Assembly: GCA_965660625.1 (NCBI GenBank) | Contig: CBFIAR010000002.1 | Location: 12,946-76,945, forward strand | Length of the DNA stretch: 64,000 nt | Origin: Glaciecola sp. | GTDB lineage: Bacteria > Pseudomonadota > Gammaproteobacteria > Enterobacterales > Alteromonadaceae | Direction of reading: 5' to 3' | Part shown: positions 1 to 64,000 of the stretch, piece by piece | Layout: each line of letters opens with the position of its first letter | Position numbering within the stretch: position 1 is the stretch's first letter | The notes under the pieces: model-generated | What the model was told of the DNA's origin: nothing | The model's input: the letters and a program-made list of their open reading frames with translations, nothing else | Databases searched by the model: none | Program-made: the position numbers and the translations under genes

Positions 1-1643
1 TGCGCCGAATCAGGCAGTTCGTCATTTAGCCAATGGGGATATTTACCCCCTTCGATCGGGTTAATCACCCCCGCTAAATGGCCGGAACCTGCGAGCACAA
101 AACGACTCTCACCCGACACTAATTTAGTTCCTTTGTAAGCTCCTTGCCAAAGAACGATGTGATCAGCAACAGTAGATAAAAAGTAGCTGGGCATATCAAT
201 TTTGCCTAAATCAATCGGCACTCCATCAATAATAACGGCGCCAGGGTCCTTTAGTTTGTTTTCCCAATAGGTGGTGCGCATATATTGTGTGAAGCATGCT
301 GCTGGGATGTTGGTGGCATCACTATTCCAATACAATATATCAAATGGCGCAGGGTCTTTACCCTTAAGGTAATTCTCTATAAAAAATGACCAAAATAAGT
401 TGTTTTCACGCAGTAGACTGAAGCTCATGCCGATTATTCGGCCATCAAATACGCCTTTTAATTCCGCGTTCTTCTCAATCATCGGCAACATGTCTTCAGA
501 GAAGTAATTTCCAACTTCGCCAGGCTCACTAAAGTCTAGCAAGGTCGTTAAAAAAGTGAGCGAAGCGATTGAATCGTCATTAATGGCCCGTAAATAGGCA
601 GCGGTCATTGCCAGCAAAGTACCGCCAACGCAAAATCCGGTTAAATTGACCTTTTTTTGGTTCGTTATGGCTTTTACCTGCTCAATTGCCGCAAGTGGGC
701 CTTTGCGCATGTAATCTTCGAAGTCATTGTCTGCTAACTTGGATGTGGGGTTTACCCAAGAAATCATGAATACTGAATAGCCTGCATTCAGCAAGCCCAT
801 TACCATCGACTTCTTCTCATCCAGATCAAGAACATAGTATTTGTTAATAAACGGTGGGGTTATCAGCACTGGCACTTGATAGTGCTTTTTTTGAATGGGA
901 GTGTAATGAATAAGCTGAATAAGTTCGTTTTGAAATACAACCTTTCCGGGTGTATAGGCTAAATTTTCACCTAATTTAAAAGCATCGCTGTCAGACTGTC
1001 GCATTTTGAATGCTTCCAAAGGACTTTTTTCTAAGTCCTCAAGAAAGTTCTGCATACCTTTAACTAAATTTTGACCTTTACTGTTGATAACTTCCTCACA
1101 AACCTCTGGGTTTGTTAGTACAAAATTAGTCGGTGAGAGCGAATTCACATACTGGCGAGTAAAAAATTTGGCTTGCTTTGCCGCTTTTTCATCACTGAAC
1201 TCAATTGCATCGATCATGTTGCTGAGCATATCGGCATTAGCTAAATAAGATTCTTTTATGTACCGAAATACCGGGTTTTTTTCCCAATCACTGTGCGCAA
1301 ACCTCCGGTCATTGGTTTTTTCTTTTGATGCAGCGGCTGCCGGATTTTCGGTTTTGTTGTTTTCGGCTAAGCTCTGTCCCAACATTGCTTTAGAAGCTTG
1401 TTGCCACAAATCAGTTTGTTTTTGCATGTATTGCATTTGCTGTTGAATGAGTTTATTCGAATCAACTTTAATATCGCCGTTTAACAAGGCTGCTAACTTT
1501 TGCGGGTCAAACATCCCCGGCACCGATGCTCCGGCGCCTTCTGCTGTTTTGTTTGTTCTTGTTAACACCTCTTGAGCCAGTGCATTAAATACGGTCGCAT
1601 ATTTTTCTATATACGCTAAAACTTCGGTTTCATCCGTACTCAT
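1..1643 (-). CDS. phaC: Class I poly(R)-hydroxyalkanoate synthase, partial (3' end runs off the window start)
   Basis: Hand translation of the minus strand gives the lipase box VNLTGFCVGGTLLA (about 600-650), PVLITPPFINKYYVLDL and FDILYWNSDATN. ATG at 1643 follows a GGAG RBS. Absent from the ORF track because no stop falls in the window. Confidence 0.93.
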   Translation of the reverse strand, partial: MSTDETEVLAYIEKYATVFNALAQEVLTRTNKTAEGAGASVPGMFDPQKLAALLNGDIKVDSNKLIQQQMQYMQKQTDLWQQASKAMLGQSLAENNKTENPAAAASKEKTNDRRFAHSDWEKNPVFRYIKESYLANADMLSNMIDAIEFSDEKAAKQAKFFTRQYVNSLSPTNFVLTNPEVCEEVINSKGQNLVKGMQNFLEDLEKSPLEAFKMRQSDSDAFKLGENLAYTPGKVVFQNELIQLIHYTPIQKKHYQVPVLITPPFINKYYVLDLDEKKSMVMGLLNAGYSVFMISWVNPTSKLADNDFEDYMRKGPLAAIEQVKAITNQKKVNLTGFCVGGTLLAMTAAYLRAINDDSIASLTFLTTLLDFSEPGEVGNYFSEDMLPMIEKNAELKGVFDGRIIGMSFSLLRENNLFWSFFIENYLKGKDPAPFDILYWNSDATNIPAACFTQYMRTTYWENKLKDPGAVIIDGVPIDLGKIDMPSYFLSTVADHIVLWQGAYKGTKLVSGESRFVLAGSGHLAGVINPIEGGKYPHWLNDELPDSA

Positions 1644-1662
1644 ATTCATTCTCCATTCTATG

Positions 1663-1902
1663 CTAGTCGGACTTTTTCTGTCCTTTTAAAAAACCGTCCA
1701 TCATTTTTTGGTAGGCAGTAAAGCCTGTGAGTCCATTTTCTAGTGATGGTTTGATGAATGTTTCAAAGGCTTTCTGTGGATCCTGCGCGCATTTCTCTGC
1801 GAGTTCTTCTGTTATCGTTGTGTGCAGTTGACTAAAATCTGGAAGTCCAAAGATTTCGCGTGCTTCGGCAGGACTCAGTTCTAATTCAATTTTGACTTTC
1901 AT
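1663..1902 (-). CDS. Small hypothetical protein upstream of phaC (DUF6489-like)
   Basis: 79-aa ORF MKVKIELELSPAEAREIFGLPD with a GGAG RBS, co-oriented with phaC and 19 bp from its start. The family name is from recollection of the N-terminal motif. Confidence 0.7.
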   Translation of the reverse strand: MKVKIELELSPAEAREIFGLPDFSQLHTTITEELAEKCAQDPQKAFETFIKPSLENGLTGFTAYQKMMDGFLKGQKKSD

Positions 1903-2292
1903 AGGATTTTCTCCAGAATGACCTAATGCAAATTAAACAGTTTAGTACAAATAGACAGCATTTTTATCAAGATTCTTTTCATCAACAGCTCGTCAAATTA
2001 TCAACGATGATAGCGTATTTTATTGTTGCTGAACTTTTAGCCTATGCCGCGGCCTAAACAATGTCTATAGTTTTCGACTATTGTAGTAGGTTAATTCTGC
2101 ATTCTCATGCACTTAGTTATGTTTAACAGCGCATGGGGCTCTATTTATTTAATAGATGGACGACTCACTAGACTAACAAAACCTCTCGCTTAGCGACAAT
2201 ATACGATTACAACGCGGCAATTTATCACTAGAATGCGCTATAAAGTAAATTGAATAAACACGCATCAAAACTCATAAAGAGAAAAAAACGCT

Positions 2293-4626
2293 TTGAAGAT
2301 TAAAGAATTACCTCTATTGCCCTTTAGGTGGCTAAAACGCCACTTTTGGAAACTGTTCATTGTTGCTTTAGCCGCCTCTGTATCCTATGTGATCTATGTT
2401 GATGCTCAAGTAAAACAACGATTTGAGGGCAACAAGTGGCAAGTGCCTGCGCAAATATTTGCACGCCCATTAACGCTGCAAGTCAAACAAGAGATTACAA
2501 TTGGGGAAGTAAAAGATGAATTGAGCTTATTGGGATATAGGCGAGTTTCTAGTGCGAAATTGACAGGTGAGTATCAGACCTATTCAAATCAACTTCGCAT
2601 ACAACGTAGAGCCTTTCATTTTCCAAATGGTTATGAACCAGAGCGAGATATACGCATTACTTGGCAAGACGAACGTATTGCTAAAATCGAATATTTACTA
2701 GGGACAGGTACTCATCCAACGGCAAAGTCGATTGCATTGACGCGCCTAGAACCTTGGTTAGTGTCTCGCTTAGTGAATGGGCTTGAAGAAGACCGCATGT
2801 TGGTTGGTAAGGAGGACATTCCCTTATTATTACAAAAAGCATTGGTGATCGTTGAAGACCGCGATTTTTATCAGCATCATGGTGTTGCACCAACATCGAT
2901 CATTCGCGCGTTTTTTGCAAATATCGTCGCAGGCAGAACGGTACAAGGTGGCAGCACTTTAACTCAACAGTTAGCCAAGAACTTCTTTTTGACCCGAGAG
3001 CGCTCCTACATTCGAAAGGCTAAAGAAGCGGTCATGGCATTAGTGATAGACGCTAGATATTCGAAGGAAGAAATCATTAATGCCTATATAAATGAAGTAT
3101 TTCTTGGGCAAAATGGCGCGGTAGCAGTTCATGGGTTTGGTTTGGCAAGTCACTTTTATTTTGACAAACCACTACCTGAACTCTCTGTTCCTGAAATAGC
3201 AACGTTGATAGGCTTGGTAAAAGGGCCGTCGTTTTACTCGCCCAGTAAACACCCTCAACGTGCGTTAGAGCGTCGTAATGTTGTGTTGCGCTTGCTGTTT
3301 GAAGCCAACGAGATTACTAGCAAAGATTATGCGGGTTTTGTCGCTGCGCCTTTGAATACCGCGAGTAGTGAAAGTTTAGCCAGTGGCAAGCATCCCGCCT
3401 TTATGGATAAAGTGCGTGACGAACTCAATACTGTGATTAGCCGTCGGTCAGAGCAATTATCAGGGGTAAAACTTTATACAACCTTAGATATAAACGCGCA
3501 GCGTCGCGCGGAAGCGGCAGTGAAAGAGCAAGTTGATAGTATCGCAAAAAAACGTGACCAAGCAGACTTAGAAGCGGCAATGGTTGTCTCTGATGTTCAA
3601 AGTGGTGAAATTAGAGCCATAGTGGGTGGTAAAACAGCTGGATTTAGCGGCTTCAACCGTGCCTTGAATGCTTACCGTCCTATTGGCTCTTTGGTCAAGC
3701 CGGCGGTTTATTTATCAGCACTAGAGGACCCAGTGCATTACAATTTAGCGACTATGCTTGAAGATACTCCAGTTAAAATGCGCAGTACCGGCGGTCAGTA
3801 TTGGGAGCCGTTAAATGCCGATAAAAAATTTCGTGGGCAAGTATCTTTAATTGAAGCGCTGACCAAATCATATAATGTGCCAAGCGTAAAATTAGGTATA
3901 GCAGTTGGTTTAGAGGAAGTGGCTTACACAATTAATCGTCTTGGTGTTGATAAAGACATAACGCTAGTGCCTGCGCTTACTCTCGGAGCTATTGATTTAT
4001 CTCCTTTGCAGGTCAATCAAATGTATCAAACCATTGCCAATAATGGGGTTATGAATCAACTGCATAGCTTAACAGCGGTGACATCAAACGAAAATGAACT
4101 ACTGTATTTGCGCGACGTTGCAAGTGAAATTAGAGCCGATGAATCGGCGACGTATTTAATTAATTATGCACTGCATAAGGTTACGCTTGAAGGCACAGCA
4201 AAAGCGGTAAGAAAGACTTTTCCAAATATCAATATGGCAGGAAAAACCGGCACAACAAATGATTATAGAGACAGTTGGTTTGCGGGCTTTGACCGAAACT
4301 TAGTGACCAGCGTGTGGATGGGCTCGGACGATAATGCGCCTGTTAATCTATCGGGTGCAAGCGGCGCAATGCAGGTTTTTATTGCTTTTCAGAAGAGGCA
4401 GTCACCTAAAAACCTATCTCGACGCTTTCCTGAAGGTCTCGGTATAGTGCATTTTGATGCTATAACAGGACAGCTTTCAGCGCCTAGTTGTGGTGATATT
4501 CTAAGTGTTCCCGCAATTCTCAGCGCGCTACCCGAAACTGCTCGCGGCTGTAATGGCCAACCCGCCGTTAGAATGCAGCCTAAAAAGAAACCCAAGTCGT
4601 TCTGGGAGAAGCTGTTCGGAGAGTAA
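2293..4626 (+). CDS. mrcB: Penicillin-binding protein 1B (bifunctional transglycosylase/transpeptidase)
   Basis: N-terminal TM segment, UB2H-like region, GT motifs EDRDFYQH and QGGSTLTQQLAKN, TP motifs SLVK, SYN and KTG. TTG start. Confidence 0.95.
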   Translation: MKIKELPLLPFRWLKRHFWKLFIVALAASVSYVIYVDAQVKQRFEGNKWQVPAQIFARPLTLQVKQEITIGEVKDELSLLGYRRVSSAKLTGEYQTYSNQLRIQRRAFHFPNGYEPERDIRITWQDERIAKIEYLLGTGTHPTAKSIALTRLEPWLVSRLVNGLEEDRMLVGKEDIPLLLQKALVIVEDRDFYQHHGVAPTSIIRAFFANIVAGRTVQGGSTLTQQLAKNFFLTRERSYIRKAKEAVMALVIDARYSKEEIINAYINEVFLGQNGAVAVHGFGLASHFYFDKPLPELSVPEIATLIGLVKGPSFYSPSKHPQRALERRNVVLRLLFEANEITSKDYAGFVAAPLNTASSESLASGKHPAFMDKVRDELNTVISRRSEQLSGVKLYTTLDINAQRRAEAAVKEQVDSIAKKRDQADLEAAMVVSDVQSGEIRAIVGGKTAGFSGFNRALNAYRPIGSLVKPAVYLSALEDPVHYNLATMLEDTPVKMRSTGGQYWEPLNADKKFRGQVSLIEALTKSYNVPSVKLGIAVGLEEVAYTINRLGVDKDITLVPALTLGAIDLSPLQVNQMYQTIANNGVMNQLHSLTAVTSNENELLYLRDVASEIRADESATYLINYALHKVTLEGTAKAVRKTFPNINMAGKTGTTNDYRDSWFAGFDRNLVTSVWMGSDDNAPVNLSGASGAMQVFIAFQKRQSPKNLSRRFPEGLGIVHFDAITGQLSAPSCGDILSVPAILSALPETARGCNGQPAVRMQPKKKPKSFWEKLFGE

Positions 4627-4701
4627 CGCCAACGGTATTTCTTGCCTCATGTATCAGCTGTAATGTAATTAACACTGCCCCCTTTATTTTTGTAATGCTA
4701 C

Positions 4702-4747
4702 TGCGTCCTTATGGGGCGAATACTTCTAATTGCACCATTGTGGTGCT
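4702..4747. promoter_or_regulatory. Two NtrC binding sites upstream of glnK-amtB
   Basis: TGCACCATTGTGGTGCT (4731-4747) is near-consensus TGCACCAWWWTGGTGCA. A weaker site TGCGTCCTTATGGGGCG lies at 4702-4718. Confidence 0.8.
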
Positions 4748-4806
4748 CATCTGCATGTCTATAACGATAAAATAATCCTTATGTTACTGATTTAAAAGAC
4801 TATTAA

Positions 4807-5214
<408 letters not shown>

Positions 5215-5244
5215 GTCGCGCAGCCAGAAAACCGGAGAACAAAA

Positions 5245-6564
5245 ATGGAAATCACATTCGAACTTGGGTATGCATTAGATACCTTTTACTTCTTAATCTG
5301 TGGCGCACTAGTAATGTGGATGGCGGCAGGTTTTACCATGTTAGAAGCGGGTTTAGTCCGCGCTAAAAACACCACTGAAATATTAACCAAAAACGTAGCA
5401 CTGTATGCCATCGCTTGTATCATGTACATGATATGCGGTTACAGCATTATGTATGGTGGAGATGACTTTAGTTTCTTCCTCAAAGATATTGTAGCTGACG
5501 GTGCAACAGGCGCTGCGGAACCTGCTACATATTCACCTTCAGCAGATTTTTTCTTCCAGGTGGTATTCGTTGCAACAGCAATGTCAATCGTATCTGGCGC
5601 GGTTGCTGAGCGTATGAAGCTTTGGGCATTCTTGGCATTTGCAGTGGTGTTAACGGCTTTCATTTATCCAATGTCTGGTTCTTGGACTTGGGGCGGCGCT
5701 GACGTATTTGGTATGTTTAATTTAGGCGCACCAGTACCAGAAGATGCTGCTGCTGACTGGATGCCAGCGTTCCGTTTCTCAGACTTTGCTGGTTCAGGTA
5801 TTGTGCATATGGCGGGTGCTGCTGCAGCATTGGCTGGTGTATTAGTGCTTGGTGCTCGTAAAGGTAAGTATGGCGCAGACGGTCGTGTTAACGCGATCCC
5901 TGGTGCAAACTTGCCATTAGCTACATTAGGTACATTCATACTGTGGATGGGCTGGTTCGGTTTCAACGGTGGTTCTGTTTTAGCGACAGCAAGTGTTGAA
6001 AGTGCGAATGCGGTTGCAGTTGTCTTTATGAATACTAACATGGCTGCTGCCGGTGGCTTAGTCGCTGCATTATTGCTAGCGAGAGTGCTTTTCGGTAAAG
6101 CTGATTTGACGATGGCATTGAACGGCGCATTAGCTGGCTTGGTCGCGATTACTGCAGAACCGTCTACACCAACCCCTTTGCAAGCAACACTGTTCGGCGC
6201 TTTGGGCGGAGCTCTAGTGGTAGGAAGTATTTTAGCCTTGGATAAATTGAAGATTGATGATCCAGTCGGTGCAATCTCTGTTCACGGTGTCGTTGGCTTC
6301 TTAGGTCTGATGTTAGTGCCATTCACTAATCCGTTAACTGTCGATGTTGCTGGCGGTGGAACTGGTGGTGCAACGTTTGTCGGACAACTTGTGGGTGCTT
6401 TGACCATTTTCTTCTGGGTATTCGTGACGAGCTTAGTTGTTTGGTTAGCGCTTAAAGCCATCATTGGTATACGAGTTACTGAGGAAGAAGAGTTTGAAGG
6501 CGTAGACATGAGTGAGTGTGGATTAGAAGCTTACCCAGACTTTACTACTAGCCGTCAAAACTAA
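5245..6564 (+). CDS. amtB: Ammonium transporter
   Basis: Multi-TM protein with DFAGSGIVHMAGA, WMGWFGFNGGS and DDPVGAISVHG motifs. Confidence 0.97.
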   Translation: MEITFELGYALDTFYFLICGALVMWMAAGFTMLEAGLVRAKNTTEILTKNVALYAIACIMYMICGYSIMYGGDDFSFFLKDIVADGATGAAEPATYSPSADFFFQVVFVATAMSIVSGAVAERMKLWAFLAFAVVLTAFIYPMSGSWTWGGADVFGMFNLGAPVPEDAAADWMPAFRFSDFAGSGIVHMAGAAAALAGVLVLGARKGKYGADGRVNAIPGANLPLATLGTFILWMGWFGFNGGSVLATASVESANAVAVVFMNTNMAAAGGLVAALLLARVLFGKADLTMALNGALAGLVAITAEPSTPTPLQATLFGALGGALVVGSILALDKLKIDDPVGAISVHGVVGFLGLMLVPFTNPLTVDVAGGGTGGATFVGQLVGALTIFFWVFVTSLVVWLALKAIIGIRVTEEEEFEGVDMSECGLEAYPDFTTSRQN

Positions 6565-6691
6565 TTTGATTTTGCTTAAGAGCCGGCCACGGACAGCTAG
6601 CTCTACGAAGAAAACTCAAGGAAGATGCAGGGAAGCACTAATTGGCGTGAAAATAACAATAAGCACACGCCAATAGTTATTGTTAACAATC

Positions 6692-6718
6692 AGCCTCGAT
6701 TAATCGGGGCTTTTTTTT
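6692..6718 (+). terminator. Rho-independent terminator of glnK-amtB
   Basis: AGCCTCGA-TTAA-TCGGGGCT hairpin followed by a T8 run. Confidence 0.8.
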
Positions 6719-6963
6719 ATGCCATTCTATTTATAGCCCTTATATTTTCTGTCGCTCTTGCAACTGATTTACGCTTATTAAACACAGGCGTTCCGTTGAC
6801 CCATTCTTATAATACTAACCATGACATTTCTTACGGTGGTGAATCGTGGCAAAAACTAGATATTTATCGAGCCCGAGATGCCGACGAAAATACGCCGGTC
6901 ATCGTTTTCTTTTTTTGTGGTGGCTGGTCTTGGGGATATAAAGCCTATTTTGAATTTTTGTAA
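6715..6963 (+). pseudogene. Fragment of an exported alpha/beta-hydrolase (esterase/lipase), truncated at both ends
   Basis: Hydrophobic signal-like stretch, then LLNTGVP...DISYGGESWQKLDIY...PVIVFFFCGGWSWG, typical of the N-terminus of carboxylesterase-like hydrolases. TAA at 6961-6963 falls before any GxSxG motif, and there is no proper start after the terminator. Confidence 0.65.
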
Positions 6964-6966
6964 TTT

Positions 6967-6996
6967 TGATTACTCTTTAGAAATTATCAGCGGTTA
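6967..6996. repeat. Palindromic-site copy at the island's left junction
   Basis: TGAT-N22-GTTA followed by CT. CAGCGGTTACT (6988-6998) matches CAGCGGTCACT (9224-9234) at 10/11. It lies 7 bp beyond the stop of the 7004-7213 ORF and 3 bp after the hydrolase truncation. Confidence 0.5.
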
Positions 6997-7003
6997 CTGA
7001 GCT

Positions 7004-7213
7004 TTAATAGCATGAATTCGGTGTTGTCCCCGGATTGATCTCGCCACCAAGCTCGTCAGGATCTATCTCTAATTCAAATAATACTGCGCGAACAAATTCA
7101 ATTTGTTCAAGCACTCGTTTGTAGTCGTCACCATACTCATACTTGTTTACTTCTATTGATTGAGGCATGAACGTATATGCGATTTTGAGGGCTTGAAGCT
7201 GGTCTTCGGTCAT
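7004..7213 (-). CDS. Small acidic hypothetical protein (69 aa)
   Basis: MTEDQLQALKIAYTFMPQSIEVNKYEYG... with an AGGA RBS upstream of ATG 7213. The ORF track extension to 7342 looks non-coding. Confidence 0.6.
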   Translation of the reverse strand: MTEDQLQALKIAYTFMPQSIEVNKYEYGDDYKRVLEQIEFVRAVLFELEIDPDELGGEINPGTTPNSCY

Positions 7214-7745
7214 GTTGGTATTCCTTTTTTTTGGCATTTTAAAGAAGCATAGCACAGCAAATTTACTAAGGGACCAGTTTGCAGGCGCAAACCTCTCCAA
7301 AAATACCAGGCGATACCAGCGAGTAGCAACACTAACTATCACTCAATATAGTATACCCTGCTTGGTTAACCTTTCACTTTTTTAAGAACGTTCACTGACA
7401 ATTGCGGTTGCTTATTTCAAAGTCGGTTAGACGGCATAAGTAATCATACTGCCGTTATAATTGTGCGAAAATTTTTGCGGCGTAGGCAACCATTTAGATT
7501 GGAAGTTTTGATGGGATGTTGCATATTTCCAGCCTAATTTTGTAGACATTTTTAAAATGGTATTGGACCTTCTTCAGTCGAATGGTGATTTACTGCTCAG
7601 ACAAGCAGATTCACACAACAAAGCTCTGTTCTGCTAAAATAGTTAGTCAGTAAACTCTGAACTGAATACAAACAGCATCTGTTGCATGCAACTGGTATAT
7701 CGTTTATCTTTTGTATAGTTAATAATAAAGTACAGAGATTGTTAG

Positions 7746-8651
7746 ATGGATGAACATGCTTTTACTGTGAAGACCAGAGAGCTTCACAATCACCACTTTG
7801 ATTCTACTATCTGGAACGACTTTCTTTATCGAGACGATGATATTGTTATTTCGACGTACGCTAAGTCTGGGACAACATGGATGCAGCAAATTGTTTCGCA
7901 ACTGCTATTTCCAGGAGAAGCAGACTTGGAAGTTGCTGAGATGTCTCCCTGGTTGGATCTTCGTATACCGCCCAAGGAAGTTAAGTTAGCTGCCGTTGAG
8001 GAGCAGAAGCATCGCCGTTTCATAAAAACACATTTACCGTTAGATGCTGTGGTCTTTTCGGATAAGGCGAAATATATCTACATTGGTCGAGACGGGCGCG
8101 ATGTTCTTTGGAGTCTCTATAACCATCATTCAAACGCCAATGAAGCTTGGTATGATGCTTTAAACAACACTCCTGGTCGAGTTGGTGAAGCTATTGAGCG
8201 GCCGGGCACATCAGTTACCGAGTATTTTGATGAGTGGCTCGCGAAGGATGGGCATCCATTTTGGTCGCTCTGGGAAAATGCTAGGACTTGGTGGTCCATC
8301 CGGAATTTACCAAATGTTCATATGGTACATTTTGCCAATTTAAAAACAGATATGCCGGGCGAAATTCGTCGCATTGCGGCATTCCTTGGTATTTCTATCG
8401 ATGAGTCGAAGTGGGAGAACATACTTCGACACTGCAGTTTTGACTACATGAAAGCAAATGCGGCAAAGAGCGCTCCTTTAGGTGGTGCATTCTGGGAGGG
8501 GGGCGCTGAAACGTTTATTCATAAAGGAACGAATGGACGTTGGCGTGAGCACCTATCAGTTGAGCAAATTGAGCAATACGAGAAGCGTGCGATGGCAGAA
8601 TTAGGTCTAGAATGTTCACGCTGGCTGGCAACAGGTAAGCTAGACGTGTGA
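7746..8651 (+). CDS. PAPS-dependent sulfotransferase (cytosolic SULT-like domain)
   Basis: 5'-PSB loop ISTYAKSGTTWMQQIV, catalytic-region IKTHLP, 3'-PB motif IYIGRDGRDVLWS, C-terminal KGxxGxW (HKGTNGRW). Confidence 0.92.
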   Translation: MDEHAFTVKTRELHNHHFDSTIWNDFLYRDDDIVISTYAKSGTTWMQQIVSQLLFPGEADLEVAEMSPWLDLRIPPKEVKLAAVEEQKHRRFIKTHLPLDAVVFSDKAKYIYIGRDGRDVLWSLYNHHSNANEAWYDALNNTPGRVGEAIERPGTSVTEYFDEWLAKDGHPFWSLWENARTWWSIRNLPNVHMVHFANLKTDMPGEIRRIAAFLGISIDESKWENILRHCSFDYMKANAAKSAPLGGAFWEGGAETFIHKGTNGRWREHLSVEQIEQYEKRAMAELGLECSRWLATGKLDV

Positions 8652-8699
8652 GTATTCTTGTTCCGGCAGGCTTGTACATAAAAAATCGTTGTAGCGGGT

Positions 8700-9235
8700 G
8701 TCAATGAACGCTAGCTCTTGAGAAAAAGTTGTGTCACTTCAGAAAGCTTGGAGAGTTTGCCCTCGACTATTATATTGATAACATTTCGGCTCTCTAGCCG
8801 CTATAGACTGAAGGAAAGCTTAGGTATAATTCTCCAGAGGCATTATGTTTAAATCAAATTTGTCCGCAATGGCTCTCTACGATAAGTTTTGCTATCGCAA
8901 ACCCCAAGCCAGAGTTTTGGAGTTATAATTCAGACAGAATGCTAACATTCCCTATGGTTGTTGGTTGTTTAGAGCGATAATAACTAGTGAAACCTTCAAT
9001 GACTACAAATTGTCATGTTTTGCCTAATCAATTCGGTCTTCAATACGGCAAAAGGGGATTCACGCCACTCAAATTCGTATGAGAGCTTTGTGCCAATAAC
9101 CGACTTTTACCAACATTCATCTGAATTGGTGCTTTGGGCAGATTGCCGGCATTGCCATAAAGCGCTATTTCTGGAGTGGAATGTGTATTTGACCAGAATA
9201 TCTGACCGGCAAGTCCCATCCAACAGCGGTCACTC
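8700..9235. repeat. Run of short degenerate palindromic sites with no coding cargo
   Basis: Related elements near 8705-8738, 8780-8803, 8861-8886, 9000-9015, 9044-9070, 9080-9105, 9127-9151 and 9203-9232. GCTTTGTGCCAATAACCGAC (9085) and GCTTTGGGCAGATTGCCGGC (9131) are 14/20 identical; GGCTCTCTA occurs at both 8788 and 8871. Confidence 0.55.
9203..9232. repeat. 30-bp palindromic site A (TGAC-N10-CATCCAA-N5-GTCA)
   Basis: TGACCGGCAAGTCCCATCCAACAGCGGTCA, 18 bp beyond the recombinase stop. 19/30 ungapped identity to the site at 10332. Confidence 0.7.
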
Positions 9236-9250
9236 GCTGTTCACACAAAC

Positions 9251-9681
9251 TTAAATATCGATGCTCTCTGATATCTCAAGTGCGTCATCTACTTCAATGC
9301 CCAGATATCGAACTGTACTTTCTAACTTCGAGTGCCCGAGGAGCAATTGACAAGCCCTAATGTTTTTAGTCTTTTTGTAGATCAAAGAAGGTTTGGTGCG
9401 CCGCATTGTATGAGTGCCATAGTGAGTCCCTTCTAATCCAATTGAATTTATCCACCCATCGACAATTCGGCTATATTGCCTAGTAGACAGATGCGGTGAA
9501 TTCTTGATACGAGATTTGAAAAGGTAATCGGAGTTATCTAGAGCATCTTTTTGAATCAATGCCTTTATTGCTGCTCGAGTCTGCTCAGTAATTTCAAACT
9601 GAACAGGCCTGCCAGTTTTTGACCAACGAGCTTTCCCTTATTCCAAGGCTCTTTTTTCTTGTAAACAGCAAGTGGGTACAT
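9251..9681 (-). pseudogene. Tyrosine recombinase (non-IntI, PWNKG-type N-terminus) inactivated by an internal deletion and frameshift
   Basis: GGAG RBS, then ATG 9681 encoding MYPLAVYKKKEPWNKGKLVGQK. At CAAAAA (9616-9621) the frame shifts into KTGRPVQFEITEQTR...HTMRRTK...LLLGHSKLESTVRYLGIE. HxxR, H and Y are present; the first catalytic Arg box is missing. Confidence 0.88.
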
Positions 9682-9748
9682 AAGTAGTCTCCAGAATTCA
9701 GATAAATAGCAGTCTTTCAGAATATGATTGCAATACAAATGCCATGTA

Positions 9749-9766
9749 TAATACTATTTAATACTA
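9749..9766 (+). promoter_or_regulatory. Probable antitoxin operator/promoter of the TA operon
   Basis: TAATACTA direct repeat with a 10-bp period (9749-9756, 9759-9766) overlapping TATAAT at 9747-9752. Confidence 0.5.
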
Positions 9767-9789
9767 CCAATAAAGCTGTGAGTTGAATT

Positions 9790-10041
9790 ATGAGCATGAT
9801 TAAAAAGAGCATCACTGTTACTGATAAACAAAATGAGTGGATGCAAAGTCAGCTAAAAAGCGGCGAATACGCGAGTGACAGCGAATTACTGAGAGACTTA
9901 ATACGCAAAGAGCAACGTCGAAACGAAGACATTAATGTCATCAGAGAGGCGCTAATTGTGGGTGAGCAAAGTGGCTATTCTACGAAATCTGCTGAACAAA
10001 TTTTGCAGGAGTTTAAAGAAAAGCGCCGCATAAATGTCTGA
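9790..10041 (+). CDS. parD: Type II antitoxin, ParD-like ribbon-helix-helix
   Basis: KKSITVTDKQNEWMQSQLKSGEYASDSELLRDLIR RHH pattern and an acidic C-terminus. Overlaps the toxin start by 8 bp. Confidence 0.9.
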   Translation: MSMIKKSITVTDKQNEWMQSQLKSGEYASDSELLRDLIRKEQRRNEDINVIREALIVGEQSGYSTKSAEQILQEFKEKRRINV

Positions 10042-10315
10042 CTATAGGCTAACTCTTGCCGCAGAAATTGACCTTGCTGACATTTTGGAATATGGCGAGG
10101 CACATTTTGGGACTATTGCGGCACTTGAGTTTTATGAAGGTCTACTGAGCGTATTCCCTAAAATCGTTAATAATCCTGCTCAATTTGCCCGAATTGATGA
10201 AGTGCGCAAAGGATATCGCAGAGCAATCTATCAAACGTATTCCATCTACTTTATCGAGCGCGAAAACTGTATAGAGATAACCCGTGTTATACGCAAGTAT
10301 CCAGTAAAACTATAA
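10034..10315 (+). CDS. parE: Type II toxin, RelE/ParE family (not the topoisomerase IV subunit)
   Basis: YRLTLAAEIDLADILEYG...NPAQFARIDEVRKGYRRAIYQTYSIYF...IEITRVI, downstream of the antitoxin. Confidence 0.88.
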   Translation: MSDYRLTLAAEIDLADILEYGEAHFGTIAALEFYEGLLSVFPKIVNNPAQFARIDEVRKGYRRAIYQTYSIYFIERENCIEITRVIRKYPVKL

Positions 10316-10331
10316 CTAGACTGGTATAAAA

Positions 10332-10361
10332 TGACAGACAGTGCACATCCAATTATTGTCA
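10332..10361. repeat. 30-bp palindromic site B (TGAC-N10-CATCCAA-N5-GTCA)
   Basis: TGACAGACAGTGCACATCCAATTATTGTCA, 16 bp after the toxin stop. The arms extend to AATGACA/TGTCATT. Confidence 0.7.
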
Positions 10362-10423
10362 TTCAGCCAGTCGTAAATTAGTACTCCGTTTGCGACACTA
10401 GTCTACAAAGAATTCAAGCAAGA

Positions 10424-10690
10424 ATGCATGTGCTGCCAACGCAACAAAGTGGGACATATAAACGCCGCCGACCAGAAACAACATTGCTATGTCAATTGGT
10501 TTAACGTTACTATCCAGACTTTACCGCAAACTTCGCCGACCAAGGCAAATATTTACGCAAGTATGTTGAACGTGAGTTTGAAGAGTTCTTGCGTTATGAT
10601 CGTCTAGAGCACGGCGTTTTAGGCGTGATATGTGGTGATTGCAAGTACAAAACATTCGTTGCTTTTAGCTGCAAACGGCTCGGATTTTAG
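10424..10690 (+). pseudogene. IS91/ISCR-family rolling-circle transposase, N-terminal zinc-binding relic
   Basis: Hand translation: MHVLPTQQSGTYKRRRPETTLLCQLV*RYYPDF...YVEREFEEFLRYDRLEHGVLGVICGDCKYKTFVAFSCKRLGF*. This parallels the ISCR2-type pattern YERHxPxxTLLYQLVE...EF..GRLE.GF..V.C..C....VAFSCKRRGF. In-frame TAA at 10502. Confidence 0.85.
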
Positions 10691-10965
10691 TTGAGGTCTG
10701 CCAATACCTAGTTTTGTAGCGCGCTGAGCAATACCCAAAGAGCAGGCTCGTGAGTAATGTAAATCATTCAACCCGCCATTTTTTGACCTAGCTAGTTAAT
10801 TGTCGTCTAATAAACAGCCTATTTAAAGCCTAGTTTCTAATTAATCTAGGAACGTGTAACGCTGGCGAGGATATCATACAACATTAACGTTTGCATGAAT
10901 TAACAGTGATGTAATAAAACTAAATTTAGTTATTAAATTAGGCTCAACACACGGACTGGGGTTAT

Positions 10966-11835
10966 TTAGCCTTTCATCACAACGGTACGATTACCCGTTA
11001 AAAAAACTCGGCGACTAACGTGCAGGCGAACCGCTTTAGCCAACACTACACGCTCTACGTCCTGACCCACACGGACCAAATCTTCTGGATAAAAAGTATG
11101 ATCTACATCTTGTATGCCTTGAGTAATGATCGGCCCTTCGTCTAGCTCATTATTGATATAATGCGCTGTTGAACCGACCATCTTTACTCCCTTTTCCCAT
11201 GCTTGATGATAAGGCTTAGCTCCCTTAAAGCCAGGCAATAGCGAGTGGTGAATGTTAATCGCCCAACCATCTAAGTATTCACACATTTCAGGAGACATTA
11301 CCTGCATGTAACGAGCAAGGACGACTAAGTCAATCTCATATTTTTCTAACAATTCACGAATTTGAGCCTCTTGTTGAGGCTTTGTTTCTTTACTTATGGG
11401 TAAATGGTAGTAGGGAATACCGTGCCAATCGGCTAACTCTTTTAAATCTGGGTGATTTGAGATAATCACTGAGATTTCAATGCCCAGCAACTGCCCCGTA
11501 CGGTGGCGATAGAGCAAATCGTTCAAACAGTGATCATATTTAGACACGAAAATTGCAGTCCGCTCTGGATGATCCGGTGCCTTCAGCGTCCAGTGCATGT
11601 CAAAACGGTCAGCCTCTGGCTGGAAATCCTCAGCAAATTTATTAGGGTTTAAACTTTCGGATTGAGAATGAAATGCAATTCGTATGAAAAATTGTGCGGT
11701 GGTCTTGTCGTCAAAAGACTGTATTTCGTCTACGTAAAGGCCATTCCCAGCCATAAAATTGGTACACACGTCCACTGTTCCAAGGACGCTTGGGCAACGT
11801 GCTGCAAGCACCCAACTGTTTTCACTTGTTTTCAT
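10966..11835 (-). CDS. purU: Formyltetrahydrofolate deformylase (sarcosine-oxidase-cluster type)
   Basis: ACT domain, then VSKYDHCLNDLL, SNHPDL, LARYMQV, INIHHSLLPGFKGAKPYHQA and EGPIITQ. Confidence 0.95.
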   Translation of the reverse strand: MKTSENSWVLAARCPSVLGTVDVCTNFMAGNGLYVDEIQSFDDKTTAQFFIRIAFHSQSESLNPNKFAEDFQPEADRFDMHWTLKAPDHPERTAIFVSKYDHCLNDLLYRHRTGQLLGIEISVIISNHPDLKELADWHGIPYYHLPISKETKPQQEAQIRELLEKYEIDLVVLARYMQVMSPEMCEYLDGWAINIHHSLLPGFKGAKPYHQAWEKGVKMVGSTAHYINNELDEGPIITQGIQDVDHTFYPEDLVRVGQDVERVVLAKAVRLHVSRRVFLTGNRTVVMKG

Positions 11836-11856
11836 TATTATTCCAATTTGATTATT

Positions 11857-12465
11857 CTAGGCCCGATATTCAGCACTAGCATCTATGAGCCAATTCCATA
11901 TGTAATCCGCAAAACTACGGCGCACAACCAAAAGGTAACTGCCATTACCTGTGCGAACAATTCCCGCAGCACTTTTGGCAAATACCGTGCCGACACATTT
12001 TCCGACTGGGAAAGCCTGTGGATCCACGTCGATAGGCGACGCTTTTTTCAAGACGTTGCGCGACTCAGGGCCACTTAGTTCAACTAGGGTTTGACCCGCG
12101 CTAATATCAACAATAGAATAGTGACCCGTTTGTGCTGCCCGATATCGAGATTCGAAATCGGTGGCAACCGACCAAGGCATGATTACCAGCCAATCGTCGG
12201 GTGCGGTCCAATTTACACGAACCTCACCGTAAAGCGCGGATGTCAATGGCTTGGTGGGCAAAGGACCACCATTTAGATCGGAAGCTATCTGCATTTGTTC
12301 CGCGTTCTCTGGATTCAAGCGCAGGTTAAATTGCCCACATAATGGCAACTCTCGCAAGGTTAATTGATCAGAGCTAAGGTAAGTATTGGTATGGCGAGCT
12401 TTTATCGGTGTCACGCCTTCGATATCTGTAGCATGCTGTTTAATTACTGAAAAGTACTCAGACAT
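11857..12465 (-). CDS. soxG: Sarcosine oxidase subunit gamma
   Basis: LRELPLCGQFNLR...WTAPDDWLV...VDISAGQTLVELSGPESRNVLKK...VRRSFADYIWNWL. Lies between the soxA tail and purU. Confidence 0.9.
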   Translation of the reverse strand: MSEYFSVIKQHATDIEGVTPIKARHTNTYLSSDQLTLRELPLCGQFNLRLNPENAEQMQIASDLNGGPLPTKPLTSALYGEVRVNWTAPDDWLVIMPWSVATDFESRYRAAQTGHYSIVDISAGQTLVELSGPESRNVLKKASPIDVDPQAFPVGKCVGTVFAKSAAGIVRTGNGSYLLVVRRSFADYIWNWLIDASAEYRA

Positions 12466-12841
12466 TTTGACGATCTCCTTTTGAATCGAAGAACACGGGG
12501 CTGGTGATTTCTGCTTCGACCACCCGCCCGTCGGCTAAGGGGAAATAGACCTTTTCGCCTTTCTTGTTCAGACCACCCTTAATGACCGCCATCGCAATGG
12601 ATCGCTCCAAATTGGGGCTGAAGTAACTTGATGTAACATGACCAACCATGGGCATTGGTTTCGCGGCATTAGGATCTAAAACCGCTTGTGCACCTTCTTC
12701 AAGTACTTCTTTTGGATCTGTGGTCAACAAACCGACCAACTGCTTGCGATCTTCACGCAGGCAATCCTTACGCTGCATACCGCGCTTGCCAATGAACGGG
12801 AAGGGCTTGTTCATGCCCACTGCCCAGCCCATATGTGACAA
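12458..12841 (-). pseudogene. soxA: C-terminal fragment of sarcosine oxidase subunit alpha
   Basis: FIGKRG...RKQLVGL...GHVTSSYFSPNLERSIAMAVIKGG...PVFFDSKGDRQNV matches the last about 125 aa of a roughly 1000-aa SoxA. An in-frame stop lies immediately upstream. Confidence 0.88.
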
Positions 12842-13041
12842 TTAACGCTAGGTCAGAATCTCTTTTACCAACAAAGCGCAATTGATTAGTTGAACTAAGG
12901 TCAAATGTAGAGAGTATTCAGGCTTAGGTTAGAACGTATTCAGCATCCAATTTATTGATATGGGTCATTTCATTTACTCGTTTTTCTGCAATTATTATTT
13001 TTGATATTTAATGATTCTAAAGCATGGGCCAAGGTAGATAA

Positions 13042-15780
13042 ATGATTGATAAGACGTTCCATTCGACTACTTCCAAATTATCTCATCCTATTTGGCATAG
13101 CATTTCTGCAGATGCGTGCCTTAAGCATCTGAATACATCAGTCAATGGCTTAGACCAACCAGAGGCCGAGGCGCGGCTTTCAACTTACGGAGCGAACTGC
13201 CTGCCAAAAGCAGCAAGACGAAGTGCTTTTAAGCGCTTGCTTATGCAATTTCATAATATTTTGATTTACGTGTTGCTGGCTTCAGCGGCAATCACTGCGT
13301 TTATTCAACATTGGGTTGATTCAGCAGTGATATTGGCGGTTGTTCTTGCGAATGCGATAATTGGCTTTATTCAGGAGGGGAAAGCCGAACAAGCCATGGA
13401 CGCTATTCGCCATATGCTAGCGCCGCAGGCCAGAGTCATTCGTGACGGAAAGCAACTAGCAATTGATGGTGAAAAATTGGTTCCTGGGGACATTGTGTTG
13501 CTGGAGGCCGGAGATAAGGTGCCCGCTGATTTGCGATTGTTCAGTGCGCATAGCGCGGCGGCGCAAGAAGCTATTTTAACAGGAGAGTCCTTGTCTGTAG
13601 ATAAGCAAACCCTGCCGGTTGCTGAGGGGCTGCCACTCGGTGACCGTTCTTGCATCGCTTTTTGCGGCACTCTAATCACCAGTGGCCAATGCAAAGGAGT
13701 AGTAATTGCAACTGGCTCAGAGACTGAAATCGGTCGTATCAGCGGGCTGCTGTCTGAAGTCGAAATACTAACGACGCCTTTAGTTACGCAAATGGGTGTA
13801 TTCGCTAAATGGCTGACCGTTTTGATTCTCATCATCGCTTTTCTGCTGCTTACCTTCGGCTATTTTGTAGAGCATCGCGACTTTGCAGAAATGTTCATGG
13901 CTGTCGTCGGACTATCAGTGGCCGCTATCCCCGAAGGTTTACCTGCAGTTTTAACGATAACATTGGCAATTGGGGTTCAGGCAATGGCGAAGCGCAACGC
14001 TATTGTGCGACGTTTACCTGCTATTGAAACGCTTGGGGCAGTATCGGTCATTTGTAGCGATAAGACGGGCACACTGACACGCAACGAAATGATGGTGGCT
14101 TCAGTCCTTACTCATCGCCACCTATTTAACTTGGAAGGCTGTGGGTACGAGCCAAAAGGTGCACTGAAAATAGATGATATGGCTGTTTCCCCAACTGAAC
14201 ATTTGGTGCTGGAAGAACTCGCCCGTGCCGCGATTCTTTGCAATGATGGCGCGCTTCGGCAGCATGAAAACACGTGGTTAGCAGACGGTGACCCAATGGA
14301 AGGAGCGTTGCTAGCTTTTAGCGGGAAAATGGACGCCGACATTTCCTACGAACAATCCACATGGACACGAACCGATGCGATCCCATTTGATGCTCGAAAT
14401 CGTTTTATGGCTACACTAAATCACGATCATGAAAGACATGCTTGGGTATTCGTGAAAGGGGCACCAGAAAAGATTTTGAGCATGTGCTGCGATCAGCGCA
14501 CAACAGATGGAAAAACAGAAGATCTAGATACGGTGTATTGGAATGATGAGCTTGAATCCATTGCTGCCCTCGGTCAGCGAGTGCTTGCTTTTGCGGTCAA
14601 GTCAGCACCTTCAAACAACACGGTGCTGGAGCATGCAGATATAGAAAACAAACTCACTTTGTTAGGCATGGTAGGAATGATTGATCCCCCTCGAGACGAG
14701 GCTGTTAGCGCAATTGCTGAATGTGGTACTGCTGGGATCCGTGTAAAGATGATTACCGGTGACCATACTAAAACCGCATCGGCAATTGGCAAGCAGATTG
14801 GGCTAAAAAATGCTGAAACCGTAATGACCGGCTCAGATCTCGATTGCCTAGATGATGCAGCTCTGCGCCAGGCAGTAATAGATTGCGATATCTTTGCGCG
14901 TACAAGTCCTGAACAAAAATTGCGTTTGGTAATGGCATTACAATCTCATGGCTTTACGGTCGCTATGACGGGTGATGGTGTTAACGATGCTCCCGCACTC
15001 AAAAGAGCTGACGCAGGTATTGCGATGGGACAAAAAGGCAGTGAAGCCGCAAAAGAGGCTGCAGAACTCGTGTTAGCTGATGATAACTTCGCATCTATTG
15101 TAGCTGCAGTGCGGGAAGGGCGCACTGTTTATGACAATATTAAAAAGGTCATTAGTTGGACATTACCAACGAATGCGGGGGAAGCAATGACTATCATTGT
15201 GGCATTGCTTTTGGGCATGACACTGCCGATCACTGCTATTCAGATCCTTTGGGTTAACTTAATTACGGCTATCACGCTTGGCGTAGCACTGGCGTTTGAG
15301 CCAACTGAAGAAAACACTATGCTCAGGCCACCGCGCTCTCGCGATGAGCCTCTGCTGACTAATGATTTAGTATGGCATATTGTGTTGGTATCTTGTTTAT
15401 TTCTGTGTGGTGTATTCGGTACTTTCCAGTACGCCATCGATCAAAATTATTCCGTTGAACTCGCTCGCACTATTGCCCTCAATACGCTCGTAGTAATGGA
15501 AATTTTTCATCTTTTTTTCATTCGTAACATTTACGGTACATCACTCACTTGGAAAGCAGTGCGCGGCACAAAAGTGGTCTGGATGGTAGTAATTGCAGTT
15601 ACAGGTGCGCAATTTGCCATTACTTATCTCCCAACCCTACAATCAGTATTTGCTACCGAAGCGATTCCATTTTGGGACGGTGTTCTCATCTTAGGCATCG
15701 GTGTTGCGCTTTTTGCTATTATTGAAGTTGAAAAACAACTTCGCCTCGCACTCCAGCGCACCAAAAGGGATAGCCAATAA
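13042..15780 (+). CDS. Cation-transporting P-type ATPase (type IIA-like, CtpF/PMA1-like)
   Basis: TGES, PEGL, DKTGT phosphorylation site, KGAPE, TGD and GDGVND motifs; about 10 TM segments. Confidence 0.95.
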   Translation: MIDKTFHSTTSKLSHPIWHSISADACLKHLNTSVNGLDQPEAEARLSTYGANCLPKAARRSAFKRLLMQFHNILIYVLLASAAITAFIQHWVDSAVILAVVLANAIIGFIQEGKAEQAMDAIRHMLAPQARVIRDGKQLAIDGEKLVPGDIVLLEAGDKVPADLRLFSAHSAAAQEAILTGESLSVDKQTLPVAEGLPLGDRSCIAFCGTLITSGQCKGVVIATGSETEIGRISGLLSEVEILTTPLVTQMGVFAKWLTVLILIIAFLLLTFGYFVEHRDFAEMFMAVVGLSVAAIPEGLPAVLTITLAIGVQAMAKRNAIVRRLPAIETLGAVSVICSDKTGTLTRNEMMVASVLTHRHLFNLEGCGYEPKGALKIDDMAVSPTEHLVLEELARAAILCNDGALRQHENTWLADGDPMEGALLAFSGKMDADISYEQSTWTRTDAIPFDARNRFMATLNHDHERHAWVFVKGAPEKILSMCCDQRTTDGKTEDLDTVYWNDELESIAALGQRVLAFAVKSAPSNNTVLEHADIENKLTLLGMVGMIDPPRDEAVSAIAECGTAGIRVKMITGDHTKTASAIGKQIGLKNAETVMTGSDLDCLDDAALRQAVIDCDIFARTSPEQKLRLVMALQSHGFTVAMTGDGVNDAPALKRADAGIAMGQKGSEAAKEAAELVLADDNFASIVAAVREGRTVYDNIKKVISWTLPTNAGEAMTIIVALLLGMTLPITAIQILWVNLITAITLGVALAFEPTEENTMLRPPRSRDEPLLTNDLVWHIVLVSCLFLCGVFGTFQYAIDQNYSVELARTIALNTLVVMEIFHLFFIRNIYGTSLTWKAVRGTKVVWMVVIAVTGAQFAITYLPTLQSVFATEAIPFWDGVLILGIGVALFAIIEVEKQLRLALQRTKRDSQ

Positions 15781-15809
15781 CATCTGTTCAAAATTAAGAA
15801 CGGAATTTC

Positions 15810-16574
15810 TTATATCGACAGTTGCACGCTAACAGGGCAGTGATCCGAACCATGAATATCATTATGGATTTCAGCATCGTGGATCTGTTCCTTTAACTTT
15901 GGCGATACCAAAAAATAGTCAATTCTCCATCCTACGTTTCGTTCCCGAGCACCTGCTCGATAACTCCACCAACTGTACTTTACCTTTTCAGGGTGGACAT
16001 GACGAAAAGCGTCCACGTAACCCGCGGCAACAAGGTTGTCGATACCGTCTATTTCCTGTTGTGTATAGCCAGCGCTTTTATTGTAATTTGGCTTTGGTCG
16101 AGCCAAGTCAATGTCGCGATGCGCTGCATTCAAGTCGCCGCAAATCACAACCGGCTTTTTCTCTTCAAGCTTTTTTATGTAACTCAGGAAGTCGGCATCC
16201 CATTGCGCCCGATAGGACAAACGCTTCAAGTCATTGCCTGAGTTTGGAGTGTAAACGGTGACTAAATAAAGATCGCTAAATTCTGCACATAACACGCGGC
16301 CCTCTTGATCATGCTCTTCGATGCCCATGTCTTTTGTGACGTCAATGGGTTGGATTCGAGTAATGATACTCGTGCCCGAATAGCCTTTTTTTACTGCTGA
16401 GTTAGTGAATATATGATAGCCATTTAGTTCACATAGAGCTTCAATTACTTGCTCGTCTTGCGCCTTGGTTTCTTGTAGGCAGAGCACATCGCAGTCAAGG
16501 GACGCCAAAGACTGTAAAAAATCTTTTTTGATTGCCGCCCGAACGCCATTAACGTTCCAAGATACTAATTTCAT
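15810..16574 (-). CDS. xth: Exodeoxyribonuclease III / AP endonuclease (ExoA-type)
   Basis: MKLVSWNVNGVRA, LQETK, YTPNS, GDLNAAH, WRIDYF, SDHCP. GGAG RBS supports ATG 16574. Confidence 0.93.
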   Translation of the reverse strand: MKLVSWNVNGVRAAIKKDFLQSLASLDCDVLCLQETKAQDEQVIEALCELNGYHIFTNSAVKKGYSGTSIITRIQPIDVTKDMGIEEHDQEGRVLCAEFSDLYLVTVYTPNSGNDLKRLSYRAQWDADFLSYIKKLEEKKPVVICGDLNAAHRDIDLARPKPNYNKSAGYTQQEIDGIDNLVAAGYVDAFRHVHPEKVKYSWWSYRAGARERNVGWRIDYFLVSPKLKEQIHDAEIHNDIHGSDHCPVSVQLSI

Positions 16575-16862
16575 CGAGTTCTCCAAACTTACTGCTTCAT
16601 TATTATGGGGTGCATATTGTATAGATTAGCCAGTCAATGCCAAGGTTAGCACGTGATTAAAGAAGGATTTATATCATTAATTTGTTAAATACACCGCAAC
16701 CCAAGGTTAATAGTCGACATGGGAACTTAAATAAGTCGATTCGATTTGCAAGTTGCTAAGCGTTTACTGTCAAGTAGCAAACTGCGTAGAGGGGTCTCAT
16801 TAAAAATTCCGTTTCGCACTCAATCCAATTCAGCGTTACACTGTATATAAATCATCTGTTCA

Positions 16863-16890
16863 TAAAACTAAAACTAAAACTAAAATAAAA
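16863..16890 (+). repeat. Short tandem repeat (TAAAAC)3 TAAAA TAAAA in the ggt leader
   Basis: Read directly; it ends 9 bp before the ggt ATG. Confidence 0.8.
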
Positions 16891-16899
16891 GAGTACAGC

Positions 16900-18606
16900 A
16901 TGCTTAAGTCAATTAAATCTATCCTTGTTCTGTTATCTGGTATGTCAATGACCTTGCTGGTTCCCAGCGCTTCTGCATATGACCGCATTACGGGTGAAAC
17001 CTTTGCAAGTCGCTCTGAGGTTATTGCGCAAAACGGGATGGCGGCAACAAGTCAGCCCTTAGCCACTCAAGTAGCATTAGACATATTAAAAAGCGGCGGA
17101 AACGCAATTGATGCAGCGATTGCTGCAAACGCTTTATTGGGCCTAGTTGAACCTACAGGCAGCGGTATAGGCGGTGATTTATTTGCTATTATTTGGGATG
17201 CAAAATCGCAAAAGTTGTATGGTCTGAACGCTTCAGGACGATCGCCAAAAGGACTGACGCGCGACTATTTTGCAAAGCAGGGTTTAGATAAAATCCCAGC
17301 GTTTGGACCACTGCCGGTATCGGTACCTGGCGCCGTTGACGGTTGGTTTATGTTAAGTGAACGATTCGGCTCTAAGCCCATGCAGGAATTACTGGCCCCA
17401 TCGATTGATTATGCTCGAAATGGTTTTCCTGTATCAGAAGTGATTGCCTACTATTTTGAAATGAATCAGAAACGCATAGGTCACTACCCAGGCTTTGAGG
17501 AAACTTTCACCATCAATGGCAATACCCCAAAGAAAGGTCAAATATTTAAAAACCCAAACCTTGCCGCAACGTATGAAAAACTAGCCACAGGGGGGCGGGA
17601 TGCATTTTACAAAGGCGACATTGCGCGCACTATCAGCGGCTTTATGCAAAGCCAAGGTGGATTGCTCAGCTATCAAGATATGGCATCACATACATCGAAT
17701 TGGGTTGAGCCGGTATCCACTAACTACCGCGGCTATGATGTTTGGGAATTACCACCCAATGGGCAAGGCATTGCTGCTTTGCAAATCCTCAACATCCTAG
17801 AATTATATGATCTTGAAAGTATGGGGAGGGACAGCGCTGAGTTTGTACATACAGTGGTGGAAGCCAAAAAGCTCGCATTTGCAGACCGCGCTAAGTTTTA
17901 TGCAGACCCCGACTTCAATCAAATTCCGGTAGAGTGGTTAATTTCCAAAGAATATGCGAAAAAACGCCAGAAGCTGATTGATCCAAATGCAGCGGCAAAG
18001 CGCGTAGATGCAGGCAAAAATGAAGGAGACACTATTTACCTGACTGTTGCTGATAGCCAAGGCAACATGGTGTCTTTGATTCAGAGCAATTACCGTGGTA
18101 TGGGTTCAGGCATGATCCCAACTGATTTGGGCTTTGTTTTACAAAACCGAGGCGAAATGTTCTCACTAGATAAAAATCACTTTAATGCTCTAGAACCTGG
18201 CAAGCGTCCGTTTCATACCATTATCCCTGCGTTTGTGACTCGAAATAATAAACCGCTCATGAGCTTCGGCGTTATGGGCGGCGGAACGCAGCCGCAAATG
18301 CATGCACAGATTATTGTGAATATGATTGATTTTGGCATGAATTTACAAGAAGCTGGTGATGCGCCACGCATACTGCATACGGGCTCTAGCTCGCCTGAGG
18401 GCGATATCATGACCGATGGCGGCTATATTAGTTTAGAATCGGGCTTTTCAGCAAAAACACGTCGAGACTTACTCCAAAAAGGACATACTCTAAAAGACGT
18501 TTTAGGCGCTTTTGGTGGCTATCAAGCAATCATGCTAGACGATAAAAACAAAGTGTATTATGGTGCATCAGAAACTAGAAAAGACGGTCAAGCCGCAGGA
18601 TATTAA
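16900..18606 (+). CDS. ggt: Gamma-glutamyltransferase precursor
   Basis: Signal peptide, GGNAIDAAIA, GSGIGGD, autoproteolysis site GD/TIYL, PGKRPFHTIIP and GVMGG. Confidence 0.95.
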   Translation: MLKSIKSILVLLSGMSMTLLVPSASAYDRITGETFASRSEVIAQNGMAATSQPLATQVALDILKSGGNAIDAAIAANALLGLVEPTGSGIGGDLFAIIWDAKSQKLYGLNASGRSPKGLTRDYFAKQGLDKIPAFGPLPVSVPGAVDGWFMLSERFGSKPMQELLAPSIDYARNGFPVSEVIAYYFEMNQKRIGHYPGFEETFTINGNTPKKGQIFKNPNLAATYEKLATGGRDAFYKGDIARTISGFMQSQGGLLSYQDMASHTSNWVEPVSTNYRGYDVWELPPNGQGIAALQILNILELYDLESMGRDSAEFVHTVVEAKKLAFADRAKFYADPDFNQIPVEWLISKEYAKKRQKLIDPNAAAKRVDAGKNEGDTIYLTVADSQGNMVSLIQSNYRGMGSGMIPTDLGFVLQNRGEMFSLDKNHFNALEPGKRPFHTIIPAFVTRNNKPLMSFGVMGGGTQPQMHAQIIVNMIDFGMNLQEAGDAPRILHTGSSSPEGDIMTDGGYISLESGFSAKTRRDLLQKGHTLKDVLGAFGGYQAIMLDDKNKVYYGASETRKDGQAAGY

Positions 18607-18609
18607 TTA

Positions 18610-19551
18610 ATGAGTCAATCGCAAAAGGGTATTTGCGCCGAGCCAAACTTGCACGCTCAATATTTGCTATTTAACGTTGTTGATGACGACTTTCCAGCAA
18701 TGCGCGAAAAACTCTCCCGATTGCTCGACTTGTTTGAGCACTTTGACGATGAGCACTATGAAGCGATGGTGTCAGGTATTATCGCCATCGGCTCGAGTTT
18801 TTGGTCTGAAATTTACCCGCATAGCGCACCACAAGAGCTGGTGGGGTTTCCTGATATGCAGTGTGAGGACCGTTGTGCTCCTGTTCTTCCATGTGACTTA
18901 TTTATTCAAATTCGAGCGGATCGCCTAGATATTTGTCATGCTGTGGGTATCGAAGTGCTAGATTTGCTGCGTGTTCACGTTGAATTGGTGGAGCAAGTGA
19001 GTGCTTTTCGATATCTTGATGGTCGAGATTTAACCGGGTTTCTTGATGGTGAGGACAATCCCAGAGGCATGAAAAAGCTCGATATTGCTATTGTTGGTGA
19101 CAGTGATCCTGAGCATAAAGGCGGTAGCTATATTCATATTCAGCGATATCGTCATGATATGAATCGCTGGAATGCCTTGTCTCTGCGCCGACAAGAAAGC
19201 GTGATGGGGAAAACTAAAGAGCACAATCTACCCTTGGTCGACAGCGGACGATCCTCACATAATTTTCGTACCAAATTAACGGGGCCTAATGGTGAATACC
19301 CAAGTTTGTTAAAGCAAAGTATGCCTTACGGAGACATGCTCATGCAGGGCTTGTTCTTTGTTAGCTGTGCAAATAACAGTAAGTCTTTCCGAGATATGCT
19401 GCATAGCCGCATTTTTGGCGACGAAATGGGGCATTATGATCGACTGCTTGATTATTCAAATGCGGAGACGGGCGCAGCCTTTTTTGCACCTTCAATTCAA
19501 TTTATAAAACGTCACGCTAAAGAATATGATGATGGGGAAGCGTCTTTTTGA
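18610..19551 (+). CDS. Dyp-type peroxidase family protein (YfeX-like)
   Basis: RDLTGFLDGEDNP (GxxDG), proximal SH, QSMPYG, GLFFVS and TGAAFFAPS. Confidence 0.9.
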   Translation: MSQSQKGICAEPNLHAQYLLFNVVDDDFPAMREKLSRLLDLFEHFDDEHYEAMVSGIIAIGSSFWSEIYPHSAPQELVGFPDMQCEDRCAPVLPCDLFIQIRADRLDICHAVGIEVLDLLRVHVELVEQVSAFRYLDGRDLTGFLDGEDNPRGMKKLDIAIVGDSDPEHKGGSYIHIQRYRHDMNRWNALSLRRQESVMGKTKEHNLPLVDSGRSSHNFRTKLTGPNGEYPSLLKQSMPYGDMLMQGLFFVSCANNSKSFRDMLHSRIFGDEMGHYDRLLDYSNAETGAAFFAPSIQFIKRHAKEYDDGEASF

Positions 19552-20366
19552 GTATGCTAAAGAACGAGCTCACGGGTGATGACGCTCAATCTGAATCCCA
19601 GAATCATCATATAAATAACCTAAGTATTGGAAAGAACGCGCAAGTTCCCGCAGTTCTTGTCGAATCTCTGTTATTTTCGTATGCCGCTAGCAAACCCATA
19701 ATCAACATTAAAAAATGGCAGTTAAGTAAATCAGAACATGTATTCTTATACGGCCCGTCAGGCTGTGGAAAAAGTACGTTGTTAAACTTGATTTCTGGTA
19801 TTTTGTCTCCCCAAGGGGGCAAGGTCAGTGTTTTAGGTACGGATATAGCAGCCTTAAAAACCAGTAAGCGGGATCGCTTTAGAGCCCAACACATTGGTGT
19901 TGTATTTCAGCAGTTTAACCTAGTTCCTTATTTAAGTGTCCTCGACAATATTCAGCTAGCTATGCATTTTGCGAACGATGATTCTGATAAAACAAATGCG
20001 ATGAAAAAAGAGCCGACCAAACAACAGCGGATTATCGCAATGCTCGATGCCTTGCAGTTGCCCAGTGACTGCATCTTGCAAAAAGCTAGCGAGCTGAGTG
20101 TAGGACAGCAACAGCGGGTTGCTATTGCACGCGCACTCATAAATAAACCGGATGTGCTGATTGTTGATGAACCTACTTCTGCCCTCGACGTATCTGCTAA
20201 AGACGCTTTTATGCAAGTGCTAATCGATACGACAATAAGTTCGAATGCCGCACTTATATTTGTTAGTCACGACCAGTCACTTGCTAGACATTTTAAACGA
20301 GTTGAATCATTAACTGATATAAATAATACAGTTTCTAGGATGCCCAAACCGGAAGACGGGTTATGA
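19548..20366 (+). CDS. ABC transporter ATP-binding protein (LolD/MacB-type, ZrgB-like)
   Basis: Walker A GPSGCGKST, signature LSVGQQQRVAIARAL, Walker B VDEPT, H-loop SHD. The start may be ATG 19554. Confidence 0.93.
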   Translation: MSMLKNELTGDDAQSESQNHHINNLSIGKNAQVPAVLVESLLFSYAASKPIINIKKWQLSKSEHVFLYGPSGCGKSTLLNLISGILSPQGGKVSVLGTDIAALKTSKRDRFRAQHIGVVFQQFNLVPYLSVLDNIQLAMHFANDDSDKTNAMKKEPTKQQRIIAMLDALQLPSDCILQKASELSVGQQQRVAIARALINKPDVLIVDEPTSALDVSAKDAFMQVLIDTTISSNAALIFVSHDQSLARHFKRVESLTDINNTVSRMPKPEDGL

Positions 20367-21793
20367 TTTTTAGGGTTGCTAAACATAGCTTATTGCACAG
20401 AAAGGTATCTGTCATGCTGACTTTTTTAGCGTTATTAGTGAGCGTTTCATTATTGCTGTCAATTGAGCATATGAGAAAAGAAGCAAAAAGTAGCTTTTAC
20501 CGCACCGTTTCTGGTGTCGATCTGATCGTCGGCGCGCGCACAGGACAGATTAATTTACTATTAAGCTCCGTGTTTAGAGTGGGAGCGAACGCGAATTCTG
20601 TGAGCTGGACAAGTTATCAGAATATTGTGGCTAATCCTTTGGTAGCGTGGTCGATTCCCTTAGCACTGGGCGATTCACATAAGGGATTTGCTGTTATCGG
20701 CACCACGAATGCTTATTTTGAGCATTATCGTTTTGGTGACCAGCGGCAGTTAAGTTTTCAAGCTGGGGGGCGTTTTACTGACAATCAGCAGAGCCATAGT
20801 GCAATTGATAGCGCAGTCGATACAGCAAAAATGTCTACCGTGGGTCAGCATTTTGATGTTGTTATTGGGGCGGATGCAGCCAAACAATTAAATTATAAGG
20901 TGGGTGACGAGATTATCATCTCCCATGGCGTGGGCAAGGTGAGTTTTAGCCATCACGACGATCACCCCTTTACGATTGTCGGCATTTTACACTACACGGG
21001 AACGCCGGTTGACCAAGCAGTTCACGTTGGTCTAAATGCCATCGAATCGATTCATACACAAGTGAATCCGAGCTTGTCTAAAAACACACTTACCCGCGCG
21101 AGTTTGAAAAAGCCTGAGCAAGCAGGACATAATCATGCCGAGCACGAGCACGAGCACGAGCTGAGTGAAATTGACAATACTGCCTCCCAAGGGGCAAAAA
21201 GAACACTTGAAACCCCTCCGAAGCAAGATTCTGATAAACACGCACTGTTACAACCAACGCAAGTATCTGCGTTCATGCTCGGACTCAAGTCTCGTATTGC
21301 CGTACTGCAAATTCAAAGACAAGTTAATCAGTCCAACCTTGAGCCACTGTCAGCGATTATCCCAGGCGTTGCTTTAGCTGAGTTATGGCGCTTAGTCGGC
21401 GCGGTTGAAAATGTATTACGGATTATTTCTGCAGCGGTGTTAGTTGCCAGCCTATTAGGCTTAAGTACTATGCTATTAGCATCGCTGCGTGAACGCAGAG
21501 CTGAAATTAGCGTGTTTAGGATCATGGGAGCAAAACCGAGTTTTGTATTTTGGTTAGTGCAATTTGAGGCGCTCAGCATTGCTTTGGGTGCTAGTGTCTT
21601 TGCCGTCTTGCTAGTAACGGGTGGCATTTTACTGGGCAATGATTGGTTACTGACTGAATATGCGTTGTCCTTAAGTGCAAATATTCTCTCAGTACATACG
21701 TTATCGATGATTGGTATTGTGTTGCTTGCAACATTTATAATTGCGCTTATACCTAGCATTGGCGCATACCGAAATGCGCGGTCACTAAGTTAG
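20363..21793 (+). CDS. ABC transporter permease (FtsX/MacB-type, ZrgC-like) with a His-rich insert
   Basis: DLIVGARTGQINLLLSSVF, WSIPLALGDSHKGF and FSHHDDHPF motifs; C-terminal TMs. Confidence 0.9.
   Translation: MIFRVAKHSLLHRKVSVMLTFLALLVSVSLLLSIEHMRKEAKSSFYRTVSGVDLIVGARTGQINLLLSSVFRVGANANSVSWTSYQNIVANPLVAWSIPLALGDSHKGFAVIGTTNAYFEHYRFGDQRQLSFQAGGRFTDNQQSHSAIDSAVDTAKMSTVGQHFDVVIGADAAKQLNYKVGDEIIISHGVGKVSFSHHDDHPFTIVGILHYTGTPVDQAVHVGLNAIESIHTQVNPSLSKNTLTRASLKKPEQAGHNHAEHEHEHELSEIDNTASQGAKRTLETPPKQDSDKHALLQPTQVSAFMLGLKSRIAVLQIQRQVNQSNLEPLSAIIPGVALAELWRLVGAVENVLRIISAAVLVASLLGLSTMLLASLRERRAEISVFRIMGAKPSFVFWLVQFEALSIALGASVFAVLLVTGGILLGNDWLLTEYALSLSANILSVHTLSMIGIVLLATFIIALIPSIGAYRNARSLS
21140..21161 (+). 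repeat. Coding microsatellite (GAGCAC)3 GAGC encoding EHEHEHE
   Basis: Read directly inside the permease. Confidence 0.85.
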
Positions 21794-21938
21794 CGTGAAC
21801 GATACGTAAACCAGAAAGGCGATGGTCAAACTTTACTATTCTTAAAAACCATTAATAAAGCAGCGTGAATGGACGATATAGTATAATAATCATCGGAAGT
21901 TTTGTCTTCTGCACCGTTTTTGTATTCTAGAGAGTGTT

Positions 21939-22895
21939 ATGTCCAATCTAATGTCATCAATTGATCAGCGCACGCAGCTAGTGGGTGAAAACCGCCTCGA
22001 GCTGCTGATGTTTAAATTAGGATCACGGCACACGTTTGCGCTAAACGTATTTAAAGTGAGGGAAGTTATTACCGTGCCTCCGCTGAATCAGCTGCCAGGT
22101 TCTCACTATCATATCAAAGGCATAACAAATTATCGTGGCGGCTCTATTCCTATTATTGATTTGAGGACAGCTATTCACTTGAACAATAATAGTGCGAACT
22201 ATGAACCTCAAAACGTGATTATTACGGAATATAATAGAACTGTTCAAGGGTTCTTGATTGGGCAAATAATGAATATTGTCAACACATCATGGAGCGACAT
22301 TCAGCCACCTCCGTCCTCTGCTGGAAAGAATAACTATTTAACTGCATTCACCAGAGTAGAAAATGATGGTGAGATTGAGCTCGTAGAAATCATTGACGTT
22401 GAAAAAGTCCTTTCAGAAATTATTGAATATGATACCTCTATTTCAGAAGACCTGTTGGATTTGGATATAAAAGAAACCTTGGTGGGGCAGAAAGTCTTAG
22501 TTGTTGATGACTCGTCAACGGCTCGTGGCCAGATTCGTGAGACGCTCATTCAGTTAGGTATAGAAATTATTGAGGAAAAAGACGGACTAAGGGCGTTGAA
22601 TCTTTTGAAGAGTTGGGCTGATCAAGGGAAAGTGGTAACTGATGAAATTCTAATGATGTTTACAGATGCAGAGATGCCACAAATGGACGGCTATCGACTC
22701 ACAGCGGAAGTGCGCAAAGATCCAAGAATGTCAGACTTATTCATAGCCCTTAATACCTCATTGAGCGGCACTTTTAATGAAGCTATGGTCGAAAAAGTTG
22801 GCTGTAATCGCTTTATTTCAAAATTTCAGCCAGACTTACTTGTCGAAGTCGTACAACAGAGAATGCGCGAAGTGTTGCAGGGTGATGAAAAGTAA
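21939..22895 (+). CDS. cheV: Chemotaxis protein CheV (CheW + receiver)
   Basis: SIDQRTQLVGENRLELLMF, FALNVFKVREV, VVDDS and TDAEMPQMDGY motifs. Confidence 0.95.
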   Translation: MSNLMSSIDQRTQLVGENRLELLMFKLGSRHTFALNVFKVREVITVPPLNQLPGSHYHIKGITNYRGGSIPIIDLRTAIHLNNNSANYEPQNVIITEYNRTVQGFLIGQIMNIVNTSWSDIQPPPSSAGKNNYLTAFTRVENDGEIELVEIIDVEKVLSEIIEYDTSISEDLLDLDIKETLVGQKVLVVDDSSTARGQIRETLIQLGIEIIEEKDGLRALNLLKSWADQGKVVTDEILMMFTDAEMPQMDGYRLTAEVRKDPRMSDLFIALNTSLSGTFNEAMVEKVGCNRFISKFQPDLLVEVVQQRMREVLQGDEK

Positions 22896-23043
22896 ACAGA
22901 CATTTTAGGTAAGTGGCGAATGTCACAACTGTTCATCTTTGCTGTTAGGTGACCACTAATTAAAGCATTTATTGCAGCGAAACTAGGCTTTTGCTGCAAT
23001 ATGCAATAACCTAATGCATATTACTCACGATTAGGTTTCCAAA

Positions 23044-23655
23044 ATGATGAAGTCAAGCACCCTCAGTGTTCTTTTAATTAGCATTTCCCTTAGTGTTTCC
23101 GTGTTCGCCGGCGCTCTAGTAAAACCAGCACCTTTAGTATCTATACCAAGCCATGACAATTTTTTTAACAGTATTGCAAAGCACTGTGGTAAGGCGTTCG
23201 AGGGTAACGTTGTTTTTGATAACGACCCCAGTCCTGCATTCGATGATAAGTTGGTCATGCATGTCAGAAAATGTTCTGAAGAACAACTGCAAATTCCATT
23301 TCACGTTGGGCCTGATTCGTCACGTACATGGATAATTACCAAAACTGGCAGCGGTTTGAGTTTAAAGCATGATCATCGACACAAAGACGGTAGTGACGAC
23401 GCATTAACCATGTATGGCGGTCATACAACTGACGCTGGCTATGATCAGGTCCAGTCATTCCCTGCTGACCAATATTCAAAAGAACTATTTGTGCAAAGTG
23501 GTATTCCACAATCCAACGGCAATACATGGCAAGTGTTTGTCTATGATGAAAAATTTACGTATAGAATGGTACGTGAGGGGAGAGAGTTTCGTGTTGATTT
23601 CGACTTAAGCAAGCCCATTGAGGTACCTGCTGCACCATGGGGCTACAGTGAGTAA
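23044..23655 (+). CDS. Conserved exported hypothetical protein
   Basis: Signal peptide, HCGKAFEG, LKHDHRHKDGSDD and TMYGG. No function recognised. Confidence 0.75.
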   Translation: MMKSSTLSVLLISISLSVSVFAGALVKPAPLVSIPSHDNFFNSIAKHCGKAFEGNVVFDNDPSPAFDDKLVMHVRKCSEEQLQIPFHVGPDSSRTWIITKTGSGLSLKHDHRHKDGSDDALTMYGGHTTDAGYDQVQSFPADQYSKELFVQSGIPQSNGNTWQVFVYDEKFTYRMVREGREFRVDFDLSKPIEVPAAPWGYSE

Positions 23656-23928
23656 AATTGCAGTTGAATGAACAATAGTCTGTTACAACACCCATTAAGC
23701 ATTTCCGACTGTCTAGTTTTTCTCATAGAGAAAACATCGAATGCTAGAATATGCCGTTTGGATAGGAGACTCGAATTGAACTTTATAATAAAAGCTGCAC
23801 GAAAGAGCGACGATTTGTAAGCCGTGGAAATGTCAATAAACCAAATTTGCCTTGCGCACGTAATTCCTTTACTTACTTAAAACTTAGGGCTAAAACTTAG
23901 CTCGCTACACTAGGCTACGAGCATTTTT

Positions 23929-24762
23929 ATGGACCTTATTTTTTTTGACTTAGATGGCACGTTATTAAACAACGAATCGCTTATATCAACTTTTACTAAA
24001 GATACTCTCATCTTGTTAAGAGAAAAAAATATAGCTTATACCGTTGCAACTGGGCGTACTATGCTTTCTGCGAAATCTATTGTTGATGGTCATTATTTCG
24101 ATTTACCCCAAATTTATAACAATGGGGTGACCGTATGGGATCCAAAAATTCAACAATTATCTCTTGAAAACTTACTTGATAATGCTGAAATTTCAGCGGT
24201 CATCAATTTGTCGTTGGCCCGCGGGATTGCACCGTTTGTCAATACCATTGGTAATCACAATCAGCAAAACCACCATCATATGATCTATCATGCTGAGACA
24301 CTTCACGAGGTAGAAAAAGAGTTAGTGAACAAGTATTTCTCCCGCACTGACGCAACACTGTTACCTTTGCTGGCATTACCCGTCGATAGTCAAGTAACCA
24401 ACATCAGCATGATTGGATTGGCGGATACTATCCATGAAATGTGGCTTGAACTAAACACCTATGACAATCTGATTGCCTATTCGGGCAGAGCGTTAGAAGG
24501 GGATAGATATAGCTGGATGGATGTTCATCATTGCCTTGCTAGTAAAGGAAATGCGGTGACCAATTTAAAACAGCAATTAAGCGCTAGTAACGTCATCTGT
24601 TTTGGCGACGGTGATAATGATTTAAGTATGTTTGCACTAGCCAATGAAAGCTATGCTCCGGACAACGCAAAAGCAGAAATCAAAAAGTCTGCTACCGCTA
24701 CGATAGGTCACAATCACAAAGATGGCATTGCGCACTTTTTGCGTGAGCGCTTTTCGCTATAA
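23929..24762 (+). CDS. Cof-type HAD-IIB hydrolase
   Basis: DLDGT, VATGR, SKG and FGDGDNDLSMF motifs. Confidence 0.93.
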   Translation: MDLIFFDLDGTLLNNESLISTFTKDTLILLREKNIAYTVATGRTMLSAKSIVDGHYFDLPQIYNNGVTVWDPKIQQLSLENLLDNAEISAVINLSLARGIAPFVNTIGNHNQQNHHHMIYHAETLHEVEKELVNKYFSRTDATLLPLLALPVDSQVTNISMIGLADTIHEMWLELNTYDNLIAYSGRALEGDRYSWMDVHHCLASKGNAVTNLKQQLSASNVICFGDGDNDLSMFALANESYAPDNAKAEIKKSATATIGHNHKDGIAHFLRERFSL

Positions 24763-24883
24763 TACCTATTATAGATAATACAAGAGATACCTTGATGTAA
24801 ATATGAATTGTCAGCAGAGGCTAATTGAATTGCGTCAATTTAGTCTAGACGGCATCAATTCGGTGGTATCTCAGTCGCGCAAT

Positions 24884-24923
24884 AAAAAAGAGACTAAACG
24901 CTTATCGCTTAGTCTCTTTTTTT
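24884..24923. terminator. Bidirectional rho-independent terminator
   Basis: AAAAAAGAGACTAA...TTAGTCTCTTTTTTT between convergent genes. Confidence 0.8.
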
Positions 24924-24958
24924 GTATACATTTTTTCAAATAGACTTACAGCATTCAC

Positions 24959-25060
24959 TTAGTTCGCAGTGAAAGTAATTTCATCCAAGTAAAACTCAGC
25001 ACCCGTTGCTGAATTATAGTCTGGGAACACCATAAATAGGTCAATATTAGCAGTATTTGA
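24959..25060 (-). pseudogene. Relic 3' end of a probable carbohydrate-binding/glycoside hydrolase gene
   Basis: Startless frame SNTANIDLFMVFPDYNSATGAEFYLDEITFTAN*. It resembles, by recollection, the ID-x-x-MVFP...G..(F/Y).(I/L)D.I.F end of sugar-binding domains in marine GH16-type proteins. Confidence 0.45.
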
Positions 25061-25071
25061 TTAGGTAATAA

Positions 25072-25638
25072 TTATGCTCGGCTTGTAAACTTAATGTCCG
25101 TTGTGTTTACTTTTATTTTTTCACCTGTTGAAATATATTCAGGTACTTGAACGGTTAAACCTGTCGATAGCAATGCAGGCTTTGTGCGTGCACTTGCAGA
25201 GGCACCTTTGATTGATGGGTCTGTTTCAGTAATGACTAAATCAACGGACGCCGGAAGTTCGAGGCCGACAGGCTTGTCATCTACTATCAGCACCTGCAAA
25301 CCAGTGGTTTCTTCAGTAATAAACAAAAGCTCTTCGCTGATGGTTTCTTTATCCAAGGAATAGGGAGTGTAATCCTCATTGTCCATAAAGACATATTCAT
25401 CACCATCATTATAAGAGAACATCACTTTTTTCTTATTGAACTCAGCAGTATTGATCATTTCATCTGCTTTGAAACTCTCGTCTGCTTTAGCACCGGTAGC
25501 AACTTCATATAGACGCATTCTATACAAACTGGCGCCTGCCCTGCCGCTTGGAGTAAGCTTCGCTATATCTTTTACAAAATACACTTTTCCATTGTGTTCA
25601 ATGGCTGCATGTTTCTTTATTTCACTGGCTTTTGGCAT
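25072..25638 (-). CDS. efpL: Elongation factor P-like protein (EfpL/YeiP)
   Basis: MPKASEIKK, Arg-tipped loop TPSGRAGAS, and C-terminal [21 protein letters not shown]. Confidence 0.9.
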
Positions 25639-25769
25639 ACTGCTTCTCGTTAGTGTTAATAGTAAAATTTAACTTAGTTTTAGAATAAAAAATTGGAGCA
25701 CATCGACTAAAGATAACACATTTTATAAATTATGCTGTTACTCAAAAAAACGGTCAGTATTGTTATCTT

Positions 25770-26810
25770 CTAGCTGCTACCAAGTTGTAGCACACCGTCC
25801 CAGTCATCAGGGACACCATGTAAAATCAGTTGTTCTACTGAGTTTACATGCTGCTGAAGAATCGGGTCCTGCGGATTTTGTTTTATCGCGTCACGGAATA
25901 CGCGGAGTGCTTCTCTCAAGTTACCTTCCATACGGAGAGCTAAACCTTTCTGTATAGCATCAACTGCACTTAAGCGTTCCTTTTGTAATTCGTCGGATAG
26001 ATGAGACATGACTTCAAAAAGCTTTATAGGCTCATTGCGCCCTTTTACTCTAACCCAATCAATAATGCGCGAAACAAATGCATGGTCCGCTGTTGCAATT
26101 AATTTCTCACTTACAATAATATCCACGTTGTATATAGACTTCAATGTTTCAAGGCGTTGTGCAATGTTAACGCTATCGCCAATGACCGTTGTGTCCATTC
26201 TATCGTCTGAACCTACAGTCCCGATAATAACGGGGCCAAAATGAATCCCAATACCGATGCTCACAGCCGAATAACCACTTTTTGCACGATGTTGATTATA
26301 CAAGATTAATGCTCGATTTAGGCCGATAGCCGCGCGGATAGCGTCTTGTGCTTTGTCACAATCTGAACCTTCCGGACTATCGAATAACGCCATTATCGCA
26401 TCGCCAATGAATTTGTCGATAAAGCCTTTATTGTCGTGGATCGGTGCGTTCATTCTTAAGAAATACGAATTTAGAAAATTCAATAGCTCTTGTGGGGTCA
26501 TCTTTTCTGAAAGGCTGGTAAAGCCACGAATATCGCAAAATAAGATGGCTACGTTATCTTCATCTGCATGGCCAAGTTCGAGCACTCCTCCTCTCTTATA
26601 GATATGATCAAAGAATTGTCGAGGCACAAACTTTTGAAAGTTCTGGTTTAGTTGCATAGCCTCATCAGCTTTTAGCTGATGGGACCGCTCTTCTGTGTCT
26701 CTGTAATGTACCAGTTTATTTTTGATGCGTTTAACTTTACGCCAGGTAATTAACCATAGCGCAGTGCATAAAACCGCATAAATTGATAAACCAATAACCA
26801 AAAACAGCAC
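25770..26810 (-). CDS. Membrane-anchored class III adenylate/guanylate cyclase with a C-terminal TPR-like helix pair
   Basis: FCDIRGFT, DKFIGDAIMALF, GIGIHFG and TVIGDSVNIAQRLE motifs; one N-terminal TM. Confidence 0.92.
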   Translation of the reverse strand: MLFLVIGLSIYAVLCTALWLITWRKVKRIKNKLVHYRDTEERSHQLKADEAMQLNQNFQKFVPRQFFDHIYKRGGVLELGHADEDNVAILFCDIRGFTSLSEKMTPQELLNFLNSYFLRMNAPIHDNKGFIDKFIGDAIMALFDSPEGSDCDKAQDAIRAAIGLNRALILYNQHRAKSGYSAVSIGIGIHFGPVIIGTVGSDDRMDTTVIGDSVNIAQRLETLKSIYNVDIIVSEKLIATADHAFVSRIIDWVRVKGRNEPIKLFEVMSHLSDELQKERLSAVDAIQKGLALRMEGNLREALRVFRDAIKQNPQDPILQQHVNSVEQLILHGVPDDWDGVLQLGSS

Positions 26811-26825
26811 TGACTTAACTTCCTT

Positions 26826-28118
26826 TTACTTCGCAGTTATTTGCTTGAACGCTTTGTCAGCAGCTTCAATTGTTGCTTCGATAACGTCAATGCTGTGCAT
26901 TTTAGACACAAAACCTGCTTCGTAGGATGCGGGTGCTAAATACACGCCTTCATTGAGCATTGCATGATAGAACTGATTGAACTGAGCCGTATTGCAATTA
27001 ATTGCTTGCTTGTAATTCGTAACATGTTCCACGTCAGTGAAGAATATACCAAACATACTGCCAGCGACATTTATACTCATCGGTATATTATTTTTATGTG
27101 CTGTATCTCTTATCCCTTCTGCCAAGATTTTAGTATTTTCAAAAATACTGTCATAAAAACCAGGCTCAGACAACTGCGATAATGCGGCAAGTCCTGCTGC
27201 CATTGCAATAGGATTGCCTGACAATGTCCCTGCTTGGTATATCGGTCCGGTTGGCGCAATATGGGTCAGTATTTTCTTTTTACCGCCAAATGCACCCACA
27301 GGCATGCCGCCACCAATGACTTTACCAAGACAAGTGAGATCCGGTTCTACGCCATAACGCGCTTGTGCACCGCCTAATGAGACCCTGAATCCGGTCATCA
27401 CCTCATCAAAAATAAGCAGCGCACCATAGTGGTCGCATATACTTCGTAAACCTTCAAGAAAACCTTCAACAGGCGGAATACAGTTCATGTTACCCGCTAC
27501 AGGTTCAACAATAATGCACGAAATATCGTCACCATGCTCATCAAAAGCGGCTTGTACAGAGTCTAGGTTATTGAAGTCGACGGTTAAGGTGTGCTTTGCA
27601 AAGTCCTCAGGCACGCCGGGTGAACTAGGCACGCCTAAGGTAAGTGCCCCCGATCCTGCTTTGACTAATAAGGAGTCGGCATGGCCATGGTAACAGCCTT
27701 CAAACTTCAATATTTTGTTTCTACTGGTGTAGCCGCGGGCTAGGCGAATTGCACTCATCGTGGCTTCCGTACCGGAATTTACCATGCGTACCATTTCCAT
27801 TGACGGCACCAATTTATTAACTAATTCAGCCATAATAATTTCAGCTTCGGTGGGGGCACCATAGCTCAAGCCAAATTCAGATGCGTCAATAACTGCCTGT
27901 CTGACTTTAGCGTTATTGTGGCCCAATACCATGGGACCCCACGAACAAATATAGTCGATGTAACGATTGCCATCGACGTCCCACATATAGGGTCCATCGG
28001 CTCTATTGATAAAACGAGGAGTACCGCCAACTGCTTTGAATGCGCGAACCGGTGAGTTTACGCCGCCAGGGATGGTAATTTGCGCTCTTTCGAAAAGTTT
28101 TTCAGATTGGGTTGTCAT
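26826..28118 (-). CDS. hemL: Glutamate-1-semialdehyde 2,1-aminomutase
   Basis: [44 protein letters not shown] and AGTLSGNP motifs. Confidence 0.97.
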
Positions 28119-28120
28119 AG

Positions 28121-29137
28121 TTAGCTTTGGCCTTTATTGCTGTACCAATGTACGGGTCGATCGAAGTCAGAAACTTTATCTTCAACGCCTAAGGTCAGAG
28201 CAAACAGTGCCATTCTGACCAGTACGCCGTTATCAGTTTGTCTGAAAATCGCCAGGTTAGGGTTGAGGTTTAAATCGTTATCAAGTTCATTCGCTTCCAC
28301 TCTAGAGTCTCTCGGTAACGGATGCATAATGACTGTTTTAGACTGGAAGTGTTTGGTATATATTTCTTGATTTAAACGAAACTTCCCTCTGTATTTATTC
28401 GCTTCATCTTGTGACGGAAAACGCTCCTCTTGTATGCGAGTTTGATAACAAATGTCAGCATTGAAACTACCTTCTAATTGCTCGGTTATCGTTAATTGGT
28501 GACCTGAGTTCACAATCATATCGCAAATGTAGGCTGGCATACTAAGTTCTTGCGGTGAAATTAAAGTAAAGTGAATGTTTTTATACAAACATAGTAGTTT
28601 TGATAAGGAGTGTACTGTGCGGCCATATTTTAAATCGCCAATCATCGCAATGTTTAAGCCATCAATACCGTCGCCGTGCGAGTTTCTCTCTTTTTCAATG
28701 GTGTACAAATCTAACAATGCTTGTGTCGGATGCTCGTTTGCTCCATCGCCACCATTAATTACCGGAACTCTACTTCCTTCTGCAAACTCTGCGACGGAAC
28801 CTGCTTGTGGATGGCGCATCGCGATAATGTCTGAATAACCACTTAAGACTCTTGCGGTGTCATACAGAGATTCGCCCTTTGCTAAGGCGGAATTACTCAT
28901 TCCAGTCGTTTCTCTGACTTCGCCGCCAAGTAAATTGAATGCGGTGCCGAAACTGACTCGAGTCCTTGTGCTTGGCTCGAAAAATAGGTTTCCTAATATC
29001 GCTCCTTCTAAAACCTCAGTTCTTTTTTTACGAAGCGCATAAGGCAACATGCTATCGGCAACCATAAATACTTTTTCAATTGCCTCACGTTCAAATTGAG
29101 CAACACTTAAAACATGATTACCGGTAAATACAGACAT
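28121..29137 (-). CDS. pyrB: Aspartate carbamoyltransferase catalytic subunit
   Basis: [40 protein letters not shown] and HPLPR motifs. Likely start MSVFTG at 29137. Confidence 0.93.
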
Positions 29138-29661
29138 GAAAACAGCGCCTTTAATGTAAAAGATCAATTACCGTAGAGTTTATCAAAAAAATACGAGGTA
29201 AAGCGCTATATATTTCATCAGTGCCAACTAAAAATGAATGATATCGGCGTTGAAAATGATAACGGCAGCACTTTGCAATGATCAGCAAATAACTAAACTA
29301 TCCAGCGAGATGTAAAATTTGACTGCGTTTTTAGGTGCTTGTAAGCCAAGCTGCGATTTTAGATAAATTTTGTTCTGGCAAATTTTTAGATGATGTCGAT
29401 ATAGCAATATTACATGTTTTATATGACATCGTTTGGCTCGAAGTAGGAGTGAAATTGCCTACTTGATAGCCGGTTTGCTGCGAATTGAGAATCAAACTAG
29501 ACGGTCCATTTGTTATAGTTTAGCATCGGGTGGCGGCATGACTATTCTTAAAAACTCAGACGTCAGTATCAACATATGTCACTCTGTTGACTTAACACTG
29601 TGTTAAAACAAACCCACGGGCAGCAATATATGATTTTTTGTAACGTTTTGGATTCAAGTAA

Positions 29662-30822
29662 ATGAACACTAACAATGCCTTTGTCAGCAAGCTTTCGCTG
29701 CTCTTTCTTTGCATAAGCAGTTTTACATTACTGATAGTGTTGATTTTATTTTCAGGTGATAAAACAGCCATTGCGTTTGCAGACGAACAATCACGAGTCA
29801 TTGAAAATGCAAAAGTAAACGTACAAGCTATTTCTATACAATCAGCCTATATCAAGCAGCGAAAAGTATATGGTTTAATTGAATCTGCACAACAGGCCAA
29901 TCTGGGCTTTGAGCTATCCGGTGTTATAAGGGAAACACTTGTTGCGGAAGGTGAGAGGGTTGTGAAGGGGCAGATACTAGCAACGCTTGATACGCAAAGG
30001 TTATTGGCTCAAAAAAAGGAGATTGACGCTGCATTGTTGCGCGCCAGAGCCGACGCAAAATTAGCGCGATTATCTGCAAAAAGAACGACGGAGTTAGTTA
30101 AAAAACGACTTGAGCCAGACCAACGTTTAGACGAGGCAAATGCGGGCTTAGACGCCGCAAATGCGCTTGTGAATGAGGTAAGAGCAAAGCACGAAAGTCT
30201 CGATGTTGAGCTTCAGAAGTCATCCTTAGTGGCGCCATTCAATGGGCAGATTGTAAAGCAGTTGCTAGACGCTGGAACCGTAGTAACTATGGGCCAACCG
30301 GTATTTTCTTTAATGGCTGAAGTGGATTTAGAGGCGAGGATAGGATTACCAACACAATCGCCGTTAGCCTTAAATTTAGGCGAACGTTACACACTCAGCT
30401 ATGAAGACCAAACAATATCCGCAGAACTTATCTCACTCGCGAAGCAGCGTAATAGAGCAACTCGGGCGATTGATGCTTTATTTAAAATAAATGCACAAGC
30501 CGCTGAAAAGCTTTACCTAATGCCGGGTGATTTAGTGTCTCTGTCAGTAGATGTTGAAATTGTTAAACAAGGCGCTTGGATCCCGATCAGTGCGCTGTCG
30601 AATGGGGTAAGAGGTTTATGGACCTTATTCGTTATCGACAAATCAACCGGTTCTTCAATTATTCAGCCACGCAGTGTGTATGTTGAGTATATGGAACAGG
30701 AGTACGCATTCGTATCGGGAGCGCTCGACCAAGGTGACTTGTTGGTAGTATCTGGCCTACATCGCCTTATACCTAACCAGCAGGTGCAAAATATTCAAGT
30801 GATAAACACGGCGAGAAACTAA
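29662..30822 (+). CDS. RND efflux periplasmic adaptor subunit
   Basis: N-terminal TM, lipoyl/hairpin pattern GFELSGVI...VKGQILATLD and SLVAPFNG. Confidence 0.92.
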   Translation: MNTNNAFVSKLSLLFLCISSFTLLIVLILFSGDKTAIAFADEQSRVIENAKVNVQAISIQSAYIKQRKVYGLIESAQQANLGFELSGVIRETLVAEGERVVKGQILATLDTQRLLAQKKEIDAALLRARADAKLARLSAKRTTELVKKRLEPDQRLDEANAGLDAANALVNEVRAKHESLDVELQKSSLVAPFNGQIVKQLLDAGTVVTMGQPVFSLMAEVDLEARIGLPTQSPLALNLGERYTLSYEDQTISAELISLAKQRNRATRAIDALFKINAQAAEKLYLMPGDLVSLSVDVEIVKQGAWIPISALSNGVRGLWTLFVIDKSTGSSIIQPRSVYVEYMEQEYAFVSGALDQGDLLVVSGLHRLIPNQQVQNIQVINTARN

Positions 30823-30825
30823 ACG

Positions 30826-33800
30826 ATGCCGAACTCGCAGAACAAATCTCCTTGGTATACCACTTTCTTTCGTAGTGGGCATTTACTTGCCTTAAGTATT
30901 ATTATCATTCTCGTTGCCGGCTTATCGGCTCTCAGCAGCTTGCCTCGTTTAGAAGACCCGCGCATCGATCTACGTGTTGTGCTCATTCTTACATCTTATC
31001 CTGGTGCGTCGCCTGAGCGAGTTGAAGCATTGGTATCAGATGTTCTAGAAGATGAACTGCGTGAGCTATACGAAATCAAAGAAATTAAATCGACTTCAAA
31101 AGCAGGTTTTTCAAGTTTGCTGGTTGAACTGCAAGATTGGGTGGATGATTCCAGTAATCAGCAAATATTTTCAAAAATCAGAGACAGTCTAGAGAATGCA
31201 TCCGCGAGACTCCCCCTAGGCGCTAGCAAACCACTGTTAGAAGATAAGCGCGGAGCAACAGCATTTACCATGCTTATTTCCATTGATGCTGAGAATCCGG
31301 ACACAACCTCATTGTCTGTATCAGGTCGACTAGCAAGCGAATTAGTGGACCGGGTACGAAATGTACCAGGCACCGAGTTAGTGCGCTTATATGGTAATCC
31401 CATAGAAGAAATAGTGGTTGCACTCAACCCTCAAGCACTTGCTGCTGCAGGTTTAAGTATCGGTCAAGTAAGTGAACGTATTCGTAGTGCAGACTCAAAA
31501 TTACCAGCTGGCGTATTGCGCACAGATCAAAAGAATATTCGCGTGCAGGTGGCTGAGCCACTAGAAAATTTAGATATTGTCGCCAACATTCCTTTGGTTA
31601 CAGCGGATGGCAGCTATTTGCGTTTAGCTGATGTAGCGACCATTGAGCAATCATGGCAAACACCTGAGCGAGAGTTTGCTTTTGTTGACGGTCAACGCAC
31701 CACATTCATGGCTGCCCGCATGCAATCAACGGTGCGGATAGATCAATGGACAGAAGAGGTAAAACGTAAAATTGCTGATTTTAATACCGAGTTTGATGGA
31801 ACATCGCGCGCAAATATCGTGTTTGAGCAAAATGAATATACTCAGGCTCGGCTGACCGAACTGACTGAAAACTTGCTGCTTGGTTCTTTGGTTGTGATGC
31901 TAGTTATTCTTGTATTTATGGGGGCTCGAGCAACTTGGATAGTTGGGTTAGCGCTACCTCTGTGCGCTGCATTTGCTATTTTTTCTCTTAGTTTCTTCGA
32001 CCAACAAATTCATCAAATGTCGATTTTTGGGATTATTATCGCTATCGGTCTGCTCATTGATAACGCCATCGTGATTACTGATGAAATCAGGCTCAACCTA
32101 CTTGACCAAAACATAACACGCTTGCAGGCGCTCGAAAAATCGGTGAAACATTTGTTTTCGCCGTTGCTAGCGTCAACACTAACAACAGTTTTGGGTTTTA
32201 TGCCGATTTTTCTGTTAACTGGAAATATCGGCGACTTTATTGGTGCAATTGCTATCAGTGTGGTCATGGCTTTGTTAGGTTCACTGGCAATTTCACTTAC
32301 TGTTATAGCTGCGCTTGCTGCAAGATATCTTCCGAGAGATGGTGGTGCTGGACACGCTTGGTATCGTCGTGGTTGGCAGATGCCTGGAGTGTCTCATCAA
32401 TTTTCTCGACTGCTGGGGAAATTAATCAAACAGCCTTTACTGATGCTGCCTTTAATCAGTATTTTTTGTTTGTCTGGCTTTGTGCTCTCACAGCAGCTAC
32501 CTAGCGTTTTTTTTCCAAGTGCAGACAGAAACCAATTTGAAATTTATGTGTGGTTGCCAAATGGTACCTCAATTAGCCAAACTCAGCAGGTGGCGCAACA
32601 CATTGATGTACTTATTCGGAATAAACAGGAAGTGCACCAAGTTACCTGGTTTGTAGGCGCTTCCACACCTTCTATCTACTATAATCAAGTCATGTCGCGA
32701 GACAATTCACCTGAATTTGCTAATGCCGTTGTTACCACCAACTCCATTACTGAGGCTGCAGCGTTGATACCGATACTGCAGTCAGAATTGCAGGATGCAT
32801 ATCCAAAGGCGCAAATAGTCGTGCGCCCATTTGGCCAAGGCCCGCCGATACCAGCACCCATCGAAGTAGACATTTTTGGACCAGACATCAACACTCTAAA
32901 TGTGTTGGGTGAGCAAGTTCGTCTTGCCATGACAAAAATCCCCGGTATTACTCAAACAATTGCGTCAATTACAACAGGTGAACCAGAGCTGCAATATGAT
33001 GTATCTGAAAATGATTCTTACATTGCCCAATTATCACTCACCGAAATTGCAAAACAGCTGCAATTGGCGTTAGCAGGAACTACCGGTGGCTCGGTACTGC
33101 AAGGAACTGAAGAATTACCCGTCAGAGTTAGGGTCAATGACTATCAACGCGGTAGCATGCAGGAGCTAGACGCTTTGCCGCTGATGAATCAAGAGTTGAT
33201 GCAGAGTGGAGCCAGTATTGGTATGGCGTCATTAGGCGAATTCACCTTAGTACCCAGTATAAGTGGGATCACGCGATTGGATGGTGAACGTGTGAACAAA
33301 GTGCAGGCATTCTTGCTACAAGGTGTTCCCGCAATTGATGCTAGCGAACAGTTACGCAATCTTTTGGAGAATGGTGATTTTGTGTTACCTGAAGGTTATC
33401 GGATAAAGATGGCTGGGGATGCAGATGAGCAACAGCAAGCACTTGGTCAGTTGGCTACCTACGCCCCAGTTTTGTTAGTACTGATGATAGCTGCATTAAT
33501 ACTTACATTTAATAGCGTCAGATTTGCGGCAGTTATTGGTATGGTTGCCGTCTTGTCAGTTGGACTTGGTATGTTCAGTTTGTGGGTATCAGGTTTGCCA
33601 ATTGGTTTCAATCCACTGTTGGGTAGTGCAGGTTTGATAGGTGTTGCGATTAACGGTTCAATTGTCGTAATAGCGGCGATTAATGGAAATGCCAAGGCTA
33701 AGAGTGGCGATACCAAAGCGATAGTTGAAGAAACGATGAGTTGCAGTAGACACATTTTATCGACAACATTCACCACGGTAGGAGGGCTTATTCCGTTATT

Positions 33801-33969
33801 GCTATTTTCGCAAGGCTCTTTTTGGCCACCTCTGGCCGTTGTACTGGCGGGAGGGGTAGGTTTTTCTGTTATTCTGTCACTAGTTTTTACTCCCACACTC
33901 GTGGCAATGATGTGTAGACTGCGCACTAGCAAACTACAACGACGGGCGCAAAAAGCAGCTAATGCCTAA
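30826..33969 (+). CDS. RND efflux transporter permease (AcrB/D/F family)
   Basis: 1047 aa, two large periplasmic loops, GLLIDNAIVI, ASTLTTVLGFMP and TTVGGLIPLL motifs. Confidence 0.95.
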   Translation: MPNSQNKSPWYTTFFRSGHLLALSIIIILVAGLSALSSLPRLEDPRIDLRVVLILTSYPGASPERVEALVSDVLEDELRELYEIKEIKSTSKAGFSSLLVELQDWVDDSSNQQIFSKIRDSLENASARLPLGASKPLLEDKRGATAFTMLISIDAENPDTTSLSVSGRLASELVDRVRNVPGTELVRLYGNPIEEIVVALNPQALAAAGLSIGQVSERIRSADSKLPAGVLRTDQKNIRVQVAEPLENLDIVANIPLVTADGSYLRLADVATIEQSWQTPEREFAFVDGQRTTFMAARMQSTVRIDQWTEEVKRKIADFNTEFDGTSRANIVFEQNEYTQARLTELTENLLLGSLVVMLVILVFMGARATWIVGLALPLCAAFAIFSLSFFDQQIHQMSIFGIIIAIGLLIDNAIVITDEIRLNLLDQNITRLQALEKSVKHLFSPLLASTLTTVLGFMPIFLLTGNIGDFIGAIAISVVMALLGSLAISLTVIAALAARYLPRDGGAGHAWYRRGWQMPGVSHQFSRLLGKLIKQPLLMLPLISIFCLSGFVLSQQLPSVFFPSADRNQFEIYVWLPNGTSISQTQQVAQHIDVLIRNKQEVHQVTWFVGASTPSIYYNQVMSRDNSPEFANAVVTTNSITEAAALIPILQSELQDAYPKAQIVVRPFGQGPPIPAPIEVDIFGPDINTLNVLGEQVRLAMTKIPGITQTIASITTGEPELQYDVSENDSYIAQLSLTEIAKQLQLALAGTTGGSVLQGTEELPVRVRVNDYQRGSMQELDALPLMNQELMQSGASIGMASLGEFTLVPSISGITRLDGERVNKVQAFLLQGVPAIDASEQLRNLLENGDFVLPEGYRIKMAGDADEQQQALGQLATYAPVLLVLMIAALILTFNSVRFAAVIGMVAVLSVGLGMFSLWVSGLPIGFNPLLGSAGLIGVAINGSIVVIAAINGNAKAKSGDTKAIVEETMSCSRHILSTTFTTVGGLIPLLLFSQGSFWPPLAVVLAGGVGFSVILSLVFTPTLVAMMCRLRTSKLQRRAQKAANA

Positions 33970-34073
33970 ATTTCTCAAAGACATTAAACAATGGTGGCAT
34001 ACAGATTGCGCTTTTTGCCGCCGTTCACGTTTAATAGTGATATGGGGCTTAATTATGTTGGTATTCTATTTAT

Positions 34074-34772
34074 ATGTCTGGAACTAAATTCGAATCTGAA
34101 TCGATTTTTATCAAAGCAGCATCAACTCATAATGCAATGACCTCGATTTTAATCGGGTCTACTTTGGTATTAGTGGGGGCACTCGCCTGTATTTTGTTAC
34201 CTGCGTTATTTTTTCTTCCCGGTGTTTTTATTATCAGTGGCGGTATCGTCGGCCTTATTATCGGTTGGTTTAAATTACAGGAGCCAAAACACAGCCTAGA
34301 GTTAACGCGCGAGCATATCATTTACTACCACCGCCGCGGTAAATGGCGAATTTCATGGGAAAACATTCAACGCGTTGATGTCCCTCGGATAAGCAAAGGT
34401 ATCAAACAGGTTGAGTTAGAAATGATTGGCTTTAGATTGCGCGATGCTGACGTTTTTCTCGACGAAATATCACCTCGTCTTATCACCTACCTATTGATGG
34501 AACAACGTCCGTTGACCATGCAAAATCGCGACGCCAACTGTGCGTCAGGGCAATGTTACGGCGCTGATATGATTGAAGATGAAATGTTTGTGCGTGCTAG
34601 TGGTGAGACTATCAAAGGTCTTTCCGCTATGTTTGCTCACCGAATGAGTAAATTGCGCAATCAATTAGGCTATGACATTTTTATCTCTAGCAATGAAATT
34701 GATAGAGAGGCAACGCAATTTATCGGCTTGATTAAAGACTGCCAAGCCACTGCGCTAAAAACTAAGGTTTAG
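34074..34772 (+). CDS. DUF2982-like membrane protein
   Basis: Two N-terminal TMs, then YYHRRGKW.ISWENIQR...LR.QLGYDIFI. Family name from recollection. Confidence 0.75.
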   Translation: MSGTKFESESIFIKAASTHNAMTSILIGSTLVLVGALACILLPALFFLPGVFIISGGIVGLIIGWFKLQEPKHSLELTREHIIYYHRRGKWRISWENIQRVDVPRISKGIKQVELEMIGFRLRDADVFLDEISPRLITYLLMEQRPLTMQNRDANCASGQCYGADMIEDEMFVRASGETIKGLSAMFAHRMSKLRNQLGYDIFISSNEIDREATQFIGLIKDCQATALKTKV

Positions 34773-34787
34773 CTTAAAGCATCTTGG

Positions 34788-35015
34788 TTATGTTTTTCGC
34801 TGGTCTTGCTGCTTGCTCATGAATCGGGCAGGAGGGACAATAGGAACATGCTTAGCTTTAACAAATAAGTATATTTTATAGCTAGGTTTACTCTCGAGCA
34901 TTAACTCGAAAGTTGAATCTTCATTTAATTTAACAGTTTCAGTAGCTTGTGTGAAAAACAGTAAAAGAAAAAGGATTAATGCCAGTAAAGCACTTATTTT
35001 TATTAGTTTAGACAC
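34788..35015 (-). CDS. Candidate small exported protein (75 aa from GTG 35015)
   Basis: MSKLIKISALLALILFLLLFFTQA-TETVK...: signal-peptide-like, fills the gap between DUF2982 and parC. The RBS is weak. Confidence 0.4.
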   Translation of the reverse strand: MSKLIKISALLALILFLLLFFTQATETVKLNEDSTFELMLESKPSYKIYLFVKAKHVPIVPPARFMSKQQDQRKT

Positions 35016-35163
35016 AAGAATTGTTATGCTGAAAGCGAAAATAATATAACATGGTGCTAATATAGATCTTGCGGCATCATATGTACGGCGTGTTGGCTTG
35101 ACAACGGTTTGGCAGCACTGCAGTTTTTTGATTTTATCCAATAACAATAAATAAAAGTCAATC

Positions 35164-37491
35164 ATGAGCAATGAAATAACCATTAATACCGATGGTATTG
35201 AACAACTACCTTTAAGTCGGTTTACTGAAGACGCCTATCTCAACTATTCGATGTACGTCATCATGGACAGAGCATTACCGCACATTGGCGATGGACTAAA
35301 GCCGGTGCAGCGACGAATTATTTACGCAATGTCTGAGCTTGGGCTGAGCAATAATGCTAAATATAAAAAATCTGCTAGAACAGTGGGTGATGTATTAGGT
35401 AAATTTCATCCACACGGTGATTCTGCTTGTTACGAAGCCATGGTCTTAATGGCACAGCCGTTTTCATATCGATACCCATTAGTTGATGGACAAGGCAACT
35501 GGGGAGCGCCCGACGATCCTAAATCGTTTGCAGCGATGCGTTATACAGAATCGCGACTGAGCAAATTTAGTGAAGTCTTATTAACTGAATTAGGACAGGG
35601 TACAGCAGACTGGCAGCCAAATTTTGACGGTACCTTAGATGAACCCAAAGTACTGCCTGCTCGCCTTCCACATATCTTACTTAATGGTATTACTGGTATT
35701 GCCGTTGGAATGGCTACCGACGTTCCTCCTCACAATGCGCGCGAAATTGCTAATGCCTGTGCTTTATTGTTAGATAATAGCCGTGCTGAACTAAGTGAAC
35801 TGCTCGAGCACGTGCAGGGTCCTGATTACCCAACTGACGCTGAAATTATTACACCGCGCAGTGAAATACAGAAAATTTACGAAACTGGCCGCGGCTCAAT
35901 CAAAATGCGTGCTGTTTACCATGAAGAAGCAGGTGATATCATTGTTACTGCGCTTCCGCATCAGGCTTCAGGCGGTAAAGTGTTAGAGCAGATTGCTGGG
36001 CAAATGCAGGCTAAAAAGTTGCCAATGGTTAGCGATTTGCGCGACGAATCTGATCACGAAAACCCAACGCGCTTATTAATCACACCTCGCTCCAACCGCG
36101 TTGATATTCATCAGTTGATGCAACACTTATTTGCAACAACCGATTTAGAAAAAAGTTATCGTGTTAATATCAATATGATTGGTCTTGATGGTCGTCCACA
36201 GGTGAAAGACCTACGTTCTATTCTCAATGAATGGTTGATATTTAGAAAGGACACGGTAACACGTCGTTTACAATATCGATTAGACAAAATATTAGCACGT
36301 TTGCATATTCTAGAAGGTTTACTCATCGCGTTTTTGAATATTGATGAAATTATTCACATTATTCGAACCGAAGAAAAACCAAAACCAGTTTTAATGGAGC
36401 GCTTTGGGCTAACTGATACGCAAGCCGAAGCTATCTTAGAACTAAAACTACGCCATTTAGCAAAGCTAGAAGAATTTAAGATAAAGGGCGAGCAAGAAGA
36501 GCTCGCTAAAGAGCGTGATGGTCTGCAACTCCTTCTGGGCTCTGAGCGACGCTTGAAGACATTAATTAAGAAAGAAATCTTGGCCGATGCAGAAACATAT
36601 GGTGATGACCGTCGCAGTCCCATTGTTGAGCGCGCGGAATCTAAAGCGATATCTGAGAAAGAACTTGTTCCTTCTGAGCCAGTAACGGTAGTTGTATCTG
36701 ACAAAGGGTGGGCTCGATGTGCAAAAGGGCATGATATTGATGTTGAAGGCCTGAGTTATAAATCGGGCGATAAGTTTTTGTGCAGTGCTAAGGGCCGCAG
36801 TACTCAACTCGTTGCTTTTATCGACTCATCAGGTCGTGCATTCTCGTGTGATGCGCATGCATTGCCTTCCGCACGCAGCCAAGGTGAACCTTTGACTGGC
36901 CGCTTTAGCATTGTGGGCGGCGAAAATATTGAACATGTCATTATGGCTGCTGACGATAAACAATATTTGTTTGGTTCTGATGCAGGCTATGGTTTTGTCG
37001 GTCAATTTTCTGATATGTTAAGTAAAGCTAAGGCTGGAAAAGCCTTTGTTTCTCTGCCAAGTGCAGCCAAAGTTATTCGCCCTCAACCGGTAACTGATGT
37101 CAAAACTGACTGGTGTTTGTGCATCTCTAATGAAGGGAGAATGTTGTTGTTCCCACTGAGAGACTTGCCCGTGTTAGGCAAAGGGAAAGGCAATAAGTTA
37201 ATGAACATTCCTTCAGCAAAGGCAAAAATGCGCGAAGAATACTTAACGGTGCTCAGCGTTGTACCAGAAGGTGCTGATATTAAAGTATTTGCTGGCAAAC
37301 GCGGCATGACCTTAACTTCAAGTGACTTAACTCACTATCAAGGCGAACGTGGTCGCAGAGGCAATAAACTCCCTCGTGGTTTACAGCGAGTAGATTCGGT
37401 TGAAATAGACTCAGCGAAAGCAATTGTTGAGCCAATAATTGAAGATATTCAAGCTGAAGATTTAAGCAGTGGAACATCACCTAGCGAATAA
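35164..37491 (+). CDS. parC: DNA topoisomerase IV subunit A
   Basis: [36 protein letters not shown] and catalytic AAMRYTE. Confidence 0.98.
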
Positions 37492-37558
37492 CAAAGTGAG
37501 GGCATTCTGGATATGTGAAAGGGCACATTAAGGGTAAGTGCCATGTGCTTTGCCCTGA

Positions 37559-37975
37559 TTATTTACTCGACTTCTCGTATAGCCATTTTAATATATCGCG
37601 CCAGCTAATAACCCCGATCGGGTGTTTGTTACTATCAACAACAGGTAAGCAGGAAATTTTATTTTCATAAAAAATCTGTATGACTGTTTTAAGAGAGGCA
37701 TGTTCAGTAATAACAACAGGCTCTCTTTTGACTATCTGATGCACTCGCTTATTTAATGTCGCTAAGTCTTTGACAGTTGCAGAAGGCTTGTCTATGTTAG
37801 GATGAATCGCTTTAGTATAATCTCGATCGGATATAACGGCGGCCATTTCATTTTTATCATTAATCACCATAAGGTGATGGAATGAGTTCTGCTCAAACAA
37901 TTCTTTTACCCGCAGTAATCTGTCGTCGATATGCACCGTGATCACGTTCTTCGACATTAAATCTTGAATTTTCAA
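37559..37975 (-). CDS. CBS domain pair protein
   Basis: MKIQDLMSKNVITV...HHLMV...ISCLPVVD...GVISWRDIL. Confidence 0.9.
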   Translation of the reverse strand: MKIQDLMSKNVITVHIDDRLLRVKELFEQNSFHHLMVINDKNEMAAVISDRDYTKAIHPNIDKPSATVKDLATLNKRVHQIVKREPVVITEHASLKTVIQIFYENKISCLPVVDSNKHPIGVISWRDILKWLYEKSSK

Positions 37976-38326
37976 GTGTGTTCTACCTGTATTTATTTTG
38001 GCTATATCGATCTTAATATTTTAGCCAGATGCAGACACATAGACAACGTAATAATGTTAAAAGGCTTAGATGAGTGTCGAGGGGTGATACAGTGCCAGTG
38101 ATACCAAGCCAGTAAAGATATTTTCCTGCAAGGTTAAGCATGCTTTTTGCTCGCTGCTTCGCATTAGGTTTATCTATGATAAATATGGGAGGTGAAGCAT
38201 CCGCTAACCCACTTAAACTATCTATCAAATGAAAAATTGGAAAAACAAGTAAGATAGTTATTCGTTAGCTACAGTGTTTGGTTACAATAGTGATTCATTC
38301 GTGTACGTTCACTTTTTTAGGTTTAT

Positions 38327-38833
38327 ATGAAACTCATCAAGATAAATAAAGACCGTTATCGCCGCCATTTAAACTATGTCATCGTTGCCTGCGTGGCTTC
38401 ATTACTTATCGGTAGCTTGGGCATTTCGCAATTTTTAATCGCACTATTTCCTGACGAAAGCGGTAGTCATTTTTACTGGAATCTATCAGGCGTTGTGATT
38501 ACAAGCTTAACAATTGGCTTATTGCTCAACAAGTATAAGTCCCATGATTTTATGACTGAAGTGGCGTATGTGTGGGAATTAAAGAAAGCGCTTAATAGAA
38601 TAAATCGAAGAATGTTGAAATTAAAAGCAGCAGCACAAGAGGGCGATGTAGATGCAATGTTTGCGATTAACTACAGTTATGCAGGCTCTCGCCTTTTATG
38701 GCAGTTGGACGATAACACGATCATCATGGACCAGCTTGCTATCGACCAAGCCAACCTTGATAGCTTGGCTGCGAAATATCATGTGACGCTGAATATTGAA
38801 AAATATGATGACAGTGTTTTGAAGAAATTTTGA
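38327..38833 (+). CDS. DUF3087-like membrane protein
   Basis: MKLIKINKDRYRRHLN, two TMs, HDFMTEVAYVWELK and LWQLDDNT. Family name from recollection. Confidence 0.75.
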   Translation: MKLIKINKDRYRRHLNYVIVACVASLLIGSLGISQFLIALFPDESGSHFYWNLSGVVITSLTIGLLLNKYKSHDFMTEVAYVWELKKALNRINRRMLKLKAAAQEGDVDAMFAINYSYAGSRLLWQLDDNTIIMDQLAIDQANLDSLAAKYHVTLNIEKYDDSVLKKF

Positions 38834-38838
38834 ACAAA

Positions 38839-38882
38839 ATAAAAAAGGGGGCAGGGTTAATTAACCCTGCCCCCTTTTTTAT
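38839..38882. terminator. Bidirectional terminator formed by a perfect 44-bp palindrome
   Basis: ATAAAAAAGGGGGCAGGGTTAA|TTAACCCTGCCCCCTTTTTTAT. Confidence 0.9.
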
Positions 38883-39139
38883 CTATTTGCCTTTTCTTCT
38901 TTGATTCTACCCATATCTTCATCGTTGGCTCTATCACCAATAACTTCGTTCCTGTAATTCTCTGGTGTAACTGTGGGTAGCAACTTGCCAAAGCCTTGTA
39001 GACGTCTTCTTGGGTTCAGCATCGTTAACCGCGTCAGTAACAGGTTGTTAGGGTACATAATGATCTCTTGTTCATCGGTAAATCGGACATTACGTTTTCC
39101 AGTAGGGATTGAGAAGATTGTACGCTACTTGCTATGCAT
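38879..39139 (-). pseudogene. 86-codon frame interrupted by TAG at codon 5 (possibly an MscS-like C-terminal relic)
   Basis: GGAG RBS, then ATG CAT AGC AAG TAG CGT..., open to TAA at 38879 inside the terminator; encodes ...RFTDEQEIIMYPNNLLLTRLTMLNPRRRLQGFGKLLP... Confidence 0.45.
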
Positions 39140-39246
39140 TTTAGTATGCTCCGTGGCTAAAGTATTATCAAATAAACCAAATAAAAGTATGCAAATATAA
39201 TTTTTAACGATATATAGTGGCGTCATATATGTTACCAAGGAAAAAT

Positions 39247-40152
39247 ATGAAAATCGCAATTTTGTCGCGTAATCCTAAGCTTTATTCTACTAGAAGATTT
39301 GTCGAGGCTGGTGAAAAATTAGGCCATGAGGTCGATATTATCGATACAATGCATTGCTATATGGATGTGACTAGCAGTCGACCTTCAGTGCGCTACAAAG
39401 GTAAAGCTTTACCACGCTATGATGCCGTCATCCCAAGAATTGGAGCATCTGTTACCTTCTACGGTACTTCTGTAGTTCGTCAGTTCGAAATGATGGGGAC
39501 GTTTTCAATCAATGAATCTGTTGCGATTAGTCGCTCAAGAGATAAGTTACGCTCACTGCAGTTGTTGTCTCGCAAAGGTATCGGTATGCCGAGAACGGGA
39601 TTTGCCAATCACCCAGATAGGATTGACGATTTAATTAAGAACGTGGGTGGTGCGCCTGTTGTCATTAAGTTACTTGAAGGTACGCAAGGTATCGGGGTGG
39701 TATTAGCTGATACTGCCAAAACCGCTGAAGCTATTATTGAAGCATTCATGGGACTAAAAGCAAGTATTTTAGTACAAGAATATATAGAAGAAGCGGGTGG
39801 TGCAGACATTCGCTGTCTTGTTGTCGGTGGTAAAGTCATTGCAGCGATGAAGCGTCAAGGCGCACCGGGGGAATTTCGCTCTAACTTGCATAGAGGAGGC
39901 TCAGCAAGCTTGGTTCGCTTGTCACCAGCCGAAAGAAAAACAGCCGTTGATGCAGCAAAAACGATGGGTTTGAATATGTGTGGTGTTGACATTTTACGCT
40001 CAAAAAATGGTCCGATGGTAATGGAAGTAAATTCCTCGCCTGGACTAGAAGGCATCGAAACTGCGACCGGCAAAGACATTGCAAGCATGATCATCGAATT
40101 CATTGCGAACACAGCTACGCCGAACAGAACGAAAACCAAAGGTAAAGGCTGA
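39247..40152 (+). CDS. rimK: RimK ATP-grasp alpha-L-glutamate ligase
   Basis: [46 protein letters not shown] and [12 protein letters not shown] motifs. Confidence 0.96.
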
Positions 40153-40154
40153 AC

Positions 40155-41171
40155 ATGAAACGCCAAAACTTTCTAATTGGCGGTGAGGTTATTAAACCGG
40201 GTGAGCAAAAGCGTTTACGGTTGCTAATGCCTCCTTTGTATACCGCTACTACTCTAGGAATTCCTGTCTTTGTGCTACATGGTAAGCGTCCTGGGCCCGT
40301 TTTGTTCGTGAGCGCTGCTATTCACGGTGATGAATTAAACGGTATTGAGATTGTGAGTCGTCTGATTAAAGCTCGTGCAATAAAAAACCTGCGTGGTACG
40401 CTCATAGCGATACCGATGGTGAATGTGTATGGTGTTCTCAATCAAAGTCGTTATTTACCTGACCGCCGAGATTTGAATCGTTGCTTCCCTGGCAGCAAAA
40501 AGGGTTCGCTTGCTGGTCGTATTGCCCGCTTATTTTTGGATGAAATTGTTAGTAAGTGTGATTACGGTATTGATCTTCATACCGGCGCTATACATCGTTC
40601 TAACTTGCCACAAATACGTGCGAATCTCGACGATCCTGCAACATTGGAAATGGCGGAGGCATTTGGTGTCCCTGTGTTGTTGAACGCTGATATTCGTGAC
40701 GGCTCATTGCGCCAAGCTGCAGCTGATGAGGGTGCCAAGGTGCTGCTTTATGAAGCCGGCGAGGCATTGCGTTATGATGAGTTTTCAATTGCAGCGGGTG
40801 TAAAGGGTATTATAAAAGTAATGCGTCATATCGGTATGTTGAATAAAACCAAATCGGTAGGACATAGCATCAAGCCATTCGTCGCAAGACAAAGTGGTTG
40901 GGTTAGGGCTAATGAAAGCGGTTTTGTTATGCACAAAGCGCAGCTAGGTGATCACGTAGTGAAGGGGGACGTACTTGCGGTTATCTCTAACCCTTTCGGA
41001 GAGCAATTGGGGATAATTGATTCACCTAGTACAGGCGTGGTGATTGGCAAACAAAATATCCCCTTAGCGCAAGAGGGCGAAGCGATATATCACATCGCAT
41101 ACTTTAAGAAACCTAATGAAGTAGCTGAACATGTGGAATTGTTGCAAGACAATTTGGATGTAATTGATTAA
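40155..41171 (+). CDS. Succinylglutamate desuccinylase/aspartoacylase-family (M14) deacylase
   Basis: AAIHGDELNG, RRDLNRCFPG, DLHTG and YEAGE motifs; C-terminal biotinyl-like domain. Confidence 0.92.
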   Translation: MKRQNFLIGGEVIKPGEQKRLRLLMPPLYTATTLGIPVFVLHGKRPGPVLFVSAAIHGDELNGIEIVSRLIKARAIKNLRGTLIAIPMVNVYGVLNQSRYLPDRRDLNRCFPGSKKGSLAGRIARLFLDEIVSKCDYGIDLHTGAIHRSNLPQIRANLDDPATLEMAEAFGVPVLLNADIRDGSLRQAAADEGAKVLLYEAGEALRYDEFSIAAGVKGIIKVMRHIGMLNKTKSVGHSIKPFVARQSGWVRANESGFVMHKAQLGDHVVKGDVLAVISNPFGEQLGIIDSPSTGVVIGKQNIPLAQEGEAIYHIAYFKKPNEVAEHVELLQDNLDVID

Positions 41172-41215
41172 ACAGCAGGTACAAATGCTTAACCTTTATT
41201 ACTGAGAAGTTTACA

Positions 41216-41647
41216 ATGAATAAGAAGCTTACGGTTGGAACTCTGGAACAATGCGACCTTCCTGAACTAGGTATAAAAGGCCTCCATGTTCGAGTTGATA
41301 CAGGCGCTACGACGTCATCTTTGCATGTTGATAATATTGAAGAAATTGATGTTGGAGAGGACACTTGGATAAAGTTCGATATTCACCCAGATATTCATGA
41401 CGTGAAAAAGCTTATCCGTTGCGAAGCCAAAGTAGCAGGTCAGCGCAAAGTAAAAAGCTCAACCGCAACACGGCAGCGCCGCTACGTTATTGAAACAGAT
41501 ATCGTGATGGCGGGAGAGCGTTGGCAAATTCAATTGACCCTAACTGACCGCTCAGAAATGACTTACCTAATGCTATTTGGACGTGAAGCAATGGCTGGCA
41601 GATTTATTGTCGATCCAGAGTTAGAATATTTGCTCAATGAGGGATAA
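41216..41647 (+). CDS. RimK-associated retropepsin-like aspartic protease ('ATP-dependent zinc protease' family)
   Basis: RVDTGATTSSLH, QRRYVIET, LTLTDRSEM.Y.ML.GR motifs. Confidence 0.9.
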   Translation: MNKKLTVGTLEQCDLPELGIKGLHVRVDTGATTSSLHVDNIEEIDVGEDTWIKFDIHPDIHDVKKLIRCEAKVAGQRKVKSSTATRQRRYVIETDIVMAGERWQIQLTLTDRSEMTYLMLFGREAMAGRFIVDPELEYLLNEG

Positions 41648-41655
41648 TGCTTAGC

Positions 41656-41677
41656 CAAGGCTAGGTTGCTAGCCTTG
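41656..41677. terminator. Hairpin between convergent genes, possible terminator
   Basis: CAAGGCTAG-GTTG-CTAGCCTTG, without a U-tract. Confidence 0.4.
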
Positions 41678-41756
41678 TACATAGGAATAATTAATATCTC
41701 ACACTAAGCTAAACAAGGCTCATTTATGGTGTAAATGCGTCTCTTCTTTATGATGC

Positions 41757-42563
41757 TTACTGAACGTTGGTGCTCTCGAATATTTTATCCGCAGACGCTG
41801 CAACAAATCCTTGATAATAATCGCCGGTTTGCATTTTATAGCGTTGTGCAAATTCGTAAAAACAGCTCGGGATAGACACTTCGGCATCGCTAAACTTGAC
41901 TATTGAAGCGTCAGCCATTGTTGATGATTGAGCTAAACAGACATCTTCGCCTCCTTTGATCTCGCCACCAGAGGTATTTAAAATAAAGCCAGCCTGCTTA
42001 AGAATGTCATTCACTTCGGTTAATTCATCAATTTTATGAAGATGATTAACACTGACAGTGAAATGATTGGCGCGGTATCCCCAAGCTGCCATCCATGCTG
42101 CGTACTCAGACTCTGCTAACAACGTTTTATAGTCATCGTGTGAAACTGACCAATGCGTCCCTGAATAAAGGAAATTGTTGGCTTCAGTAGCACCGTCTTC
42201 TATGTTCAAAACCATCTTGTTTATGATCGCTTGTGCAACTTCAGACAGTTCGTTTACTCGTAACTCGCTGATAAATACTTTAGGTTGTGTCATATCAGGA
42301 TGCTCAAAATGCTGTGCACTTAATTTCTTACTTGCAAAGTCGTAGTCGCCCTTTTTTTCATAACCTAACGCGAGAAAATGCGCTGCTAGTTTTTTCAAAT
42401 TAACGCGTTCGAGATTGAATGTGCGCAGTGCGATATGATCATTAATGATCTCAGCTTCGCCAGTTTTATCGGCAAGCAACTGATGTATCTTGTTTGCTGA
42501 TGGGGTTATTTGAATATAGTTTTCCCAAAGGCCCTGAAACAACTTATTAATGTCTGTGTGCAT
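41757..42563 (-). CDS. DUF1338 family protein (HglS-related VOC fold)
   Basis: NDHIALRTF, PKVFISEL, SEYAAW, NHFTVSVN, QSSTMAD and FYEFAQR motifs. Confidence 0.88.
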   Translation of the reverse strand: MHTDINKLFQGLWENYIQITPSANKIHQLLADKTGEAEIINDHIALRTFNLERVNLKKLAAHFLALGYEKKGDYDFASKKLSAQHFEHPDMTQPKVFISELRVNELSEVAQAIINKMVLNIEDGATEANNFLYSGTHWSVSHDDYKTLLAESEYAAWMAAWGYRANHFTVSVNHLHKIDELTEVNDILKQAGFILNTSGGEIKGGEDVCLAQSSTMADASIVKFSDAEVSIPSCFYEFAQRYKMQTGDYYQGFVAASADKIFESTNVQ

Positions 42564-42583
42564 ATTTATTTCCTTATCAGCGA

Positions 42584-44056
42584 TTAAAACGTAAGCCCGG
42601 GACTTAATGATGATGGCAGTGTCACGACATCTAGTTCTACAGACGCAACTGGGTAAGCGCAGTAATCTGCAGCATAGTAAGCGCTTGCACGATGATTTCC
42701 ACTTTCGCCTATACCACCAAACGGTGCTGCACTGCTTGCTCCTGTAATCGGACGGTTCCAGTTAACAATGCCTGCTCTAATACGTGCCAAAAAGTAATCG
42801 TAATCCGCTTTAGAGTCGCTTAGGAGACCTGCAGATAAACCAAAGCGAGTATTGTTTGCGTGCGTAATTGCTTCATCAAAATCATGGTATCTGATCACTT
42901 TTAAGAGAGGACCGAAGTGTTCTTCGTCGGGCATTACAGTTGCAATTGCAGTCACATCGATAATGCCTGGAGTGACAAAACCAGTAAGTTTATCTGTATG
43001 CTCAAGCGCCAGCAAACTTGTTGCACCTAAGTCCAAAAGTTGTTGCTGAGCACTCAACATACCAGCAGCGGCCGCAGCACTTATCATCGCGCCCATAAAA
43101 GGTTGCTCTTCTGCATCGTAATGACCCACTTGAATATTTTTAGTGACCTCTAGTAAACGCGTTAATAAAACATCACCCTGAGGGTTGTCTTGAATGAATA
43201 AACGTCGCGCGCATGTGCAACGCTGCCCGCTTGTAACGAAAGCAGACTGGACAATGTCATGTACTGCAGCGTCAATATCAGCCACATCTTTGACGATGAG
43301 TGGATTGTTGCCACCCATTTCTAGCGCTAATATTTTACCTGGATGTCCTGCAAATTGCTCATGGAGAATTTTACCAGTGCGAGAGCTTCCAGTGAAAAAT
43401 AGACCGTCAATATTGGCATGACTAGCGAGCGTTTTGCCAGTTTCAACTTGACCCTGAATAAGATTTAGTACGCCGTTAGGTAATCCTGCTTTTTGCCAAA
43501 GCTGAACGCTGAACTCGGCTACCATTGGAGTCAAATCGCTAGGTTTAAAAACGACGGTATTGCCTGCAATTAAAGCCGGAATAATATGACCATTGGGCAA
43601 ATGTCCAGGGAAGTTATAAGGGCCAAAAACAGCAACCACACCGTGTGGTTTGTGACGAATGATTGCTTGTCCTTGTGGCATTGCGTTTTCAACAGTGCCA
43701 GTGCGTTCGTGATACGCCTTTTCAGAGATAGCAATTTTACCAATCATTGCGCCTACTTCAGTCACAGTTTCCCACTGTGGCTTGCCGGTTTCTTTTGCAA
43801 TAATATTAGCAAGTTCAGTTTTGTGCTCACCTAGCAGTTCAGCAAACTTTTTAATAATCACTAGGCGTTCATCAACAGTCATCAAAGACCAAGTGGGAAA
43901 AGCCTGACGAGCAGCAACGACAGCGTCATTTACTTGTGTCGAAGAGGCTGATTTAGCAGACCATATAACGACATTTTTCGCCGGATCGATTGAGTTAATA
44001 GCATGGCCTAAGCCTTCTACCCATTGTCCATTAATGAAGTGTGTTGAATTTGTCAT
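42584..44056 (-). CDS. astD: N-succinylglutamate 5-semialdehyde dehydrogenase
   Basis: [36 protein letters not shown] and [10 protein letters not shown] motifs. Confidence 0.96.
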
Positions 44057-44067
44057 TGGTACTCCTC

Positions 44068-45105
44068 CTAGTGCTTTGTGTTAGCTGGTGAGAAACGAAT
44101 TGAATCACCGTCTTTGATGCCTAATGCTTTAGCGGTTAAACGTTCCATTGCAACGCGATTGCCGTCAACATAAGCGATTTCTGCGATACAAGCTCTAAAG
44201 TTTTCTACCGATGTATTGATAGCAAAACAGGTTGTACCATCGGTTTGAGCGAGGTTGTCGTTAATGACAATAGAGGCTTTACGGCTCGCCTGCACCGTTG
44301 CAATGTTCTTTACATCGGCTTCGACAGTTGGGCCTGCATCAAATATATCTACGTAACCACGGCATTTGAAGCCCTCTTGCTCGAGTAAGCGCAGCGCGGG
44401 TTTGGTTTTTTCATGCACTTTCCCAATGCAATTTTGCGCTGCTCTACTGAGCAGTTTCACATAAATAGGGTATTTAGGCATGAGCTCAGCAATGAACACC
44501 TTGTTACCGATCCCCGTTAGGTAATCAGCCGTCGGGAAATCCATTGAGAAAAAATGCTCCTCAAGCCATGCCCAGAAAGGCGAGCGCCCTTCATCATCAC
44601 TAATGCCGCGCATTTCAGCGATGACAACGTCAGCGAAACGTTGTTTATGCTCCGCCATGAACAGAAAACGCATTTTAGATAGAAAGCGTCCGTTAAGACC
44701 CTGTCGAGCACTCTCTCTCAAGAACAATGTACAAATTTCACTAACACCAGTGTAATCATTGCAAAAATGGAGTATTTCAGCGGTATTGTGCACATTCAAT
44801 TCACGCGAGGCATGCACCACTTTACTTACGTGGTAGTGATAAAATGCGTCTTGTAAACCGACGGTAGCTTCAATACCACTGGTACCTACTACTTCCCCAG
44901 TTTCCGTATCTTCCATGACGAAAAGGTAGCTCTGCATACCGGGTTCGGTTGGGGTTGATTGAATTGCTGCTTCTGCATTGACTAATTTGCGGCGCAGCAA
45001 GTCTTCATTCACCGGAAGTGAAGTAAAGCCAATACCTGATTCTTGCGCTATTTCGCTCAGTGCTTTGTAATCAGAGCCCTTAATAGGACGAATAATTTTC
45101 ATCAA
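44068..45105 (-). CDS. astA: Arginine N-succinyltransferase
   Basis: [30 protein letters not shown] motifs. Confidence 0.96.
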
Positions 45106-45142
45106 ATGATACCTATGGTTGCCAGCGACAACCTAAAAAAGA

Positions 45143-46348
45143 CTACGCAGCAACGACTGCAGCGACAGCCTTCTCGAAACGAGCTAAACCTTCAATAATG
45201 TCTTCATCTGGGATAACCAATGATGGCGCAAAACGAATAACATTCACACCTGCTATTAAGCACATCATGTGCTGCTCGTTTGCTGCGATCATAAAGTCAC
45301 GTGATCGGCCCGCGTATTTCTCATTTAATGCGCAACCTAATAACATACCTTTGCCGCGTATTTCGCTAAATACATGATATTTATCATTAATCTTACCTAA
45401 AATTTCACGAAACAGAGCTTCCTTCTTCAACACGCCAGCAAGTACTTCTGGTTGGTTAATAACGTCCAATACTCTTTCTGCTACAGCACAGGCTAGCGGA
45501 TTGCCGCCATAGGTGCTGCCGTGTGTGCCTGGTTTTAAACTACTCGCTATTGCGTCAGTAGTTAGCATTGCACCGATTGGAAAGCCGCCGCCTAATGATT
45601 TAGCGGTCGTTAAAATATCTGGAGTTACGTCAACGCCCATATACGCATATAAATAGCCTGTTCTGCCAACACCACTTTGTACTTCATCAAAAATGAGCAA
45701 AGCATTATGCTTATCACAAAGTTCTCTTACGCCTTTAATAAAGGCAGGGTCAGGAACAATAATGCCGCCTTCACCTTGTAGGGGCTCCATCATTATTGCG
45801 CAAGTGCGCTCAGACATCATTCCAGCAAGCATGTCGAGGTTGTTATATTCACAATGCACAATACCGCCTGGCTTTGGACCGAAACCATCTGAATACGCAG
45901 GTTGACCGCCTACAGTAACGGTAAAGAAAGTGCGACCATGAAAGCCTTGTGTGAATGAGATGATTTGATCTTTATCTTTGTTGTAATGCTCAAGCGCGAA
46001 TCGACGAGCTAGTTTTAATGCTGCCTCATTAGCTTCAGCACCTGAGTTCGCGAAATAAACCTTGTCAGCAAACGTAGCGTCACATAACTTTTTGGCTAAA
46101 CGCATCGCTGGTTCGTTCGTAAATACGTTACTTAAATGCCAAAGTTTGCTCCCTTGCTCATGCAATACTTTTACTAGTTCAGGATGGCAATGGCCTAACG
46201 CATTAACCGCAATACCGCCTGCGAAATCGATGTATTCGTTACCCTCTTGATCCCAAACACGAGAGCCTTCTCCACGCACTGGCACCATTTGTGCCGGGTT
46301 GTAGTTGGGTACCATTACATCATCAAACGTTGAACGAGTCACTTGCAT
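45143..46348 (-). CDS. astC: Succinylornithine/acetylornithine aminotransferase
   Basis: [43 protein letters not shown] and HGSTYGGN motifs. First gene of the ast cluster; GAGG RBS supports ATG 46348. Confidence 0.92.
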
Positions 46349-46483
46349 GTCAAACACCTCTTTTGCTTAGCTACATTGCACTCGCACAAGGTAACAGGCG
46401 CGAGTAAATTGGCTAAGCATTATGCCAGAAGTCGAGACGAAAGCAATTAACTTATTCGTCGCAAAGCCAGTAAAAATAAGGGT

Positions 46484-46522
46484 TGTGCACTTATTTTCAG
46501 AATTAGTGAATATTTATTTTGA
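46484..46522. promoter_or_regulatory. Tandem ARG boxes (ArgR operator) upstream of astC
   Basis: TGTGCACTTATTTTCAGA-ATT-AGTGAATATTTATTTTGA: two 18-bp boxes separated by 3 bp, each with about 2 mismatches to WNTGMATWWWWATKCANW. A third single box-like site lies at 46650-46667. Confidence 0.7.
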
Positions 46523-46715
46523 TAAAATTCGGAGGGGGAAATCACAGAAAAATCCCACCCTCTCGCTCGGGACCATGACTTGTAGACACGCTCAATATTT
46601 CCCCAAACGGAGAATGGGGGAGTATTGCACGAATTGTCTGTGCGGTGAAGAGGCATATTCATGCAAAATTTCTTATTGAAAAGAAATGTTTATTGCCCAT
46701 CATGGCTTGGGAGCG

Positions 46716-47930
46716 TTAGTCGTTTAGTGCTCTAGGGACTTGTGGGATCTCTGGTATTTTTATTTCAAACCCAGTAAGGTTGGTTTTCATCAATAATACA
46801 AGATCATCCGACAAAATCCCGAAATTACGTAAGTACAGCATCGATGCTTGTTTCGACATTAAACCGTTGGCCTTCATCATTTTAAATTGCATGTAGCCTT
46901 GGCATCGGAACAATAAGTCAGTGAGAGGGTGTAATTTGTTTTCTTTTACGTGGGCATAACTGATTTCTTTGATTAGAGTATAGTCCTCAAGCCCAATGCT
47001 AATCATCAACCAGCGGCAATTGAAGGCAGCTACTAGTTTATTAGTTAATTGATCAGCATGGCGATCCCAAAGGGAAATTAAATATTGATGAGATGGAACG
47101 AGTTTGTATAGCGCTTTCGCTTGAGTCAGATTATTATTTTTTTGTGCTTCGATTACTTCTTCTTGTAATTTAGTGTCGAAAGCTTTGAGATACATTTTAG
47201 CAATTGCGCTTCGACCAAGCGTGCTCATAAGGCCGATGTTATAACCTAAATACCATTTTATTCCCTCTTTCTCCGCAATTGCTCGGCCGGCCTTGCCGTT
47301 TCCAAGTGTGTATTCCCACATGTGTTTTTGCAACTCTGGAAAAATGGCGGATTTAGCCGGCAAGCTGTGTTTGGCGATCAACACCGGCAGCAATGTGCGC
47401 AAACTTTCTATACCAACAAAACTCAATGCACTGCGCAAACTATTAATAACAATAAATTTGCCTTTGGAATCGAAGCGACGGTATTTAGGTTGTTTTACAA
47501 ACTTGATGATGGCGTCGGACAGCCAATCTAATTGTTTGATGTTGGTTTCGAGGCGAGATATTGAACACGATTCTGTATATAAAACATCCAATATTTTGCC
47601 AATGGAAGGACCAAACCCACATACTTTTTCTAACACATAATCGGTATCTTTAAATTGCTCAGCGAGTTCATTTAGTAGACTAACGTGAAACTCGGCCGCG
47701 ACTTTTTGAATAAATAAATGTTGCTTTTGGCTCAACTCTTCGCGATTTTTTATCGCAACCTCTTCTACAAATAATAATTCTCTGCGAGCCTCTGCTTGTT
47801 CAGAGTCTTCCATGATGCGCTGTTTCTCAGTTTTGTGACCGGACAGCAGCACAGCTTCGTCTAAACTAACGAGAAGGTGCTCGAACCGTAAATTCATTGT
47901 CGCGGTTAATTGAGATACGCTTAACTTCAT
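46716..47930 (-). CDS. HDOD domain-containing signalling protein
   Basis: ALSFVG...L, HMWEY, GLMSTLG pattern typical of HDOD proteins located next to pabA. Confidence 0.8.
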   Translation of the reverse strand: MKLSVSQLTATMNLRFEHLLVSLDEAVLLSGHKTEKQRIMEDSEQAEARRELLFVEEVAIKNREELSQKQHLFIQKVAAEFHVSLLNELAEQFKDTDYVLEKVCGFGPSIGKILDVLYTESCSISRLETNIKQLDWLSDAIIKFVKQPKYRRFDSKGKFIVINSLRSALSFVGIESLRTLLPVLIAKHSLPAKSAIFPELQKHMWEYTLGNGKAGRAIAEKEGIKWYLGYNIGLMSTLGRSAIAKMYLKAFDTKLQEEVIEAQKNNNLTQAKALYKLVPSHQYLISLWDRHADQLTNKLVAAFNCRWLMISIGLEDYTLIKEISYAHVKENKLHPLTDLLFRCQGYMQFKMMKANGLMSKQASMLYLRNFGILSDDLVLLMKTNLTGFEIKIPEIPQVPRALND

Positions 47931-48526
47931 GTTGTTTCTCTACATGCGAATTCTGTTTTTAAGAAATTATCCAGAATTTTGTGACCTTCCTGAGTGAGCA
48001 GTGATTCAGGGTGAAATTGAACGCCAAATATTGGCAATGTTTTATGCTGAATACCCATGATCTCTGTATCGTCACTTTCGCTGCAAACTGCAGTAATTTC
48101 TAGCAACTCAGGCAGAGTTTGACACTCCAGCAGCAAAGAATGATATCTTGTTGCCGTAAATGTATGCTTCATGTCTTTGAATATGCCAGTCGTTTGCTTT
48201 ACTTGCACTTCTGATGTTTTACCATGTTTTATATTTTTTGCACGTATTACTTTGGCACCAAATACTTGCCCGATGGCTTGATGACCCAAACATACACCCA
48301 AAAGCGGCACTTTTCCTGCAAACGCAACAATTGCGTCAAGGCAAACTCCAGACTCGTTTGGTGAACATGGCCCCGGAGAAATCACCAAATGCGTAAACGT
48401 GAGGCTTTGCAGTTCAATAATACTGAGCTCATCGTTTTTAACGACTTTCACCTGCGCCCCCAATTCTTCAAAATAGCGTGCTAAATTGAAGGTAAATGAG
48501 TCATAATTATCAATGATTAACACCAC
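47927..48526 (-). CDS. pabA: Aminodeoxychorismate/anthranilate synthase glutamine amidotransferase subunit
   Basis: IDNYDSFTFNL, SPGPCSP, GVCLGHQ, RYHSL and QFHPES motifs. Confidence 0.94.
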   Translation of the reverse strand: MVLIIDNYDSFTFNLARYFEELGAQVKVVKNDELSIIELQSLTFTHLVISPGPCSPNESGVCLDAIVAFAGKVPLLGVCLGHQAIGQVFGAKVIRAKNIKHGKTSEVQVKQTTGIFKDMKHTFTATRYHSLLLECQTLPELLEITAVCSESDDTEIMGIQHKTLPIFGVQFHPESLLTQEGHKILDNFLKTEFACRETT

Positions 48527-48602
48527 GTACGTGACTCCAATTGCACACCTTATATCGCCAGAAAATTATCGTTAATCGCCGTACAATACTGCGCAAGCAT
48601 TT

Positions 48603-49610
48603 TTATGGCGCAACAAACCCAAGTGCTTTATATGTATTTGCGAGCGTTACAGACGCTTTTTCTCTTGCTTTAAGAGCACTGGCTCGTAAAACCTCATGTA
48701 AATAAGCATCGTCTGCGCGAATGCGCGCAAATTCTGTCTGAATTGGAGTTAGCATGTTAACCACTGCTTCAGCAACGTCACCTTTTAAGTGACCGTACAT
48801 CTTATCTTCATACTTGGGTACTAGACTTGCAACTGATTCACCTGTTGTGCAAGAAAGCAGCGACAAAAGATTTGATACCCCAGGCTTCTCGGCAACGTCA
48901 AAGTAAATGCGTGCTTGCTCATCACTGTCGGTTACGGCACGTTTAATTTTTTTCGCTAATTTCTTAGGATCTTCTAACAAGCCTATGACGTTATTTGGAT
49001 TATCATCAGATTTTGACATTTTCTTCATAGGGTCTTGCAAACTCATCACGCGCGCGCCAGACTCTGGGATAAATGGGGCGGGAATAGTGAATACGTCACC
49101 ATATATATTGTTAAAACGCGTTGCAATGTCTCGAGTGAGTTCCAAATGTTGCTTTTGATCTTCCCCTACTGGCACTTTATTCGCTTGATAAACTAATATA
49201 TCGGCTGCCTGCAGGACAGGATAGCTATACAAACCTACGTTGATATTCGATGCGTTTTTGAGTGATTTGTCCTTGAACTGTGTCATGCGATTTAGCTCAC
49301 CCATTTGCGTATAGCAATTGAGTACCCAACTGAGTTGCGTATGCTCTGGTACATGCGACTGCATAAATATACTGCTCTTATTAGGGTCAATACCACACGC
49401 AAGGTAAAGTGCGAGTCCATCAAGACAGGCTTTGTTAAGGGTTTCCGGGTCTTGACGCACAGTTATAGCATGCAAATCAACAATCATATAAAGGCAGTCA
49501 TTATCATCTTGCATATGAACCCATTGGCGTAAGGCTCCCATATAGTTGCCTATGGTAAGTTGACCTGAAGGTTGGCAACCACTTAAAACGATCGGTTTTT
49601 GCAAGTTCAT
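48603..49610 (-). CDS. trpS: Tryptophan--tRNA ligase
   Basis: TIGN (HIGH-like), [10 protein letters not shown] and KMSKS motifs. Confidence 0.97.
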
Positions 49611-49625
49611 TTTGTTTACGACTTC

Positions 49626-50294
49626 CTAGTGTGATTTAAATTTGTTTTTCATTGCCGCAATGGTGTCGGCATAATTATCGCTGTTGAATATAGCAGACCC
49701 TGCAACGAACATGTCAGCGCCAGCTTGCCAGATTGATTGTATATTGTCGACTTTGACTCCGCCATCGACTTCTATTCTTACACTCAGTTCTTTTGCTACG
49801 ATTATTTGCCGTAGCGCGCTAATTTTATTGAGAGTACTGTGTATAAAAGATTGTCCACCAAATCCAGGGTTTACTGACATCAACAAAACATAGTCAAGTT
49901 TATCTAGTACACAGTCCAGAACGTGTAGCGGCGTACCTGGATTCAATGCCAACCCTGCTTTGCATCCGTTATCTTTAACTAACTGAATACTGCGGTCTAA
50001 GTGCTGTGTTGCTTCAGGGTGGAAGCTGATCATACTAGCACCTGCTTGTGCAAAAGCCTCGATCATGGCATCGACTGGTTGCACCATTAAATGCACATCA
50101 ATATCTGCTGTAATGCCATGTTTGCGCAACGCCTCACAAATCATAGGACCGAAAGACAGATTAGGAACATAGTGATTGTCCATCACGTCAAAATGAATAA
50201 TATCTGCCCCAGCGTCGAGTACTGATTGAACATCCTGCCCCAAACGAGCGAAGTCAGCGGACAAAATTGATGGTGCAATGAGCGGTGTATGCAT
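49626..50294 (-). CDS. rpe: Ribulose-phosphate 3-epimerase
   Basis: [38 protein letters not shown] and EVDGG motifs. Confidence 0.97.
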
Positions 50295-50354
50295 TAGCTG
50301 ATCCTAAAAGTGGTGAGTTTACCGAACTTTGGTGATTGACAAAAGGATTACCCG

Positions 50355-50390
50355 TGCTCTTTATTGGTGAGCATGCATCATAATGGGGCA
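50355..50390. promoter_or_regulatory. NtrC binding sites upstream of the porin
   Basis: TGCATCATAATGGGGCA (50374-50390, 2 mismatches to consensus) and a weaker TGCTCTTTATTGGTGAG (50355-50371). Confidence 0.7.
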
Positions 50391-50506
50391 TTTTGATTTC
50401 GGTAAACTACAATACGATCAAAATATTAAAAAATCACGAACTATAAAAAAAATTAAAATCTTTAAAATTCAATATGATAAAGTTTTTTATATACATTTTT
50501 CTATTT

Positions 50507-50521
50507 AGGCACTACTTTTGC
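50507..50521 (+). promoter_or_regulatory. Sigma54 promoter of the porin gene
   Basis: AGGCAC-TACTT-TTGC with exact -24/-12 spacing, about 120 bp downstream of the NtrC site across an AT-rich spacer. Confidence 0.75.
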
Positions 50522-50677
50522 TGTATCAGTTTCATGTGGTTAATTAGCTTACTAAAGTAATAAACGCGGTATCACAGACGGAGACGCATTATCCATTTAG
50601 GGCTCAGCACACAAATAACAATAATAAGATAATAACAAAAATCGTTTTAACAACTTGGAATTATACGGAGAACTCAC

Positions 50678-51319
50678 ATGAAAACATTTAAAAGCGCAGC
50701 GATTGCTGCAACAATTTTAACGGCAACATTAGCCAGTCAATCCGCAATGGCAGGTTGGTCAGCGAATATTGGTGTAGTCTCTGATTACCACTTCAGAGGT
50801 ATCCAGCAAACAGAAACTGCATCAACGAGTGCAGGTGTTGATTATGCTGCTGACTCAGGATTTTACGTTGGTGCTTGGACCGCTGACGTCCAAGATGGAC
50901 TTGAAGTTGATATATACGGGGGCTATGGCGTCGAATTAGAGAGTGGCATTACACTTGACGCTAATTTTACAACGTATCAATACACTGGTGATTTTGACAG
51001 TGCATATAATGAAGTAGGCTTGAGTGCAGGTTACGGTTTATTTTCAGTCGGCTATATTCAAGGTAAGTGGGACGGCATCGTCGGTGATGAAGACGCAACT
51101 GAAGGTGATTACTCTCTTATCACCTTAGGCATAGAAAAAGACGGTTGGTCTGCGCTTATCGGTTCTTACGGAAAAGATTCTGACGGTGAGTATGCTGAAA
51201 TAGCATATGGCACAGAGATTGGTGGCTTCGACGTTGGTGTTGGCCTTGTTATCAGTGGTTCAGACCTTGATGACAGCGAGTCTTTGTATTTTTCGCTTAG
51301 CAAATCGTTCGAGCTATAA
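50678..51319 (+). CDS. TorF-family putative outer-membrane porin
   Basis: Signal peptide, SANIGVVSDYHFRGIQQT, GFYVGAW, EVDIYGGY and C-terminal Phe (SKSFEL). Confidence 0.85.
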   Translation: MKTFKSAAIAATILTATLASQSAMAGWSANIGVVSDYHFRGIQQTETASTSAGVDYAADSGFYVGAWTADVQDGLEVDIYGGYGVELESGITLDANFTTYQYTGDFDSAYNEVGLSAGYGLFSVGYIQGKWDGIVGDEDATEGDYSLITLGIEKDGWSALIGSYGKDSDGEYAEIAYGTEIGGFDVGVGLVISGSDLDDSESLYFSLSKSFEL

Positions 51320-51345
51320 TTTAAAAGTATAAGCTCAGATTTTTT

Positions 51346-51385
51346 AAAACCCTGCAAATCTATTGGTTTGCAGGGTTTTTTGTTT
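51346..51385 (+). terminator. Rho-independent terminator of the porin gene
   Basis: AAAACCCTGCAAA-TCTATTGG-TTTGCAGGGTTTTTT. Confidence 0.85.
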
Positions 51386-51541
51386 ATGATGTTGTGATTA
51401 AATATTGTGCATTTTGGCTTTTGCGTTATAATCTGCCTGGTTGTTTCTATGTGATGACTTAGTTTAAATGTTCGGATCAAGTTATAGCCATTATATTTTT
51501 GCAATGCACGTGAAAGAGAACTTAGCATTAAGAGTATTAAA

Positions 51542-51856
51542 TTGAGCATAAAGAGCGAATTAAACGTAAGAGCGTCGAGAAAGACGATAGTGTTCACATC
51601 GGTGTCTTCCTGTATTTGTTTCACTCTTGGTCTGTATTTTACATTTATAGCTACCCATTCCTCTCTGGGCGATTGTGACCAACGTCAATTGATAAGCAAA
51701 ACTGACGAAGTGGGTTTGGCCTCTAGCACTCAATGTGCAAACCATGGTAATGAGGTAAGCTGGTTGGCATGGGTTACGAATAAGTCGATATCAAATCAAT
51801 TTCATTTTCTTGACTTGTTGGAGTTGCTCTCTCAGGTCGACTCGGAAGAGCAATAG
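51542..51856 (+). CDS. Hypothetical membrane-anchored protein
   Basis: One TM, two Cys, SWLAWVT...QFHFLDLLELL. Abuts the next ORF. Confidence 0.65.
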   Translation: MSIKSELNVRASRKTIVFTSVSSCICFTLGLYFTFIATHSSLGDCDQRQLISKTDEVGLASSTQCANHGNEVSWLAWVTNKSISNQFHFLDLLELLSQVDSEEQ

Positions 51857-52051
51857 ATGATGATACAACGTATAAAAAAGTTGCTTCGACTAGTCAAGAG
51901 TGTGACGGCAAGTATGATGGGGGTTCAATCCCAAAAAAATTATGAAGAAGACTTCGCAGAGCAATCAGTCATTCCTTTCGTTGTTACAGGAATTATCCTA
52001 GTTATCCTATTTATTCTCAGTCTTGTCTTATTGGTTAATTTTTTGGTTTAA
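51857..52051 (+). CDS. DUF2970-like small membrane protein
   Basis: SVTASMMGVQSQKNYEEDF followed by one TM. Confidence 0.8.
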   Translation: MMIQRIKKLLRLVKSVTASMMGVQSQKNYEEDFAEQSVIPFVVTGIILVILFILSLVLLVNFLV

Positions 52052-52105
52052 CTACGACGAATAGACTCAAGCCAATAGTGATTCAAGTATGTAAAAGCTT
52101 GCATG

Positions 52106-52936
52106 TCAGGATTCTTTGTTAAATACGGCAACAAGCTCTTTCACTGGCATACGAGTATTTGCATTTTGACTGATGAACCGTCGTGCAGAAAAACTCTTCA
52201 ATTTCGCACCTTGGTACAATTGACGAGAAAGTGGCGTGTCATGATTACTAATGACGACGGTAATTGGCCGATTACGTACGGTTTCTTTCACGGTTTCCGC
52301 CAACGTTGCTTGTGCTTCTAAGTCAAAGCCATTGCTTGCATACTGGGTAAAAGATGCGGTCTTGCTAATTGGGATATAGGGTGGATCACAATAAATAACG
52401 CTGTTGTCTGGAGCCTGCTTAATCACATCGACGTAATCTAAGTTAGTAAACTCTGCGCGTGCAAAACGTGCTGCAAAATGACGAATTTCAGCTGCAGGCA
52501 TCTTTGGCTTTACATAGCGACCGAAAGGCACATTAAACCCTCCTTTGCTATTGTAGCGGCAAAGACCATTGTATCCGTGACGGTTGAGATAAACGAACAA
52601 TAGTGCTCGGCGAAATGTATCGCCACTGGCGTTAAATTCTTCTCGGCGCTGGTAGTAGAAGGCCGATTCGTTTGACTCGGACGTGAACAATGCGGCTAAG
52701 TCAGTGATGAACTGTTCTGAGGAATGTTGCACCAACGTGTACAAATTAATTAAATCGCCATTAATATCATTTAGTTGATAGCTATCATAATCTGCGTTTA
52801 AGGAAACGGAACCTGCACCGAAAAAAGGTTCAATCAGTTTTGGCGATGCTGGTAAGTGAGGGAGAATATGCTCTAACAGAGAGTATTTACCACCGGCCCA
52901 TTTCAAAAAGGCTCTTTTCTTATTATTTTTATTCAC
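52106..52936 (-). CDS. dam: DNA adenine methylase
   Basis: FLKWAGGK, EPFFGAGSV, NVPFGRY and YCDPPY motifs. Confidence 0.96.
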   Translation of the reverse strand: MNKNNKKRAFLKWAGGKYSLLEHILPHLPASPKLIEPFFGAGSVSLNADYDSYQLNDINGDLINLYTLVQHSSEQFITDLAALFTSESNESAFYYQRREEFNASGDTFRRALLFVYLNRHGYNGLCRYNSKGGFNVPFGRYVKPKMPAAEIRHFAARFARAEFTNLDYVDVIKQAPDNSVIYCDPPYIPISKTASFTQYASNGFDLEAQATLAETVKETVRNRPITVVISNHDTPLSRQLYQGAKLKSFSARRFISQNANTRMPVKELVAVFNKES

Positions 52937-52992
52937 GACTGTGATGTAAACTGCGAAGTGTTTTCAAACGTAGCACTACAGTACCATAAAAT

Positions 52993-54537
52993 TTAACGAT
53001 TTCGTATTTCTCGCTTTATTTGTGTCACGTCTTTTGCAAAGGGCTCAGTCGCACGCACTGGTTCTGGCAATAGTTCAGTCGCTTGTCGCGCGGCATTGAT
53101 TGAATCAAAACGTTGTTTATACAAAACCACATGCCACGGCCCACCGTATCTTGTCGTTTGATAAACCCAAACGATATCTTGCAAATCGTTGCCGACGATA
53201 AATTCATTCAGTACCGTTCTATTTTTAAGACCCGAAAGTTGAATCAACACAGCGGGTTCTTGCAGTGCTAGCAAGGCCGATTCATCAAATTCATAAAGCG
53301 GTTTTTTTATTTGCTCAGCAGTAATTTCATAGTCTCTTTGCTCTTGCAGGGTAGGAGAAACCGGTGCCCTTAGCGCGACTACCGAGCCGCGTTTTTTAGG
53401 GATAATATTTTCAGGAACTGTGCTTTCAGAAACTAATTCCCTGTCTTGTGAGGGAGATAATACCTGCTTGCCTAAGTTTGCATCTAATTGCGCCACGTTA
53501 AGAATGTCTGGAACGGCAAAATCACCCTCAGTGTCTTCTAAGAAAAGATCAGAATTTGGTGTCTGAGTGTTTCGTATGGGGTCGTCAAGGTTCACTGTTG
53601 CTAACGCATCTTCTTCGCGCGCTTGTTTTTGTTCATCAATCGTTATTTTGAGGGCGTCAATCTTGTTGTCGCTAGTTTGCTTGGCCTCATCCCACGAACT
53701 TACTAATTCAAGATCGTTTTGAGTTGTCTCCTCGAGTGGAGCTTCAGTAGCTATGATTGCTTCTCGTTCAATTTCTAGTTGCTCGTTTTGCATCGCTAAC
53801 GGGACGGTGTTGATGTCTGTTTCCGGCGGCAGCGAACCTGTCTGCATTAGCGATTTAACATGCTCAGGATACTGCCAACTCATCAGTACAATAAAAACAG
53901 ATAAGAGCAGAACCAATATACTCATGATAAACCATTTTTGCGTCACAATCGGTGACGAAAACTCGTCCCTGCGAAACATATCGAGAGAAAAGATGGCCCT
54001 TTCTTCGGCCATCAAGTTTTCTAAAGCATTGACATCAAACTTTGTTGAATCAACAGATTGAGACGACAATAGCACGGGACGACTACTGTTTCTTTTCGGA
54101 AGCCACTTTTTCGCCTTTTCTGCCCATGCCGTTTCACCAAAAAGTATCACGTTAACGTGGTGATTTGGGGACAGTTTTTTACTCTCTGAAACCCAATCCC
54201 ACAGCTCTTGTATGAACGGATTGGGAAGCGTTTGCGCCTGTTTAATGCACAACAAAAATGGACCGGGCTGCTCGTGTAAATCTTTAAGAAGTTCTTTTAA
54301 AGGACGTACAAAACTACCGATTTTCTGACCTAAAAGTTGACGACAAATAATACGCCGAAAATCAGGTGATTCCATAGTGAGTTCGGATGTGAAGTAGGAT
54401 ATCTCGGTGTTTTCTTTTTGTACCGATAAGAACTCTTCGAGGGCTCGTTGTTGCTGAGCAATACTATCCCCACTCACGAATATTAGCTGAGATGAATAAT
54501 TAACTAAGTGTTTTAATCGTTCCTGTAATTCTGACAA
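52993..54537 (-). CDS. damX: DamX-like protein (degenerate AAA N-terminus, TM, C-terminal SPOR domain)
   Basis: Located between aroB and dam; C-terminal IQL...VYQTTRYGGPWHVVL...AR.A...LP SPOR pattern. Confidence 0.8.
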   Translation of the reverse strand: MSELQERLKHLVNYSSQLIFVSGDSIAQQQRALEEFLSVQKENTEISYFTSELTMESPDFRRIICRQLLGQKIGSFVRPLKELLKDLHEQPGPFLLCIKQAQTLPNPFIQELWDWVSESKKLSPNHHVNVILFGETAWAEKAKKWLPKRNSSRPVLLSSQSVDSTKFDVNALENLMAEERAIFSLDMFRRDEFSSPIVTQKWFIMSILVLLLSVFIVLMSWQYPEHVKSLMQTGSLPPETDINTVPLAMQNEQLEIEREAIIATEAPLEETTQNDLELVSSWDEAKQTSDNKIDALKITIDEQKQAREEDALATVNLDDPIRNTQTPNSDLFLEDTEGDFAVPDILNVAQLDANLGKQVLSPSQDRELVSESTVPENIIPKKRGSVVALRAPVSPTLQEQRDYEITAEQIKKPLYEFDESALLALQEPAVLIQLSGLKNRTVLNEFIVGNDLQDIVWVYQTTRYGGPWHVVLYKQRFDSINAARQATELLPEPVRATEPFAKDVTQIKREIRNR

Positions 54538-54599
54538 ACAGCCATGTCCTTTTCAATTACTTTTCAATTTCGCCCTACAAATTTTTACGTCAGTTTGGG

Positions 54600-55673
54600 T
54601 TAGTTCAATATCGCACTTAGCTCGTCATTTGTTACATCATCTATTACTTTAGCTTTCCCGATAGAGGTAGGAACGATGAAGCGCATTTTACCAGACAGTA
54701 CTTTCTTATCGTGCTGCATATGCTGAATATAATGCTTTGTAGACATATCTAAAGGCCCCGAAATAGGTAAGTTAAACACCTCCAGCAAGTTTTCGATACG
54801 TCTAAATTCTGACCCGCTTATCCAATTTCTTAGCATTGCTAATCTCGCAGCAAGTACCATGCCAGCGGCAACGGCTTCACCATGTAACCAAACGCCATAA
54901 CCTTTTTCGGCCTCTATTGCATGACCAAATGTGTGGCCAAGATTCAATAGCGCTCTGACGCCATGCTCCTTCTCATCCAAATTCACTACTTCGGCTTTTA
55001 TCGCGCAACATGTTGCAATAACGTAACGCAGCGCGTCGGCATCCCGGTTTTTAATAATGCTGCTTTGCTTTTCAATCCAATGAAAGAAGTCACCATCGTA
55101 CATGATTCCATATTTGATGACCTCAGCCATGCCTGCACAGAATTCTCTTTCGGGCAAAGTGGATAAGGAGTTTGTATCGATGAAAACCGCTTTTGGTTGA
55201 TAAAAAGCGCCAATCATATTCTTGCCAAGCGGATGGTTAACTGCTGTTTTTCCGCCAACTGACGAATCAACTTGCGATAGCAGTGTTGTAGGTACCTGAA
55301 TAAATGGGATACCACGTTGATAGCATGCTGCAGCAAACCCGCCCATGTCACCAATAACACCACCCCCTAATGCAATCAAAGTAGTGTCTCTCGCAGCCCT
55401 GTTTTCCAGCAGCTGTGTCAGTACAATATTAAAGTATTCGATTGTTTTGTATTGTTCACCGTCAGGCAGGATGATGTCAAAAGTGCTGATGCCCGCTTCG
55501 CTTAGCGGTTTTTTGATGCTATTTAAAAACAGCGGAGCAACCGTTTCATTGGTGACAATGGCGCATTGTTTACCTTGAATAGCAGAAAGCAAAAAACCGG
55601 CTTGATTAAACAATCCGGTTTCGATGTAGATTGGGTAGCTACGCTCTCCCAAATCAACGTTTAATGTGGGCAT
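54600..55673 (-). CDS. aroB: 3-dehydroquinate synthase
   Basis: [33 protein letters not shown] and [12 protein letters not shown] motifs. Confidence 0.97.
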
Positions 55674-55713
55674 CGCGTGATATCCTTTCTAAAAAATCCT
55701 AAAAATTAGGCCA

Positions 55714-56229
55714 TTACAAACCGATTTTGCCGATAATTTGGTTTGCTACAGCACGTGCGCTTTGATCGTCAGTTTCAACCACGTAATCCGCTACTTCTGC
55801 GTACAAAGGATTGCGTTCGTCAGCCAAATCCCTCAAAACCTGCTCTGGGTCATCATTCTGCAGCAGAGGGCGACGCTTATCACGTTGTGTTCTCGCAACT
55901 TGCTTATCGATAGTAGTTTGAAGGTATACAACAATCCCGCGTGCTGAAAGTCTATTTCGTACATTTTTCGATACAATAGAGCCACCGCCTGTTGCTAATA
56001 CGATACCTTGCTTATCGGTAAGATCGTTAATAATGTCTTCTTCGCGCTTACGAAATCCGTCCTCACCTTCAAGATCAAAAATCCAAGCAATATCGGCGCC
56101 TGTGCGCTTCTCTATTTCTTGATCAGAATCGTAAAAATCGAGGTGGAGTTCGTCTGCAAGATGCCTACCGATAGTGCTCTTTCCTGCTCCCATTGGGCCA
56201 ACAAGAAATATATTACGTTTTTCAGCCAT
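55714..56229 (-). CDS. aroK: Shikimate kinase I
   Basis: [23 protein letters not shown] and RPLL motifs. Confidence 0.97.
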
Positions 56230-56376
56230 GTCTGATTAATTCACATTCTTTATCTATGATTGAAGTCGGCTTGGTGTGTTCTTATCAACCAACTTTAACT
56301 ACCACATTAACGCATTTTTGAATTTTTTAGCGTCGATGCGAGCGAATAATTTCCTCATTGGAAAATCTATGCTGGG

Positions 56377-56406
56377 ATTATCTCAATTAACTAGCCTGAT
56401 ATGCAA
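56377..56406 (-). promoter_or_regulatory. Probable sigma70 promoter for aroK-aroB-damX-dam
   Basis: Minus strand TTGCAT-N18-GATAAT with a TG extended -10 element. Confidence 0.45.
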
Positions 56407-56527
56407 GCATTCTTATTCAAGGACAATGTAAAATACTGTGATTTAGAACTGCAAAAGAGCAAAGGCTATGCCTTCACTCTTTTTACGAGCTCACGATATT
56501 AGTGTAATTACGCGAATAAATCAGCAA

Positions 56528-58294
56528 TTAAAAGCCTTCTTCTATAATTTTTGGCGTTACAAATATAAGTAACTCACGTTTTTGTTCAATGGTTGAGGTT
56601 GTTTTAAACAAATTACCGAAATAAGGAATATCACCTAAAAGTGGTACTTTAGTTACGTCGTTGGTACTCACTTGTTGGAATATTCCACCAAGAACGATTG
56701 TTTCGCCATTTTCTACCAATACTTGGGTGCTAATTTCTTGTGTATCAATAGCAACTGCTGGACCAGTTGATGTAGAAACGGTATCACCTCGCGTATCTTG
56801 GGTAACAACGAGGTTTAATATGATTCTATTGTCAGGTGTGATGTGCGGGGTTACTTTCAGGCTCAATACTGCTTTTTTGAATTCTACTGACGTTGCGCCG
56901 CTAGATGTTGCTTGAACGAATGGAATTTCCGTTCCTTGTTCAATATACGCTTCTTGCTGGTTAGCAACAGTAATACGCGGACTAGCGATAATTTCACCTT
57001 TATTTTCTGCTTCGAGCGCACTTAACTCAAGGTCTAGGATATTACCGTCTAATAAATTTGCTATCTGAAAGCCAATGCTGCCGGCGGCACTGGATACAGG
57101 TAAGTTAACGTTAAGTCTATCGCCAATATCAGGGACTACGCCTTGGCCAGCAGTATCTGCGCCGATAATGGATCCAGAAACTGAATTGTTGTCGCCAGTT
57201 CCGGTAAAGCCCCAGCGCACACCGAATTGCTCGTCTACGTTGTCACGAACAGTGACCATACGAGACTCTATGAGTACTTGCTTTACTGGAATGTCTAGTG
57301 CAGTTATTACGCGTCTTGCTTCATCAATACTTTCTTGAGTATCGCGAATCAATATGGTGTTTGTGCGGCTATCAACGGTTACATTGCCGCGAGTAGAAAG
57401 GATGCCGCCATCACTTGTTTTGAGGATAATGGCAATCTCGTCTGCTTTAGCGTAGTTGATTTCAATATTTGCTGATTTCAGTTCTGCAAGGTTCTGTACT
57501 TGTTGCTTAGATTGCAGCTGCTGGGTTTCACGAGCAGTTAATTCTTCGGTTGGTGCGATAAGCAAAATATTACCTTCCAAACGCTTATCTAGTCCTCTAA
57601 TTTTTAGAATCATATCCAGCGCTTGGTCCCAAGGAACACCAGATAAACTTATTGTGACATTACCGTTTACTGTGTCAGTCGTTACCAGATTGAAACCATT
57701 AACCTGAGCAATAATTTGCAACACTTGACGCACAGGCACATCTTGAAAATCCAGAGAAATAGGCTTGCCTGCATAAGTCGTATTCTTAGATTGTTCAACT
57801 TCTTCTTTGCTTAGCGGTGTTACCGCAAGTGTAACAATACTACCAACGTCCATTTTTTGAATTTTTACTAGGCCAGTATAGCGAACTTCAACTTTTGTTT
57901 TGTTGTTATCTTGAAAAGTTTCGATGCTTTGCACTGCTGTACCAAATTGACTCACGTCAACTTCGACATATTGATCCTCTGCTAACACGGTTTCTTTCAT
58001 TGTTAGCGTAACAAGCCCTTTCGCTTCTACAATAGTGACAGAAGGAACATTGCCTTCAAAACCGAGCAGTACATTGCCGGTTTTCGCAGAGCGATTAAAA
58101 TCTATGCTATTCAATGTGCTTGAGCCTCCTAGGCTAGCTTCGCCCTGCGGGTCGACTAAATCGATCAGATTTCCTGGCTCTTGTGCAACAGCACCCAAGC
58201 TGACAATGGCTAGAACGAACGCAATAATTAAGGCCCAGTGAGGTCTATTGCTGTTTAAGCGTTTGTTAAAAATATATTTATTAGACATTATCAT
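56528..58294 (-). CDS. pilQ: Type IV pilus secretin
   Basis: ISLDFQDVPVRQVLQ, VPWDQALD, QVLIESR and VPLLGDIP...ELLIFVTPKI motifs. Confidence 0.96.
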   Translation of the reverse strand: MIMSNKYIFNKRLNSNRPHWALIIAFVLAIVSLGAVAQEPGNLIDLVDPQGEASLGGSSTLNSIDFNRSAKTGNVLLGFEGNVPSVTIVEAKGLVTLTMKETVLAEDQYVEVDVSQFGTAVQSIETFQDNNKTKVEVRYTGLVKIQKMDVGSIVTLAVTPLSKEEVEQSKNTTYAGKPISLDFQDVPVRQVLQIIAQVNGFNLVTTDTVNGNVTISLSGVPWDQALDMILKIRGLDKRLEGNILLIAPTEELTARETQQLQSKQQVQNLAELKSANIEINYAKADEIAIILKTSDGGILSTRGNVTVDSRTNTILIRDTQESIDEARRVITALDIPVKQVLIESRMVTVRDNVDEQFGVRWGFTGTGDNNSVSGSIIGADTAGQGVVPDIGDRLNVNLPVSSAAGSIGFQIANLLDGNILDLELSALEAENKGEIIASPRITVANQQEAYIEQGTEIPFVQATSSGATSVEFKKAVLSLKVTPHITPDNRIILNLVVTQDTRGDTVSTSTGPAVAIDTQEISTQVLVENGETIVLGGIFQQVSTNDVTKVPLLGDIPYFGNLFKTTSTIEQKRELLIFVTPKIIEEGF

Positions 58295-58835
58295 TTTCCC
58301 CAGCTACTGATGACATGGTTAATGTGGCGGTTTTGGCTTTCCAACAACCAGCTCCGTCAGGTAACATTTCTTCAATAACCACTTCTTTATCCGTTATGTT
58401 AATAATTTTGCCGAAAAATAGGCCGATGTATTGACCTATTTTCGCCTTATGTAAACTGCCATCGTTGGCTTTGATAAGAACCCATTTTTGACCACCAGTG
58501 TCAAAGACACCTGCCATCTGAAGTGCATCGATACCGTAAGATTCTAATTTGTCTCTCTCACGTTGACGATTCGGTTGACTGCAGTTAGCGGTTTGTACCA
58601 ACACGTTTGTTGCTGCTTCGTTTCTTTGCTGTAACCTTTGAAAAGGACTGCGCATATTGCTCGCCGTATAGTTAACAGGTTGCAATTGTTTAAATTCCGG
58701 ATACTCATCAATATTGATGCTAGTGTTTGCTTTGACGCTAGCGGTGTATGCAATTAAATCATCAATTTGTGCACTGCAAGCGGACAAACCAACACAGGCA
58801 GCAAGGATAAGATAGTTATTCGACCTATTTATCAT
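58281..58835 (-). CDS. pilP: Type IV pilus assembly lipoprotein
   Basis: Lipobox LSAC, RSPF, LESYGIDAL.M.G and G.YIG.FFG.I motifs. Confidence 0.93.
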   Translation of the reverse strand: MINRSNNYLILAACVGLSACSAQIDDLIAYTASVKANTSINIDEYPEFKQLQPVNYTASNMRSPFQRLQQRNEAATNVLVQTANCSQPNRQRERDKLESYGIDALQMAGVFDTGGQKWVLIKANDGSLHKAKIGQYIGLFFGKIINITDKEVVIEEMLPDGAGCWKAKTATLTMSSVAGENDNV

Positions 58836-59452
58836 TATTTTTGCTCCTCAGGTGCTATATCAGCCTGAGTAATCGCAGCACGATAAGTTTTTGCCTGCAT
58901 CTTTAAATTAAGCACCCCTTTGTTACTTGTAATATCAAAGTCATGTAGCGTTACGATCCTTGGCAGATTGGCGATGTTAGACGTAAATAAGCCGAATTCA
59001 TGATAACTTCCAGAAACTTCGAGTTGTATAGGTAACTCAGTATAAAATTCTTTCGGATTTTCTTGCTGCCAATTAAGTAATTTGAATGACAAGCCTGCAT
59101 CAGTGCCAACATAAGTAATATCGTCCAATAATCCTGGTGTTTCATTACTCGTTGGCAAGGTTTTTAACATGGATGAGAAATCATTTTTCATTCTTACAAG
59201 CTGCTTTTCATAAACATCTAAATTCACTGCAATCCGATACTTCGATTCAAAGGTTGTTCTAAGCTCCGTTTCTTTGTTTTTAGAAGCGTCTAGTTGGGGT
59301 AACTTGCCGCTAATGATGGCGTAATAACAAATAGCACCGACGACCACCACGCAAAAGATCGCAACTACCGTTTTTATTTCTTTCGGCCAAATGGCAACTT
59401 GTTCAAAATCGAGGTCGTTTATTTCTTTTAATTTAGAAAAATCAAAGGCCAT
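58835..59452 (-). CDS. pilO: Type IV pilus assembly protein
   Basis: LPTSNETPGLLDDI and FYTELPI...GSYHEFG...LPRIVTLHDF motifs. Confidence 0.94.
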   Translation of the reverse strand: MAFDFSKLKEINDLDFEQVAIWPKEIKTVVAIFCVVVVGAICYYAIISGKLPQLDASKNKETELRTTFESKYRIAVNLDVYEKQLVRMKNDFSSMLKTLPTSNETPGLLDDITYVGTDAGLSFKLLNWQQENPKEFYTELPIQLEVSGSYHEFGLFTSNIANLPRIVTLHDFDITSNKGVLNLKMQAKTYRAAITQADIAPEEQK

Positions 59453-60039
59453 TATCGATTCCCCTCTTTATTCGTTTGAACATTTTGAACCGGAGCAACT
59501 TTCTGCGTAATCGAGAATGTTAATTTAAAATCACTCACTGCATTCGAAGTGCTTACATCCGCAGTAATTGAGGATAATATACCACTAGTAAATACCTCTG
59601 ATTGCTCCAAATTTCGCATGAATGAAGACAAGCGATTGTTCGATTCGCTTATACCTACAATTTCAATTAGGTTGCCATTACGAGACAATTTTTCAAATGA
59701 AACACCTGCAGGTACAATTCGTGCTAATTCGTCAAACACGATTGGTGATACGTTCTTGCTCACTTGCAGTTGCTCTATAAGCGCCATGCGTTGAGCGATT
59801 TCAGCTTTTGATTTGCGGATGTCTCTAATACGCTCAATTTGCGTATCCAACACGCTAATCTGCTGTGTAAGATAGTTGTTTCTTGAGTTCTGATTACGAA
59901 TTTGCTGTTCGATAACTTCGCCGAGTACCCAAAATAAAGCTAACACAAGAATCGAGATAACCACTAATGAAGCAATATACTGTTTCTTATTGCGCTGGCG
60001 CTGCGCTTCACGCCACGGAAGTAAGTTTACATGTGCCAT
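59452..60039 (-). CDS. pilN: Type IV pilus assembly protein
   Basis: INLLPW-type motif (VNLLPWRE), TM, SNNRLSSFMRNL. Confidence 0.94.
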   Translation of the reverse strand: MAHVNLLPWREAQRQRNKKQYIASLVVISILVLALFWVLGEVIEQQIRNQNSRNNYLTQQISVLDTQIERIRDIRKSKAEIAQRMALIEQLQVSKNVSPIVFDELARIVPAGVSFEKLSRNGNLIEIVGISESNNRLSSFMRNLEQSEVFTSGILSSITADVSTSNAVSDFKLTFSITQKVAPVQNVQTNKEGNR

Positions 60040-61091
60040 TGCGAGTAACTCCTACTTGCTAAGCCCATGGCAATCGCCAATTGCGCAGCAAATTTTTTCA
60101 GTCTATCAGCGTCAACGTTTGCAGCGATGGACAAATTTAAGAACGGGTTAAATGCTTCAACTTCAATCCCGAGGTCTTTGGCTAATTCCTCAATGACCAT
60201 TGGCAATGAACCAGCGCCGCCGGATATTAAAATTTTGTCAGGTTGCTCCTTGTGGGTTGTTGACGCATACATTTGCAATGCGCGTTGAATTTGTTGCTGT
60301 AGTGCCGATAAAAACATGGGGAGTGTATCTTTAAACCAAGATTCAGGCGCAGAACCGTCTGCAATTTGATTCTCAACCTCTTGAATGTCTAGCGAATGAA
60401 TAACTGCTAAATCCTGTATAAATTTATGCATACCGAAGTTGTGTTCTTTACTATAGATAACTTCACCGTCTTCAACAAAACATACTTGGAGCAAACTCGC
60501 CCCGATATTAATGCAGCAAGTTGGTTTGTCTTTCTGGTGAGTAGCAAAGTGTATCAGGGCATTACCCAGTGCATACCCTTCGATGTCCATGACGACGGGC
60601 TCGAAAGGCGCTTCTCTCACTAAAGTAATCCGGCTATCAATCATGTCTTTATGAGCAGCACTCAGTAATACTTCAACTTTTCCGCCATGGGTTTTACTTT
60701 CCCCCAATTCTTCAAAGTCTAAGTAAACCTCTTCTAGGGGATACGGAATTAAGCTATCGGCTTCGATTTCAATTTGGCTTTCCAGTTCGAAATCACTTTG
60801 ATTCGGCTCCATAAATACCACTTTACTTAAGACGGACGCGCCGGCAACAGCTATCGCGACATTTTTGTTTTTGATCTTCAAATTATGCTTCACCTTAGCT
60901 AAGGCTTTGCTCACAGCGTCAAAATCTTTTATGTCACGTTCATTAAATGCACTACCAATAATAGGTTCGCAAGCGAAAGCATTTACTTTGGCGACAGAAC
61001 CGCTAATATCTAAGCATACGGCCTTGACGTATTTAGTTCCGATGTCTAGCCCAATAATGCTTTGGGCTTTTTTCTTAAAAAGCTGTTTCAT
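60027..61091 (-). CDS. pilM: Type IV pilus assembly ATPase-like protein
   Basis: IGLDIGT, IPYPLEEVYLDF, INIGA and ISGGAG actin-like motifs. Confidence 0.94.
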   Translation of the reverse strand: MKQLFKKKAQSIIGLDIGTKYVKAVCLDISGSVAKVNAFACEPIIGSAFNERDIKDFDAVSKALAKVKHNLKIKNKNVAIAVAGASVLSKVVFMEPNQSDFELESQIEIEADSLIPYPLEEVYLDFEELGESKTHGGKVEVLLSAAHKDMIDSRITLVREAPFEPVVMDIEGYALGNALIHFATHQKDKPTCCINIGASLLQVCFVEDGEVIYSKEHNFGMHKFIQDLAVIHSLDIQEVENQIADGSAPESWFKDTLPMFLSALQQQIQRALQMYASTTHKEQPDKILISGGAGSLPMVIEELAKDLGIEVEAFNPFLNLSIAANVDADRLKKFAAQLAIAMGLASRSYSQWHM

Positions 61092-61229
61092 TCAATAGTA
61101 GCTCTGTCATAGTTCTAGTATCATGGGCTCAGATAATACTGATTTTTAAAAACTGTATGCATCTGTTAACGACACCTAAGTATAAAAATTGAGTAATTAA
61201 ACCGAATAATTAAAAGCGAAAACAGTTCA

Positions 61230-63905
61230 GTGAAGTTAATAAAGAAGCTTATATTACTGACCATCCTAAGTTTTTTTCTAGGGGTCATTAGCGTCATAGG
61301 TATGTATTTTTATCTCAAACCAGAACTTCCTAGTGTGGAAGTGCTGCGAGAAGTGAAACTACAAACCCCCATGCGCATATTTACCCAAGACGGTAAATTA
61401 ATATCTCAATATGGGGTAAAGAGAAGGATACCGGTTTCTCTAGATGAAGTCCCCGAGGCCTTAGTACAGGCTTTAATCGCAACCGAAGATAGTCGTTTTT
61501 ATGAGCATATTGGTGTCGACCCTATTGGTGTGGCGCGCGCCTTCTTAAATTTAATTACGACAGGTGAACGAGGGCAGGGAGCGAGTACCTTAACGATGCA
61601 AATGGCTCGCGGTTTCTTCTTAACTCGAGAAAAGAAGTTTAGTCGCAAAATTAGGGAGTTATTCATTGCACTGCATATGGAGCAGGAATTAAGCAAAGAT
61701 GAAATTCTTGAATTATATCTCAACAAAGTTGAACTAGGACATCGTGCTTTTGGTTTTGGCGCCGCCGCTCAGGTTTACTATGGAAAAAACTTAAATCAAT
61801 TAGATTTAGCCCAAATTGCAACGTTAGCTGGTTTACCACAAGCACCATCGACACTTAACCCGATTAGTCGGCCGGAACGCTCAAAAGAGCGTCGGCGTAT
61901 CGTTTTGTTGCGTATGATGGATGAAGGTTATATCAATAGACAGCAATTTGATGAAGCTGCGCAAGCCCCTGTGACGGCGAAGAAGCACGGTGCTGAATTG
62001 GCGCTTGATGCTCCTTATTTGGCTGATCTCATCTATAACGAGATGGTTGAAATTTACGGTAAAGAAATAGCAGAAACGAGTGGTTTTAAGGTGTATGCGA
62101 CGGCCAGTTACGAGATGCAAAAGGCGGCGCAAGATGCGGTTATCCAAAACTTACATGATTATGATGAAAGACATGGGTTTAGAGGCCCTCTGGCGCAACT
62201 GTGGGAGCCACTTCCGCGCGAGGCCGTCAAACCCAATCTGCCAGTTGAAGGTTCTGAACAGTCTGATCTTGCATCAGCAGACACGCGAGCTCCCTCTAAT
62301 AAAAACGCTTGGTCTGTTGAAAAAGTCACCGCTTACCTCGATAGCGTTGATGAAATAAAACCTTTAATGCCGGCGGTGGTAATGGCAGTTCAGGAAAAAA
62401 CAGCAGAGGTGATTATTTCTGATGGGCGAATAATAACACTAGTTTGGGATGGACTGGATTGGGCTAGGCCTTATATTAGCGATCAGTCGCAAGGTGATGA
62501 CCCTGAGTACGCTACAGATATCCTTGCAGACGGCATGCTGATATATATCCGAAAGCGTCCTGAAGACGGTGTTTGGCAATTAGGGCAATTCCCTGATGCA
62601 ACAGGTGCCTTGATTGCACTTGATCCAAATGATGGTGCTGTAAAGGCCGTTGTGGGCGGCTATAGCTTTTATCAAAGTCAATTTAACCGAGCCACGCAAG
62701 CGAAACGCCAAGTAGGTTCAAACATAAAGCCATTTGTCTATGCCGGTGCCCTTGAAAGTGGCTATAGTCTAGCAAGTATTATTAATGATGCTCCTATAAA
62801 TCAATGGGATAGCTCATCGGGTGTGGCTTGGCGACCACAAAATTCGCCAGCAGTTTACGAGGGCCCTATACGGATGCGTGTCGCTATGGGTATGTCAAAA
62901 AATGTCGTTTCTGTTCGTTTGTTGCGAGGCGTTGGTTTAGACGAAACGGTTGATTATATTACGCGTTTTGGATTCGACAAAGACGACATACCCATTGACG
63001 AAACTTTGTCCTTAGGGTCGGGTTCGCATACGCCTATCGAGGTTGTTTCCGGTATCGCTGTTTTAGTGAATGGTGGTTTTGCAGTTCGTCCTTATTTTAT
63101 TGAGCGTATTGAGAATGATTTGGGTGAATTATTGTGGCAAGCAGAGCCTGTTTACGCTTGCAACCCATGCGATGTTGACTCTTCGGAACAAGAGTCTGTA
63201 GAAGAAGCACGAGACATTGAAGCGATGCTTGCCGCAGAGTTTGGTGGAGAAAAAACAAATGCCACTGTTAAAGCGAGGGTAAAACAATCCGCAGAACAAG
63301 TCATTAGTCCGCAAACTGCGTTCTTGGTAACAGAGATGATGCGTACCGCAGTCAAAGCAAACGGCAATTGGAATAATAAAACATATTGGTTAGGTACCGG
63401 TTGGCGTGCAAAGAACTTGCTACAGAGAGACGACATAGGCGGTAAAACAGGGACGACAAATGACTCTAAAGATACATGGTTTAGTGGCTTTGCTGGAAAT
63501 TTAGTGGCGACGACATGGGTTGGATTTGATGATGCCTCGCGTCAACTAGGCCGAGCGTCGAGAAATCAAAATTTAGTCAACAAAAACCCAGAGAAATTTA
63601 ATTGGATTGGGAATGCTGTTATTGGTGTTGAAGATGGTGCTAAAGGAGCTCAACCTGCGTGGATTCGATTTATGCAGGATGTACTGAAGGATAAACCTGA
63701 AGTGCAAAAGCAAATTCCAGAAGGTATTGTGCGAGTAAGAATTGATATTAAAACAGGCAAGCTTACCAAGCGAACAGACCATACTGCTATGTTTGAATAC
63801 TTTAAAGTTGGATCTGAACCAACCACTTATGTGACCGATGATGAGTTATCATTACCGATAGATGAAGAAAATCTGGAACAACCCAAAGAAGAAGATATCT
63901 TTTAA
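61230..63905 (+). CDS. mrcA: Penicillin-binding protein 1A
   Basis: EDSRFYEH, QGASTLTMQ, SNIK, SKN and KTGTTN motifs; divergent from pilM. Confidence 0.96.
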   Translation: MKLIKKLILLTILSFFLGVISVIGMYFYLKPELPSVEVLREVKLQTPMRIFTQDGKLISQYGVKRRIPVSLDEVPEALVQALIATEDSRFYEHIGVDPIGVARAFLNLITTGERGQGASTLTMQMARGFFLTREKKFSRKIRELFIALHMEQELSKDEILELYLNKVELGHRAFGFGAAAQVYYGKNLNQLDLAQIATLAGLPQAPSTLNPISRPERSKERRRIVLLRMMDEGYINRQQFDEAAQAPVTAKKHGAELALDAPYLADLIYNEMVEIYGKEIAETSGFKVYATASYEMQKAAQDAVIQNLHDYDERHGFRGPLAQLWEPLPREAVKPNLPVEGSEQSDLASADTRAPSNKNAWSVEKVTAYLDSVDEIKPLMPAVVMAVQEKTAEVIISDGRIITLVWDGLDWARPYISDQSQGDDPEYATDILADGMLIYIRKRPEDGVWQLGQFPDATGALIALDPNDGAVKAVVGGYSFYQSQFNRATQAKRQVGSNIKPFVYAGALESGYSLASIINDAPINQWDSSSGVAWRPQNSPAVYEGPIRMRVAMGMSKNVVSVRLLRGVGLDETVDYITRFGFDKDDIPIDETLSLGSGSHTPIEVVSGIAVLVNGGFAVRPYFIERIENDLGELLWQAEPVYACNPCDVDSSEQESVEEARDIEAMLAAEFGGEKTNATVKARVKQSAEQVISPQTAFLVTEMMRTAVKANGNWNNKTYWLGTGWRAKNLLQRDDIGGKTGTTNDSKDTWFSGFAGNLVATTWVGFDDASRQLGRASRNQNLVNKNPEKFNWIGNAVIGVEDGAKGAQPAWIRFMQDVLKDKPEVQKQIPEGIVRVRIDIKTGKLTKRTDHTAMFEYFKVGSEPTTYVTDDELSLPIDEENLEQPKEEDIF

Positions 63906-64000
63906 GCATCTTCACCATTTTGAGTTGTTGTAAGTAAAACTCGATATTACGATTTTATGCGTGTCCTCGGTAGGCTTTGTGGGAAGGTTAGCAAGTCCCA

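Follow-up and report, generated by a model that had tools for sequence, protein, structure and literature searches.

A decayed small mobile module with a minimal tyrosine recombinase and short pseudo-palindromic sites in a Glaciecola genome

The window analyzed here is a 64,000-nucleotide stretch of Glaciecola sp. (assembly GCA_965660625.1, contig CBFIAR010000002.1, positions 12,946 to 76,945), and coordinates are given relative to its first nucleotide. Downstream of a sulfotransferase gene (7746–8651, plus strand; PF00685, E 1.3e-53), positions 9036–10368 are a decayed small mobile module consisting of noncoding filler, a site designated S3, a recombinase pseudogene, a parDE pair, and a second site designated S4. 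The filler unit, X (9081–9202, plus strand), lies between a degenerate site (S2′) and S3. Positions 9132–9227 are 87.5% identical to positions 104097–104002 of contig C5 in the same genome, and the similarity stops inside the site. Homologs of the filler follow the recombinase site in loci L002 and L006, and ∼130 nt of it are missing from locus L030. The parD antitoxin gene (9790–10041, plus strand; PF03693, E 1.4e-9; TIGR02606, 47.2 bits, above the cutoff of 46.2) overlaps a ParE-type toxin gene (10034–10315, plus strand) by 8 nt, the order and overlap of a ParDE system. No HMM matched this copy of the toxin gene; its ortholog in locus L120 (88% DNA identity) carries PF05016 ParE_toxin. Next to the module lies an ISCR/IS91-family transposase gene (HUH, rolling-circle) of which the leader and a 5′ stump remain (10369–10690, plus strand).

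The recombinase pseudogene (9251–9681, minus strand) derives from a minimal tyrosine recombinase, with PF00589 matching its C-terminal ORF (E 7.9e-10). An internal deletion of 188 nt at ∼9616–9621 shifted the frame, leaving a gene that is read in two frames and, because of the deletion, lacks the region of the first catalytic arginine. The missing segment corresponds to positions 7067–7254 of L030, where the recombinase is intact and 98% identical. Intact homologs are 207 amino acids long, essentially an Xer-like catalytic domain with a short N-terminal tail, and they have the catalytic-domain fold, the catalytic R-K-H-R-H residues and the tyrosine nucleophile (R44, K86, H155, R158, H181, and Y190 are invariant in the family alignment). 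The best structural matches are XerA and XerH (Foldseek probability 1.00 for both) and Cre, all enzymes of sites with an arm-center-arm layout. A sequence-only reading of this DNA had set the recombinase apart from IntI and had described the system as decayed, and both points hold. The IntI-type insertion is absent (TIGR02249 scores 18.8 bits on the window fragment against a cutoff of 265, and is absent from the matches of intact homologs P0001 and P0006), and VchIntIA (2a3v) ranks only 28th among the structural matches. The family is very widespread, spanning many phyla. We found no published description of the small recombinase and its S sites in the literature; it is apparently a tiny, widespread, and unstudied tyrosine recombinase.

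Site S3 (9203–9245, plus strand) is directly 3′ of the recombinase gene. Its positions 9203–9232 read TGACCGGCAAGTCCCATCCAACAGCGGTCA, and it is made up of a left arm (TGACCGGCAAGTCC), the center CATCCAA, a right arm (CAGCGGTCACTC), and a short tail. Site S4 (10332–10368, plus strand) lies between parE and the transposase leader; positions 10332–10361 read TGACAGACAGTGCACATCCAATTATTGTCA, with left arm TGACAGACAGTGCA, the same center, and right arm TTATTGTCATTC(AGCC). Both are longer than originally reported (∼9197–9245 and ∼10326–10368). They fit the proposed pattern TGAC-N10-CATCCAA-N5-GTCA, but a shuffle test of that pattern proves nothing because it was derived from S3 and S4 themselves. A site HMM seeded with 12 hand-picked copies, including S3 and S4, recovers the two by construction (E 1.5e-9 and 1.9e-5, respectively), and it also detects copies beyond its seeds. 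A general position weight matrix (PWM) built without sequence from the window gives S3 9.8 bits at 9218–9235, and S3 is identical at 27 of 32 positions to a site upstream of a transposase gene on contig C51. With extended flanks, the motif occurs at ∼13 places in the genome, and it also adjoins recombinase homologs elsewhere. On the evidence of such relatives, S3 and S4 are genuine members of one family of sites, and they are very probably the cognate recombination sites of the small non-IntI recombinase beside them, which we infer to be the enzyme that acts at S sites.

Four palindromic sites, one just downstream of each gene's stop whatever the orientation of the gene, had been proposed. All four sequences are present exactly as quoted, but only S3 and S4 belong to the S family. 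Positions 6967–6996 have nothing beyond TGAT/ATCA arms (best PWM score of −5.4 bits) and positions 8705–8738 lack a real palindrome. Neither matches the site HMM, and 4-bp arms at such spacing are expected by chance. The PWM finds no S site after the stop of the sulfotransferase gene, with 8705–8738 reaching 1.7 bits. A site after every stop is therefore not a feature of this locus, since two of the four are not members of the family, and the real ones are all on the plus strand.

Three further stretches related to S sites had been overlooked. S2′ (9036–9080, plus strand; ..ACGGCAAAAGGGGATTCACGCCACTCAAATTCGTATGAGAG), within the left border region of the module, is a degenerate or hybrid site. 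It aligns with the site found after intact recombinase genes in L001 and with the corresponding position of L030; its match to the site HMM is weak (E 36). Between the recombinase start and parD, a candidate third site arm (9701–9718, plus strand; GATAAATAGCAGTCTTTC) scores 11.4 bits with the general PWM, where ∼0.006 such matches are expected by chance per 200 nt. It forms a local hypervariable patch, with 44–50% identity to L030 and L120 between flanks of ∼90%. An S-type remnant (7451–7524, plus strand) is found 220 nt ahead of the sulfotransferase gene and comprises a left half (TTTTGATGGGATGTTGCAT...) together with the end of the preceding unit. It is 80% identical over 75 nt to C5:91686–91759, directly upstream of an ISCR-like transposase gene, and neither HMM nor PWM detects a complete site in it. 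The sulfotransferase gene may be cargo between two site remnants, and its region may once have been part of the array.

S sites are ∼32–36 bp in length and consist of two inverted arms, each ∼14 nt, around a short center (consensus GAACGACCGCTTTT-GGCC-AAAAGCGGTCGTTC). The center is GGCC in most lineages and CATCCAA in the lineage of the window. Solo sites also occur, as 32-bp palindromes of the form GAA.G.C.GCTTT.GGCC.AAAGC.G.C.TTC. S sites are associated with recombinase genes. In 561 kb around 80 recombinase homologs, the core GGCCAAAAGCGGTCGTTC has 180 matches of at least 12 bits versus 12 in shuffled DNA, a 15-fold excess that speaks to one side of the association, these metagenome loci having been picked via their 207-amino acid recombinase. 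A core lies 20–130 nt past the recombinase stop on the same strand in 30 of 77 loci (opposite strand: 1), and an inverted core lies 40–220 nt ahead of the start in 20 of 70 loci (opposite strand: 4). Cores are predominantly intergenic (74%, versus 26% of the sequence). An unbiased scan of reference genomes with one narrow S pattern yielded 12 matches, about as many as we estimate for chance, and one of them is plausibly a true site.

Arrays of modules separated by S sites adjoin intact recombinase genes in loci L081, L041, and L003, and in L081 a series of small ORFs with intervening sites lies next to, and divergent from, the recombinase. To this extent the earlier proposal of a cassette-capture system parallel to integrons stands. 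In an integron-like platform, each cassette would have one folded single-stranded analog of attC, and the recombinase would take up promoterless cassettes at a platform site. The L081 array and the cargo of toxin-antitoxin and accessory-enzyme genes resemble integrons in this respect, and IS91-linked recombinases have been claimed as an integron-like subgroup (bioRxiv 10.1101/542381). In its specifics, however, the analogy fails, and we consider such a platform very improbable. Beyond the differences in the enzyme, S sites of ∼34 bp are shorter than attC sites (57–141 nt) and do not have RYYYAAC/GTTRRRY ends. Single-strand folding of the four originally reported stretches is no better than that of shuffles (z of −1.65, −0.64, −0.51, and +2.06). 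Arm covariation is also absent. Across 180 sites, complementarity within a site averages 4.73 of 14 positions versus 4.74 between arms of different sites, which gives no support to the compensatory arm change that had been taken as a sign of selection on the inverted repeat. Cores have no fixed polarity relative to flanking genes, unlike integron cassettes, which all point the same way downstream of attI and Pc; there is no evident platform or Pc promoter, and the recombinase gene is itself mobile between sites.

The mobility is apparent from elements in different contexts. Near-identical recombinase elements of ∼0.74 kb break at the center of the S site, and five pairs of elements, 92–98% identical, share only ∼740–910 bp in otherwise unrelated contexts. 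In L091 and L106, one junction consists of a target arm, GGCC, and GGTTAGCGACC, and the other of GGTCGCTAACC, GGCC, and a target arm. Such junctions are expected if a palindromic attP integrates at the center of a palindromic target. An identical protein, P0006, is encoded on 11 contigs, and six of these places fall into five different gene neighborhoods; the left junction of these elements is off the site center, and no common overlap sequence could be derived from them. The block from the recombinase through parDE in the window (9246–10352) is 88–94% identical in L030, from a metagenome, and L120, from Alteromonas sp. P256, in contexts that differ from that of the window and from each other. 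Relatives show no conserved synteny downstream of purU. Site-bounded units differ between genomes exactly at the sites, as had been proposed. S3 is hypervariable: it is 56–67% identical to its counterparts in L030 and L120, in a module with an identity of 88–94%. The left arm and center of S4 are 90–95% identical to those of L030 and L120. For the right arm, the identity to L120 is 44%; the drop, from 90%, coincides exactly with the S4 center, where the context switches.

The same loci can be read as invertible switches, in which inverted arms around the gene serve a FimB/FimE-like invertase rather than a mobile element. Many loci have inverted cores on both sides of the gene, a protein of ∼200 amino acids is of fitting size, and there are weak matches to NF007371 (tyrosine-type DNA invertase). 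Moreover, the orientation of S3 relative to the recombinase gene is opposite to that in most loci, and the gene is likewise inverted in L030 and L007. Yet the same element is found in many unrelated contexts with its junctions at the sites, and a switch leaves solo sites and site-bounded cargo unexplained. We regard this reading as improbable.

The association of S sites with transposase genes offers a different explanation. The transposase gene at the right of the module starts with an ATG at 10424, contains an in-frame stop, and ends after ∼88 codons. NF052416 (ISCR clade Ia) matches its 60-amino acid stump (E 1.8e-14), which is 68–75% identical in amino acid sequence to copies on contigs C5, C51, and C54. 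It is a 5′ fragment of an HUH (Y2) transposase gene; full copies are on C5 and C54, the latter 64% identical to the ISCR2 transposase. The S motif precedes ISCR-type transposase genes on C5, C51, C54, C40, and C4 of this genome; in a motif scan, C40 has the same leader with an S-like site and C4 the leader alone. S sites could accordingly be ends of ISCR/IS91 elements of the terIS type, on which the HUH rolling-circle transposase would act. The recombinase-parDE block and other modules would then have been acquired by read-through from one terIS to the next (one-ended transposition), and the recombinase gene would be an accessory or a passenger. The transposase ATG follows S4 by 56 nt, which puts S4 where ISCR elements have their terIS (PMC13393415), and the right arm of S4 is kept together with the transposase leaders on C5, C51, and C54. 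The terIS is a single imperfect palindrome beside GTTC (PMC13181058), and the left end of IS801 begins with GAAC (PMC3189936); the consensus S site starts with GAAC and finishes with GTTC, the tetranucleotides of the IS91 family (PMC13181058; PMC3189936). In Alteromonas plasmid pKD02, an S core of 21.5 bits is ∼150 nt upstream of an ISCR-like gene, and in L069 a canonical oriIS (TTTAAACTTCCTATAC) follows the recombinase by ∼80 nt. IS91/ISCR elements are known to capture adjacent DNA (PMC13181058; PMC13393415), and tyrosine recombinases "found in IS91" have been mentioned (bioRxiv 10.1101/542381).

Other observations make this explanation unlikely, although less so than the two above. S sites occur without an IS91-type transposase within 7 kb in 79 of 80 recombinase loci. 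Units break at the palindrome center with arms swapped, whereas IS91-type cleavage would hit the outer tetranucleotide, and the sites have neither hairpin stability nor arm covariation. No oriIS with three or fewer mismatches was found near the transposase copies of this genome in a scan that does find the ISCR2 control and L069; the window copy ends before where an oriIS would lie. ISCR2 itself has no S core. Last, the presumed terIS of CR2-sul2, at the 5′ boundary of the CR element, overlaps an att site in actual use by a tyrosine integrase, and the CR unit moves by site-specific recombination (PMC9376610). Had the sites proved to be ends of a known IS, the earlier proposal would have fallen. 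This applies in part: S4 has the position and general form of a terIS and the motif precedes such genes, but the units have their borders at the S4 center and not at its outer end.

We suggest that the locus is probably a frozen array, the modules of which were exchanged at double-stranded sites by a minimal Xer-like recombinase. The enzyme would most likely act on double-stranded S sites of ∼32–36 bp, and exchange at the S center would combine the left arm from one unit with the right arm from another. In this manner, the recombinase element (∼0.74 kb, here enlarged by the ParDE addiction pair) would enter preexisting sites, and other S-bounded DNA would turn into exchangeable modules. In this genome, S4 forms the 5′ boundary of the ISCR-type transposase gene beside the module. 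With 188 nt missing from the recombinase and a stump left of the transposase, the array is frozen.

The shuffling of dif modules is a closer likeness than the integron. The dif (pdif) modules of Acinetobacter plasmids, on which XerC and XerD act (PMC6449649; PMC13141974; PMC7399989), are likewise discrete units between short arm-center-arm sites. They include accessory enzymes as well as toxin-antitoxin pairs, are found in both orientations, and move from replicon to replicon by shuffling. The recombinase here has an Xer-like fold. The two kinds of sites have only their architecture in common, with unrelated sequences and a layout of ∼14-4/7-14 in the longer S sites versus 11-6-11 in the 28-bp dif sites, whose XerC and XerD arms are served by host XerCD. 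Unlike dif modules, S-bounded modules apparently have their own dedicated 207-amino acid recombinase without a full core-binding domain, the gene of which is itself a module of ∼0.74 kb, in a family found across many phyla. The CR2-sul2 case is similar in that S4 is equally placed relative to a gene of the ISCR clade. The GIsul2 integrase belongs to a genomic island whose insertion site is the guaA 3′ end, and its 19-bp att sites share the core GAGTGGGA (PMC9376610); the recombinase described here differs in being minimal and in having pseudo-palindromic sites.

More broadly, and more tentatively, the recombinase and S sites may constitute a widespread, undescribed, and self-contained module-exchange system, made up of the ∼0.74-kb recombinase element and cargo modules that lack a recombinase, with ISCR "transposase" genes being cargo in some lineages. 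If so, the 5′ boundaries of such CR elements would be sites of a tyrosine recombinase and not rolling-circle terminators.

The accessory DNA of this locus amounts to 4.3 kb in a genome of 3.7 Mb and 42% G+C (window C2:12946-76945) and is bounded by amtB (5245-6564; terminator at 6692-6711) on the left and purU (10966-11835, minus strand) on the right. At the left edge of the island, the ORF at 6625-6963 has a weak, esterase-like match to the first 30 positions only of the BD-FAE profile, stops abruptly after ...VIVFFFCGGWSWG and is probably a truncated alpha/beta-hydrolase gene. It is followed by a small ORF (7004-7213, minus strand), the remnant left half of a site (7451-7524) and a sulfotransferase gene (7746-8651; PF00685), a candidate member of the system whose membership could not be established. 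About 600 gene-free nucleotides separate this gene from a broken tyrosine recombinase gene (9251-9681, minus strand), and within them a degenerate site (9036-9080) and repeated filler (9081-9202; 9132-9227 is 87.5% identical to C5:104097-104002, on another contig) complete the recombinase unit on the left. Genes for parD and a parE-type toxin (9790-10315) lie to the right, as does an ISCR/IS91-family transposase gene cut short after ~88 codons (10424-10690; NF052416).

The sequence-only reading had described four palindromic sites as parts of an integron-like cassette system. All four stretches read in the sequence as quoted, and those at 9203-9232 and 10332-10361 (in the following S3, 9203-9245, and S4, 10332-10368) are beyond chance, but those at 6967-6996 and 8705-8738 are not, and further sites had been missed. 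An HMM seeded with 12 hand-picked copies, including both window sites, found no match at 6967-6996 or 8705-8738 and detected additional copies outside the seed set; in a second, independent model, 6967-6996 scored -5.4 bits and 8705-8738 scored 1.7 bits. A sequence directly upstream of a transposase gene on contig C51, CGACTGGCAAGTCCCATCCAAAACCGGTCG, matches S3 including its flanks at 27 of 32 positions, and the right half of S3, ATCCAACAGCGGTCACTC, scores 9.8 bits with an independent weight matrix from 80 recombinase loci. In the AT-rich lineage of the window, CATCCAA occupies the site centre, and the left arm has 4 additional nucleotides. A shuffle test of the originally proposed pattern carries no weight: these same two sites had supplied the pattern. 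Single-strand folding gave no advantage over shuffled sequence for any of the four reported stretches. We also rejected a reading of the sites as terminators, since they have weak stems and no T run; only the amtB terminator fits.

The recombinase belongs to a large family. A protein search with the window fragment scored at least 8000 homologues; among the matches listed, nearly all are 207 aa long, share 62-99% identity and carry only the generic annotation "tyrosine-type recombinase/integrase". They occur in metagenomes of marine Alteromonadaceae and on plasmids of Pseudomonas, Klebsiella, Pantoea, Thauera and Cupriavidus. Catalytic residues are conserved. In HMM alignments only residues ~38-198 match the Xer catalytic domain, a PDB sequence search gave no match, and a fold search with an AlphaFold model (pLDDT 73.6) ranked XerA, XerH and Cre best and IntI 28th, so the enzyme is a minimal Xer-like recombinase, not an integron integrase. 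Next to suf/isc genes, at C34:19642-19872, the genome has a second short fragment of the family, with 62% identity across 42 aa.

Sites of the same family (S sites: pseudo-palindromes of two arms around a centre) accompany the intact homologues. We analysed 80 metagenome loci chosen via the recombinase protein itself. The recombinase stop is usually followed by a G+C-rich hairpin and then by CGGCCA(A/G)AAGCGGTC(G/A)TTC. At a threshold of at least 12 bits, a weight matrix of the 18-nt core finds 180 sites in 561 kb versus 12 in shuffled DNA. Of 77 loci, 30 have a core on the gene strand 20-130 nt past the stop, and 1 has one there on the other strand; of 70 loci, 20 have an inverted core 40-220 nt ahead of the start, and 4 have one on the other strand. 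Elsewhere in the loci, back-to-back cores form 32-bp palindromes, GAA.G.C.GCTTT.GGCC.AAAGC.G.C.TTC, with the same arm-centre-arm layout as lox, FRT and dif. Cores at these loci are intergenic in 74% of cases versus 26% of the sequence, with no fixed polarity relative to neighbouring genes. A scan of reference genomes with one narrow site pattern gave 12 matches, which we estimate to be near chance level and of which one, in L015 (Paraglaciecola), is plausibly genuine; exact patterns cannot accommodate the variability of the family. In L001 (2252-5751), an island that starts at the classical hotspot directly 3' of glmS comprises an S site, three small ORFs, a recombinase gene and a second S site.

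Comparisons among elements locate the point of exchange. In each of five pairs of recombinase elements, the two partners, with 92-98% identity, occur in unrelated contexts and have only ~740-910 bp in common, from 54-200 nt ahead of the start to 42-144 nt past the stop. In two loci (L091 and L106), the left junction reads target arm, GGCC and GGTTAGCGACC, and the right junction GGTCGCTAACC, GGCC and target arm. The two arms contributed by the element thus make up a perfect palindrome, and the insertion target can be recognised as an S site, itself pseudo-palindromic, that was divided at the centre. One intact homologue (P0006) is encoded identically on 11 contigs, and the six places shown represent five different neighbourhoods; for this element type the left junction falls elsewhere than at the site centre, and no consistent overlap sequence is derivable. 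Other genes also lie between sites: in L003, a cytochrome gene stands between two of them beside an intact recombinase gene. The most integron-like layout among the loci seen is in L081 (3018-6863), where, beside an intact 208-aa recombinase, five or six units separated by S cores each carry one or two small ORFs, none of which shares the strand of the recombinase.

The window contains a block of this kind. S3, recombinase, parDE and S4 are common to the window, a metagenome locus (L030) and Alteromonas sp. P256 (L120), and their surroundings differ. Relative to these two, rec, parD and parE are 88-94% identical, S3 only 56-67%, and an 18-nt patch at 9701-9718, a candidate site arm of 11.4 bits, 44-50%. 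The left arm and centre of S4 are 90-95% identical in all three; in its right arm, identity is 88% to L030 and 44% to Alteromonas sp. P256, and no similarity to the latter continues beyond it. The strain comparison called for by the sequence-only reading thus reveals a switch of context at the S4 centre. S3 and S4 are very probably genuine sites of the recombinase, and they delimit units that can be exchanged. The recombinase of L030 is intact and 98% identical in amino acids to the window copy, which lacks 188 nt (L030 7067-7254) and is frameshifted. The local copy is dead; as a fossil, its sole value is to draw attention to the system and to preserve where modules were joined. An empty-site comparison through purU relatives found no conserved synteny with amtB and different elements downstream of purU. 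In two loci whose purU is 94% identical to that of the window (L117 and L119), an AlpA-type element occupies that position in place of the DNA described here, which makes the purU 3' flank a likely hotspot of insertion.

The ISCR-clade transposase start is located 56 nt downstream of S4, which raises an alternative: S sites could be terIS ends of ISCR/IS91 elements. The literature places terIS in this position and describes it as a single imperfect palindrome adjoining GTTC (PMC13181058, PMC13393415), and the left end of IS801 has GAAC (PMC3189936); the S consensus starts with GAAC and ends with GTTC. At least seven ISCR-like transposase genes, complete or partial, occur in the genome (C5:91675-93345, C51:1-1465, C54:1640-3245, C40:8370-8490, C4:748-823, C13:90437-91575 and C11:2382-2966), only ~74% identical to one another, and an S-type site precedes four (C5, C51, C54 and C40). 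Several contigs end inside such copies, indicating that the assembly broke there. The C5, C51 and C54 copies have kept both the S4 right arm and the leader, TTCAGCCAGTCGTTAATTA..., and a motif scan adds C40, with a comparable site ahead of this leader, and C4, with the leader alone. A 21.5-bit S core of the general type occupies the same place relative to an ISCR-like gene on A. macleodii plasmid pKD02 (L111 3835-3852); it lies between an IS30 copy and the frameshifted transposase gene, beside a mer operon. Nevertheless, we consider it unlikely that S sites are nothing more than such ends. At 79 of the 80 recombinase loci, S sites are present with no ISCR/IS91-type transposase within 7 kb. Unit borders coincide with the middle of the palindrome, units exchange arms, and the arms of an S site do not covary (4.73 vs 4.74 complementary positions within and between sites). 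Moreover, a search for canonical oriIS in this genome found none near the transposase copies while detecting the ISCR2 control, and ISCR2 has no S core. The possibility that the sites are ends of a known IS, raised by the sequence-only reading against itself, is partly borne out by the position of S4. Movement of CR2 by a site-specific recombinase at its supposed terIS was shown once (PMC9376610), a precedent that reconciles the two views.

Two further associations were seen. In L069 (a contig of 1,113 nt), an exact ISCR/IS91 oriIS consensus, TTTAAACTTCCTATAC, lies at ~1084, ~80 nt past the stop of a recombinase homologue and just beyond an S site. In Alteromonas contigs L025-L027 (~850-5720), a Gabija-like pair (OLD-family ATPase and UvrD helicase) and an IS91 stump with an S-type site ahead lie ~4-9 kb upstream of the recombinase.

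The integron-like interpretation survives insofar as sites bound exchangeable units, but the layout is closer to dif modules. By analogy, the system resembles dif-module-like shuffling rather than an integron, differing from dif modules in its dedicated mini-recombinase. Literature searches on IS91-linked integrases and small-recombinase module systems found no description of it; one preprint mentions recombinases of this kind "found in IS91 and IS3" (bioRxiv 10.1101/542381), and ISCR/IS91 elements adjoining attC have been noted (PMC9229058, PMC12772301). If our reading is true, it would be relevant to how ISCR/CR elements travel: by rolling circle, or through site-specific recombinases at their supposed terIS. 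A 207-aa enzyme with a ~34-bp site would also make an attractive minimal recombination tool. On this reading, a very common recombinase would provide a second, integron-independent route for the assembly and reshuffling of accessory genes, needing a 0.74-kb element and ~34-bp sites.
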